Shown: positions 1 through 64,000 of the stretch, piece after piece
Position numbering within the stretch: position 1 is the first letter of the stretch
Layout of the letters: each line of letters opens with the position of its first letter
Assembly: GCA_031288835.1 (NCBI GenBank)
Contig: JAITQO010000007.1
Coordinates: 6,417 to 70,416 of the forward strand
DNA from: Rickettsiales bacterium
Lineage (GTDB): Bacteria > Pseudomonadota > Alphaproteobacteria > Rs-D84
Direction: 5' to 3'
DNA length: 64,000 nucleotides
Made by a program: the position numbers and the translations under genes
Notes under the pieces: model-generated
Seen by the model: the letters and a program-made list of their open reading frames with translations, nothing else
Told to the model about the DNA's origin: nothing
The model's database searches: none

Positions 1-344
1 CTGGCGTCCTTGTCGATATAGGTGTCGGACGCGGGCACATACGCCTCGGGCTGATAATAATCGTAATACGACACGAAGTATTCGACATGATTGTTCGGAA
101 AGAAACCCTTCATCTCCGTATAAAGCTGCGCCGCCAGCGTCTTGTTCGGCGCCATAATCAGCGCCGGACGGTTCGTTTCGGCAATCACGTTCGCCATGGT
201 GAACGTCTTGCCGCTGCCGGTGACGCCCAGAAGAACTTGGTTTCTCTCGCCCCGCTCCAGTCCGCGAACCAGCGCGCGAATCGCGTCCGGCTGGTCGCCG
301 GTCGGGCTGTACTCGGAAACCAGGTCGAATAATTTGTTTTGCAT
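1..344 (-). CDS. uvrB: Excinuclease ABC subunit B (UvrB), N-terminal ~114 codons; the gene continues past the left edge
   Basis: My own minus-strand translation from the ATG at 342-344 gives [75 protein letters not shown]... This is the canonical UvrB N-terminus with Walker A GSGKT. It is absent from the ORF track because no stop lies in the window. Confidence 0.9.
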
Positions 345-384
345 GGGATGATTATAGTGTCTATAATATGAAAAACAAGAGAGA

Positions 385-2943
385 ATGAAAGCAAGCAAAA
401 GATACAGGTTCTTCTGGCTGTCGGCGATTATCGCGGCGATTCTGGCGCTGGCATACCTGATAATTCCGCCGATGATTCCGATGTCGCGGTTCCGGGGAAG
501 CTTCGCCGAGGCGCTTTCGAACGAAATCGGGACGCCGGTCGAAATCGACGGAAACGTGAAGTTATCCCTGCTGGGATATCCGATGATGAGCGCGGAGGGC
601 GTCCGATTCGGCGGCGCGGGCGCGAAAACCGTCCGGTTCCGGGTTTCATGGGCGAGCATATTCAATCTTTCGAACGCGCGAATCATCAGCGGAATAAAGG
701 TATCCGGCCTGGAAATGGACGCGAAAAACCTGACCGTTCCGAACTTTGGCAAAAAAATAATACTTGCCGATTCGCTCGTCCGGTTCGGAGGAAAGGAATA
801 CGAGGTCATCGACGGCGTCCTTGATTCCGGAAAATTGTCCGCATATGTCCGGACGAACCGGCACAAATACCGCCTGGATGTTTCGAGCGGCGATTTTATC
901 GTGAGGAATCCGAACGAGGGGCTGGTCATATCGGGACGGCTGGCCGCCGACGAAAGCGGGGAAATCTCGGCCTCGGGGACGCTGCAGATTGACACGAAGG
1001 ATATGAACGAATGGTTCGATTTCCCATTTCCGGAAATCAGGGGCAGGACGAAGCTGTCCATGGATTTCAATTGGGACGGCAAGGGCTTCTTCCGCCTGTT
1101 CAAAATTTCGGGAACGAACGGCAAGGCCTCGTTCAACGGAGAAATCAAATTATGGCACGAAAACGGCAAACAAATCAAAAAGTCCATCCGCATGCGCGTG
1201 GATAACGCCGATTTGGACTTGTCGTTTTTGCGCGACCATTCGGGATTTTTATATAATTCCGACATCGCAATCGATGCGAACGGCGACATAAAAACGCCTT
1301 TCCAGCAAATGAAGAACGCAAAAAATCTGTCGTTGAAAATGAGCTCCAATTTTTCGGAAATCGACATCAAGGCGCTGAAAGCGGCCGACGATAATATTTC
1401 CGTTTCGGCGTCCGGAAAAATAATCCGCGACAACCCGAGCAATCTTGACATCGCGTTCCATCAAACCCGGCCCGGGCGGTCGGTTCGCTGCGTCTTATCC
1501 GGCAATAACGACGACTGGAGATGCAGCGTATGGTCTGTCGTCAGCAAGGATATGACGGCCACCGGCGCTTTGTCGGTTTTCAAAGATAACTTTCAGATGA
1601 CGTTTAATTCCGAAAACGCGAAAATGGATTTGGAATCGCTCGGCGCGCTTGAAAAATACGCCGCCGGCCGCAGCGGCGTCGTGGAGTTCGACGCGGGAGA
1701 CGTCTCCGGAGTCGCGCAAATCCAAAACGGGCACAGGCGGATAGAATACGTTCACAAAAATACCGACGTCGGCGCGCTGCCGGTAGACCTGCCGCTGCCC
1801 GAATCCATGAAAAAAGCGCGCGGGAATCTCGCGGCGGAAATTCGCGACGACAAGATGTCGTTCAGTTTCCAGGCGCCGGACTGGTCGCTGTCCGTCGACG
1901 ACGGCGACGGTTTTTCAATCAATCACAAGGACGGGAAAAAACTGCTGGCGGCGCTGACCGGAAAACCGGAACTGCCGTTCGTAAAAAACGGCATTCCCGT
2001 CATCATCGCGGGAAAATACAGCAGGCCGTTCATAACCGACCTGCGCGTCCAGATTGCGGGAATGCGGTTCGCCGGGCTGATGGGATACAACGGAATCACC
2101 CTTAGGACGGACGTGTTGGATTTGGACAAGGCGCTGGATGAAAAATGGTTCGCCGATTTCATCGACAACCAGTATTTGTCCGGCGACCCGCTGCTGGCGC
2201 CGTTTGACTTCGGAACGAATCTGTCCATATCCGCCGACGCAGTGAAACTGAACGGCGCGGAATACAAGGGGTTCATATACTCGCTGGACGGCGCCGGCCA
2301 GAAGATGTCCATTTCAGATTCCGAGCACGGGAAGCTTCTGCTATCCGTTTCCAAAGACAAATCGAAATATAAATATCTGATTCAGATGAACAGGTTTTTC
2401 GTTCCGGGCAGGCTGTTCGACGGAGATTTGCCGATTAATTTGGAAAAGACGACCGTCACGGCGCAGGCGGAGCTGGAATCGACGGGACTGACGGCATACG
2501 ACATCAGAAGAAACATGACGGGAATCGTGGACGCCTCGCTCGACGGCGGGATATTGTCGGGATTCGGGACGGACGATTTTTATAGCAACGCGAACAGGTA
2601 TGGGAAAACGGACACGGAAAACGCGCTGCACGGGGCGCTTTCGTCCGGCTTGACCGAGGTGAAGGAAATGCAGATTACCGGCGAATATTCCGGCGGGGAC
2701 TTCAGAACGACGAAACCGTTCCTTTTGACCGCGCGGCACACGGACATCACCGGGAACCTGTCAATCAAAAACGATTCCGTCTTGATTCGCGCGAACATAG
2801 TATTGCGCGGAACCTCGCCGATACCGAGGCCGCTTGCCCTGACCATTGAAAACGGCGCGCGCGAATACTCCCTGTCCGACATCCTGCCGGACATCGACCT
2901 GGATTACCTGCGCGAGTTCGTCCGGACGCACAGGAAGTTCTGA
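385..2943 (+). CDS. AsmA-family envelope biogenesis protein (N-terminal membrane anchor plus long periplasmic body)
   Basis: 852 aa ORF. It has an N-terminal TM ([19 protein letters not shown]) followed by an AsmA-like start, [38 protein letters not shown]. The rest is long and beta-rich. The ATG is preceded by an AG-rich stretch. Confidence 0.5.
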
Positions 2944-2981
2944 TTGCCTTTCCGATTTTTATGTTTATAATTGCCGTGTTC

Positions 2982-3055
2982 GCCCCCATAGTATAATGGC
3001 AGAACAGGTCCTTGGTAAGGACCAGGCGCAAGTCCGATTCTTGCTGGGGGCACCA
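2982..3055 (+). tRNA. tRNA-Thr (anticodon GGT), CCA encoded; non-canonical T-loop
   Basis: Hand-folded cloverleaf. Acceptor GCCCCCA/TGGGGGC, anticodon stem GGTCC/GGACC with loop TTGGTAA, T-stem GCAAG/CTTGC, discriminator A plus CCA. The T-loop reads TCCGATT (C at the normally invariant U55 position) and the D-stem is weak, so it could be atypical or degenerate. A TATAAT lies at 2965-2970. Confidence 0.7.
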
Positions 3056-3066
3056 CGTATTGCAAG
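3050..3066 (+). repeat. Left copy of a 17 bp direct repeat (GCACCACGTATTGCAAG) spanning the tRNA-Thr 3' end; att-like
   Basis: 16 of 17 positions match 3708-3724. The repeat contains the last 6 nt of the tRNA (GCACCA) plus 11 nt of flank. Confidence 0.55.
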
Positions 3067-3134
3067 ACCCTTTTGAATTATGGCGGCGCCGTTTTGCCAA
3101 GCCCGATTGCCGACGGTTCAAAAAATATAGTTTT

Positions 3135-3596
3135 TTATGGAGTATCGGGCTCATCCCTAATTTGCATCAGGATTTTGCCCAGGATATTTCTGCCGCTACC
3201 TTCGCCGAAACCGCATCTGATGCACACGTCGCAAGACTTTAATAAAATTGCATCACCGGTGGATAACAATAGTTCTTTGGCATCGGGGTTTTGTTGAAAT
3301 TTTGCAACTTGTGCTTTCTTCATTATTTCAAATTTATTTTTATCAAAGCCAGGCCTGCGATTCTCTCGATATTCGGGCTTCTTGGTTAATAATCTGGCTT
3401 CGTTTGAATCTTTCATTTCCAATATATCATTAAATCGTTTGTCCGTCGTTTCAAACTTCATTGCCTGGTAATAATGTTCCGCGCTGGGGAATTTATACAT
3501 TTTTCCATCAACTTCCATCTCGATGGGAATTTGTGAATGCGGGCTTAAAAACCAATATTCACCAACCGGCAAACAAAATCGGATTTCTTTTTTCAT
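3135..3596 (-). CDS. NADAR (YbiA/DUF1768) family protein
   Basis: 153 aa. The pattern EYWFLSPHS...FPSAEHYYQAMKF...AKFQQNPDAKELLLSTGDAILLK...GRNILGKILMQIRDE follows the NADAR/YbiA pattern (FLSNF..., SxEHxxQAxKF, terminal G.N.LG..LM..R). The gene and its flanks are clearly more AT-rich than neighbouring core genes. Confidence 0.75.
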   Translation of the reverse strand: MKKEIRFCLPVGEYWFLSPHSQIPIEMEVDGKMYKFPSAEHYYQAMKFETTDKRFNDILEMKDSNEARLLTKKPEYRENRRPGFDKNKFEIMKKAQVAKFQQNPDAKELLLSTGDAILLKSCDVCIRCGFGEGSGRNILGKILMQIRDEPDTP

Positions 3597-3707
3597 CGTA
3601 TTCTCTTTTAATCCGCACTATACCAATCTTTTCTTGAAAACCATAATTTTCTTTGACAACATCACAAAAGCGTTGGAATTGCAGGTCCGATAATCTCACG
3701 GCGTCCC

Positions 3708-3724
3708 GCACCACGTATTACAAG
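3708..3724 (+). repeat. Right copy of the 17 bp direct repeat (GCACCACGTATTACAAG); att-like
   Basis: See 3050-3066. It bounds a ~675 bp AT-rich segment holding only the NADAR gene. Confidence 0.55.
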
Positions 3725-3890
3725 CAGGCGATTTTAACAGCCTATTAAACGGCGGAAGCATTGAAAACCTAAGGTTTTTCCCGGAAACTTCCGAGTCCGA
3801 TAACAATAGGCCTAAAATCGCCCGCATCTCAGAAATTATCGGACTATCAAGTGGTTTTCTCGCGTTTCCGGCCACCGTTTGATTTATCCA

Positions 3891-4106
3891 TTAGCTAGTC
3901 CCACGTTCTTTCATTTTATTTAAAAGCTTTAGCACCCCTTCCGCTTCCTCGGCCAAAGTTGTATCTGATAGAGGGTTTGCCAACACAGCCAAAATACCCC
4001 TCACAAACATTTCTTTTTTGCTCATATTTTCTATAATTTTTGGATTTTCGTCATCAGTCAAGGAATTATACATTTTTTCTATTACTGATTGTTCTTCTTT
4101 TGCCAT
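3891..4106 (-). CDS. Hypothetical small protein (71 aa)
   Basis: ORF with an ATG start in an AT-rich accessory stretch. I recognise no family. Confidence 0.35.
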   Translation of the reverse strand: MAKEEQSVIEKMYNSLTDDENPKIIENMSKKEMFVRGILAVLANPLSDTTLAEEAEGVLKLLNKMKERGTS

Positions 4107-4270
4107 TTTGATACTCCTTTTCTTTGGTATGGTTCATTGTAACACTTTTCAACTTTAAATCATATATATTATATTTTCATTAAAAATTAGATTTTTTCTG
4201 ACCACGCTGCAAAAATGTCCGGGGGATGGTTCGATAATGCTCACAGCATCCAGCGCCATTCGATTACCGC

Positions 4271-4298
4271 TTGCAATTCGGGCGCCGTTCGCTATAAT
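4271..4298 (+). promoter_or_regulatory. Sigma70-like promoter upstream of aspS
   Basis: TTGCAA (4271-4276), 16 nt spacer, TATAAT (4293-4298). It ends about 30 nt before the aspS ATG. Confidence 0.5.
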
Positions 4299-4328
4299 GC
4301 GCAAACAAAAATAAAAAGAGCGCGGATT

Positions 4329-6089
4329 ATGCCAAACATTTACAGAACACATACCTGCGGAGAACTGTCGGCAAAGAATGTCGGCGCGACGGCGACGCTG
4401 TCCGGATGGGTGCACAGAAAACGCGACCACGGAGGCCTTTTGTTCGTAGACCTGCGCGACAACTATGGAATCACGCAATGCGTATTCGACTTGGCCAACA
4501 AACAGCTGGCGGACATCGAAAAGATTCGCCCAGAATCGGTCATTCGCGTTCGCGGAGACGTCGTGAAAAGGACGCATGACCAAATCAATTCGAAAATCCC
4601 GACCGGAGAAATAGAGATAAAGGCGGAAAAATTCGACGTTCTGACGCACGCGGACGTCCTGCCGCTGCAGGTTTTCGGCGACGAGGAGACGGCCGAGGAA
4701 TTGCGCCTGAAATACCGATATATCGATTTGCGGCGCGAATCCCTTCACAAAAACATTTTGACGCGGAACAAAATCATGAAGTTCATCAGAGACAAGATGT
4801 GGGAACTCGGGTTCTCGGAGTTTCAGACGCCCATTCTTACGGTGTCGTCGCCCGAAGGCGCGCGCGACTATCTGGTGCCGTCGCGGCTGCATCACGGAAT
4901 GTTCTACGCCCTGCCCCAGGCGCCGCAGCAATTCAAGCAGCTGCTGCAAATCGCGGGCTTCGACAGATACTTCCAAATCGCGCCGTGCTTCCGCGACGAA
5001 GATTTGCGCGCCGACAGACTGCTCGAGTTCTATCAGTTGGATTTGGAAATGTCGTTCGCGGAACTGGCGGACATTCAGGCAATCGGTGATTCCCTGATGC
5101 CCGAATTATTGAAGGCATTCATTCCTGACGCAAAGGTCGCGGCCGACATTCCGCATATTTCGTTCGCGAACGCCATGCTGAAATACGGAACGGACAAGCC
5201 GGACCTGCGCAATCCAATCATAATCGGCGACGTCGGCGACGTCTTCGCGGATTCGGACTTTGGGATTTTCGCGGACGCGGTCGCAGCGGGCGCGGTCGTC
5301 CGCGCGGTTCCGGCGCCGAATACGGCCGCGAAACCGCGCTCGTGGTTCGACAAGACGGAATCGTTCGCAACGGAGGAGCTCGGGCTTGCGGGGCTAGGAT
5401 ACATCGTGTTCGCCGCCGACGGCGCGAAAGGGCCCGTCGCAAAAAAGCTGGACGCCGACCGCATCGCGAAAATAAGGGAAATATGCGGATTGTCGGACGG
5501 CGATTCGGTATTCTTCATCTGCGAATCTGAGGACGCCGCGTCAAAGGCCGCCGGAAAACTGCGCGCCAGATTCGGAAACGACCTGGAACTGCTCGACGAA
5601 AACGAATACCGCATGTGCTGGGTCGAGGATTTTCCGATGTATGAATTGAACGATGAAACCGGAAAAATCGACTTTGGCCACAATCCGTTCTCATTGCCGA
5701 AAAACCCGCTTGACGGAGAGCCGCTGAAAATCCTGGCCAATCAGTTCGACATGGTGCTGAACGGAGAGGAAATCTGTTCCGGCGGGCTTCGAAACTACAA
5801 TCCCGAAACGATGATAAAGGCGTTCGCGCTCGCAGGGTACGACGAGGACGACGTCAAGACAAAGTTCGGCGGGATGTGGGGCGCGTTCCAATACGGCGCG
5901 CCGCCGCACGGGGGGTGCGCGTTCGGGCTGGACCGCATAGTCAGGATAATCCTGAAGGAACAGAATCTGCGCGAGGTCGTGGCGTTTCCGACGAACCAGC
6001 GCGGGCAAGACCTGATGCTGGGCGCCCCGCGCGAGGCGGACGAGCGGCAGCTGCGCGAGGTTCACATTCAGGTAAGGAAGAAAGGATAA
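4329..6089 (+). CDS. aspS: Aspartate--tRNA ligase
   Basis: From the internal ATG: MPNIYRTHTCGELSAKNVGATATLSGWVHRKRDHGGLLFVDLRDNYGITQ. Class II motifs are present: FQIAPCFRDEDLRADR and PPHGGCAFGLDR. The ORF-track start at 4215 is an upstream in-frame extension. Confidence 0.95.
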   Translation: MPNIYRTHTCGELSAKNVGATATLSGWVHRKRDHGGLLFVDLRDNYGITQCVFDLANKQLADIEKIRPESVIRVRGDVVKRTHDQINSKIPTGEIEIKAEKFDVLTHADVLPLQVFGDEETAEELRLKYRYIDLRRESLHKNILTRNKIMKFIRDKMWELGFSEFQTPILTVSSPEGARDYLVPSRLHHGMFYALPQAPQQFKQLLQIAGFDRYFQIAPCFRDEDLRADRLLEFYQLDLEMSFAELADIQAIGDSLMPELLKAFIPDAKVAADIPHISFANAMLKYGTDKPDLRNPIIIGDVGDVFADSDFGIFADAVAAGAVVRAVPAPNTAAKPRSWFDKTESFATEELGLAGLGYIVFAADGAKGPVAKKLDADRIAKIREICGLSDGDSVFFICESEDAASKAAGKLRARFGNDLELLDENEYRMCWVEDFPMYELNDETGKIDFGHNPFSLPKNPLDGEPLKILANQFDMVLNGEEICSGGLRNYNPETMIKAFALAGYDEDDVKTKFGGMWGAFQYGAPPHGGCAFGLDRIVRIILKEQNLREVVAFPTNQRGQDLMLGAPREADERQLREVHIQVRKKG

Positions 6090-6118
6090 AACCAACCGCA
6101 AACAATAAGGAAGAGAGA

Positions 6119-6874
6119 ATGAAGAAAACATCGAAAACGGTGAAATTGGCGCAGTGGCTGCTGTTCGCGGTTCTGATAGCGACGGCTGAATTTTTTCTGG
6201 TCGCGCCGTTTTTTATCAACAAAAACAAGGACGCCGCGAATGCCGGACACGAAGTATCGCTGTGCCGGCGCGTCGTTTCGGTCCTTGAAAATCACCTGAG
6301 AAAAATAGGCGAGGACGGAGAGGCGCCGGATTATTTAGACCGCGCGAAAATATTGAACCGCCTGTCTCTCGAAGCGTGCGACGAAGAGGCCAGACGAAGG
6401 TATTTTTCGCGCGCGCTCGCGGAACTTCAGGTGGCGGAGGCGCTGCGCATGCTGGGCGCGCAGGCAAGCGACGCAAGCCAGAAGATGGGCTTTTACTGGA
6501 AAGAGCGCGCGGAGTTCTTTCGCATGCATCAGATGACGGACAACGAATTGGATATTTACGAGAAATACCTGGCGATTCCCGGCCGCAGCCGCGACGTATA
6601 TTCGCTGGTGAAAAAGGCCGAGATATTCGTCCGGGTCGGACGACTTGGCGACGCGGTTCAGATTTACGCCGACGTCGCGGACGCATGCAGGCCGGCGAAC
6701 AATTCCAACTGCTACGTCGCCGGCGCCAAGTTCGCGGATTTGCTGGAAGAGAGCGCGGACAATCAGGAAATCATCGGGGAACTTCGCCAGAGGTGGGCGA
6801 AAGAGGAGGATTTCCGCGACTTGTTCAAATACAACAGGGACGCGGCCGCGCGAATCAAAAACGTGCTGAAATAA
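6119..6874 (+). CDS. Hypothetical membrane-anchored helical (TPR-like) protein
   Basis: ATG at 6119 after GGAAGAGAG. N-terminal TM (LAQWLLFAVLIATAEFFLV), then an alpha-helical repeat-like body. The ORF-track start at 5876 overlaps aspS and is spurious. Confidence 0.55.
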   Translation: MKKTSKTVKLAQWLLFAVLIATAEFFLVAPFFINKNKDAANAGHEVSLCRRVVSVLENHLRKIGEDGEAPDYLDRAKILNRLSLEACDEEARRRYFSRALAELQVAEALRMLGAQASDASQKMGFYWKERAEFFRMHQMTDNELDIYEKYLAIPGRSRDVYSLVKKAEIFVRVGRLGDAVQIYADVADACRPANNSNCYVAGAKFADLLEESADNQEIIGELRQRWAKEEDFRDLFKYNRDAAARIKNVLK

Positions 6875-6908
6875 AAATCGGGCGCAATCTAGGAAATATG
6901 GCGGGTTC

Positions 6909-6938
6909 TTGACATTGGCGTATTCGCAATGCTATTAT
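6909..6938 (+). promoter_or_regulatory. Near-consensus sigma70-like promoter ahead of a ~210 nt leader to hisG
   Basis: TTGACA (6909-6914), 18 nt spacer, TATTAT (6933-6938). Confidence 0.45.
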
Positions 6939-7154
6939 ACGAATGCGCAAAAAAAATGAAAAACCTGAACAAAACGTTTTCAGCCATGACGATTGCGCGG
7001 AACAAAAATAATTTCCGCGTGCTCTGTTTTGCCGCCCCACGCGCCCATCACGCCTGAGGCGTGTATTTCCCATATATTCTGCCAATCGGCATAAACAATT
7101 CGTGTCATTTTTATGACACAGTCAGCATTTTTGCAAATCATAAGGAATAAAAAA

Positions 7155-7835
7155 ATGAAAAACAGATTAACAATCGCCATACAAAAAGGCGAAAGAATGA
7201 GCGAACCGGCCGTCGGCATGCTCGGCAGGGCCGGAATCAAAATAGAAAAATCCCCGCGTCGGCTGGTCGCGGAAAAAGGCGACATCAAACTGGCCTTTCT
7301 GCGCGGGCCGGATATTCCGTGCCTGCTGGACGAAGGCGTCGTCGACGCGGCGATTATCGGCAGCAACGAGATAGAGGAGGCATATCTTGAAAATCCGGCG
7401 CGACGGAAATACCTGCTCGACAATATCCCGTTGGGAATAAGTCCCGCCAGAATATCCCTAGCCGGCCCGCTGAAAAGAAAGACCGATTACGATTTGTCCG
7501 ATGCCAAGGCGATTGCAACGTCCTATCCGAACATCGCAAGGGAATATCTGTTGCGGAGCGGAATAATCGGTCTGTCGCGCAACCGCCGGACAACCAGACC
7601 GTTCGTGAATGTAATTTTCCTTTCGGGCGCGGTCGAGGCGGCGCCAGAGCTCGGCATGGCCGATTACATTATCGACATCGTGGAAAGCGGCGGCACGCTT
7701 GCGGAAAACGGGCTGGCCGAATTCGACAAGATTATGGACACACAGGGCGTGCTGGTATCGCGCCGGCTGGAAGCGTATCAGGCCGCGATTTTCAGGCGCA
7801 TAAAGGAGGCGCTGGAAGATGTCGGACAAAGATAA
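7155..7835 (+). CDS. hisG: ATP phosphoribosyltransferase, short form
   Basis: MKNRLTIAIQKGERMSEPAVGMLGRAGI...DAAIIGSNEI...ADYIIDIVESGGTLAENGL is the typical HisG-S pattern. AAGGA lies 8 nt before the ATG at 7155. The in-frame upstream start at 7113 is also possible. Confidence 0.85.
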   Translation: MKNRLTIAIQKGERMSEPAVGMLGRAGIKIEKSPRRLVAEKGDIKLAFLRGPDIPCLLDEGVVDAAIIGSNEIEEAYLENPARRKYLLDNIPLGISPARISLAGPLKRKTDYDLSDAKAIATSYPNIAREYLLRSGIIGLSRNRRTTRPFVNVIFLSGAVEAAPELGMADYIIDIVESGGTLAENGLAEFDKIMDTQGVLVSRRLEAYQAAIFRRIKEALEDVGQR

Positions 7836-8758
7836 AATCTATGCAGGATTGCTCGGGAACGTCATTACATGCAAACAAGCGATGACGATAAAAGACGCCC
7901 GCCCCGAAACCGACAACGAGCCCTAGGTAATCCTGCCAAAAGACGGAACCGGCCTTGTCGGGCGGGCCGAGGCGTCGGGGGTTCCGCCGTTCCTGCCGTA
8001 TATAACCGTGCGAAAAACAGTCGCCGGGAAATTGTCGCGCGCGGATGCCGCGCTGAAATCGCGGAATCCGAATTGGCAGATTGTCGCCGCATACGGATAT
8101 CGCAACCCCGAAATCCAGCGGCGCGGATTCGCCGAACAGATGGAATTACTGCGAGGAAAGTTCAAGACCGAAGACGAGCCGATGGAGGCCGCCAGCATAA
8201 ATGCCGCCAACCCCATAATCGCCGGACATCCGACAGGAGGCGCCGAGGACGTGACGATTTTCGACATGGAAGCGCGCGAATATTCGGACTTTGGAACGCC
8301 GTGCGGCGATTTCGATCGCCGGACATGTTTTACGCGTCCCCATTCGCAAGCGACGCGGCGAAATCCAACCACAGGCTGTTGCGGGAAATAATGCCGACGC
8401 AGGGATTTTTGCCATTAACCTGATAAATAGTACCGAATTGCGCGTGGCGTCCGTGTCAAATGCGGAAGAAAAAATCAAATCTGGCTCTGATGGCGCACTT
8501 GTAGCCGGACCATCACTAACGTCAAACGAACGGACTGCCTCGTCGGGGGCCAGAAGTAATGAAATTATAAATAAATCGGGCGCGGCAGTCAAGAGAAAAA
8601 AACAGTCGGAATTGGTAAAAATGGCGAACGACGGCGAATGGTGGCATTTTTCATACGGCGACAAGGAATGGGCATACGCAGACAAAATGCCGGACGCGCT
8701 TTACGGGCAGAAAATGCCCGACGAGATTCCCTATGCGCGGCAAAATCACAATTCGTAA
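7819..8758 (+). pseudogene. M15-family D-Ala-D-Ala dipeptidase (VanX/DdpX-like), disrupted
   Basis: Homology runs across three frames. The pieces are VRKTVAGKLSRADAALKSRNPNWQIVAAYGYRNPEIQ...AGHPTGGAEDVTIFD...DFGTPCGDFD (frame of 8008), then SPDMFYASPFASDAAKSNHRLLREIMPTQGFL (frame of 7869), then NDGEWWHFSYGD (frame of 8291). There is an in-frame TAG at 7924-7926. Frame changes occur near 8316 and in the T5 run at 8406-8410. About 63 extra codons sit between the GF and EWWHF motifs. Confidence 0.6.
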
Positions 8759-9021
8759 ATCATTTTCCTGATGTTGATTCCGCGCCGGTCCGAGATTATC
8801 ATCCGGTCGCTGCCGATTAAATCCGCGCGCGGCCCGAACAGCAGTTTTTCTATCATGTCGCGGAATCCGCGGGGTATCTCGCAATGATACGGCGCGTATA
8901 TCGCGGCGCCGAACTTTTTGATTCCCGCCAGATTGTATTTGTATCCGTTCCGCGTCAGAACGTATATCTGATACGGCGACAGGTCGAACCGCCTGGTCAA
9001 AAAATCAATGTCCGCCTTCAT
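8746..9021 (-). CDS. Hypothetical protein (91 aa)
   Basis: ATG-initiated ORF with protein-like composition, converging on the dipeptidase relic. I recognise no family. Confidence 0.35.
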   Translation of the reverse strand: MKADIDFLTRRFDLSPYQIYVLTRNGYKYNLAGIKKFGAAIYAPYHCEIPRGFRDMIEKLLFGPRADLIGSDRMIISDRRGINIRKMIYEL

Positions 9022-9110
9022 GCCAGGATGATAAATCAGCGCCCGAAGGATTGTGAACAGGTATGTATTCCTGCTTGCAAATCCGGCGTTTTTCGTGTAG
9101 CGTTTCCATT

Positions 9111-10424
9111 ATGAAAAAACTTCTTGCCATTTGTCTCTTGCCGCTTGTCTCCTTCGCGGCTGCGGCGGAATTAAAGGTCGATATAGTCGCCGGAAACGCC
9201 GAGCCGGTTCCAATCGCGATTGCGAAGTTCGACGCCCTGCCCGCGAATGAAAAAATCTCGGAAGAAATTCGCGGAATCGTGGAAAACGACCTGAAGACGA
9301 GCGGCCTGTTTCACATCGTCGCAACGACCGCGCACCCGGAGAAGTTAAAATTCGACGTCATGCCGAAGTTCGCGAGCTGGGAGGCGGTCAAGGCAAGCGT
9401 CCTGATACAATCGAAGCTGACCAAGACGAAGGACAAAAAACTCCGCCTGCAATTCTACGTCTGGGACATATCGGGAAAGGAGCAGATAGAGGCGCAGTCA
9501 TTGGTCACGTCCGCCGGGCAGGCGCGGCGCCTGGCGCACATAATGGCGGACGCGATTTATTCGCGACTGACCGGCGAGGGAGGGTATTTCGATTCTCAGA
9601 TTGTCCTGACCGCCGAAACCGGCGGATACATGAATCCGAAAAAGCGGCTTGCGATTATGGATTCCGACGGCGCCAATTTCAGATATGTTTCGGACGAGAA
9701 GACGTATGTCCTGAACCCGCATTTCTCGCCGAACATGCACGCGCTGGTTTTTCTGTCATACCGCGGGGGCGAGCCGAATGTCTGGACGCTCGACATGAAC
9801 GACGGAACGCAGAAGAAACTCGGAAACTTCAACGGCATGAACTTTGCGCCGCGATGGTCTCCGGACGGAAGAAAGATAGCGTTCTCGCTGGTCGACGGGC
9901 GCGGCGCGTCCAATATCCACGAATACGAAATCGAAACGAAGAAACTGCGAAGATTGACGAACACGGACGGAATCAACACGTCGCCGTCATATTCTCCGGA
10001 CGGCAAAATCCTCGCGTATAACTCCAATTCCTCGGGCTCGCAGCAGCTGCACGCCATGGATTTGGCGACGCTGAAGTCGCGGAGAATTTCATACGGCGAC
10101 GGGCGCTACGCAACGCCGGCCTTTTCGCCGGATGGAAAATATCTGGCGTTCACAAAAATCGCGGACGACACGTTTTTCATCGGCGTGATGTCGCCGAATG
10201 GAAAGAACGAGCGAATCCTAGCCGGCGGATGGTATATGGAATCGCCGTCGTGGGCGCCGAACAGCCGCAGGCTGGTTTATTACGAGACCGAGAAAATCAA
10301 CGACGGCGAAGAGAGGCAGAGCTCGATTCGAAGCGTCGATATTCTGGGGCACTTCAATCATGAAATACGCCTGCCCGACGGCGTGAACGGAATGGACCCG
10401 ACTTGGTCTCCGCTGCTGCCATGA
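9111..10424 (+). CDS. tolB: Tol-Pal system periplasmic beta-propeller protein TolB
   Basis: Signal peptide MKKLLAICLLPLVSFAAA. TolB N-domain (VPIAIAKF...DLKTSGLF). Repeated SPDG/SPNG propeller blades (WSPDGRKIAF, YSPDGKILAY, FSPDGKYLAF, WAPNSRRLVY). Confidence 0.9.
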   Translation: MKKLLAICLLPLVSFAAAAELKVDIVAGNAEPVPIAIAKFDALPANEKISEEIRGIVENDLKTSGLFHIVATTAHPEKLKFDVMPKFASWEAVKASVLIQSKLTKTKDKKLRLQFYVWDISGKEQIEAQSLVTSAGQARRLAHIMADAIYSRLTGEGGYFDSQIVLTAETGGYMNPKKRLAIMDSDGANFRYVSDEKTYVLNPHFSPNMHALVFLSYRGGEPNVWTLDMNDGTQKKLGNFNGMNFAPRWSPDGRKIAFSLVDGRGASNIHEYEIETKKLRRLTNTDGINTSPSYSPDGKILAYNSNSSGSQQLHAMDLATLKSRRISYGDGRYATPAFSPDGKYLAFTKIADDTFFIGVMSPNGKNERILAGGWYMESPSWAPNSRRLVYYETEKINDGEERQSSIRSVDILGHFNHEIRLPDGVNGMDPTWSPLLP

Positions 10425-10849
10425 GATTCCCGGCGATTCTATTATGCCTGTTTTGCCCCGCGGCGAACGCGGGAGGCGACTTGCGGGCGACGGCCGGATA
10501 CGTGCTCGACGGCGACACGTTCTCCGCGAAGATTCATTTGGAAAACGGCGCGGTATTTGCGCGCGTCAGAATAGCGAACATCGACGCGCCGGAACTTAGC
10601 GGCGAATGTGGAGAGGAAAAGGAGCTGGCCAATCAGGCGAGACATCGCCTGTCCGCGCTGCTGCCGGAGGGGACGGCTGTTTATCTGTCCAAAATCAAAG
10701 ACGACAAATATCTTGGGCGGATTGACGCGCTGGTTTCTCTTGATGGAAAAGACATCGGCGAAATTATGATTGCGGAAAAACTTGCGCGCAGGTATAATGG
10801 CGGCAGGCGGGCGCCGTGGTGCCCGCAGAACGAAGAGGAGAAAAAATGA
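10421..10849 (+). CDS. Secreted thermonuclease (staphylococcal-nuclease-like, SNase fold)
   Basis: ATGA overlap with the tolB stop. Signal peptide MRFPAILLCLFCPAANA. SNase pattern: VLDGDTF...VRIANIDAPE...YLGRIDA. Confidence 0.7.
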   Translation: MRFPAILLCLFCPAANAGGDLRATAGYVLDGDTFSAKIHLENGAVFARVRIANIDAPELSGECGEEKELANQARHRLSALLPEGTAVYLSKIKDDKYLGRIDALVSLDGKDIGEIMIAEKLARRYNGGRRAPWCPQNEEEKK

Positions 10850-11445
10850 CAGGTTCCTTAAACAGTTTTCCAATCTATGCCGTCGTTTTGTATCTGATTC
10901 CCATATTGGGCGGATATCTATTGGGTTCCGTTCCGTTCGGGCTGATTCTGACAAAAATCGCGGGGCTCGGCGACATTCGCAAAATCGGCAGCGGAAACAT
11001 CGGCGCGACGAACGTCCTGCGGGCGGGGGGCATAAAATTGGCCGTTTCGGTTTTTCTGCTGGACGCGGCGAAGGCCGCGGTTGCATTCTTTTTGTTCGGC
11101 GTTTGGGGCGGCCTCGCCGCGATAATCGGACACAACTATCCGGTTTGGCTGAAGTTCAAGGGCGGCAAAGGCGTTTCGTCGTCGGGCGGCTTCCTGCTGG
11201 TTCTGTCGCCGATTGCGTTCGCGACATGCTTTGCAATCTGGCTGGTCGTCGCGCTGGCGTTCGGATATTCGTCCCTGGGCGCAATCGTCGCCATGCTGTT
11301 CGCGCCGATATTGGGATTCGCAATCGGGTTCGAAGAAGGACTGGCGCTGCTGGCGGTGTCGCTGCTCGGACTCTGGCGGCACAGGGGAAACATACAGCGG
11401 CTGCTTGCCGGCGCGGAATCGAAAATCAAGTGGCGCAGGCAATGA
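10846..11445 (+). CDS. plsY: Glycerol-3-phosphate acyltransferase PlsY
   Basis: GYLLGSVPFGLILTK...GSGNIGATNVLR...HNYPVWLKFKGGKGV. Multi-TM. ATGA overlap with the preceding stop. Confidence 0.9.
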   Translation: MTGSLNSFPIYAVVLYLIPILGGYLLGSVPFGLILTKIAGLGDIRKIGSGNIGATNVLRAGGIKLAVSVFLLDAAKAAVAFFLFGVWGGLAAIIGHNYPVWLKFKGGKGVSSSGGFLLVLSPIAFATCFAIWLVVALAFGYSSLGAIVAMLFAPILGFAIGFEEGLALLAVSLLGLWRHRGNIQRLLAGAESKIKWRRQ

Positions 11446-12455
11446 ACGACGAATTGTTCTACAAGCTGCTGGTGTTTCGAACCAAGGGAATAGGCGCGGT
11501 CAAATATCACGAACTTATAAGAGATTGCGGAGGCGCGGAGGCGGCGGTTGAATCGCTGCAAGTTTCCGGGGAGCTGATGGACAAAGTGCGGCGCGAGATG
11601 GAGCTCGCCGAATCCATGGGCATCGCGTACGTCGCCGACGATTCGCCCGAGTTTCCGGAGGTCTATAAAAAAGCCCGCAACCATTCGCCGATATTGTCGG
11701 TTCGCGGAAACATGAAAACACTGCGGAAGAAAACCGCCGGCATGGTCGGAACGCGGCACGCAACGGCCGCGGGAATAAAGTTCATGTCCGAATTGGCGCG
11801 AGAATTCGCAAGGCATGACTTCGCCGTCGTGTCGGGAATGGCGATTGGAACGGACGGAGCGGCGCACGAAGGAGCCCTGTCGGCCGCCGGCGGCGCGCAG
11901 ACAATCGCGGTTTTGGCGGGCGGCGCCGATTACATATGGCCGCCGGAAAACGAATCGCTTTATTGGCGGATGGTCGAGCGAGGATGCGTCGTATCCGACA
12001 TGGGCGTCGGATTCATTCCGGTCGCGAACAACTTCATCGCGCGAAACCGGGTGGTCGCCGGATTGTCCGAACTCTTGATTCTAGGCGAGGCGGACGAGAA
12101 ATCCGGCAGCGTAGCGACCGCGAAAATGGCGCTTGAAATCGGGCGGGAGCTCTGGGCGATTCCGTCGCATCCGTCCGACGAGCGAAGCCAGGGGCCGAAT
12201 CGGTTCATAAAAGAAGGCCTCGCGAAACTATGCTCGGGCGCGGACGACTTCTTCCATGATGCATCGGGCGCGGGAAAAAATAAAAAAAATCTTCCAGATT
12301 CGGCGCTCGCGGATTTCATCGGAAGCGTTCCTGTTTCCGAAAGTGTATTGACATCACTTGTCAAAAAAAATATATCGGAAATCATGTCCGAATTGGTGTC
12401 GCTGGAACTCTCTGGACTTATTAAAAAAGTCAACGGGGGATACGTCCGTGTATAG
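11442..12455 (+). CDS. dprA: DNA-processing protein DprA (Smf)
   Basis: MVGTRHATAAGIKFMSELAREFARHDFAVVSGMAIGTDGAAHEGAL...IARNRVVAGL. Start overlaps the plsY stop. The 224 upstream codons of the ORF-track entry overlap plsY and are spurious. Confidence 0.9.
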   Translation: MNDELFYKLLVFRTKGIGAVKYHELIRDCGGAEAAVESLQVSGELMDKVRREMELAESMGIAYVADDSPEFPEVYKKARNHSPILSVRGNMKTLRKKTAGMVGTRHATAAGIKFMSELAREFARHDFAVVSGMAIGTDGAAHEGALSAAGGAQTIAVLAGGADYIWPPENESLYWRMVERGCVVSDMGVGFIPVANNFIARNRVVAGLSELLILGEADEKSGSVATAKMALEIGRELWAIPSHPSDERSQGPNRFIKEGLAKLCSGADDFFHDASGAGKNKKNLPDSALADFIGSVPVSESVLTSLVKKNISEIMSELVSLELSGLIKKVNGGYVRV

Positions 12456-12619
12456 ACACGCGTCTGTCTATACACAGCGGAAATCCGCATAAAAATCGAT
12501 AAAAACCGATTCGGATGGCAAATGAATTTTATTAAAAAATTTTTCCCTTCGAAAACTTGAAAACGGATTTTTTTCGTTTAGATTCTTGTGCATAAGGTTG
12601 GAAAAAAAAGGAGGCATGC

Positions 12620-13861
12620 ATGATGGCGCTGGCGCTTCAAAAAGACGCGATGAATGTAAAAAATGTCATCAAATCGAAAATGGATTGCGGCGCGTACGAT
12701 GCATGGATAGAACCTCTGGCGGTTTCAGAAGAAAACGGCAAAATAATCCTGACGGCCTCCAGCCGATTCAACGCGGACTTCATCCGGAAGGCATTCGGAA
12801 ATATTTTGCTCGACGTCGAGGCGGAAAACAACGTCGCGATAAAACTGGACTTCCGGCGGCCGAACCTCAAACTGATTGAAAACCCGGCGAACGACAATAA
12901 AAAGGGCGCCGTGGCCGCGGAATCGAACTTCGACGGCTTCATCTGCTCGAACGCGAACCAGTTCGCGTTGTCCGCAGTGAAAAAATGCGCGGCTGGGACG
13001 GCGACGTTCTCGCCGCTCGTGATTTACGGCCCGACCGGCTCGGGAAAATCATTGCTGCTGGAACTGCTGAAACAAAACGCGCGAATGAAGGTCGTTTCGA
13101 CGACCGGCGCGCGGTTTGTTTCCGATTTCGTCCGCGGAATGAAAGACGGCGGCGTTTTCGCGTGGAAAGACGCGCTCCGCGGATGCGACATGCTCGTTAT
13201 GGACGACGTGCAAGGTCTGGCCGGAAAGCGCGCGTCCGCGGACGAATTCTTGTCGCTGCTGGACGATTTGATTCGCATGAAAAAAACCGTGGTTCTGACG
13301 TCGAACATCGCGCCGTCGCAAATCGCCGGATTCGACAGGCGGCTGGCGTCGCTGATGGCGTCGGGGCTGTCCGTAGACCTGGCGGCGCCGGACGAGGAAT
13401 CGCGCGAAAAGTTCATGATTAAATCCGGAGTCTGCGAGCAGGCCGCGAAGGCAATCGCCGCGCGGACGCCCGCGAACGGGCACATCCTGGCCGGCATTTG
13501 CAAGAAAATCGCCGCATGGAAGGAGCTGGACTGCGGAGACCTGTCCGAATCGGTGCTGGAAAAACTGCTGGGCAACGTTTTGGAAAAACAAAAGACGCCC
13601 CTCTGCGTCGTAAAAAACATGTGCGCGAAACTCGGCGTCGCATTTGACGACGTCGCGTCCGCGACGAGGACGCGCGCAATTGTGTTCGCGCGCCAAAAAA
13701 TAATGTGCGCGCTCAAAACATCGACGAATCTGACCCTATCGGAAATAGGGAGGCTTGTCGGGCGCGACCACGCGTCCGTGCTGTATGCAATCGCGCAGAT
13801 TGAGAAAGCGAAGCAGACGGACATGCTGTTAGAATCGGAAATCGCGGAATTGGCGAAATAA
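12620..13861 (+). CDS. dnaA: Chromosomal replication initiator DnaA (compact, 413 aa)
   Basis: AAA+ core: NQFALSA...LVIYGPTGSGKSLLLE...LVMDDVQGLAGKRASADEF...TSNIAPSQI. C-terminal DNA-binding HTH: VFARQKIMCALKTSTNLTLSEIGRLVGRDHASVLYA. AGGAGG lies just upstream. Confidence 0.85.
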   Translation: MMALALQKDAMNVKNVIKSKMDCGAYDAWIEPLAVSEENGKIILTASSRFNADFIRKAFGNILLDVEAENNVAIKLDFRRPNLKLIENPANDNKKGAVAAESNFDGFICSNANQFALSAVKKCAAGTATFSPLVIYGPTGSGKSLLLELLKQNARMKVVSTTGARFVSDFVRGMKDGGVFAWKDALRGCDMLVMDDVQGLAGKRASADEFLSLLDDLIRMKKTVVLTSNIAPSQIAGFDRRLASLMASGLSVDLAAPDEESREKFMIKSGVCEQAAKAIAARTPANGHILAGICKKIAAWKELDCGDLSESVLEKLLGNVLEKQKTPLCVVKNMCAKLGVAFDDVASATRTRAIVFARQKIMCALKTSTNLTLSEIGRLVGRDHASVLYAIAQIEKAKQTDMLLESEIAELAK

Positions 13862-13973
13862 TTCTCCAGCCAAACCCCGCCGGATGGAAAAGTCGCAAAA
13901 AAATCAATGAAAAATTACCGCGAACCCATCCCCGATTCCCGCCATCCGGCGCGGAACCGGACAAAAACAAAAA

Positions 13974-14639
13974 TCACCACTCTATCGGTTCCTTGCCGTT
14001 GGCGGCGAGATAGTCATTCGCCTTGGAAAAGTGGTGGTTGCCGAAAAATCCGCGCTCGGCAGACAACGGCGACGGATGGACCGATTTCAGAATCAGGTTG
14101 TCGTCCGGATTCACGAACATCGCCTTTTTCTGCGCGTAACTTCCCCATAGGATATACGCGATGTTTTTGCGTGTTCTCGACAGCACGTCAATCACGGAGT
14201 CCGTGAACTGCTCCCACCCCTTGCCGGCATGCGACGCCGCAACGTGAGCCTGAACCGTCAGCGTGCTGTTCAGAAGCAAAACGCCCTGCCTTGCCCAATC
14301 CGTCAAATCGCCGTTGGTTTTCGACCTGCGTCCCAAATCGTTTTCTATTTCTTTGTAAATATTCAGCAAGGACGGAGGCGGCGTTGTCGGCGACTGGACG
14401 GAAAAACAAAGGCCGTGCGCCTGCCCCGGCTCGTGATACGGGTCCTGGCCGATAATCACGACCTTCACCGCGTCCAGCGGGCACAAATCGAAGGCCGCGA
14501 AAATATTCTTCGCCGCGGGATAGACTCGCTTGCCCGACACATACTCCCCGCGGACAAAATCGGTAAGGGCGACAAAATATGGCTTGTCGAACTCTCGCGC
14601 CAGCGCGTTTTTCCAAGATTCCCCGATTTTCACATTCAT
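13974..14639 (-). CDS. ung: Uracil-DNA glycosylase (family 1)
   Basis: VVIIGQDPYHEPGQAHGLCFSV...LLLNSTLTV...HPSPLSA motifs. Confidence 0.9.
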   Translation of the reverse strand: MNVKIGESWKNALAREFDKPYFVALTDFVRGEYVSGKRVYPAAKNIFAAFDLCPLDAVKVVIIGQDPYHEPGQAHGLCFSVQSPTTPPPSLLNIYKEIENDLGRRSKTNGDLTDWARQGVLLLNSTLTVQAHVAASHAGKGWEQFTDSVIDVLSRTRKNIAYILWGSYAQKKAMFVNPDDNLILKSVHPSPLSAERGFFGNHHFSKANDYLAANGKEPIEW

Positions 14640-15092
14640 TTCCGTCTCCTTAATTCATCTCTGATTCCCATCAATATAACGCCGAGGTTGTTCTGTCCGA
14701 TTCCGTCGCAGACGCCCCAGAATACATCACCCAGGTCGTTTCCCTCCACCAATTTTTGTCTTCCCGTACCCAGCAGCATGTTTCCCAGTTCCATACTGTT
14801 AAAAAATTTCTGACGGACCAAATCGGTCATCACGTCAATCTTTACGTCGTCCCAATCGCCCCTTATCTTCAATCCGCCGTCCTGCGCGAACTTTTTTGAT
14901 TGAAACGGCGTCCAATGAACGAACCGAGCCATGTCGGCCGGCTCGATTGCCTTCGCCGCATGCAACGCAATCAAATGCCAATCCGTCGTATGACACGGAA
15001 ACCGAGATTGGATATTTGTCCCCTTTCACATTCTTATATGGATAAAAATTTGACAAAAACCTCGTTTCGGGTTTTGTAAATGTTTCTATCAT
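14636..15092 (-). pseudogene. Second NADAR (YbiA/DUF1768) family gene, split by a frameshift
   Basis: The N-terminal part (ORF 14835-15092) reads MIETFTKPETRFLSNFYPY...SYDGLAFD. The C-terminal part (ORF 14636-14974, other frame) reads ALHAAKAIEPADMARF...GDVFWGVCDGIGQNNLGVILMGIRDE. The frames meet near 14968-14972, outside any homopolymer. Confidence 0.65.
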
Positions 15093-15093
15093 C

Positions 15094-18190
<3,097 letters not shown>

Positions 18191-18224
18191 TACCGGCTCC
18201 ATCACGAACAAAAAGGATAAAATT

Positions 18225-18626
18225 ATGAACAAATTGCCGCCAATTATCGAGAAAGTCGGATTTCCGTTCAACTGGGAGGAAAAAGAAGTATGGGAACTGG
18301 ATATCCCCGTCGAACAAATGGATATAAATGAACTGGTATGGCATTTCGACATTCCGTTCTGGCAAACGGACGGCGGCAGATATGACCTGAAGCCATCGGA
18401 AGTCTTAAACAATCCTGACAAGTATCAACATCACAAAGAAAGAATCGAAAAATCTGACATTTCATATCCGTTGGATATTCTAAACAATCCTAAAACAGGA
18501 CGCTGGACTTTGCTGGACGGACTGCATCGTCTGGCCAGATTATATTTGCTTGGCAAAACCAACGTCAGCGTCAGGAAAGTATCTGTGGAGGATATTAAGA
18601 AAACTCCCAGTTACAAGGAATTATAA
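18225..18626 (+). CDS. ParB/sulfiredoxin-fold (ParB-like nuclease domain) protein
   Basis: ATG at 18225 after AAAAGGA. 133 aa. ...ISYPLDILNNPKTGRWTLLDGLHRLARLYLLG contains the ParB N-domain DGxHR box. Very AT-rich. Confidence 0.5.
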   Translation: MNKLPPIIEKVGFPFNWEEKEVWELDIPVEQMDINELVWHFDIPFWQTDGGRYDLKPSEVLNNPDKYQHHKERIEKSDISYPLDILNNPKTGRWTLLDGLHRLARLYLLGKTNVSVRKVSVEDIKKTPSYKEL

Positions 18627-18646
18627 AACTCTCATGGGAATATAAA

Positions 18647-19309
18647 ATGAAACTGGGCGCAGAGCAATTTTTCGATTTGGAGCGCAGGCTGATTGGCGGC
18701 GGGCACGACGCGGACCTGGATTCGTTCGCCACAATCCGCGAGAGGCTGAAAACCGGAACGCGTTTCGACGCGGACGAGTTCGCGCGGCAGGCGGCGTATG
18801 TCGTCCTTGCCGGCGGATTCTCGCAAAAGACGGCGAAAAAAATCCACGCGGGGATTATGGATGCTCTGCGCGCGGGAGGAACGGCGGACGATTTGCTGAA
18901 ACTTTTCAACAACAAAAATAAAATCAACGCGATAGCGAAGTTATGGGAAAATCGCGCGCGATATCGCGACGGATACTACGAATTGGCGGGCGCGCCGCTG
19001 GATGAGAAGTTGAAATATTTATCGTCGCTGCCCCATATCGGGAAAATCACGGCGAATCACCTGGCCAGAAACCTCGGCGAGAATATCGTCAAATACGATA
19101 TTTGGATTCAACGTCTTGCGGCCGCCGGAACGGAAGACGGGCCGCTGATTGACAACGGCAACTTGCGCCCGGAAGTCAAAAAGCGATGCGACGAGATGTT
19201 TGCGGAACTTGAAAGCGCAACCGGGCTGCCCCGCGGATACATCGACGTGGTGCTGTGGAAATCATGCCAGGTCGGATTGCTGGAACTCGCCGGCGCCCGC
19301 AGCATTTAA
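18647..19309 (+). CDS. Helix-hairpin-helix DNA glycosylase, Ogg2/AGOG-like (putative 8-oxoguanine glycosylase/lyase)
   Basis: 220 aa. LSSLPHIGKITANHLARNLGENIVKYDIWIQRL resembles the HhH-GPD/Ogg2 active-site region (G-x-G-x-K-x-A-x-H-x-L-R-N-x-G ... D). It starts 20 nt after the previous gene. Confidence 0.45.
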   Translation: MKLGAEQFFDLERRLIGGGHDADLDSFATIRERLKTGTRFDADEFARQAAYVVLAGGFSQKTAKKIHAGIMDALRAGGTADDLLKLFNNKNKINAIAKLWENRARYRDGYYELAGAPLDEKLKYLSSLPHIGKITANHLARNLGENIVKYDIWIQRLAAAGTEDGPLIDNGNLRPEVKKRCDEMFAELESATGLPRGYIDVVLWKSCQVGLLELAGARSI

Positions 19310-19320
19310 CGATCGCCGCG

Positions 19321-20109
19321 TCACATATCGTAATTATCGCAAACGGCATACTTGAATCCGCCGGCATCCGTGCTAGGCGCCGGAATCGTCGTGCAGCCGG
19401 GAGCTTCAAAATATCCGGCCGGGCAGGAAGCATTGCCGTAGCCGTCAAACGCGACCGCGATCGTCGTAGAGCTATAGCAGCTTGGACTCTCGAGTTCGTC
19501 GACAAGTTCGGCCACTAACGAGCTATACTCGTAACCTCCCGTAATATTCTCGTTGTTATTGCACCGATAATAATTGTACATCGGATGGGGAGACTGATTA
19601 TCATAGACGCATTTGATTTTTTCGCAAACCATGCAGCCGTTATCGCAAACTACCTGGGACGGAACGTCAACGATGGTTTTGACGGATACTGCGGTGCTGT
19701 ACGCTGTGCATACGACCGGCTGATCGCTCTCCATAGTGAAAGTGCTGTTGAACGCTTTGGGGTCGATGCCATAATTCCTAAGAAAGCCTTGGATGGACAT
19801 CAAATCATTACGGCATCTATTATTCACGCCGCCGCGACTTGCAATATAATAATAACACATAGTCCCGTAATCATCGCAGGTACCATTATCAAAATCATCG
19901 CCATCGCACACATGAATCTGATTCTCATAATCACAAAAGTAAAAACAATATTCGGTATCGTAATCGCCTTGTATCAAGCCGAAATCATCGATAGGCCAGG
20001 AATAGGGAGGGGCGACCCGATGGGCGGGCGCGCACACCTGTTCGGCCACCGCCGCGGCCGGCGGCGTGGAAATGGCAAAAAGCAACATCGCAATAATAAA
20101 TGACCTCAT
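19321..20109 (-). CDS. Secreted cysteine-rich protein (262 aa, 17 Cys), unknown family
   Basis: Sec-type signal peptide MRSFIIAMLLFAISTPPAAAVA. The mature part is rich in C, D, N and Y (CFYFCDYENQIHVCDGDDFDNGTCDDYGTMCYYY...). GGGAGAA lies 5 nt before the ATG. It is the last gene of the pilus-like cluster. Confidence 0.7.
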   Translation of the reverse strand: MRSFIIAMLLFAISTPPAAAVAEQVCAPAHRVAPPYSWPIDDFGLIQGDYDTEYCFYFCDYENQIHVCDGDDFDNGTCDDYGTMCYYYIASRGGVNNRCRNDLMSIQGFLRNYGIDPKAFNSTFTMESDQPVVCTAYSTAVSVKTIVDVPSQVVCDNGCMVCEKIKCVYDNQSPHPMYNYYRCNNNENITGGYEYSSLVAELVDELESPSCYSSTTIAVAFDGYGNASCPAGYFEAPGCTTIPAPSTDAGGFKYAVCDNYDM

Positions 20110-20481
20110 TTGGTTCTCCCTTGCAATATTTGCGCGGCACGGCCGATAAAAACCGGCGCGCGATTTAAAAACCGCCAGATGATGGCGGTCAGGGAGTTAA
20201 GAAAATCACAGCATATCATGATCCCGGCGGTCTTCGGGCGAACCCTGTTTTATAACCGGCGGCTCCCCGACCTTGTCAGGGCGGATGAAAAACGACATTC
20301 TTGCACCGTATTCATCCGAAGGATCAGATGCGGAGCGCCCGCACCGATATGCTGATGGATTTCTTACGTCCATGAAAGCCACATCCCTGTGGATTCATCC
20401 CTGATATTAATCATTTAAACAACCTAAAACAAGTGAAAATTTCAAGCGAATTCCACGTCCACAAGGGGAATCAGCCGCGCT
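20110..20481 (-). promoter_or_regulatory. 372 bp ORF-free structured spacer (candidate leader or attenuator, or an sRNA)
   Basis: No ORF of 60 aa or more on either strand looks coding. On the minus strand there is a promoter-like TTGTTT-N17-TAATAT (about 20432-20404). Several hairpins follow, two of them mutually exclusive, and then an intrinsic terminator. Confidence 0.3.
20166..20189 (-). terminator. Rho-independent terminator-like hairpin about 60 nt upstream of the Cys-rich gene start
   Basis: Minus strand reads ACCGCCA-TCATC-TGGCGGT followed by TTTTTAA (7 bp stem, 5 nt loop, U-run). Confidence 0.5.
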
Positions 20482-21555
20482 TCAAGACAACGCGTTCGTG
20501 ATCTGTTCCTGCATTTCGAACGTTCCTAACACGACCCACGCGATTACGGCCGACACAAGCAATATCCCGACGCTGTTCAAAATCGACGACAAGCTTTCCA
20601 TCCTGCGCACGCTTGATTCCATATAATCGTTTGCTATTTGGGACAGATTTTTTCCAAAATCAGCCATATCCGCGTATACTTCCAGGTCTCCGATAATTTC
20701 GTCGTTCGGAAAATGCCTGCCGGTATTGTTCAACGCCTGGCCGAGATTATACCCGTTTTCAATCAGATGTTCGGCCGGCTCCAAATTGGAGCGAAGGTAT
20801 CTGCCGCCCGATTCGGACAGCATTTTCATGGCTACGGGCAGGCTGGTCCCGCTGGCGGTCATCGCGGCCAGGGACATCAGCCATGATACTGAAACAGAAA
20901 CCTTATACATACTCCACGGAGGCAGATTGTCCAAAAAAACCCGAAGTTTCCCCGAAAGCCTGGGCAGAGACCACCAGACGAAAAGCCCCGCCGACACCGC
21001 GATAACCAGCGCGGTCAGCCAGTAATGCTCCGCGAATTCTGCCAGCATGACCAGACTTCGCGCCGCTCCGCGCCATACGATGTCGCCTCCGGCCGCCTCG
21101 CTGAGCGGCGGGACGAGATAGAGGCCGACCATTATCACAATCACGAATGTCATCGCAAAAAGAAACGCGGGATACGACAACGCGTCGAACAGCGCCTTTT
21201 TTATCCTCCGGATGCCCTGGGACACCGCCGTAAGATTTTCCAAGGCCGAGGACAACTTCGACACGTCGCCGACTGACAGCATAAGCTCCTCGTTCTGCGG
21301 GGCCCACCTCGCCACCGTTTCGCCGAACGATAATCCGCGCTCCAATCCGTCCTGCCATGCGCGCAAGACAATCGCGAACGGCTCGTTCCTTTTTCGGCCG
21401 TCTTTGGATTCAATTCGCCAGCACCGTTCCAGCGCGTCCATTATCGTGAAATTGTTCCGAAGCAGGGACGCGATTTTGCGATACAGGCCCATCCGCTTGT
21501 CGAAATCCCAGCGGAACATCACTCTCGCGTAAAGGGCGTTCAATGACACCGCCAT
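20482..21555 (-). CDS. pilR: Type IVb pilus/T2SS platform protein (GspF/PilC family; R64 PilR-like)
   Basis: 357 aa with three hydrophobic segments and the duplicated cytoplasmic GspF-type domain layout. It sits downstream of the ATPase, as in R64 pilQ-pilR. Confidence 0.8.
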   Translation of the reverse strand: MAVSLNALYARVMFRWDFDKRMGLYRKIASLLRNNFTIMDALERCWRIESKDGRKRNEPFAIVLRAWQDGLERGLSFGETVARWAPQNEELMLSVGDVSKLSSALENLTAVSQGIRRIKKALFDALSYPAFLFAMTFVIVIMVGLYLVPPLSEAAGGDIVWRGAARSLVMLAEFAEHYWLTALVIAVSAGLFVWWSLPRLSGKLRVFLDNLPPWSMYKVSVSVSWLMSLAAMTASGTSLPVAMKMLSESGGRYLRSNLEPAEHLIENGYNLGQALNNTGRHFPNDEIIGDLEVYADMADFGKNLSQIANDYMESSVRRMESLSSILNSVGILLVSAVIAWVVLGTFEMQEQITNALS

Positions 21556-21899
21556 TTTTCGTCCTCTATTTCCAATTCATAGTATTCCGTTTTTCCCGCG
21601 CGCGAATAAACGGCGAACTCTATTTTCTCATCGAGCAGCGACAGTCCGACGTAGGTTCTTATGGTCATCGCAAACGCCGGGTTCGACAGGTATTGCGGCG
21701 CGTGTTTTGCCGCGTATTCGTCCGAGAACATTCCCTGCAGGGGCAGTATGCGCGAATTGCCGTCAATCTCCAGTTCCGCGGCCTCTTCAGCAACAACGCC
21801 CGAAACATCGTGCCCGCCGCATTTCAATACGACTGTTTCGCCACGTCCGCACGCAAAAAGAAACATCGCTAAAAAAATCATTGGCGATTTGCGATTCAT
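21540..21899 (-). CDS. Small lipoprotein, unknown family
   Basis: ATG at 21899, 3 nt after the ATPase stop (the ORF-track TTG is at 21905). Lipobox FLFAC in MNRKSPMIFLAMFLFACG. It overlaps the platform gene start by 16 nt. Confidence 0.55.
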   Translation of the reverse strand: MNRKSPMIFLAMFLFACGRGETVVLKCGGHDVSGVVAEEAAELEIDGNSRILPLQGMFSDEYAAKHAPQYLSNPAFAMTIRTYVGLSLLDEKIEFAVYSRAGKTEYYELEIEDEKWRCH

Positions 21900-21901
21900 A
21901 G

Positions 21902-23506
21902 TCAATAACTCTCCATCTGGTCCAGCAGGCCGACCCAGCGCTCCAGCTCGTCCACGCCGATAATTCCCTTCAGCATCAGTTCAATCGCAGATTCTTTCAA
22001 TGTGCGCCCGCCAAGCTCCTCCAGCCAATACTTCACCGCCTCGCTGGTCTTCCCGTCCAGCGCAAGCGACAGGAATCTGTTGTCCGCGATTATTATTTCC
22101 CCCGCTTTCGTCCGCCCTACGACGCCCTTGTTTCCGCAATTGTCGCAACCCATGCCCCGGATATAGGACTGGCGCAGCCCGATTTCGCCGAATGCCTCCT
22201 GAACGCGCTTGTATGCCGGATTCTCCGGATGGTCTATCAGTCGCTCGCGGCACTTGGGGCAGAGTTTTCTGAATAGGCGCATGGATACAAGCCCGCGCAT
22301 CATCGTCTCGTCCTTCAACTTGAACGCCTCGACGCCCATGTCCAAAAGCCGGGTCAGCGCCGCAAGCGCGCTGTTAGCATGCAGCGTCGTCCAAACATTA
22401 TGACCCGACAATGCCCCCTTCACCGTCAATTGCGCCGCCGCAAGCGTGCGGATTTCGCCGACCATCAGGGCGTCGGGGTCGCTGCGCAGCGCGGACGCCA
22501 GCGCCTCGGTGAACTTTTCCTCGCGCTGCTCCTCGTTGCTCGCGTTTGTCACCGGAATCTGGTGCGCGCCGAAAATCTTCCTCTCCGCAGGGTCCTCGAC
22601 CGTTATCAGGTTGATTTCATAGTTATGTTCCTTCAGCATCAGCGACATATTCTGAAACAGAGTCGTCGACTTTCCGGAACTTGTCGGGCCGGCGACAACG
22701 ACAAGTCCGGTCGGAAACGCGCGCATCCTGAACAACAGCTGCTGCTCATATTCGCCGAACTCCTGCTCGGTCTTTATTCCCTCGCTCGGATTGTCATACA
22801 GAATCCGCATTACGACATACCGCGAGCCGAACGCAATCGGATTGAACTGCATGCGGACGCCGAGGACTCCGGTCGGCAGATACAAGTCCTTCGTCCCGCG
22901 GAGCGGCGTGCGCCCGTCTTTCTGCGCCGACTGGTATTCGTTCTGGGCATAGTTGGAATTGGATATGTCCGCCGAAGCGAACGCGGCGCGGATGAACGAT
23001 TCGCCCCATGACGCGTTGTTTTCGCTAATCAGCTGCATGCTGCCGTCAAAGCGGAAATAAACCGACGTTTGGTCCGCCACCTCTATATGGACGTCCGATA
23101 CCTTCATCGACGCGGCGCGAGATATTATGTCCACGAAATCCTTCTGCATCTGATTGTCGTAATCAAGAATATTGCGACGGCCCTGCCGTTCGGCGTTTCT
23201 ATTGTAAATCGCCGCGACCAGCGCAAGGTCCGAATAAAACGGCTCCTTGTGGGAAATGCCCTCGCGCGCGAGCAGTTCCTTGAACGCCAAAACGCGCCCG
23301 TCATACCGGTGGGTGCGCGACACAATCATGCTGCCGTCCGAAAAGAAGGCCAGAAGGTTCTGAGTTTCGCGCGGCAGCTCCATCGTCCCGCCCGTCGCGG
23401 TGATAAGCCTGTTGTTATTTCCAAACAGATAATCGACGACGGACTTCTGGTCCGCGTTTTCCAATCCGCCGGGAACGCTTTTAAGATTGTCTCTCTCTCC
23501 GGCCAT
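21902..23506 (-). CDS. pilQ: Type IVb pilus/T2SS assembly ATPase (GspE/PilB family; R64 PilQ-like)
   Basis: Walker A VVAGPTSSGKSTTLF, Asp/His boxes (MVGEIR, GHNVWTTLHAN), and a tetracysteine motif CPKC...CDNC. Confidence 0.9.
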   Translation of the reverse strand: MAGERDNLKSVPGGLENADQKSVVDYLFGNNNRLITATGGTMELPRETQNLLAFFSDGSMIVSRTHRYDGRVLAFKELLAREGISHKEPFYSDLALVAAIYNRNAERQGRRNILDYDNQMQKDFVDIISRAASMKVSDVHIEVADQTSVYFRFDGSMQLISENNASWGESFIRAAFASADISNSNYAQNEYQSAQKDGRTPLRGTKDLYLPTGVLGVRMQFNPIAFGSRYVVMRILYDNPSEGIKTEQEFGEYEQQLLFRMRAFPTGLVVVAGPTSSGKSTTLFQNMSLMLKEHNYEINLITVEDPAERKIFGAHQIPVTNASNEEQREEKFTEALASALRSDPDALMVGEIRTLAAAQLTVKGALSGHNVWTTLHANSALAALTRLLDMGVEAFKLKDETMMRGLVSMRLFRKLCPKCRERLIDHPENPAYKRVQEAFGEIGLRQSYIRGMGCDNCGNKGVVGRTKAGEIIIADNRFLSLALDGKTSEAVKYWLEELGGRTLKESAIELMLKGIIGVDELERWVGLLDQMESY

Positions 23507-23509
23507 ATT

Positions 23510-24184
23510 TTATTCGCCCGCGGCGCTCTTTCCGAAACTGCCGATGCCTATTGTGAGCACTTCGCCGTCTTTCTCGAACTCCACGCCGTCATCGATGGAA
23601 ATGGAGCGCACTGCGTATCCGTCCAGTTTTTTTCCGACGGATATTTTTTTCTGCTTTCCGTTGCCGACATTTTCGACAGTCGCGACCAGCTGGTTCCCGG
23701 CGCCGATTATTTCAACAAGCGAATACCTGTCGGCGAGCGTCATTTCCCCGCCCGCCCGCTCGTCGTCCGGCGCGGTTTCTTTCATCTGCTTCTTTACTGG
23801 CGCCGGAGGGTCTTCGTCGGCATCGGCGGTGGCCGCGCGCTTCGCGGCCTCCTCGGCAATTTTCTTTTTCTGTTCTTCCAATTTCTGGCGCTCCTGCTCT
23901 ATCGAGAGCTTCTGCTTTTCAATCTCAGCCGCCTGCTCTTCCGCGCGGGCGCTGGCGCTTTCCTGCTCGCGCGCCAGACGCGCCTGTTCGGCGGCCATGC
24001 GGTCGAGGTCAAGCTGCAGCTGCGCCTTTTCCTTCTCAAGCTGCATCAGCACTTTTTCCTGCTCGAGGTCGGCAATCTTTTGGAACACGGAACCTTCGGC
24101 GTCATACGATTCGACATCGACCGTGTCGTCGGCGAACGCCGCGATCGGAAATATCGCAAAAATCAAGAGAATTATTTTTTTCAT
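23510..24184 (-). CDS. PilP-like periplasmic protein with an expanded E/Q/K/A coiled coil
   Basis: Signal peptide MKKIILLIFAIFPIAAFA. About 90 aa of coiled coil (LEQEKVLMQLEKEKAQLQLDL...). The C-terminal beta domain LVEIIGAGNQLVATVE...ISVGKKLDGYAVRSISIDDGVEFEKDG is of the PilP/GspC-HR type. The position matches R64 pilP. Confidence 0.45.
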   Translation of the reverse strand: MKKIILLIFAIFPIAAFADDTVDVESYDAEGSVFQKIADLEQEKVLMQLEKEKAQLQLDLDRMAAEQARLAREQESASARAEEQAAEIEKQKLSIEQERQKLEEQKKKIAEEAAKRAATADADEDPPAPVKKQMKETAPDDERAGGEMTLADRYSLVEIIGAGNQLVATVENVGNGKQKKISVGKKLDGYAVRSISIDDGVEFEKDGEVLTIGIGSFGKSAAGE

Positions 24185-24197
24185 TTCGTTTTCCTTT

Positions 24198-25469
24198 TTA
24201 TTTTACGTAAATTATAACCTCGTAAATCCAATTCCTGTTCTGGTTGTCCCATTTGACGGAAGGCATCTCCACACTGCCGACGTCGCTCATGATTTTTATA
24301 AACTCGGACGGCTGCAACTTTGACACCGCGTCGATTTTTACGACCGGAACATCGGCGAGGCTTGTGTCCAGAATCTCGTTCTCTCCCGCTTCCGGCAGCG
24401 ATAGCTCCACAAAATCTCGCCTGAAATCGACATCTTCGTCTATGCGCTGGAATACAGACTGCACCGCCGTCATGATTTCGTCCGACGTGAACTCCGGCTC
24501 GCGCGCCGAGGTCTTCAACGGCCTTAGTTTCGCCGTCAGAATCACATCGTTGCCGCCGGTTTCGTCAACGGAAACCTTCGGCATTTTTTTCCCCACCTCC
24601 GAATACAAATCGCCGATTGTCCCGTGATTGCGCAAAAGGTGCGCGTTCGCCTCGCCGTCCTTGCATGCAATCGATTCGACAACCCATCCCGTGATTTGCT
24701 GGGACAGAAACGCAATCGCGCGCCAGCATTGGTCGGCCTTGTCCGCAAGCGAGGGCAGAGATTCATACGGAACCGGGACATGTATTTTCTTCGGCGGCTC
24801 CTTCGGCGCGGGCGCGTCAATCAATTCCAATTTCTTTTTGTATTCTTCGGCGATTTTCGGGTCTATCCTTAATTTCTGCGGACGCGGGGCAAGCATTTTT
24901 TTCAGCGGCTCTTGAAAAAAATTATATCCGGCGAAAACCGCGCCGCCCAAAACGGCGAGACTGACTATATATCCCGGCAGGTGCGATATGCTCGCCAGAC
25001 GGTATTTTCTGTTTCCGGAAACGACGTCGGCGAGATTTCTCTCCACCGCGCCCGGCGCGCTCCAATCCGCGGGCGCGACCAAGACCGACCAGTCAGGCAT
25101 GACGCCGAGCTCGAGATACTCATTTTTCGCCGGTGCGCCGTCCGTGAAAACTTTGTCCCGGATGACGATTCCGCCGCGGACGGCCAAAAGCCACCAGCCC
25201 TCGCGCACCGAAAACGCCGACAAAAAAGTGTTTTCTCCGAACGATTCAATGACCTCGGCCGCGGCGACAGGCATGCCGGCGCGCCCTCCGGCGCGGCGGC
25301 TGGAAAGCCCAATCATTCCTTTGAACGACACGAAAAGCGACGCGCGGACATTTGCCGAATGCGAGATTTTCGCGGCGTTGTCGCGCATATTGCCGCGCCC
25401 GTCCGCCGGCTGCCAAAAGAGACCGGCGGCATATTTTCGCCGAGAAATCGTTATAACCCCGCCAGCCAC
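24198..25469 (-). CDS. PilO(2)-like bitopic type IVb pilus assembly protein
   Basis: About 423 aa with a single central TM (PGYIVSLAVLGGAVFAGYNFF). Its size and position between the secretin and PilP match R64 PilO. I prefer the GTG at 25469 (GGAG 5 nt upstream). The ORF-track TTG start is at 25487. The first ATG lies after the conserved-looking AAGLFWQP. Confidence 0.4.
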   Translation of the reverse strand: MAGGVITISRRKYAAGLFWQPADGRGNMRDNAAKISHSANVRASLFVSFKGMIGLSSRRAGGRAGMPVAAAEVIESFGENTFLSAFSVREGWWLLAVRGGIVIRDKVFTDGAPAKNEYLELGVMPDWSVLVAPADWSAPGAVERNLADVVSGNRKYRLASISHLPGYIVSLAVLGGAVFAGYNFFQEPLKKMLAPRPQKLRIDPKIAEEYKKKLELIDAPAPKEPPKKIHVPVPYESLPSLADKADQCWRAIAFLSQQITGWVVESIACKDGEANAHLLRNHGTIGDLYSEVGKKMPKVSVDETGGNDVILTAKLRPLKTSAREPEFTSDEIMTAVQSVFQRIDEDVDFRRDFVELSLPEAGENEILDTSLADVPVVKIDAVSKLQPSEFIKIMSDVGSVEMPSVKWDNQNRNWIYEVIIYVK

Positions 25470-25667
25470 GCTCGCTCCGTATTCCAATTATCACGTGAAT
25501 TATACAAAAAAAGAGACAATCCGTCCAGCGCAAAGTCTTTGCGCCCGCCATTATTCGCAAACGTATGGACGCATTTTAGATTCGCCGAAAACTATAATAA
25601 ATTAGGAAACAAAACGCAGTGCAAATATCGGCTTGATAAAACGAGCGAAAAATTTAATGATTGCGTA

Positions 25668-26513
25668 ATGCCGAACAAACGAAACTTTTTCACGGTGGAC
25701 GACGACATAGGGGGAATGATTCGCCGCGCAGCGCCCGACATAGGCATAAGGGCAATCCGCATCGTGCCGACGGGATGGACGAACATAGTGGCCGAAGCCG
25801 AGACCGACTGCGGCGAATATTTCTTCCGTTTTCCGCGCGATGGGTTCTGGGCGGAAATGCTGGAAAAAGATTGCGAGTTTTCTCAATTCGTTCACGGACG
25901 CACCTCGTTTTCGACAAACCTTTTATCGCTGTTCCGTGACAGCGGCCGGATTTTCTCCATGCATAAAAAAATACCGGGCAATGCTTTGTCATGCGTCGCC
26001 GGCTCTTTGTCAGAAAGCGAGGCCAAGGTCATCGCCGACGACATATCGCGCTTCATGATTGAAATCGGCGCAATTCCGGTATCGGAGATTCCGGAAAAAT
26101 GCCGCATGGGTTTGGCCGAGTTCCTGCGCCGGCTCGGCGAACTGCATTTCGAGGACAAAAGCATGAAATATTTCCATACATTCGCAAATCACGAAAAAGA
26201 TATCCGCGTCGTTCACGGGGACTTGAACCCCGGAAACATTATCATACGGAACGGACGCGTAGGAGGGATTATCGACTTTTGCTTCGCCGGCCCGGGGCCA
26301 TACGCCTATTCAGACCTGCCGTGGCTTTGCAACCGCATGCCGCCGGCGTTTCGAAAAACAATGCTGGCGTCTTTCGAGAATATGTCCGGAATGCGCATAA
26401 ACCCGGACACATTTGAGGATTTCTCAAAGGCGTGGAGATTCATAGGGACGGAATACATCCGGTTCATGAGGAAATGCCAGCCGGAGATAGAGATTCCAGG
26501 CGGCGATTTATAA
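25668..26513 (+). CDS. Aminoglycoside/choline-kinase-type phosphotransferase (APH family)
   Basis: From ATG 25668, 281 aa. Catalytic and Mg loops VVHGDLNPGNIIIRNGRVGGIIDFCFAG. It is the only plus-strand gene inside the pilus-like cluster. The upstream part of the ORF-track entry is antisense to the PilO-like gene. Confidence 0.7.
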   Translation: MPNKRNFFTVDDDIGGMIRRAAPDIGIRAIRIVPTGWTNIVAEAETDCGEYFFRFPRDGFWAEMLEKDCEFSQFVHGRTSFSTNLLSLFRDSGRIFSMHKKIPGNALSCVAGSLSESEAKVIADDISRFMIEIGAIPVSEIPEKCRMGLAEFLRRLGELHFEDKSMKYFHTFANHEKDIRVVHGDLNPGNIIIRNGRVGGIIDFCFAGPGPYAYSDLPWLCNRMPPAFRKTMLASFENMSGMRINPDTFEDFSKAWRFIGTEYIRFMRKCQPEIEIPGGDL

Positions 26514-27318
26514 ACCAATCCGTTTTCGCCGCCAGCAAAGCCGCCTCGTCGGCAACAGCGGACGGAGCCATGGCGCGGCACCGGTTAAACGCGGCGAGCA
26601 TCTCGGCGTCCGACATCCGTCCGACAAACGTCGGATTGGCGTCGAACGCATTCCATAGCACACACGGAACAAGCGGGCACACGGTTCCCAGAAACACAAG
26701 GCCGCGGCGCTGCGCGTCATAAAAATAATCCGCGGACTTTTTCGTGACGACGCGCCCCTCGCATTCCGCGCGCTTTTTTATAAACTCGTCGGAAACCGGC
26801 TTTCCAACCGCAAGCACATGATGTTCGCAACGATAGCCGGCGCTAAGAAGAAGCAGCGCAATGAACTCCTCAAACACTGCATCCAACAGCGCGACCTCCA
26901 ACACCATCGGGCAGCCGGAGCGAAGCATTTTCTCCAGCGTCAGAAACATCAGAATCAGCGCGAATTCATTCGTGCTTTCCCTCAGCATCATATCTCCGAA
27001 ACGGGCGCGGATTTCATTATAAAACGGATGATAGCGCGCGAAAAAACCCACGGACACATGCGCTGGATTCAGTCCGGCGGCGCGAAAGCCGGCAAGCGCC
27101 GCGGGCAGAAGCTGGGTTGTTTTCCCGCTTCCTGATTGTCCCGAAAGCCGCACATACTCTCCATCGCCGCGAACATTCGCCGTCACATCGGCGAACGCGC
27201 GGTTTACCAAATCAGAATAATCCGAAACAATCCAATCGCCCGGCATATCCGGACGGCGCCACATGCGCGCGGCAAACCGCAACACCCCGTCCCTTAAATC
27301 ATTGATACGCTCCGACAT
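26464..27318 (-). CDS. P-loop kinase, zeta-toxin/AAA_33-like
   Basis: Walker A LSGQSGSGKTTQLL about 70 aa from the N-terminus. About 285 aa. The first ATG is at 27318; the ORF-track TTG is at 27357. Its 3' end overlaps the convergent APH gene by 50 nt. Confidence 0.45.
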   Translation of the reverse strand: MSERINDLRDGVLRFAARMWRRPDMPGDWIVSDYSDLVNRAFADVTANVRGDGEYVRLSGQSGSGKTTQLLPAALAGFRAAGLNPAHVSVGFFARYHPFYNEIRARFGDMMLRESTNEFALILMFLTLEKMLRSGCPMVLEVALLDAVFEEFIALLLLSAGYRCEHHVLAVGKPVSDEFIKKRAECEGRVVTKKSADYFYDAQRRGLVFLGTVCPLVPCVLWNAFDANPTFVGRMSDAEMLAAFNRCRAMAPSAVADEAALLAAKTDWFINRRLESLSPAGISS

Positions 27319-27360
27319 TCCGGCATAATAATGGAAACATGTCGATTGCGCAATCAAAAA

Positions 27361-27787
27361 TCAGCAATACAGCTTTGCCCTCAGTTTTTCTATTAAAATC
27401 TTTTTAAGCCAATCGGGATACGGAGCGTATGTTTCGACAAATCTTATCGGTTCCGACGCGTCGAACTCCCCGCCTCGATACGCCTTGCCGGCGCCTATTA
27501 TGGTCGCACACCATTTCATTGATATATTTTTCCGGAATCGGGGAGATTGTCTTATCCCTCGGATTATACCAATATTCCCAGTGGTGCTTATTCATATGAA
27601 TATGATGCAGGTAAGACGGCGAGTAGCCCTTGTCTTGTATTTCAAGCTCTATCGGAGACTCTTTTCCCGTGTAATATTTCGCCTGCCGGATTTCCGGCGG
27701 AAGAAGCTTCGACAAGTCGTGAACCAATCCCTGCCAAATCAAGCCATATCCGCACATTTCGCGAAACACATAATATTTATGCTTCAT
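27361..27787 (-). pseudogene. DUF5662-like (HDxSK motif) protein, frameshifted
   Basis: MKHKYYVFREMCGYGLIWQGLVHDLSKL...YINEMVCD, then junk in the same frame. Shifting one nt near 27498-27502 restores IIGAGKAYRGGEFDASEPIRFVETYAPYPDWLKKILIEKLRAKLYC*, ending at 27361. Confidence 0.5.
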
Positions 27788-27907
27788 AACCGTCTTAAAA
27801 AACCTGAAATATTTAAGCACTTACCACAAGAATACCACGGCGTTTTTCATAAATCAACACCGTGTCCGGAATCCCGGCCAACGCCATATTCAATTCCAAA
27901 AAATGGA

Positions 27908-29509
27908 TTAATTCAGCGGCGCACCCCAATGCTGCTGTATGTTATGCTCGGCATCCAAGGGGCTTACCAAAACCTGCGGCGTCAGAATCACCACCAGCAC
28001 GTCCCTTTGGGACTGAGTGTCGCGGGACCCGGATAACGCCATGAAATCGGGCTTTCCAATGCCATACCGCGTGTCGTTGTTCGTTTGCTTCTCGAATCCG
28101 GACAAAACAAGCATTTGACCGGATTCCATGATAACTTCCTGCATGAACGACCTTTCCTCGACCTCCGGCAGTTGCAGAGTGATTCCGCCCTCGCCGACCT
28201 TCCCAATCGTTTCCGTTTTCATATTCACCAATTCCTTCACGGACATCCTGAACATGAGCAAAATCTTTCCGTTGTCCAAAACATTCGGCAGCAACTGCAT
28301 CGAAAACCCGGTTTCCAAAGTATCCTGGTCCACGGTCGAGCTTTCGACTGTCGTAAAGTTCCGGGATTCCAAACGCTTTATATATCCCTGCATTCTTGTG
28401 TTCGATACCGGCGCAATTCTGTTGTTGCGCGTGGTCACGCCGACATTGGTGACCAAGGAAACCTTGCCCTGCTTTGCCAGCGACTGAATCAGCGCGGTCG
28501 TCCCGCCGAGCGCGGACAAGGAGCCGTTGACATTGTTAGTCGTAACAGTCCCGTCGGCGTTCTTCGTCGTCGCCCCCAGGACGGCGATATTCAGGCTGCT
28601 TGCGCCAAGGCCCGATATTTGCCCGGTTGGATTCGCGACTATATTCAATCCGGACGCTGAATTAATCGCCGCCGCCAGATTCAGTCCGAACGCGGAATTG
28701 TTGGAAATGGAAACCTGCAGCACCTTTACGTCGATGGTCACCAACTGGGACAGGCGCTTGTTCTGCTTGTCGATATAGTCTCCGATGCGCGTCAATATCG
28801 ACGGCGGCGCGGTGACGGTTATCGTCCCGAGAGACTTGGACACCGTGAACTTCGCGTTGTCGTTGCCCTCCATAATTCCGCCGATTGCCTTTTCAATCTC
28901 CTCCCATTCCTTCAGGTTCGATTCCATCGAAACTTGGTTGCCGTCATTCGACTGAATCGACGACTGATACGATATGTCCGTCCCGAGGGCATACAACGAG
29001 AACGTCTTTGTTTCCGTTTCGTAGAAAACTATCGACTGCTTGTCGTAATACCACAGCAAATCCAAATCCGTCGCGACCTGGGACAATAACTGCGACAACT
29101 TTCCAGTAAAGCCGATATTCATCGTCTTTTTCAATTTGTCGCCCGTTATTTTCGAATCTATTTTCACCGGGATGCCGGTAATCGAATGAATGTTGTTCGC
29201 CAACACCTGCAGGGACACCGGCTCGTTCAGCAGAATCGTTATTCCGGCGTCGTTCTCGAAATCCTTGGGGAGATTGTTCTTGTGGTCAAGCATTGTCGAT
29301 TGGTTTCCGAGCCATATGCCCTCGCTGGTGGACACCGTGTCGTTCGATACCTTCGCGCGCGGGTTCTTTGCCATTTCGAACGCATTATACGCATTGATGA
29401 AGTCGTTGTCGACAACGCTCGCCACCTGCTGAGATTCCTTTTTCGCGCATGACAAAACCAGCGGCAAAACGGCAAAAATCAATAGTCTCTTTACTTTCAA
29501 TTCAGTCAT
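27908..29509 (-). CDS. pilN: Lipoprotein secretin (R64 PilN / TcpC-like)
   Basis: Lipobox LVLSC in MTELKVKRLLIFAVLPLVLSCAKK. C-terminal secretin domain (...GQMLVLSGFEKQTNNDTRYGIG...RDVLVVILTPQVL). Confidence 0.85.
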   Translation of the reverse strand: MTELKVKRLLIFAVLPLVLSCAKKESQQVASVVDNDFINAYNAFEMAKNPRAKVSNDTVSTSEGIWLGNQSTMLDHKNNLPKDFENDAGITILLNEPVSLQVLANNIHSITGIPVKIDSKITGDKLKKTMNIGFTGKLSQLLSQVATDLDLLWYYDKQSIVFYETETKTFSLYALGTDISYQSSIQSNDGNQVSMESNLKEWEEIEKAIGGIMEGNDNAKFTVSKSLGTITVTAPPSILTRIGDYIDKQNKRLSQLVTIDVKVLQVSISNNSAFGLNLAAAINSASGLNIVANPTGQISGLGASSLNIAVLGATTKNADGTVTTNNVNGSLSALGGTTALIQSLAKQGKVSLVTNVGVTTRNNRIAPVSNTRMQGYIKRLESRNFTTVESSTVDQDTLETGFSMQLLPNVLDNGKILLMFRMSVKELVNMKTETIGKVGEGGITLQLPEVEERSFMQEVIMESGQMLVLSGFEKQTNNDTRYGIGKPDFMALSGSRDTQSQRDVLVVILTPQVLVSPLDAEHNIQQHWGAPLN

Positions 29510-37690: not shown

Positions 37691-38161
37691 TCATCTCACC
37701 AATCCGCCGACAAACCGACAAACGTGCGCGTCTTTTCCATTGAACAGGATTTTCTCTTGCCCGCTGAAATTGGCCATATCGCCATCAATGGAATTATGGT
37801 ATAAAAAACCACCCTCTTCCGCCCTCGCCGGGCCGCGGACGGGGATAAGCGCACCGGTGTCCGTCAGAAGAACTTTGCGAAGAAATGCAAAAACTTCTTC
37901 GGGCGATTTTTCCGATTTCGGTGTCCAGCCGTAGTAACTCATTCCCCACGCCGGATTGCCCTTGTAATAAATAATCTCGGTTCCGATAAATCGCTCGCCT
38001 CCGAAATAAGAATCGTGAAAAACAAAATCACCGTCTTGATATTCCAAATCCTTTGAGGCCGGGCGGGACGATTGGGCGACGCCTTTGCCGGAGCCATAAC
38101 CGTAAAGGTTCGCCTGCTTCAGAAACGCGGTCAATTCATTTATTTTTGGCATCATTATCAT
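37691..38161 (-). CDS. DUF5680-like protein
   Basis: ATG at 38161 after AGGAG (the ORF-track TTG is at 38209). ...FVFHDSYFGGERFIGTEIIYYKGNPAWGMSYYGW... resembles the DUF5680 core that is usually fused to XRE-type regulators. Confidence 0.45.
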   Translation of the reverse strand: MIMMPKINELTAFLKQANLYGYGSGKGVAQSSRPASKDLEYQDGDFVFHDSYFGGERFIGTEIIYYKGNPAWGMSYYGWTPKSEKSPEEVFAFLRKVLLTDTGALIPVRGPARAEEGGFLYHNSIDGDMANFSGQEKILFNGKDAHVCRFVGGLVR

Positions 38162-38210
38162 TGTTTTCTCCTTGAAAATGCGCAATTTGTATATTATTAT
38201 CCCTTGCAAT

Positions 38211-38286
38211 GCCGGTTTAGCCCAGTTGGTAGAGCATCTGATTTGTAATCAGAGGGTCGGGGGTTCAAGTCCCTCAACCGGCACCA
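38211..38286 (+). tRNA. tRNA-Thr (anticodon TGT), CCA encoded
   Basis: Acceptor GCCGGTT/AACCGGC. D-arm AGCC-CAGTTGGTA-GAGC. Anticodon stem TCTGA/TCAGA with loop TTTGTAA. T-arm GGGGG-TTCAAGT-CCCTC, then A-CCA. Confidence 0.9.
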
Positions 38287-38419
38287 TCCTTCTCCACTTT
38301 GCCGCGAAGGGCACGCGAACACCGATTTTTTCATTTTCAAACCACTGTTCGCGCACAAATACCACATATGCCCGCGGCCCGATAAAACATGAAAAACATC
38401 AAGCATAGTTTCTGGCATT

Positions 38420-38713
38420 TTATTTCATCTGCCCGTTTGTCATTCTGCACATGGCGCAAATGCAAGTTATGATATTTTTTAACTGCTCCCTGCAGGCATT
38501 TCCAAGGTCGGACATTTTGTAAGTGTCCGTCTTAACATCATAGACGTCGGTATAATCCCACTTCCAAAACCCTTCGACCATTCCGCGGGCCGGACACCCT
38601 GGAAGCCCGAAAGCCACAGATGCCCCGCACTTGTCGCCGGACGATTTGACATCTATATTTCCATTCGGATGATATACGCTGAACACAGTCTTTTGCGAGG
38701 TTTTGTCTTCCAT
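38420..38713 (-). CDS. Hypothetical protein (97 aa, 7 Cys)
   Basis: ATG ORF after GGAGAA. I recognise no family. Confidence 0.4.
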   Translation of the reverse strand: MEDKTSQKTVFSVYHPNGNIDVKSSGDKCGASVAFGLPGCPARGMVEGFWKWDYTDVYDVKTDTYKMSDLGNACREQLKNIITCICAMCRMTNGQMK

Positions 38714-38747
38714 TTTCGTTCTCCTTGTCCGATTTTATTCCCTGACT

Positions 38748-39176
38748 TTATCTTCTGCGACCTATGCGGCGCCCCGCGCCGAGAACCTTGGTCAGAACAT
38801 TGCTTTCAGTCAGAATGCGGGATAACTTTTCAATATTATCGGGATTGAACCTTCGCAAAATCGCCCGGCTTTGCGATTCAACCAAGCCCTTCAGGTCGTC
38901 AACACTGTAAGTTGCGAAAAACGACTTGATTTTCATGCTAAGATTTTGATGGGCAATTTTTCTCGCGAATATGTTTGCGCACGTTTTTTTCCCGATTATG
39001 CCGCGCATTGATTCGCGATTATTTTTCAAAATTTTGTAATCTTCAACAAATTTCCTAACCACTAGGGAATCGCCCCAATCGAATGCTTTTTTAATCTTTT
39101 TTTCCTGGGATTTCACATATCTTTGCAAATCTTTCACACTGCAACTTTCCAAAATATTCTCTGCTATGCCTTTCAT
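38748..39176 (-). CDS. Hypothetical protein (142 aa)
   Basis: ATG ORF. Helical, K/R-rich, AT-rich. I recognise no family. Confidence 0.4.
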   Translation of the reverse strand: MKGIAENILESCSVKDLQRYVKSQEKKIKKAFDWGDSLVVRKFVEDYKILKNNRESMRGIIGKKTCANIFARKIAHQNLSMKIKSFFATYSVDDLKGLVESQSRAILRRFNPDNIEKLSRILTESNVLTKVLGAGRRIGRRR

Positions 39177-39468
39177 TTTCCACCGCCTTTTTCACAGCAG
39201 CGCACGCGCAAATATATCCGCCGCTACAAAAGAGTATACCGCCGCAAACACAATTGTCAATACAAATGTGATGACTTGCGCAAACACGCTTGTGATGGCG
39301 CCTGTCGGACAATATGCGTTCCGTGAAATACGCAAAAATGCGCTATGATTCGCGATACGGTTAAAAAAGCATAATTAATTGCCTGGAACATGTCTTCTAG
39401 ACCTGCTACTATTTTTTTATAAATATCCATTAAAATTCAGAAATCAGAAAAAGGAATAAAAAGTGAGA

Positions 39469-39881
39469 ATGAATATATCCGTCGTTTTTGACAAAGACGA
39501 AAAAACATTTTGATGTGTTTGCGCTCGAAAGAGCCTTACAAGGGGTTATATAATCTCAATGGCGGAAAAATAGAGCATAATGAAGATGATTTAGAGTCGG
39601 CATACAGAGAATTGCTTGAAGAAACCGGTATTTCAAAAGACGATATAAAATTGACTCATTTTATGAACATTAACTATTTGATGAGCGGCAACGAACTGCA
39701 AGTTTACGTTGGAAAACTAAACAAAACTGTCGAATTGCAAGAAGAAAAAAACAAACTGGCCTAGCGCTCAATAAACGATAATTTCTTTGATATGCAAAAA
39801 TTTGCAGGCGAAGGAAATATCGGCCATATAATGGAAAATATCAAGCTTTATAGGAATAAATTGTTTGACGAAACAGAATAA
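39469..39881 (+). pseudogene. NUDIX hydrolase, disrupted
   Basis: MNISVVFDKDEKTF stops in the T4 run at 39508-39511. The next frame continues LMCLRSKEPYKGLYNLNGGKIEHNEDDLESAYRELLEETGI, which is the NUDIX box GGx5Ex7REUxEExGU. An in-frame TAG at 39762-39764 is followed by ...FAGEGNIGHIMENI in the same frame. Confidence 0.6.
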
Positions 39882-39949
39882 AAATATGTCCAAAAAGATA
39901 CACTCCCGACAATCAGGATAGTAAAGAAACAAGAACGAAAGGATTATTT

Positions 39950-40561
39950 ATGGAACACGCCCGGCAGGACAAAACATGCTTTTTCAACAACAAGGCGAAA
40001 AAATGGAACGAGGCATCCAGAGCTGCCGACCTGGAAAAAGCGGAATTGCAGCTGCATCTTCTCGACATTAAACACGGAAACGTCGTTCTGGACGTCGGAA
40101 CGGGAACCGGAATACTTATCCCATTGCTTGCGCGATTTACCGACGAAGCCGGCATCACGGCGATTGACCTGTCTCCGAACATGATTGCGGCCGCGCGGGA
40201 CAATTTTCCAACAAGCGCAACCAGATTCATAGAGGGCGACGTTCTGACCTATCCGTTCGCGGCGGAGTCGTTCGATTTCGTCATATGCTATTCGATATTT
40301 CCGCATTTCGAAAATCACAGGAACGCGTTCCGGCATCTTGCGGGACTGATAAGGCAAGGCGGGAAAATCGCCATCATGCATTCCTCCAGCAGAAATGACA
40401 TCAACGCGATGCACGGCCGCATCGGGGCGGTTAAAGACGACCTATTGCCGCCAATTGGCGTTCTGCGGGATTTCGCCGCGGAATGCGGACTAAAAGAAGA
40501 AATCTCCCTCGACACCGCGCGGATGTTCATGCTGGCCGCGCGAAAGGACAAGGCGAAATAA
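39950..40561 (+). CDS. Class I SAM-dependent methyltransferase
   Basis: Motif I VLDVGTGTGILI, followed by ITAIDLSPNMI and FDFVICYSIFPHF. Confidence 0.75.
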   Translation: MEHARQDKTCFFNNKAKKWNEASRAADLEKAELQLHLLDIKHGNVVLDVGTGTGILIPLLARFTDEAGITAIDLSPNMIAAARDNFPTSATRFIEGDVLTYPFAAESFDFVICYSIFPHFENHRNAFRHLAGLIRQGGKIAIMHSSSRNDINAMHGRIGAVKDDLLPPIGVLRDFAAECGLKEEISLDTARMFMLAARKDKAK

Positions 40562-40631
40562 TAACCATTGCAATTAGCGAAAACTTGTGTAAAAATAAGG
40601 GACAGAGAGAATAAACCAAAAGGATTATTCC

Positions 40632-41624
40632 ATGAAAGAGCAAATAATTTTCCCACCGACGCCATTTCCATACATCTACCACGGCAAGGTCAGGGATACG
40701 ATGGAACTTCCGTATAATCAGCTCGCGATTGTGACGTCCGATCGCATTTCAGCCTTCGACGTCGTTTTGCCGAACGGCATTCCTGAAAAGGGAGTAATTT
40801 TGACGCAGATTACCAACTATTGGCTGGGTAAATTGAAACAAATCGCGCCGACGCATTTCATAACGTCGCTGGACATGGATTCAGATTTTGACAAGTTTCC
40901 GAAATTAAAGCCCCATATGGCGGAACTGAAAGGACGCACGACCATCGCGATAAAACTTGACATGTTGCCGATTGAATGGATTGTGCGCGGAAACCTGACG
41001 GGTAGCGGATGGAAAGACTATTTGAATACCGGGCACGTCGGCGGACACAAATTGCCGGCGAATATGAAAAAATCCCAACGTCTGCCCGAATCGCTCCTGA
41101 CTCCGTCCACAAAGGCGAAACAAGGGCTGCACGACGAAAACATCACTTGCGCCGAGGCAAAGAAAATGCTGCAAAAACTCGGATACGGAGATTATATCTA
41201 TCACAAATGCGAAGAATATGCACTGAACCTGTTCAATGCCGCGCGGGAAATGGCGGAAAAGAACGGATTGATTTTGGTTGATACAAAGTTCGAATTCGGT
41301 TTGGATTCCAGTAAGGCCGTAAGACTCGGGGACGAAGTTCTGACTCCGGATTCGTCCAGATTCTGGGACAAGCAGCAATTCGAGCATGCATTCGCTAAAG
41401 GAGAAGAGCCGGAAAGTTTCGATAAGCAGTTTGTTAGAAACTATCTGGAAGAATTGGAAAAGGCCGGCAAATGGGACAGGAAAACGCTGCCAGCTCCGGA
41501 ATTGCCGAATGATATAGTCATAAAAACGATTGACAAATACCTTTCATGCTATGAACTTCTGACCAGGCAGGAAAATAAAATCATAGCCGCCCTGCGCAAG
41601 GAATACAATCAGGAATATCGGTAA
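40632..41624 (+). CDS. purC: Phosphoribosylaminoimidazole-succinocarboxamide synthase (SAICAR synthase), long form
   Basis: YHGKVRDTMEL...VTSDRISAFDVVLPNGIPEKG...LVDTKFEFG...LTPDSSRFW. Confidence 0.85.
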   Translation: MKEQIIFPPTPFPYIYHGKVRDTMELPYNQLAIVTSDRISAFDVVLPNGIPEKGVILTQITNYWLGKLKQIAPTHFITSLDMDSDFDKFPKLKPHMAELKGRTTIAIKLDMLPIEWIVRGNLTGSGWKDYLNTGHVGGHKLPANMKKSQRLPESLLTPSTKAKQGLHDENITCAEAKKMLQKLGYGDYIYHKCEEYALNLFNAAREMAEKNGLILVDTKFEFGLDSSKAVRLGDEVLTPDSSRFWDKQQFEHAFAKGEEPESFDKQFVRNYLEELEKAGKWDRKTLPAPELPNDIVIKTIDKYLSCYELLTRQENKIIAALRKEYNQEYR

Positions 41625-41669
41625 CATTTCCCCCGCCCCCCGAACGGCGGGGAGTGAGGGATTTCATCA

Positions 41670-43505
41670 TCATCTATCATCTTGACGCCTGCAAAATCTT
41701 GGGCGTGGCAACAGCAACAATCCGCATACCAGCACTATTATCAACATCGTGCCATTCAATCCGATGCGCCGATAAACCGTCAGACTCGCGGGCGGAACTT
41801 CTCCGTCCAAAACGCCGACCATATCCAAAGGCAAGCTTTTGACGATACGCCCGCTGGCGTCGATTATTGCGGAAATCCCGCTATGATTCGCGCGAACTAT
41901 CGGCAATCCTGTTTCAATCGCCTGCCGGCGCGCCATGTCGAGGTGCTGGTGCGGCCCTGACGAATTGCCGAACCATCCGTCATTGGAAATATTCAATATA
42001 AATCTTGGCAACGCGCCCGCTGGAAGCAGAGAATCCGAAAAAATAATCTCATAACAAATCGCCGGCGCGAAACCGCCCATCAGTTTCGGGCCCGGACCCG
42101 GCGTAAGGTTTGCAATCGCCGGGACAAGCTTCCATAACACACGATATTCGCCGAATGGAACTAGATGGGCCTTTAGGTAAACATCGGCGACATTTCCATC
42201 CTTGTCCGCAAGCAGCATCGCGTTGAACGTCCCCGTGTAATCGCTGTAAACCGCGCCGGCGGCCAAAGGAACGCCAAGCGCCGGAAGTTTCTTTCCCGGA
42301 TACGCGATATACGGATACGAAGTTTCAGGCCAAATAATTAAATCCGCCTTTGCGCCCTTTGACATATCAACCAGCAGATTCATCCTATCTTCGCGTTGCC
42401 CATCGAATTTTCGGTTCATATCAAACGACGGCTGGACAATACGAACCGTCATCAGATTATTGCTGACGGGTGCCGTCAAAACAATCCGGCCAATAAACGG
42501 CGCCATCAGCAACGGGAAGAAAAACAAAAATTGCCATTTGTTTTTCGTCCTTAGGAATTCAGGAATCGAACAAATCGCGCCGACAAGGACAAATGTCAGG
42601 CCGAGCGCGCCTATGACGGACATCGAGCCGGATATTGCCGGAAACGGCAGCGTTATGTTCGCAACCGGGTTCAGCGGACACCCAGTCAGAAACCATTCGC
42701 GCAGCCACAGGATGAATGTCCATGCCAGCGCGAAGTAAACAGTCCGCCGCCATCCGGACGATTCGGTTTTCGCAGTCATGAAAAACGGCAGGCCGAAAAC
42801 AATTCCGGACGCCAACGCCAAGCCAACCAAGCCGATGGGATAAAAATACCACATCTGCCGCGCGATTTCCGTATTGGCGAAAATAGATTCCAAACTCCAA
42901 TGAAAACTCGCCGCACCATAGCCCGCGCCCCACCAGAATCCGAACCCGTATCCTCTGTCCTTGGACAAATAATACGCCGCACCAATTGATAAGGCGGTCG
43001 CCCACCACAAATAATGCGGCGCGAGCCCGAATACTCCGATAACGCCCAGCAGGAACAGCCCGACTTTTTTCATGACGGCAAACGGTTCTTTGTATGGATT
43101 TTTTATTTTCATCTCGCGCAGGATTTTTACTTCTTTCCGTTCCATAATCTTCGCATCCCTTTCATCGATATGGTCGAATCCCTGCAAATGCAGAATGCCG
43201 TGAACAAGCAGATGCGTAGCATGCTTGGCAAAACCGTCACATCTAGCCTCGCGCGCGACCGCATCGAACGAAATAAAAACGTCGCCAAGAAGTTCCTCGT
43301 CGCCCGTCTCGAACGACAGCACATTCGTCGGCGCGTCAATCCTGCGATATTTTTTGTTTAATTTTTGCAGTTCGGCGTCATTGGTCAAAGTTATGGAGAC
43401 TTCCGCCCCCCTGTTTTCATGAACAAGAGCTTTTTCCGCAATCGCAGTGCAATTAATTTTATACGCATTCCACCGCCTGTCTTTAATATTTACGATTACA
43501 GGCAT
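41670..43505 (-). CDS. lnt: In-frame fusion ORF: endoribonuclease YbeY (N-terminal ~145 aa) plus apolipoprotein N-acyltransferase Lnt
   Basis: From ATG 43505: ...TNVLSFE...HLLVHGILHLQGFDHIDE (YbeY zinc motif). It then runs with no stop into MKKVGLFLLGVIG... (internal ATG at 43073). That part has a multi-TM N-half and a nitrilase-type domain (IIWPETS...AICYEIIF...ISNDGWFG). The ORF-track start at 43670 overlaps miaB. Confidence 0.75.
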   Translation of the reverse strand: MPVIVNIKDRRWNAYKINCTAIAEKALVHENRGAEVSITLTNDAELQKLNKKYRRIDAPTNVLSFETGDEELLGDVFISFDAVAREARCDGFAKHATHLLVHGILHLQGFDHIDERDAKIMERKEVKILREMKIKNPYKEPFAVMKKVGLFLLGVIGVFGLAPHYLWWATALSIGAAYYLSKDRGYGFGFWWGAGYGAASFHWSLESIFANTEIARQMWYFYPIGLVGLALASGIVFGLPFFMTAKTESSGWRRTVYFALAWTFILWLREWFLTGCPLNPVANITLPFPAISGSMSVIGALGLTFVLVGAICSIPEFLRTKNKWQFLFFFPLLMAPFIGRIVLTAPVSNNLMTVRIVQPSFDMNRKFDGQREDRMNLLVDMSKGAKADLIIWPETSYPYIAYPGKKLPALGVPLAAGAVYSDYTGTFNAMLLADKDGNVADVYLKAHLVPFGEYRVLWKLVPAIANLTPGPGPKLMGGFAPAICYEIIFSDSLLPAGALPRFILNISNDGWFGNSSGPHQHLDMARRQAIETGLPIVRANHSGISAIIDASGRIVKSLPLDMVGVLDGEVPPASLTVYRRIGLNGTMLIIVLVCGLLLLPRPRFCRRQDDR

Positions 43506-44773
43506 ATTTCTCCCCTCAGACTGCATTTGTTCCCGTCGGTTATCCGTATCCTGCAAAAACTGCCGCCCGTCCCTCTGACGACAACCTGCTGCATAAACGG
43601 AGTTCTGTAAATCATATTTCCATTTTTGTCCGCATTTTCCAACAGGCAATCGAAAGTTCTTCCCACGCACGATTCATTGAACGCACGCATGCTCTCATTT
43701 ATTATTCCATCAAGGATTTTCAGCCGCTCGCGCTTCACGGAATCAGGAACCTGATTCGGCATTGCCGCGGCGGCCGTATGGGGGCGCCTAGAATACTTGA
43801 ACGAATAGGAATTGATGTATCCGACGCGATGCGCGACATCGCAGGTTTTCTCGAAATCCGAATCGGTTTCGCCAGGAAAGCCGACAATGAAATCGGAGCT
43901 GATTTGTATGTCGGGACGGGCGCGGCGCAATTTTTCTATAATCCCTAAATACTCGTTCACGTCATGCGGGCGATTCATGGCCTTCAATATATCCGGCGAG
44001 CCGGATTGCAGAGGAAGATTCAGGAACGGCAGCAACTTCGGCTCGCTTCCATGCAGTCCAATCAACTCATCGGTCATTTCCGCCGGATAAGACGAAGTAT
44101 AGCGGATGCGTTTAATCTCTGGCAATCCGGCGGTACCGCGAATCAGCGCCGCCAGATTGTATTTATACCCGTTTACATTCTGGCCAAGGAAGCAAATTTC
44201 AATCGCGCCATGCTCCGCCGCCGCACGCGCATCCGCGATCACGTCATCGAAAGTCCGCGACAATTCCGGGCCGCGCGTGAACGGCACGATGCAATACGTG
44301 CAGCAATGTGAGCAGCCTTCCTGAATTGGGATGTATGCCGAGAGTTCGCTTTCGAGCATTTCCGGCAGTGCGTCGAATTTCTCAAGCCCCGATAAATCGA
44401 CATACAAGTGCCTGGCGTCCGGATTTTCCAAAACCAGCGGCAGTTTGTGATACGACTGGGGTCCAAGAACAAAGTTCAATTCCGGAATACGGCGGAACGC
44501 ATCCGCGCCCGACTCGCGGGCGACGCATCCGACTATTCCAAAAATCGCGCCCGGTTTCTTCGAGTTCCGAATGCGCCCGAGTGCGGAAAAGACCTTGTTC
44601 GTCGCCTTTTCCCTAACGCTGCAGGTATTCAATATGACAACATCCGCATCAGAAATGGAATCCGTCCTCTGAAACCCGGACGCCTCTAACATTCCGGCAA
44701 TGCGCAGCCCGTCATAAACATTCATCTGGCAGCCGAAAGTTTCGAGGAAGAACTTTTTAGAGCCCGAGCGCAT
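43496..44773 (-). CDS. miaB: tRNA-2-methylthio-N6-dimethylallyladenosine synthase MiaB
   Basis: FLETFGCQMNVYD. Radical-SAM motif CSHCCTYC. A TRAM-like C-terminus. Confidence 0.85.
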   Translation of the reverse strand: MRSGSKKFFLETFGCQMNVYDGLRIAGMLEASGFQRTDSISDADVVILNTCSVREKATNKVFSALGRIRNSKKPGAIFGIVGCVARESGADAFRRIPELNFVLGPQSYHKLPLVLENPDARHLYVDLSGLEKFDALPEMLESELSAYIPIQEGCSHCCTYCIVPFTRGPELSRTFDDVIADARAAAEHGAIEICFLGQNVNGYKYNLAALIRGTAGLPEIKRIRYTSSYPAEMTDELIGLHGSEPKLLPFLNLPLQSGSPDILKAMNRPHDVNEYLGIIEKLRRARPDIQISSDFIVGFPGETDSDFEKTCDVAHRVGYINSYSFKYSRRPHTAAAAMPNQVPDSVKRERLKILDGIINESMRAFNESCVGRTFDCLLENADKNGNMIYRTPFMQQVVVRGTGGSFCRIRITDGNKCSLRGEICL

Positions 44774-45005
44774 TCCGATAAATCTTGGTCAATTCGTCCG
44801 ACTCGGACAACTCGTCCGGGTCCATTTTCCGCAGGCGAACCATTTGGCGGATATATCTGGGGTCAAACCCCGCGGACTTTGCCTCGGTGTAAATCTCTTT
44901 CAGGTCCGCGCCCAACGCGTTAACCTCTTCGTTGACTTTCTCAATGCGCTCGATGATTGTAATCAGCTGCTTGTTGTCAATCGCGCCATGGTTTTCTGCT
45001 TTCAT
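44757..45005 (-). CDS. gapR: GapR-like DUF2312 (UPF0335) nucleoid-associated protein
   Basis: From ATG 45005: MKAENHGAIDNKQLITIIERIEKVNEEVNALGADLKEIYTEAKSAGFDPRYIRQMVRLRKMDP. This is the typical alphaproteobacterial DUF2312 sequence. Confidence 0.75.
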   Translation of the reverse strand: MKAENHGAIDNKQLITIIERIEKVNEEVNALGADLKEIYTEAKSAGFDPRYIRQMVRLRKMDPDELSESDELTKIYRNALGL

Positions 45006-45060
45006 TTTTTCTCCTTTTTGACAGGATTTTATGGTATCATTAAAAAAAGGAATTGCAAGG

Positions 45061-46407
45061 ATGAGATTCACAAAAATCACCGCCTCAGTCGGCCCCGAAA
45101 CCGAATCGCCGAAAATGCTGCGCGCGCTTATGGATTCGGGGGCGAATGCGTTCCGTCTGAACTTTTCGCACGATTCGGGAGATATTCAAGGCGCAAGAAT
45201 AAAAAGAATCAGGCAGCTGAAGGCGCCGGTGGCAGTCATCGCCGATTTGCAGGGACCAAAGCTCCGAATCGGAGATTTCGCTGGCGGCGGCGCGACACTG
45301 AAAGACGGCGATAACTTTACATTTGATAATAATCCAAAAGATGGCGACAACACGCGCGTATATTTGCCGGACAAAGACGTTCTGGCGGCATTGAAAGATG
45401 GCGACACGATTTTATTGAATGATGGGAAACAGGAATTCAAAGTCCTCAAATCCGGAAAGAGCAATGTCCAGGCCGTTGTCGTCCGCGGCGGGGAAATTAA
45501 ATCGCGGCGCGGATTCAATTTGCCCGACACGGAAATAAACCGCCCGATTTTGACCGAAAAGGACAAGGGCGATTTGGAATATGCAATCGCGCGGGACGTC
45601 GATTATATCGCGGTATCGTTCGTGCAGAAACCCGAGGATATATCTGAGGTTCGCGATTTCATAACCGAGCGCACGGGCAGGCCGATTAAAATCATTGCAA
45701 AAATAGAGCGCCCGCAGGCGTTGGCGAGAATCGAAGACATAATCAAAAACAGCGACGGGATTATGGTTGCGCGCGGCGACCTAGCGGTCGAGATTCCGTA
45801 TTACAAAGTTCCGGAAATCTCGCGCCGACTAATAAAACTCTGCCGCGCCCTGAATAAGCCCATCATCATGGCAACGCAAATGCTTGCCAGCATGATTGAA
45901 TCGGCATTCCCGACGCGCGCGGAAATATCGGACGTCGCGACGGCGGCGTATCTCCGCTCCGATTCGGTGATGACCAGCGAAGAGACGACCGTTGGGAAAC
46001 ATCCGGCGCTTGTAATCGAGACGATGGCGGCGATTCTTAAAAATGCAGACAATGACGAGATTTGCCATCATTATGACTGGATTCCGGCGAACGACGGCGA
46101 GAATGCGTGGTCAAAGTCGGTTGTCGAGCTGGCGCGGCTGAATGATGCGGCGGCGATTGTGATTTTCACGCACACTGGCGAAAACGCGCGGACAATTTCG
46201 TCGCGGAGGCCGGACATCCCAATCGTCGCGGTATGCCAGGACGAGATTGTCGCGAATCAGCTGTGCCTATATCGGGGGGTGATTCCGCTGGCCGACAAAA
46301 AACTATTTCGTGAGAAAGACTATGACGGCGCCGCGGCATGCGCGGGCATCAATTCCGGACATGCGGTAATAGTCGACAAAGATTCCATCACTCTGGGTCG
46401 CATCTGA
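45061..46407 (+). CDS. pyk: Pyruvate kinase
   Basis: MRFTKITASVGPE...NAFRLNFSHD...IADLQGPKLRIG...IMVARGDLAVE...ATQMLASM. Confidence 0.9.
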   Translation: MRFTKITASVGPETESPKMLRALMDSGANAFRLNFSHDSGDIQGARIKRIRQLKAPVAVIADLQGPKLRIGDFAGGGATLKDGDNFTFDNNPKDGDNTRVYLPDKDVLAALKDGDTILLNDGKQEFKVLKSGKSNVQAVVVRGGEIKSRRGFNLPDTEINRPILTEKDKGDLEYAIARDVDYIAVSFVQKPEDISEVRDFITERTGRPIKIIAKIERPQALARIEDIIKNSDGIMVARGDLAVEIPYYKVPEISRRLIKLCRALNKPIIMATQMLASMIESAFPTRAEISDVATAAYLRSDSVMTSEETTVGKHPALVIETMAAILKNADNDEICHHYDWIPANDGENAWSKSVVELARLNDAAAIVIFTHTGENARTISSRRPDIPIVAVCQDEIVANQLCLYRGVIPLADKKLFREKDYDGAAACAGINSGHAVIVDKDSITLGRI

Positions 46408-46441
46408 CCGAACAAAGTTCGCCGGATGCGGAACTTTGATT

Positions 46442-48820
46442 TCACACGACAAAGTTCACCATTTTATTCGGAACATGAATCGCTTTCTTGACGCCGCCCG
46501 CGATGTATTTCGCCGCTGCACTCTTTGCCAGTGATTCAATTTTTTCCTTGGATTCATTGACATCGACGGAAATCTCGGCCCTTTTCTTCCCATTCACCGA
46601 CACGACTATCGTCATTTCCTTTTTCGCCAGTTTGGATTCGTTCGCAACCGGAAATGGCGCAAAAACCAGCATTTCCGAATGCCCGGTTTTTTCCCACATT
46701 TCTTCGGCCAGATGCGGCGCAAACGGATTCAGGCAATGAAGCAGCGTTTCATAGCACTCGCGTGGCATCACCCCGCCCGAAAACGCATTTATATATTCCA
46801 TCATCGCGGCAATCGCCGTATTGAACTGCATGTTCTCAATCCTCTCGCCCACATCCTTCGCCAACTGGTTGCGCAAACGGACATGCTCGGCCGTTTCCGA
46901 ATCGGACAGATTGTCCGCGAGGCTCTCGACGCGTTTCAAAAATCTTTGCGCGCCGAGCAACGCGCCATCGGACCAATTCACGTTGTCCGCCCACGGCCCC
47001 AGCGACAGAACCGTCATGCGCGCCGCGTCTGCGCCGACACGACCCACCATTTCCGACAATATAAATCCGTTGCCGCTGGACTTGGACATCTTTTTGCCAT
47101 CCGAACCCATCAGAAGGCCGTGCGTCACGCGGCGCCCGTACGGCTCCGACCCCGGTACCAATCCTAAATCGAATAAAGCCTTGTACCAGAAGCGGGAATA
47201 AATCATATGGCGGGTATTGTGCTCGTTTCCTCCGTCGTAATGGTTGACCGGCATCCAGTTCGCCATTTGTTCTTTGGAACAGAATGTCTTGTCGTTGTGC
47301 TGGTCCAGATAACGCAGGTAATACCAGCTACTGCCAGCCCATTGCGGCATTGTGTCGGTTTCCCGCCGCGCGGCGGCGCCGCATTTCGGACATTTCACAT
47401 GAATCCAGTCGGTCGCGCGTGCCAATGGGGATTCGCCGTCCTCCGTTGGGCGATAGTCCTCCATGAATGGCTGCATCAGCGGCAGTTCCGATTCCGGAAT
47501 CGGTTGCCAGCCGCATATCGGACAATATACCATCGGTATCGGCTCACCCCAATACATCTGACGCGAAAAAGCCCAGTCAATCATTCTATAGCGCGTCTGC
47601 GGGCGGGCGAAACCAGCGCCGATTTCAATCGCCTTTTTTATGGCGGCGTCCTTGTCCAAACCGTCTAGCGGGCCGGAATTGATATGCAATCCGTCCTGTT
47701 CCCACGGTTCTTTGTCCGTATCGCCGCCGGCTAGAACCGGAATTATCGGCAAATTGTATTTTTTCGCAAAATCCCAATCCCTCCGGTCATGCGCCGGAAC
47801 CGCCATAATCGCCCCCGTTCCATAGTTCGCCAGCACATAGTCGGCCGCGAAAATCGGGATTTCCGTGCCAGCGAAGGGATTCTTCGCCATAATGCCGTCA
47901 AGCCGCACGCCGGTTTTTTCCTTCGTGGCGTCGGTGCGGTCTATTTCCGATTTAGCTTTGGCCTCGGCGATATAGGCGCGGACTTCGTCCGCATTTCCAA
48001 CGCGACCATCTGTCAGCCATTTTTCAACCAGTTTGTGCTCGGGCGCGATGACGCAAAAGGTCGCGCCATATATCGTGTCCACACGCGTCGTGTAAACGGT
48101 CATCGTGTCTTCGCCGACCTGAAAGTCTATGTCGGCGCCAGTCGATTTTCCTATCCAGTTTATCTGCTCGGCCCTGACACGCTCGGGATAATCAACCAGC
48201 GCCAAATCGTCTATCAGACTATCGGCATATTTCGTGATACGAAGATTCCATTGCTCCTTCATTTTTTGTTCGACTGGGCCGTGGCAGCGCTCGCACTTGC
48301 CGTCTTCAAGCTCCTCGTTCGTGAGGGTCGTTTTGCAGTTCGGGCACCAGTTTATCGGCAGCTCGGATTTGTATGCCAGGCCCGCCTTGAAAAACTGGAT
48401 GAACATCCACTGCGTCCATTTGACGAAATCCGGGTCGCTTGTCGCGATATGAGATTCCGGGTCGATGGACCATCCGATTTCGTTCATGTTTTTGGTGAAT
48501 TTTTCTATCAGTTCGCGCACGGCGGCCGAAGGATGCTTGCCAATTTTCGTCGCATAGTGCTCGGCCGATATCCCGAGCGCGTCGAACCCTACCGGAAACA
48601 AGACGTCAAATCCCTTTTTGCGGCGGTATCTGGCCTGGACGTCCACACCGGTGAACATCAGCATATGCCCGCCATGGAGGCCGTCGCCGGAGGGAAACGG
48701 AAATTCCCCCAGACTGTAATACCGCGGCTTCGCGCCGTCGTTTCTGGGCGTCCAGCATTTCGCATCCGCCCATTTTTTCTGCCATTTCGCCTCGCGCTGT
48801 TTGATTTTGTCGTCGCTCAT
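46442..48820 (-). CDS. leuS: Leucine--tRNA ligase
   Basis: From ATG 48820: MSDDKIKQREAKWQKKW...FPFPSGDGLHGGH (HIGH-type) ...KMSKSSGN (KMSKS). CP1 editing domain present. Confidence 0.9.
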   Translation of the reverse strand: MSDDKIKQREAKWQKKWADAKCWTPRNDGAKPRYYSLGEFPFPSGDGLHGGHMLMFTGVDVQARYRRKKGFDVLFPVGFDALGISAEHYATKIGKHPSAAVRELIEKFTKNMNEIGWSIDPESHIATSDPDFVKWTQWMFIQFFKAGLAYKSELPINWCPNCKTTLTNEELEDGKCERCHGPVEQKMKEQWNLRITKYADSLIDDLALVDYPERVRAEQINWIGKSTGADIDFQVGEDTMTVYTTRVDTIYGATFCVIAPEHKLVEKWLTDGRVGNADEVRAYIAEAKAKSEIDRTDATKEKTGVRLDGIMAKNPFAGTEIPIFAADYVLANYGTGAIMAVPAHDRRDWDFAKKYNLPIIPVLAGGDTDKEPWEQDGLHINSGPLDGLDKDAAIKKAIEIGAGFARPQTRYRMIDWAFSRQMYWGEPIPMVYCPICGWQPIPESELPLMQPFMEDYRPTEDGESPLARATDWIHVKCPKCGAAARRETDTMPQWAGSSWYYLRYLDQHNDKTFCSKEQMANWMPVNHYDGGNEHNTRHMIYSRFWYKALFDLGLVPGSEPYGRRVTHGLLMGSDGKKMSKSSGNGFILSEMVGRVGADAARMTVLSLGPWADNVNWSDGALLGAQRFLKRVESLADNLSDSETAEHVRLRNQLAKDVGERIENMQFNTAIAAMMEYINAFSGGVMPRECYETLLHCLNPFAPHLAEEMWEKTGHSEMLVFAPFPVANESKLAKKEMTIVVSVNGKKRAEISVDVNESKEKIESLAKSAAAKYIAGGVKKAIHVPNKMVNFVV

Positions 48821-48906
48821 TTCATATGCCTTTTGATTTTTCGGTAAATTATAACAATAAACGGAATAACATTCAACTATGGCGCATTTTCTGATATAAT
48901 ATCTGT

Positions 48907-49959
48907 ATGACAAATAAAAAGACAAAAACAACCGTCAAAAAATCGAGGCTCCGGCTTTTCCTCGGCGCGGCCGTCACGGCACTGATTGGGTTGTATTTTC
49001 CAATTTTCAGATATTCCAACGATTCTCCGATGGCGTTGATTTATCGCAACGATGCAAAGACGCTTGATGTTCTGAATATTCGGAATATGAAAATAAAGAA
49101 TATTCTGGTGACGGATTCCGATATTTGGCTATACAGAACTCAATCCAATAAAAGCAACCCTTTCGACATGCTGATTGACACCGGCAATCAATTGATAAGA
49201 ATAAACGTGAAAAACGGGGACAAAAAAGTCCTCGCGCATTTGCCAGACGCGAAAGATGGAGACCGCATCGCATTGATGAAAAACGGAAACATAGCCAGGG
49301 CGGAGATGTATTTCTCGGACGAAAGAATGCGCGACTATCAGAATCCGCGGTTCAGAACGATGTTCCCGACAGAACAAGAATGGGCGGAACTTCGCGCCGC
49401 GAAAGGCACGTTTGTCACGAATTTCGGCACGCCGGTCGTATGCGTCGTATCCGAATCGGACGATGGAAAGAATTGGCGCGAGATAACGCGATACGCCAGC
49501 ACATCAGAGGCGTGCGATACGGTCGGATGCAACAGGATGGACATGGCCGTGGAGTTGGACGGCGACTTTTACAACCAGAAACATTATCTCAGAAAAAATA
49601 TAGAAAAATACGAGTATTGCTACAACGGTGACGGCAAAAAATGCCGGACATTCGACGGAGTAGATTACGGGGTTTTCCAATATGGTTTTTTCGTGATGCG
49701 CAGTAACGACAGATACGCATTCGTATTCAACGGCACGGAAGGAGACAGCGATATGTTCGTCGTGAACAAAAAAACCGGCGCGGTTCATCAATTAAAGGCC
49801 GACTGGCGGTACGGCGGCATTTCATTCGACGCGCACGGAGATTTTCTTTTTTGGGCGGACAAGCAGAACAATAAGTTAGAGATATGGGATATGAAAGACT
49901 GGAAGCAAATAAAGACAGTCGAAAATGTCCAGAACTTCGTAATAATCGGCGGCCGCTAA
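48907..49959 (+). CDS. Hypothetical membrane-anchored protein (350 aa)
   Basis: Basic N-terminus plus one TM (LFLGAAVTALIGLYF), then a beta-rich extracytoplasmic body. I recognise no family. Confidence 0.5.
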   Translation: MTNKKTKTTVKKSRLRLFLGAAVTALIGLYFPIFRYSNDSPMALIYRNDAKTLDVLNIRNMKIKNILVTDSDIWLYRTQSNKSNPFDMLIDTGNQLIRINVKNGDKKVLAHLPDAKDGDRIALMKNGNIARAEMYFSDERMRDYQNPRFRTMFPTEQEWAELRAAKGTFVTNFGTPVVCVVSESDDGKNWREITRYASTSEACDTVGCNRMDMAVELDGDFYNQKHYLRKNIEKYEYCYNGDGKKCRTFDGVDYGVFQYGFFVMRSNDRYAFVFNGTEGDSDMFVVNKKTGAVHQLKADWRYGGISFDAHGDFLFWADKQNNKLEIWDMKDWKQIKTVENVQNFVIIGGR

Positions 49960-49966
49960 ACCTTTA

Positions 49967-50167
49967 TCAAATCTTGTTTTTCAAGACGAATGTCCGTATC
50001 GAGGACGACAGGTTTTGGCCCGGTTCCCGATTCTCGTCAATCTCGCGTACAAGCGCGGCCAATGTTTTTTTCCGCATTCTTGCGATGAACTTCAATTCGT
50101 CTATGAACTCCTGCTCGACCGAGAACGAGGTCAGATGCTTGGAAATAGAAACGCTGATTTTTTTCAT
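49967..50167 (-). CDS. Ribbon-helix-helix protein, RHH_4-like
   Basis: KKISVSISKHLTSFSVEQEFIDELKFIARMRKKTLAALVREIDENREPGQNLSSSIRTFVL fits the alphaproteobacterial RHH_4 pattern (...TS-x-SLE-x-x-F...L-x-x-L-x-x-EID...NLSSAIR-x-FVL). Confidence 0.55.
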   Translation of the reverse strand: MKKISVSISKHLTSFSVEQEFIDELKFIARMRKKTLAALVREIDENREPGQNLSSSIRTFVLKNKI

Positions 50168-50499
50168 AACTCGAACTCTTCGCCACGAACGCAGAATGTC
50201 TCCATTCCCCCGTGCTTTTCAGATATTTCTCTCATCGTCCGCTCAGAGCACGACTGTTTAACAGCAAAATCGTCAGAGCAAATATATTCCGGCGATGCCG
50301 CCCCGACAAAATTCCGAACTTCCAACTCTTTGTCTATCGACCCATTGGGGTTATATAGCAGGTATGTTTTGGCGACACCATACTCTTGCCGCCCAGTTTC
50401 TCTATACTGGCAATCGGTTCTGACGGCGATTCTAATCTTAGCTTCCTCGCTTGCGGAACAAGCAGTCAAAACAACCAGCGCATGCAGACATTTTTTCAT
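50164..50499 (-). CDS. Small lipoprotein (111 aa)
   Basis: Lipobox VLTAC in MKKCLHALVVLTACSAS. ATGA overlap with the RHH gene start. Confidence 0.55.
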   Translation of the reverse strand: MKKCLHALVVLTACSASEEAKIRIAVRTDCQYRETGRQEYGVAKTYLLYNPNGSIDKELEVRNFVGAASPEYICSDDFAVKQSCSERTMREISEKHGGMETFCVRGEEFEL

Positions 50500-50517
50500 C
50501 CCTATTTCTTTCCTCCA

Positions 50518-50952
50518 TCAAATTTTTCCCACCAACAGACAGTCTGCCAAAGCCGCGCCGAAATCGTTATATTTCCTCAATATCTGTAATGTCAATACAT
50601 CGTGCATATACAATATTCTGCCAATGTCGCATGAAAACAAATATAATTGATTCCGCCCCCACGCCGTCTTGCCGCGCAAAGCGGCGATGTGCGACAAATC
50701 GCGGTTGATTTTGACAACCCCAGGAATCACGTAATTCCGATTCGGACGGTCTGTGTCCTCAAGCGGAAAAATGCACGCGTCGCCCAGAACCGCGCCGCCA
50801 TGCGCCAGATAAAAGTCCGACAAGACACCTGGCAAAACCGCCGCCCTCATATTCTGAAGTGCGGCGTTCGCCAGTTCCAAGGCGCGCCGGCTGCCACCTG
50901 GGAGAAAAAGCGCACCGGATTCCGAAAGATACTTTATTTTTTCATCCATCAT
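50518..50952 (-). CDS. SUKH/SMI1-KNR4-like small cytosolic protein (144 aa)
   Basis: ATG 50952 overlaps the upstream stop (ATGA). ...LPGVLSDFYLAHGGAVLGDACIFPLED... resembles the SUKH core (LP-x-x-h-x-x-F-h-x-x-x-N/G-G...). The assignment is tentative. Confidence 0.35.
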   Translation of the reverse strand: MMDEKIKYLSESGALFLPGGSRRALELANAALQNMRAAVLPGVLSDFYLAHGGAVLGDACIFPLEDTDRPNRNYVIPGVVKINRDLSHIAALRGKTAWGRNQLYLFSCDIGRILYMHDVLTLQILRKYNDFGAALADCLLVGKI

Positions 50953-51452
50953 TCGCGCCCCTGGTTCGCATGCGCGGCAAATCCCTGCGACAGACGGTCC
51001 GCCGTCGCGTTTCCTCCGTCCCCGCCGGAAAGCATCTGGACGGACACATACACCTTCTTTGCCGGATTCGGATAAAAACATTGCCCCTGGCCGAATTGCT
51101 CGGACATGAAAATATCAAGATTGAATCCTGCCGGAAAAAGCGGCATTAAAAACATATTTTCCGGATGAATGCTGCCGCCGTATAAAATCGGACGGCGAAA
51201 CTTGACTGTCAGATTCTCAGGAATCCTTTGTCCCGAGAGCAGACTCATAAAATCTTCCCTGGACAGATTCAGAAGCGCCAGTTCCTGGACTGATTCGCTG
51301 AGCGAGCCCATAAAATCCATTCTCGCGGCTCGAAATCTCGCAAACCAGTCGCCCGGCAGCGGAGCTGGAACGGCCGGACAAGCCTCCAGCGGCAAATCAT
51401 CCATCAAAAACTGGGCGAGCCGCACTTCGGCGTCGCGCTTCGTATTAAACAT
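50949..51452 (-). CDS. Hypothetical protein (167 aa)
   Basis: ATG 51452 overlaps the upstream stop by 8 nt. I recognise no family. The stretch FRRPILYGGSIHPENMFLMP is vaguely HNH-shaped but lacks the catalytic His pattern. Confidence 0.4.
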   Translation of the reverse strand: MFNTKRDAEVRLAQFLMDDLPLEACPAVPAPLPGDWFARFRAARMDFMGSLSESVQELALLNLSREDFMSLLSGQRIPENLTVKFRRPILYGGSIHPENMFLMPLFPAGFNLDIFMSEQFGQGQCFYPNPAKKVYVSVQMLSGGDGGNATADRLSQGFAAHANQGRE

Positions 51453-52386
51453 TTTTGTTAAAATATCCGAGCACGTTGTCCACGAAATCCGAAAACGCGC
51501 CGAAATCTTCTTTTTCCGCATCATCCAAACGGCGCGGCCTGTATTCTTCCAAGAAATCCGCAAATATATTCATATCGTCAAACACTTTCACTCCCAGTGC
51601 ATCCCAGATGTTTTGGACAGAATCGCGGTTCGAGATTCTGCCGTCGGAAAAGACAAACGGAAGAATGCTCACCTTCAGTTCCGGATCCAGCACTTCCAGA
51701 AACAACGCCGAAAGTTTCTGGACAATCGTCGTAATCTGCCAAGCGGGTGACTTGAACGTCTGGTTGTTCGCGCGCCATAACGAATCACCGCCCTCGGATG
51801 CGACTATCTCCCCCCTCTCGCCGCAAAGCAATCCGACAACCAAAGCCTCGTCCGTTCCTATCGCAAGAAAATCCGGTTTGACGCCGCCGATAGAGGGCGA
51901 TTCTTTGACCACAAAACCTATCCTCGACAGCATGCTTTTTATGTTTTCGGCCGTCTCGGATACCTGAACAACCCTAGCAGGAACTTCTCTCTTGATAATT
52001 TCGTCATGTTTTGTCGGAATGAAGATATTGTTCAGGTTCAGCTTCGGAGGTCTTTCTGGGAGTTGGATTCTTCCTGCTGTCTCAGCCGGCTTATCCGTGG
52101 TCGCGGTTGCCGAAACAGGCGCGTAAACAGACGGCATCATTGTGATTTTTCTGTGCCACGGGACAATCAGCATATACAGGCCGGCCAGCCCGACTACGAC
52201 AAACGATACGGCGGAAATGTAAAAACCAACAGCCACCCCGCCCGCAACCTGCAATTCCGCCAAATAACGCCAATGCGTCGCGGAAAACAGATTAAAGCCG
52301 AATATCGTGTTGAAAAACCACAACGCCGCTATAACAGCCGCATTCGCCCATAGAACGGAAATCAAAAACCTTTCGCGCTTTCTCAT
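51445..52386 (-). CDS. Membrane-anchored protein with a degenerate NERD-like C-terminal domain
   Basis: ATG 52386. Two N-terminal TMs. The C-terminal segment ...GGVKPDFLAIGTDEALVVGLLCGERGEIVASEGGDSLWRANNQTFKSPAWQ follows the NERD topology (D-x-h-h-h...h-h-h-E-x-K...G-x-I...W...P-x-x-Q) but lacks the E-x-K. Confidence 0.4.
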   Translation of the reverse strand: MRKRERFLISVLWANAAVIAALWFFNTIFGFNLFSATHWRYLAELQVAGGVAVGFYISAVSFVVVGLAGLYMLIVPWHRKITMMPSVYAPVSATATTDKPAETAGRIQLPERPPKLNLNNIFIPTKHDEIIKREVPARVVQVSETAENIKSMLSRIGFVVKESPSIGGVKPDFLAIGTDEALVVGLLCGERGEIVASEGGDSLWRANNQTFKSPAWQITTIVQKLSALFLEVLDPELKVSILPFVFSDGRISNRDSVQNIWDALGVKVFDDMNIFADFLEEYRPRRLDDAEKEDFGAFSDFVDNVLGYFNKNV

Positions 52387-52425
52387 CTGCTTGATTATAC
52401 CACAAAAGTGATATAATGCGAAACC

Positions 52426-53034
52426 ATGATGGAAAAATCTGCGATTTTGGAAAAAATAAAGCCGCACCTGTGCCTATGCGAATGGGGTGACGCCGACACC
52501 GAAGACATTCTGCACGACATCATGATTGCGGTGGAAAACAAGCTGCCCGCAATCAGCGTCCTACCTGCTGTGCTGCCGGTCATGAGCAGCTTGGCGGACA
52601 CGAATACCCGGGTGCTGGCATTCACGGACAAACCGGACATGCTGCCCTCATTGTCGGAAAAAAAGATTACAGCCCAACTATTCGTGTCAAAACCGAACAC
52701 GGGCGCCGACACCGGTGCCATACTGTCTTTCACTTTGAAAGACATAAGTCACTTGGATTTGGAACAAATCATATCTTGCGGACACAGCATGCGCGGTTTC
52801 TTATTCATCGATGAAAAAGGAAGGTTTCTGCACAAGTTTTACGACTTTCTGAACCTTGCCGAAACATCCTTCGCGGGCGAACTCCACTACTGCGCCGGAA
52901 CGAATGATATTGAAATACTGGAAAACGCGCGAAGACTTGTGGAAAAAGTCCGCCCGGATTTGCTGCCGAATCTGCATTTGTTCGTCACCGCCGATTTCTT
53001 CAAGAATCTTGACAATGGCAGAAAATCCATATAG
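52426..53034 (+). CDS. Hypothetical protein (202 aa)
   Basis: ATG after the promoter-like TTGATT-N15-TGATATAAT (52391-52417). I recognise no family with confidence. Confidence 0.45.
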   Translation: MMEKSAILEKIKPHLCLCEWGDADTEDILHDIMIAVENKLPAISVLPAVLPVMSSLADTNTRVLAFTDKPDMLPSLSEKKITAQLFVSKPNTGADTGAILSFTLKDISHLDLEQIISCGHSMRGFLFIDEKGRFLHKFYDFLNLAETSFAGELHYCAGTNDIEILENARRLVEKVRPDLLPNLHLFVTADFFKNLDNGRKSI

Positions 53035-53063
53035 AATTGGCACAATAATAAAAAGGTTGTAAA

Positions 53064-53327
53064 TTGGCAAATCATAAATCGTCGAAAAAACGGATTCTGG
53101 TAACCGAGAAAAGGCGCAAGGTGAATATTGTGCGCAAGAACGCCACGCGCACCGAGGTGAAAAAGGCCGCGAATGCAATCGCAAGCGGAGACAAAGCCGC
53201 GGCCATGGAAGCCGTGAAAAAAGCCGAAAGCAGACTGATGAAAGCGGCGAAGAAAGTCATGCCGAAAAAGCGCGCCAGCCGCAAGGTTTCCCGTTTGGTC
53301 AAGGCGGCGAACAAAATAAGCAAATAA
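53064..53327 (+). CDS. rpsT: 30S ribosomal protein bS20 (TTG start)
   Basis: (M)ANHKSSKKRILVTEKRRKVNIVRKNATRTEVKK... is the typical bS20. The start codon at 53064 is TTG, after AAAAGG. Confidence 0.9.
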   Translation: MANHKSSKKRILVTEKRRKVNIVRKNATRTEVKKAANAIASGDKAAAMEAVKKAESRLMKAAKKVMPKKRASRKVSRLVKAANKISK

Positions 53328-53470
53328 AATAATCTGAGATAAATCAAAAAACCGACCGCACATGCATCATGGCAGTATAATTCCGGGGCGGTTTTTAAAA
53401 CCTGATAACGGAACACACATTACCGATTAAATCATATAACTTTTACACAAGGGATTTTTTCATGCCTCAG

Positions 53471-55228
53471 CTAGGCTATGAATCCGTCGCTTTGGATTTT
53501 CCACAGCCGCGCGTATTCGTCGCCTTTTTTCAGCAATTCGGCATGCGTTCCGATTTCATATATCCTGCCGTCGCGAAAGACGACTATTCTATTCATATGA
53601 CGCAATGTCGACAGCCTGTGAGCTATCACCATCGTCGTTCTTTCTTTGCTTGCCATGTCGAAAGACTTCTGAACGACCGCCTCGGTCTCGGAATCCAGCG
53701 AGCTTGTCGCCTCGTCCATAATCAGAATCGGGGCGTTTTTCAGAATCGCGCGCGCGATGGCGATTCTCTGCCTTTGCCCGCCGGACAATTTTATCCCTCG
53801 GTCGCCTACAAGAGAATTATATTTCTTGGGCGTTCGCATTATAAAATCGTGGGCATCCGCCTTTTTCGCGGCGTCTGTTATTTCCGCCATTACCGCGTTG
53901 TCTTTTCCATACGCGATATTATCTTTCAGCGACCGATGAAACAACACCGCATCCTGCGGAATGAAAGAAATCTGCCTGCGCAGGGATTCCTGAGTGACAT
54001 GGCGGATATCCTGCCTATCGATTTCGATTCTCCCGCTTTGCGGCTCATACAGTCGCATTAAAAGACTTGCGAGGGTCGTCTTTCCGCCGCCTGACAATCC
54101 GACCAGACCGACGTGCTCGCCAGGCTTTATATCTAATGAAAAGTTTTTCAGAACGTCATCATTACCGTAATTAAATGACACGTTCTTTATTTTTATTTCA
54201 CCTTTTTTGACAATCAAATCGGGCGCGTTTTCGTCATCCTTGATTTCAACCGGCGCCATTAATCTGTTATACGCCTCGCTGGCCGCCGCATAGGCGTCCA
54301 ATACATCCTGGGATTTCCAAAATAACTGATTGATATTTTCGTTTATCACATCCAAGGATGAAACAGCAAATGCAATGTCGCTAATCCTGATTTCACCGAG
54401 GACGAACAGATACGCGCACAACAAAAATGCAGAATACAAAACTATCGTTTCAACGAATCGCGGAATCGCCCAAGATAAATTATTCCACTTGCTTTCCTTC
54501 ATCTGCTTTTCAATCAATTTTTCGCGCTCCGGCGCGGCGGCTGCAATTTCTTTCCTTTTCCCCGCAAATAATTTCACAATTGAAAAATTGGAAAGAGAAT
54601 CCAGCAGCTTACCCGCCAAAATCGAACTTTGGCGCGAAGTTTCCTTGGATGCCCGAAATTGCGGCCTTAAAATCGCAATAGACCATATCATCCGCAAAAC
54701 CGTTCCGATTATAACCAATATTGCGACACGGCTGTCAATCGCAAAAATTAGTCCGAAACTCGCCAGCATTCCCAATAGAAAACCCAAAAAATCTCCAAAA
54801 AATTCAATAAATATTTTGACTAGACCGCCCGAAATCGTCCCGATTTGACTCGCAACAGTTCCGGGCATTCTGTCAGAATAATAATGAAACGACTGGCCAT
54901 AGACATAATCGTGCAAATCCGCAGATATATTTTGCGTAGATTTGCCTTTAACGTAATCATACAAATATTCCTGCACGAACACCACGGCACGCAATCCGAT
55001 GCTTATCAAAAACAAAAGAACGGCAAGACTCAGACTGCGCGAAAAAATATCCGGCCCGCCGGTTTCGAAAATGCGAATGAAATATTTCATGCTCATTGGC
55101 CCTATCAAATCCAGTCCGGCCTGCGTTATAACGCAAAGAATCGCGCATATTATAAAAAGCCATCCGCAGAACCTCGCGAAAAAGTTCCTGCGGTAATATC
55201 CGAGCAATGTTTCGGGATGCCCTTTCAT
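53471..55228 (-). CDS. ABC exporter, fused permease/ATPase (MsbA-like family)
   Basis: Six-TM N-half. Walker A GLSGGGKTT, signature LSGGQRQR, Walker B ILIMDEATSSLD. Confidence 0.85.
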   Translation of the reverse strand: MKGHPETLLGYYRRNFFARFCGWLFIICAILCVITQAGLDLIGPMSMKYFIRIFETGGPDIFSRSLSLAVLLFLISIGLRAVVFVQEYLYDYVKGKSTQNISADLHDYVYGQSFHYYSDRMPGTVASQIGTISGGLVKIFIEFFGDFLGFLLGMLASFGLIFAIDSRVAILVIIGTVLRMIWSIAILRPQFRASKETSRQSSILAGKLLDSLSNFSIVKLFAGKRKEIAAAAPEREKLIEKQMKESKWNNLSWAIPRFVETIVLYSAFLLCAYLFVLGEIRISDIAFAVSSLDVINENINQLFWKSQDVLDAYAAASEAYNRLMAPVEIKDDENAPDLIVKKGEIKIKNVSFNYGNDDVLKNFSLDIKPGEHVGLVGLSGGGKTTLASLLMRLYEPQSGRIEIDRQDIRHVTQESLRRQISFIPQDAVLFHRSLKDNIAYGKDNAVMAEITDAAKKADAHDFIMRTPKKYNSLVGDRGIKLSGGQRQRIAIARAILKNAPILIMDEATSSLDSETEAVVQKSFDMASKERTTMVIAHRLSTLRHMNRIVVFRDGRIYEIGTHAELLKKGDEYARLWKIQSDGFIA

Positions 55229-56235
55229 TTCAATTGCTTCTTCGGGTCGTATGATTTTGCCCCCTTCCGAATCTCGAAATGCAATTGCGGCTCGGACACT
55301 TTGCCCGTCTGCCCGACCGTCCCGACCTTCTGGCCGACGGAAACCTTGTCCCCGCGGCGGACGATGAAATTATCCAAATGCGCATATACCGTCATCCATC
55401 CGCCCGTATGCTGTATAATCAAAAGATTCCCCATACCCTTCAATTCGTTGCCGGCATAGGCGACAACGCCGTTGTCCGCGGACGAAACCGTCGTGCCGAG
55501 CGCCGCGCCTATATTTATGCCCTCGTTCGTTAGGCCATTCCGCTTCGGGCCAAAATCGGAAATAATCTTGCCTCGTGCTGGCCATGCGAATTTGCTCCCC
55601 GAACGCGGGCTGAGTTTTGGCAGTCTTATCGCCGAATTGGATGTTATAATCGGGGTGCTTTCTGCGACTTTCGGCGCGGCGGCCTGAGACATTTCCGTCT
55701 TTGTTATTTCCGTTTTTGTCGTTATGATTTCCGCGGTTTCGACTTTCAGCCGCTGTCCGGCTTTCAGTTGATACGGTTCGGACAGGCCGTTCAGAACCGC
55801 AAGACGCGCAATGGGCATATTGTATTTCTTCGCAATGGAATACGCCGTGTCGCCCTTTTCTACGTCTATTTCCCTGGCGCTTAATACGAACGATTTCTTT
55901 TCCGCAACGACCAGCGTCCCATAGTCTTTCGACACGTCGGAAATCGTCTGTGTTTGCGTCGGCATGACATAATCGTCGGAATCCGCATACGATACATAGT
56001 CGGATATCCTGCCGTATTCGACATCCTCGGTTCCGTACATATCCGCCGTATTGCTGTTTCCATAATCCAAAACCGACGCATATTCGTATATCTCCGTATC
56101 CGGGTCGGCCAACAGCGCTGGATAGCGCGACGCGATGAAATCCCCTATGTTGCCTGGCATGTCGACAATCTTCTGCCGCAAATCGCATGCGGAAAGAGAC
56201 AAGAGACAAGGAACGAGAACCAGGTATTTTTTCAC
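55225..56235 (-). CDS. LysM-domain M23 peptidase lipoprotein (NlpD-like)
   Basis: GTG start. Lipobox LSLSAC. LysM segment (VEKGDTAYSIAKKYNMPIARLAVLNGL). M23 domain (GINIGAALGTTV...HLDNFIVRRGDKV...PQLHFEIR). Confidence 0.8.
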   Translation of the reverse strand: MKKYLVLVPCLLSLSACDLRQKIVDMPGNIGDFIASRYPALLADPDTEIYEYASVLDYGNSNTADMYGTEDVEYGRISDYVSYADSDDYVMPTQTQTISDVSKDYGTLVVAEKKSFVLSAREIDVEKGDTAYSIAKKYNMPIARLAVLNGLSEPYQLKAGQRLKVETAEIITTKTEITKTEMSQAAAPKVAESTPIITSNSAIRLPKLSPRSGSKFAWPARGKIISDFGPKRNGLTNEGINIGAALGTTVSSADNGVVAYAGNELKGMGNLLIIQHTGGWMTVYAHLDNFIVRRGDKVSVGQKVGTVGQTGKVSEPQLHFEIRKGAKSYDPKKQLK

Positions 56236-56242
56236 GCAATAA

Positions 56243-64000: not shown

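Follow-up and report, generated by a model that had tools for sequence, protein, structure and literature searches.

A 64,000-nucleotide stretch of DNA (the window) from a Rickettsiales bacterium of the order Rs-D84 carries, immediately behind a type IVb pilus cluster and in the same orientation, a genuine gene for an exported and strongly acidic protein with 17 cysteine residues. The reality of the gene is evidenced by the homology of the C-terminal part of the product to other proteins, in which Cys residues are conserved. With moderate confidence, the protein can be regarded as a species-specific, N-terminally extended and acidic member of a fast-evolving, disulfide-rich exported family, belonging to a variable surface or secreted repertoire that would contact a partner or host. 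The features on which this reading is based are listed in Table 1.

Table 1. Features of the Cys-rich gene, its product and the adjacent DNA (positions in the window).
Feature	Position	Strand	Remarks
Whole open reading frame	19321..20109	minus	262 aa, 17 Cys; ATG start, stop codon 19321-19323
Sec-type signal peptide, residues 1-22	20044..20109	minus	MRS, hydrophobic core, AVA/EQ; read from sequence
Unique N-terminal region, residues 23-149	19663..20043	minus	8 Cys, Asp/Tyr/Asn-rich, net charge -12
C-terminal Cys-rich domain, residues 150-262	19324..19662	minus	9 Cys; homologous to P0003-P0006
C-terminal module, residues 225-257 (GNASCPAGYFEAPGCTTIPAPSTDAGGFKYAVC), then 5-residue tail	19339..19437	minus	14-copy HMM
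Leader, 3' part	20116..20196	minus	Hairpin and U-run, CUCCCU segment; fold prediction
sRNA-Xcc1-like leader core, in the 372-bp spacer	20179..20272	minus	RF02221
pilR, T2SSF platform protein, last conserved cluster gene	20482..21555	minus	PF00482, E=1e-21
Leader and gene stretch without counterpart in same-genus genome G003	19282..20485		1,204 bp here vs 116 bp

Gene, signal peptide and disulfide machinery

The open reading frame is preceded by the Shine-Dalgarno sequence GGGAG, located 8 nt 5' of the ATG, and its GC content (49%) is similar to that of the window (51%). The source termite-gut run was also assembled independently by Logan, and a single contig of that assembly contains positions 17500-22500 with 0 differences. 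Among the reads considered for polymorphism and expression, the gene's stretch is present only in this source run, and only as contigs.

The protein begins with the signal peptide MRSFIIAMLLFAISTPPAAAVA, with a predicted cleavage site AVA/EQ (the slash marks the cut), and all 17 Cys residues are located on the C-terminal side of this site, at positions 26, 55, 59, 68, 78, 85, 99, 134, 155, 159, 162, 167, 183, 211, 229, 239, and 257. The 262 residues include 22 Asp, 22 Tyr, and 16 Asn, and after cleavage the protein carries a net charge of -22, with a pI of about 4. The initial annotation, made from the sequence alone, had reported the Sec signal peptide, the 17 Cys of the mature protein and a dense acidic and aromatic stretch; all of them are found as written, the stretch spanning residues 49-88. 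Its statement that the protein has no transmembrane segment, no lipobox and no repeat assignable to a known adhesin or toxin family likewise agrees with a reading of the sequence and with the Pfam and NCBIfam searches, which revealed no match.

No second hydrophobic segment was found in the 262-aa protein. The lipobox [LVI][ASTVI][GAS]C is absent, the first Cys standing in the context AVAEQVC, where it is preceded by the residues E-Q-V; by this criterion the protein is not a bacterial lipoprotein. This first Cys occupies mature position +4, and a Cys is found likewise at this place in the relatives described below (xxLCK, AIDC, SVDC). The classical Sec signal with an AVA/EQ site is also not that of a type IV pilin. 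Pilins are recognized by a class III signal peptide with a G/(F/M)-x-x-x-E processing site and by a hydrophobic alpha1-N segment, and the protein carries no G-F/M...E motif. In R64-type clusters the corresponding position is occupied by PilS.

The genome studied (G000) comprises 789 kb in 16 contigs and is 82.6% complete. Its nearest relatives are termite-gut MAGs labelled "Rickettsiales bacterium," and every sampled genome of the order has a size of 0.5-1.1 Mb. This fits the order Rs-D84, whose genomes have been described as reduced and whose members have been described as fermentative, with a probable dependence on a partner and numerous hypothetical membrane proteins (PMC12306168). The genome encodes a DsbA-like protein that is anchored in the membrane and has a CPYC motif (G000 C3:14612-15484; PF01323, E=1.5e-16). 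DsbB and VKOR, by which DsbA could be re-oxidized, were not found in the 82.6% complete assembly. Thus, of the DsbA/DsbB pair that the initial annotation had proposed to look for, the first member is present and the second was not found. The same annotation had named a lack of disulfide-forming machinery, together with no conservation in relatives, as an argument against its reading, and the machinery is represented here by the DsbA-type oxidase. The protein is presumed to form disulfides, on the assumption that this is efficient in an anaerobe; the presumed oxidation would concern about 570 secreted cysteines in all.

Structure prediction with AF2 gave unusable models both for the single full-length sequence (pLDDT 37.8) and for the C-terminal domain with a five-sequence alignment (pLDDT 44.8).

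C-terminal domain, terminal module and the Cys-rich secretome

The full-length protein was compared with several collections of sequences. A word-indexed search of 5.8 billion proteins returned only the protein itself, and a phmmer search of 1.84 billion representatives returned itself and a repetitive junk translation (P0002). When six-frame translations were searched at E<=10 with the full-length sequence, the genome of origin yielded no paralogue and 40 relatives yielded nothing. Neither the single protein nor the family profile gave a meaningful match in Pfam (also at E<=10), NCBIfam, or the PDB sequences. Over its full length, the protein is therefore an orphan, and residues 150-262 have detectable relatives. 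The description of the whole protein as an orphan in the initial annotation accordingly holds for the full length, which has no relatives, but not for its C-terminal domain, which is homologous to proteins P0003-P0006. The sensitive searches that it had recommended were likewise divided in outcome, matching nothing with the full length and a genus-restricted family with the C-terminal half (HMM E=4e-5). The view that the protein is exported, rich in disulfides and not a housekeeping enzyme is supported, and no known family was matched.

The relatives of the C-terminal domain are secreted proteins of about 125 aa from the same genus, all annotated as hypothetical proteins. Smith-Waterman alignment gives a score of 102 with P0003 (G003 C33; shuffles 34.3 +/- 6.5, z=10.5) and of 88 with P0004 (G000 C7:5715; z=8.8). 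In both cases, none of the 2000 composition-preserving shuffles (mean 33-34 +/- 6) reaches the observed score. A four-sequence HMM, built with the query protein left out, matches it over HMM positions 3-121 with E=4e-5 (domain 1.4e-4), and the query is the top non-self match of this HMM among 10,954 six-frame segments. The three-sequence alignment of the query, P0003 and P0004 has eight invariant Cys columns, and the five-sequence alignment, in which P0006 is partial, has four. Two further members, P0005 and P0006, emerged when 5.8 billion proteins were searched with a profile; this search revealed five family members in all, every one from "Rickettsiales" or termite-gut sources and none outside this group.

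The common framework of the family reads C-x3-5-C-x2-C-x4-C ... C-N in its first part and C-P-x-G-Y-F-E-x3-C-x-x-P-A ... D-x-x-G-x-F/Y-x-Y-x-x-C in the rest. Like the query protein, P0003-P0006 have a Sec signal peptide and an odd number of Cys residues and belong to the same genus. An odd Cys count is found in 10 of 13 proteins, which hints at a family trait without being significant, given the relatedness of the sequences. In the relatives of about 125 aa, the domain begins at the mature N terminus, whereas in the query protein it is preceded by a unique region of 127 residues; the query domain, in turn, lacks some 25-30 mid-domain residues found in the relatives. The query protein is thus an N-terminally extended variant of the family. 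The identity among the family members is 29-37%, compared with 71-76% for PilR within the genus, which indicates that the family evolves fast. Elsewhere its members are located amid housekeeping genes, as exemplified by P0005, encoded between pyk and ksgA.

The C-terminal end of the domain is formed by a module of some 33 residues with the pattern CPxGY-x-E ... D-x-K/G-G-x-F/Y-x-Y-x-x-C, represented here by CPAGYFE...GFKYAVC. When 14 copies of the module, taken from four genomes of the same genus and not including the query protein, were combined in an HMM, this model recognized the extreme C terminus of the query with E=2.2e-4 (domain 5.7e-4) in a search of 10,954 six-frame segments. An earlier seven-sequence profile did not reach the query protein at E<=0.01, and the match appeared only once same-genus copies were included. 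Within the genus, at least 12 further Cys-rich proteins terminate in this module. The first module profile gave weak matches inside large proteins of other genera, and the improved HMM has no match at E<=10 in the giant proteins of this genome. The C-x-x-C-P-x-G-T-Y core of the Ephrin_rec_like / GCC2_GCC3 family (PF07699) resembles the C-P-x-G-Y turn of the module, but this is a resemblance only, and PF07699 does not match the query protein at E<=10.

A Cys-rich exported protein is typical for this lineage. About 20 proteins of the genome, accounting for about 4% of the coded residues in a crude gene call, combine a signal peptide with at least 8 Cys and a Cys content of at least 4%. Among the Cys-rich proteins are a giant protein of 1652 aa with 136 Cys and CxxCxxGTY repeats (seen by eye), another giant of 898 aa (G000 C16:3082) with Ephrin_rec_like (PF07699) and Listeria-Bacteroides repeats, a "CMDxFC" family and a "CWCQ...WVF" family. 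The latter has 10 copies in this genome, including C4:5128, C2:106503, and C16:64820. A single-sequence search detected it in 51 of the 151 genomes of the order, some of which have as many as 13 copies; many copies are interrupted by internal stops. Within the genus, the CWCQ proteins share with the query protein the C-terminal module and the xx(L/V)C pattern at the mature N terminus. The query protein, however, lacks the CWCQ...WVF core, and its similarity to the CWCQ family is undetectable beyond the last ~35 residues. Consequently, the opinion that such a protein is unusual for a genome of this kind has to be reversed, since the genome encodes about 20 Cys-rich secreted proteins and the C-terminal half of the query belongs to one such family. 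Lineage-specific multigene families of Cys-rich secreted proteins are familiar from host-associated microbes. The present family is undescribed and has no Pfam or NCBIfam entry, nor does the CWCQ family have one; a literature search revealed no mention of Cys-rich proteins of this lineage.

Leader and pilus locus

The spacer upstream of the gene contains an element similar to sRNA-Xcc1. It covers the full RF02221 model (positions 1-87) with 36.7 bits and E=2.9e-4, the gathering score being 53, and is thus a distant relative of sRNA-Xcc1 and no curated member. The E-values of both leader and module are modest, at about 1e-4, and the leader is below the Rfam gathering score. Nine Xcc1-like copies are present in the genome and align well with one another. 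Five of the nine are located directly before Cys-rich or module-bearing genes, including two CWCQ genes, so that the gene shares its leader type with other genes for secreted proteins of this genome. No such leaders were found before P0003, P0004, and P0005, which in this respect differ from the query gene.

In the 3' part of the leader, an 8-bp hairpin followed by a U-run is predicted at about 20165-20190 and is conserved in the other leader copies, and the CUCCCU segment would, by the same prediction, pair with AGGGAG, the Shine-Dalgarno sequence (about 20116-20121). The minimum-free-energy fold of the leader has -66.2 kcal/mol, with a z of only -1.8. A simple terminator scan detected nothing, though folding yields the hairpin and U-run. 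Unlike the free-standing sRNA, the element here would be a 5' leader with a terminator and an anti-Shine-Dalgarno extension.

The pilus cluster comprises a TcpQ/PilL-like gene and genes for the secretin PilN, PilO, PilP, the ATPase PilQ, a 121-aa protein and the platform protein PilR, with a DUF5662 gene and a zeta-toxin gene inserted among them. The pilR stop at 20482 and the start of the Cys-rich gene at 20109, both on the minus strand, are separated by a 372-bp spacer, so that the Cys-rich gene is directly downstream. The opposite flank is convergent and carries a 220-aa gene, two small genes and gyrB. While PilR is encoded in 149 of 151 genomes of the order, the leader and the gene are absent from the same-genus genome G003: blastn homology with it ends at window position 20486, at the 3' end of pilR, and restarts at 19281. 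No convincing repeats or attachment sites were found flanking this 1.2-kb indel. In the same-genus genomes G003, G001, and G002, pilR is not followed by such a gene. Orthologues beside other pil clusters, for which the initial annotation had proposed to look, were not found.

Among about 60 other loci of the order, only three have a Cys-rich secreted gene directly after pilR. Neither the 661-aa, 33-Cys gene of G008, which has no similarity to the query, nor the genes of L021 and L121, which belong to the CWCQ family (z<0), can be considered its relatives. The absence of the leader and gene from a same-genus genome indicates that the gene is accessory cargo at the end of the operon and not a conserved part of the pilus.

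The location of the gene nevertheless raises the question of a TcpF/CofJ-type exoprotein, which would dock by its N terminus on the minor-pilin tip of the type IVb pilus and be expelled via PilN. TcpF of the Vibrio cholerae TCP and CofJ of the ETEC CFA/III have Sec signal peptides and no mutual homology, and in each of them export is signalled by a flexible N-terminal segment bearing an aromatic residue, behind which a disulfide fixes the N terminus (PMC10120004). The query protein likewise combines a Sec signal, the lack of family homology and a presumably disulfide-stabilized body, and its gene is located immediately after a type IVb platform gene (PMC10120004), on the same strand, like tcpF after tcpE and cofJ after cofI. 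A Cys-free stretch rich in Pro and aromatic residues (residues 27-54, mature 5-32) precedes its Cys-dense body. The genome encodes no secretin other than PilN, as well as a prepilin peptidase, and a Cys-rich secreted gene follows pilR in the three other genomes mentioned above.

On the other hand, proteins of this class are expected to have a free, flexible and Cys-free mature N terminus of about 24 residues with a key aromatic. The mature N terminus of the query protein has a Cys at +4, followed by the Cys-free stretch at mature positions 5-32, and is probably tethered, not a free handle. Unlike tcpF and cofJ, the gene is not conserved with the pilus operon, being missing after pilR in the three same-genus genomes, and the slot is filled in only about 3 of 60 other loci of the order, by unrelated genes. 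It has its own leader and terminator and is hence not simply the last cistron of the operon, and its paralogue-like relatives are located elsewhere, amid housekeeping genes. Such a function is the main alternative to the preferred reading, but it is considered unlikely.

Acidic N-terminal region and possible roles of the protein

Residues 23-149 show no similarity to anything in their own genome (phmmer best E=0.31), nor do they resemble the proteins related to the C-terminal domain (z<=0.9). The comparison with the C-terminal half of the same protein (z=-0.1) rejects an origin of this region by internal duplication of the C-terminal domain. Asp, Asn, and Tyr are concentrated here in dense clusters, such as CDGDDFDNGTCDDYG. 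The net charge of -22 of the query protein contrasts with values of -3 to +2 in the relatives of about 125 aa. Since this strong acidity is not common to them, the activity of the protein may differ from theirs.

The dense D/N/Y clusters, the net charge of -22 and the pI of about 4 are also consistent with a periplasmic or surface binder or buffer of cations (Ca2+ or metal), in which the Asp/Tyr/Cys-dense N-terminal region would chelate ions; the odd Cys count means that one thiol may be free. However, no known Ca2+- or metal-binding family is matched even at E<=10, and, as read by eye, the acidic stretch agrees with the consensus of neither EGF-Ca nor thrombospondin type 3. The relatives are not acidic, and no transporter or metallochaperone gene is located nearby. 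A cation-binding role is thus unlikely. The effector, adhesin and metal binder that the initial annotation had offered are candidate roles.

Conserved mature N termini and a common C-terminal module are observed across the Cys-rich secretome and are in line with the idea that the type IVb pilus, which is kept in 149 of 151 genomes of the order and has the only secretin of this genome, is a multi-substrate secretion machine, whose cargo would be this whole secretome, the query protein included. This idea is considered quite improbable; if true, the rule of one pilus and one exoprotein that TcpF and CofJ exemplify would be extended, in an obligately partner-dependent bacterium, to fast-evolving substrates numbering in the dozens.

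Another possible role is that of a secreted antagonistic peptide or bacteriocin-like toxin directed against competitors or the partner cell. The protein is small, secreted, disulfide-stabilized, species-specific and fast-evolving, it is encoded in a variable slot, and the insertion of a zeta-toxin gene in the pil cluster indicates that the locus accepts accessory cargo. Neither an adjacent immunity gene nor a dedicated exporter accompanies it, however, and it has no similarity to any toxin or bacteriocin family. Its strongly anionic character is unlike that of most membrane-active peptides, and the multicopy presence of the wider family in each genome fits surface variation better, which makes a toxin very unlikely. 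A non-functional open reading frame or decaying pseudogene remnant, to which the occurrence in a single species and the many copies with internal stops in the wider Cys-rich families could point, is hardly credible in view of the intact frame of 262 codons, the Shine-Dalgarno sequence, the signal peptide, the native GC content and the eight Cys positions conserved with relatives at about 30-37% identity.

The preferred reading, that of an acidic, extended member of a fast-evolving family of exported disulfide-rich proteins, suggests the following sequence of events. The protein would be exported by the Sec pathway and cleaved after AVA, and the membrane-anchored DsbA would then oxidize it in the periplasm. 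Outside the cytoplasm, it would function as a protein resistant to proteases, displayed on the surface or released, although it may also remain periplasmic. As one species-specific member of the fast-evolving repertoire of this metabolically dependent gut bacterium, it may contact the partner or host cell via adhesion or ligand binding. Its expression would be separate from that of the pilus operon, being governed by an sRNA-Xcc1-like leader of its own, in which a predicted terminator hairpin is combined with a segment able to mask the ribosome-binding site.

The bacteria of this order are uncultured, gut-associated, fermentative and apparently partner-dependent, and the gene points to an undescribed component of their cell-contact interface, consisting of multigene families of quickly evolving, disulfide-rich exported proteins. 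Being a well-defined variant that is present or absent between species, it provides a convenient handle for structural work, for tests of export through the pilus secretin and for strain-level tracking in termite-gut metagenomes.

Cysteine-rich secreted proteins of the source genome

The genome carrying the cysteine-rich gene downstream of pilR encodes a large cysteine-rich secretome, comprising about 20 signal-peptide proteins with a total of about 570 cysteines. One of them, 1652 aa long, contains 136 cysteines, and another, of 898 aa, carries Ephrin_rec_like and Listeria-Bacteroides repeats. This secretome also includes a 'CMDxFC' family, whose members range from 350 to 1000 aa and have no Pfam match. 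On a further contig, a leader similar to sRNA-Xcc1 is followed by nothing more than a remnant of 36 codons encoding the C-terminal CPxGY-type module (CPARYAQC...); this locus looks like a decayed cysteine-rich gene that has retained its leader. In a related MAG (locus L133), the space between two convergent genes holds a palindromic hairpin, about 110 nt long, that matches several miRNA-precursor models on both strands.

Another cysteine-rich secreted family, 'CWCQ...WVF', is represented by 10 copies in the source genome. Across the order, 51 of the 151 sampled genomes contain it, some with as many as 13 copies, and internal stops interrupt many of the copies. These features suggest a variable multigene surface family.

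Coordinates of the features discussed (C, contig of the source genome; L, locus in a related genome)
Feature	Location	Remarks
Cysteine-rich secretome, examples	C4:49623-54581, C16:3082-5778, C2:93603-95498, C14:7750-9957, C13:275-3358, C13:11033-13282	
Leader with gene remnant	C11:23897-24203	
DsbA	C3:14612-15484	membrane-anchored, CPYC
CWCQ family, source genome	C4:5131-5637, C16:64823-65818, C2:106503-107114, C13:6860-7399	among others
CWCQ-family gene	L021 2975-4012	directly 3' of pilR; pilR-forward
CWCQ-family gene	L121 5233-6117	directly 3' of pilR; pilR-forward
661-aa secreted protein, 33 Cys	L052 6528-8513	directly 3' of pilR; pilR-forward, reverse of the locus as fetched
Zeta-toxin-like kinase and DUF5662 genes	window 26464-27820	between pilN and pilO
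Prepilin peptidase	C13:4380-4682	sole copy; contig other than the window's
Palindromic hairpin	L133 2922-3038	
gyrB, longest ORF	window 15094-18003	969 aa

Cysteine parity and disulfide formation

The number of cysteines is odd in 10 of 13 module-bearing proteins, an excess without significance given the relatedness of the sequences (predicted mature forms from the source genome, the same-genus genomes G001 and G003, and the secreted relatives P0003-P0005). [quoted passage not shown] The source genome encodes DsbA, while neither DsbB (PF02600) nor VKOR (PF07884) was found in its 82.6% complete assembly. Since respiratory chains are also reported to be absent from this lineage, DsbA is left without a known re-oxidant.

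The pil cluster and its 3' end

The pil cluster of the window is interrupted by two inserted genes and contains no pilin genes. The prepilin peptidase gene adjoins two large cysteine-rich secreted genes and is located 2.2 kb from a CWCQ gene with a leader. Elsewhere in the window, the longest gyrB ORF is extended at its N terminus by about 170 codons absent from its relatives (about 790-800 aa); the true start is probably the methionine marked by a 17-residue sequence (not shown).

The position directly downstream of pilR is occupied in another genus (genome G008, locus L052) by a gene for a Lys/Glu-rich protein with CC pairs and a hydrophobic segment at the C terminus, which has no sequence relationship to the studied protein. 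The presence of CWCQ genes at this position in two further genomes (loci L021 and L121) indicates that the pil operon recurrently gains genes for cysteine-rich secreted proteins at its 3' end.
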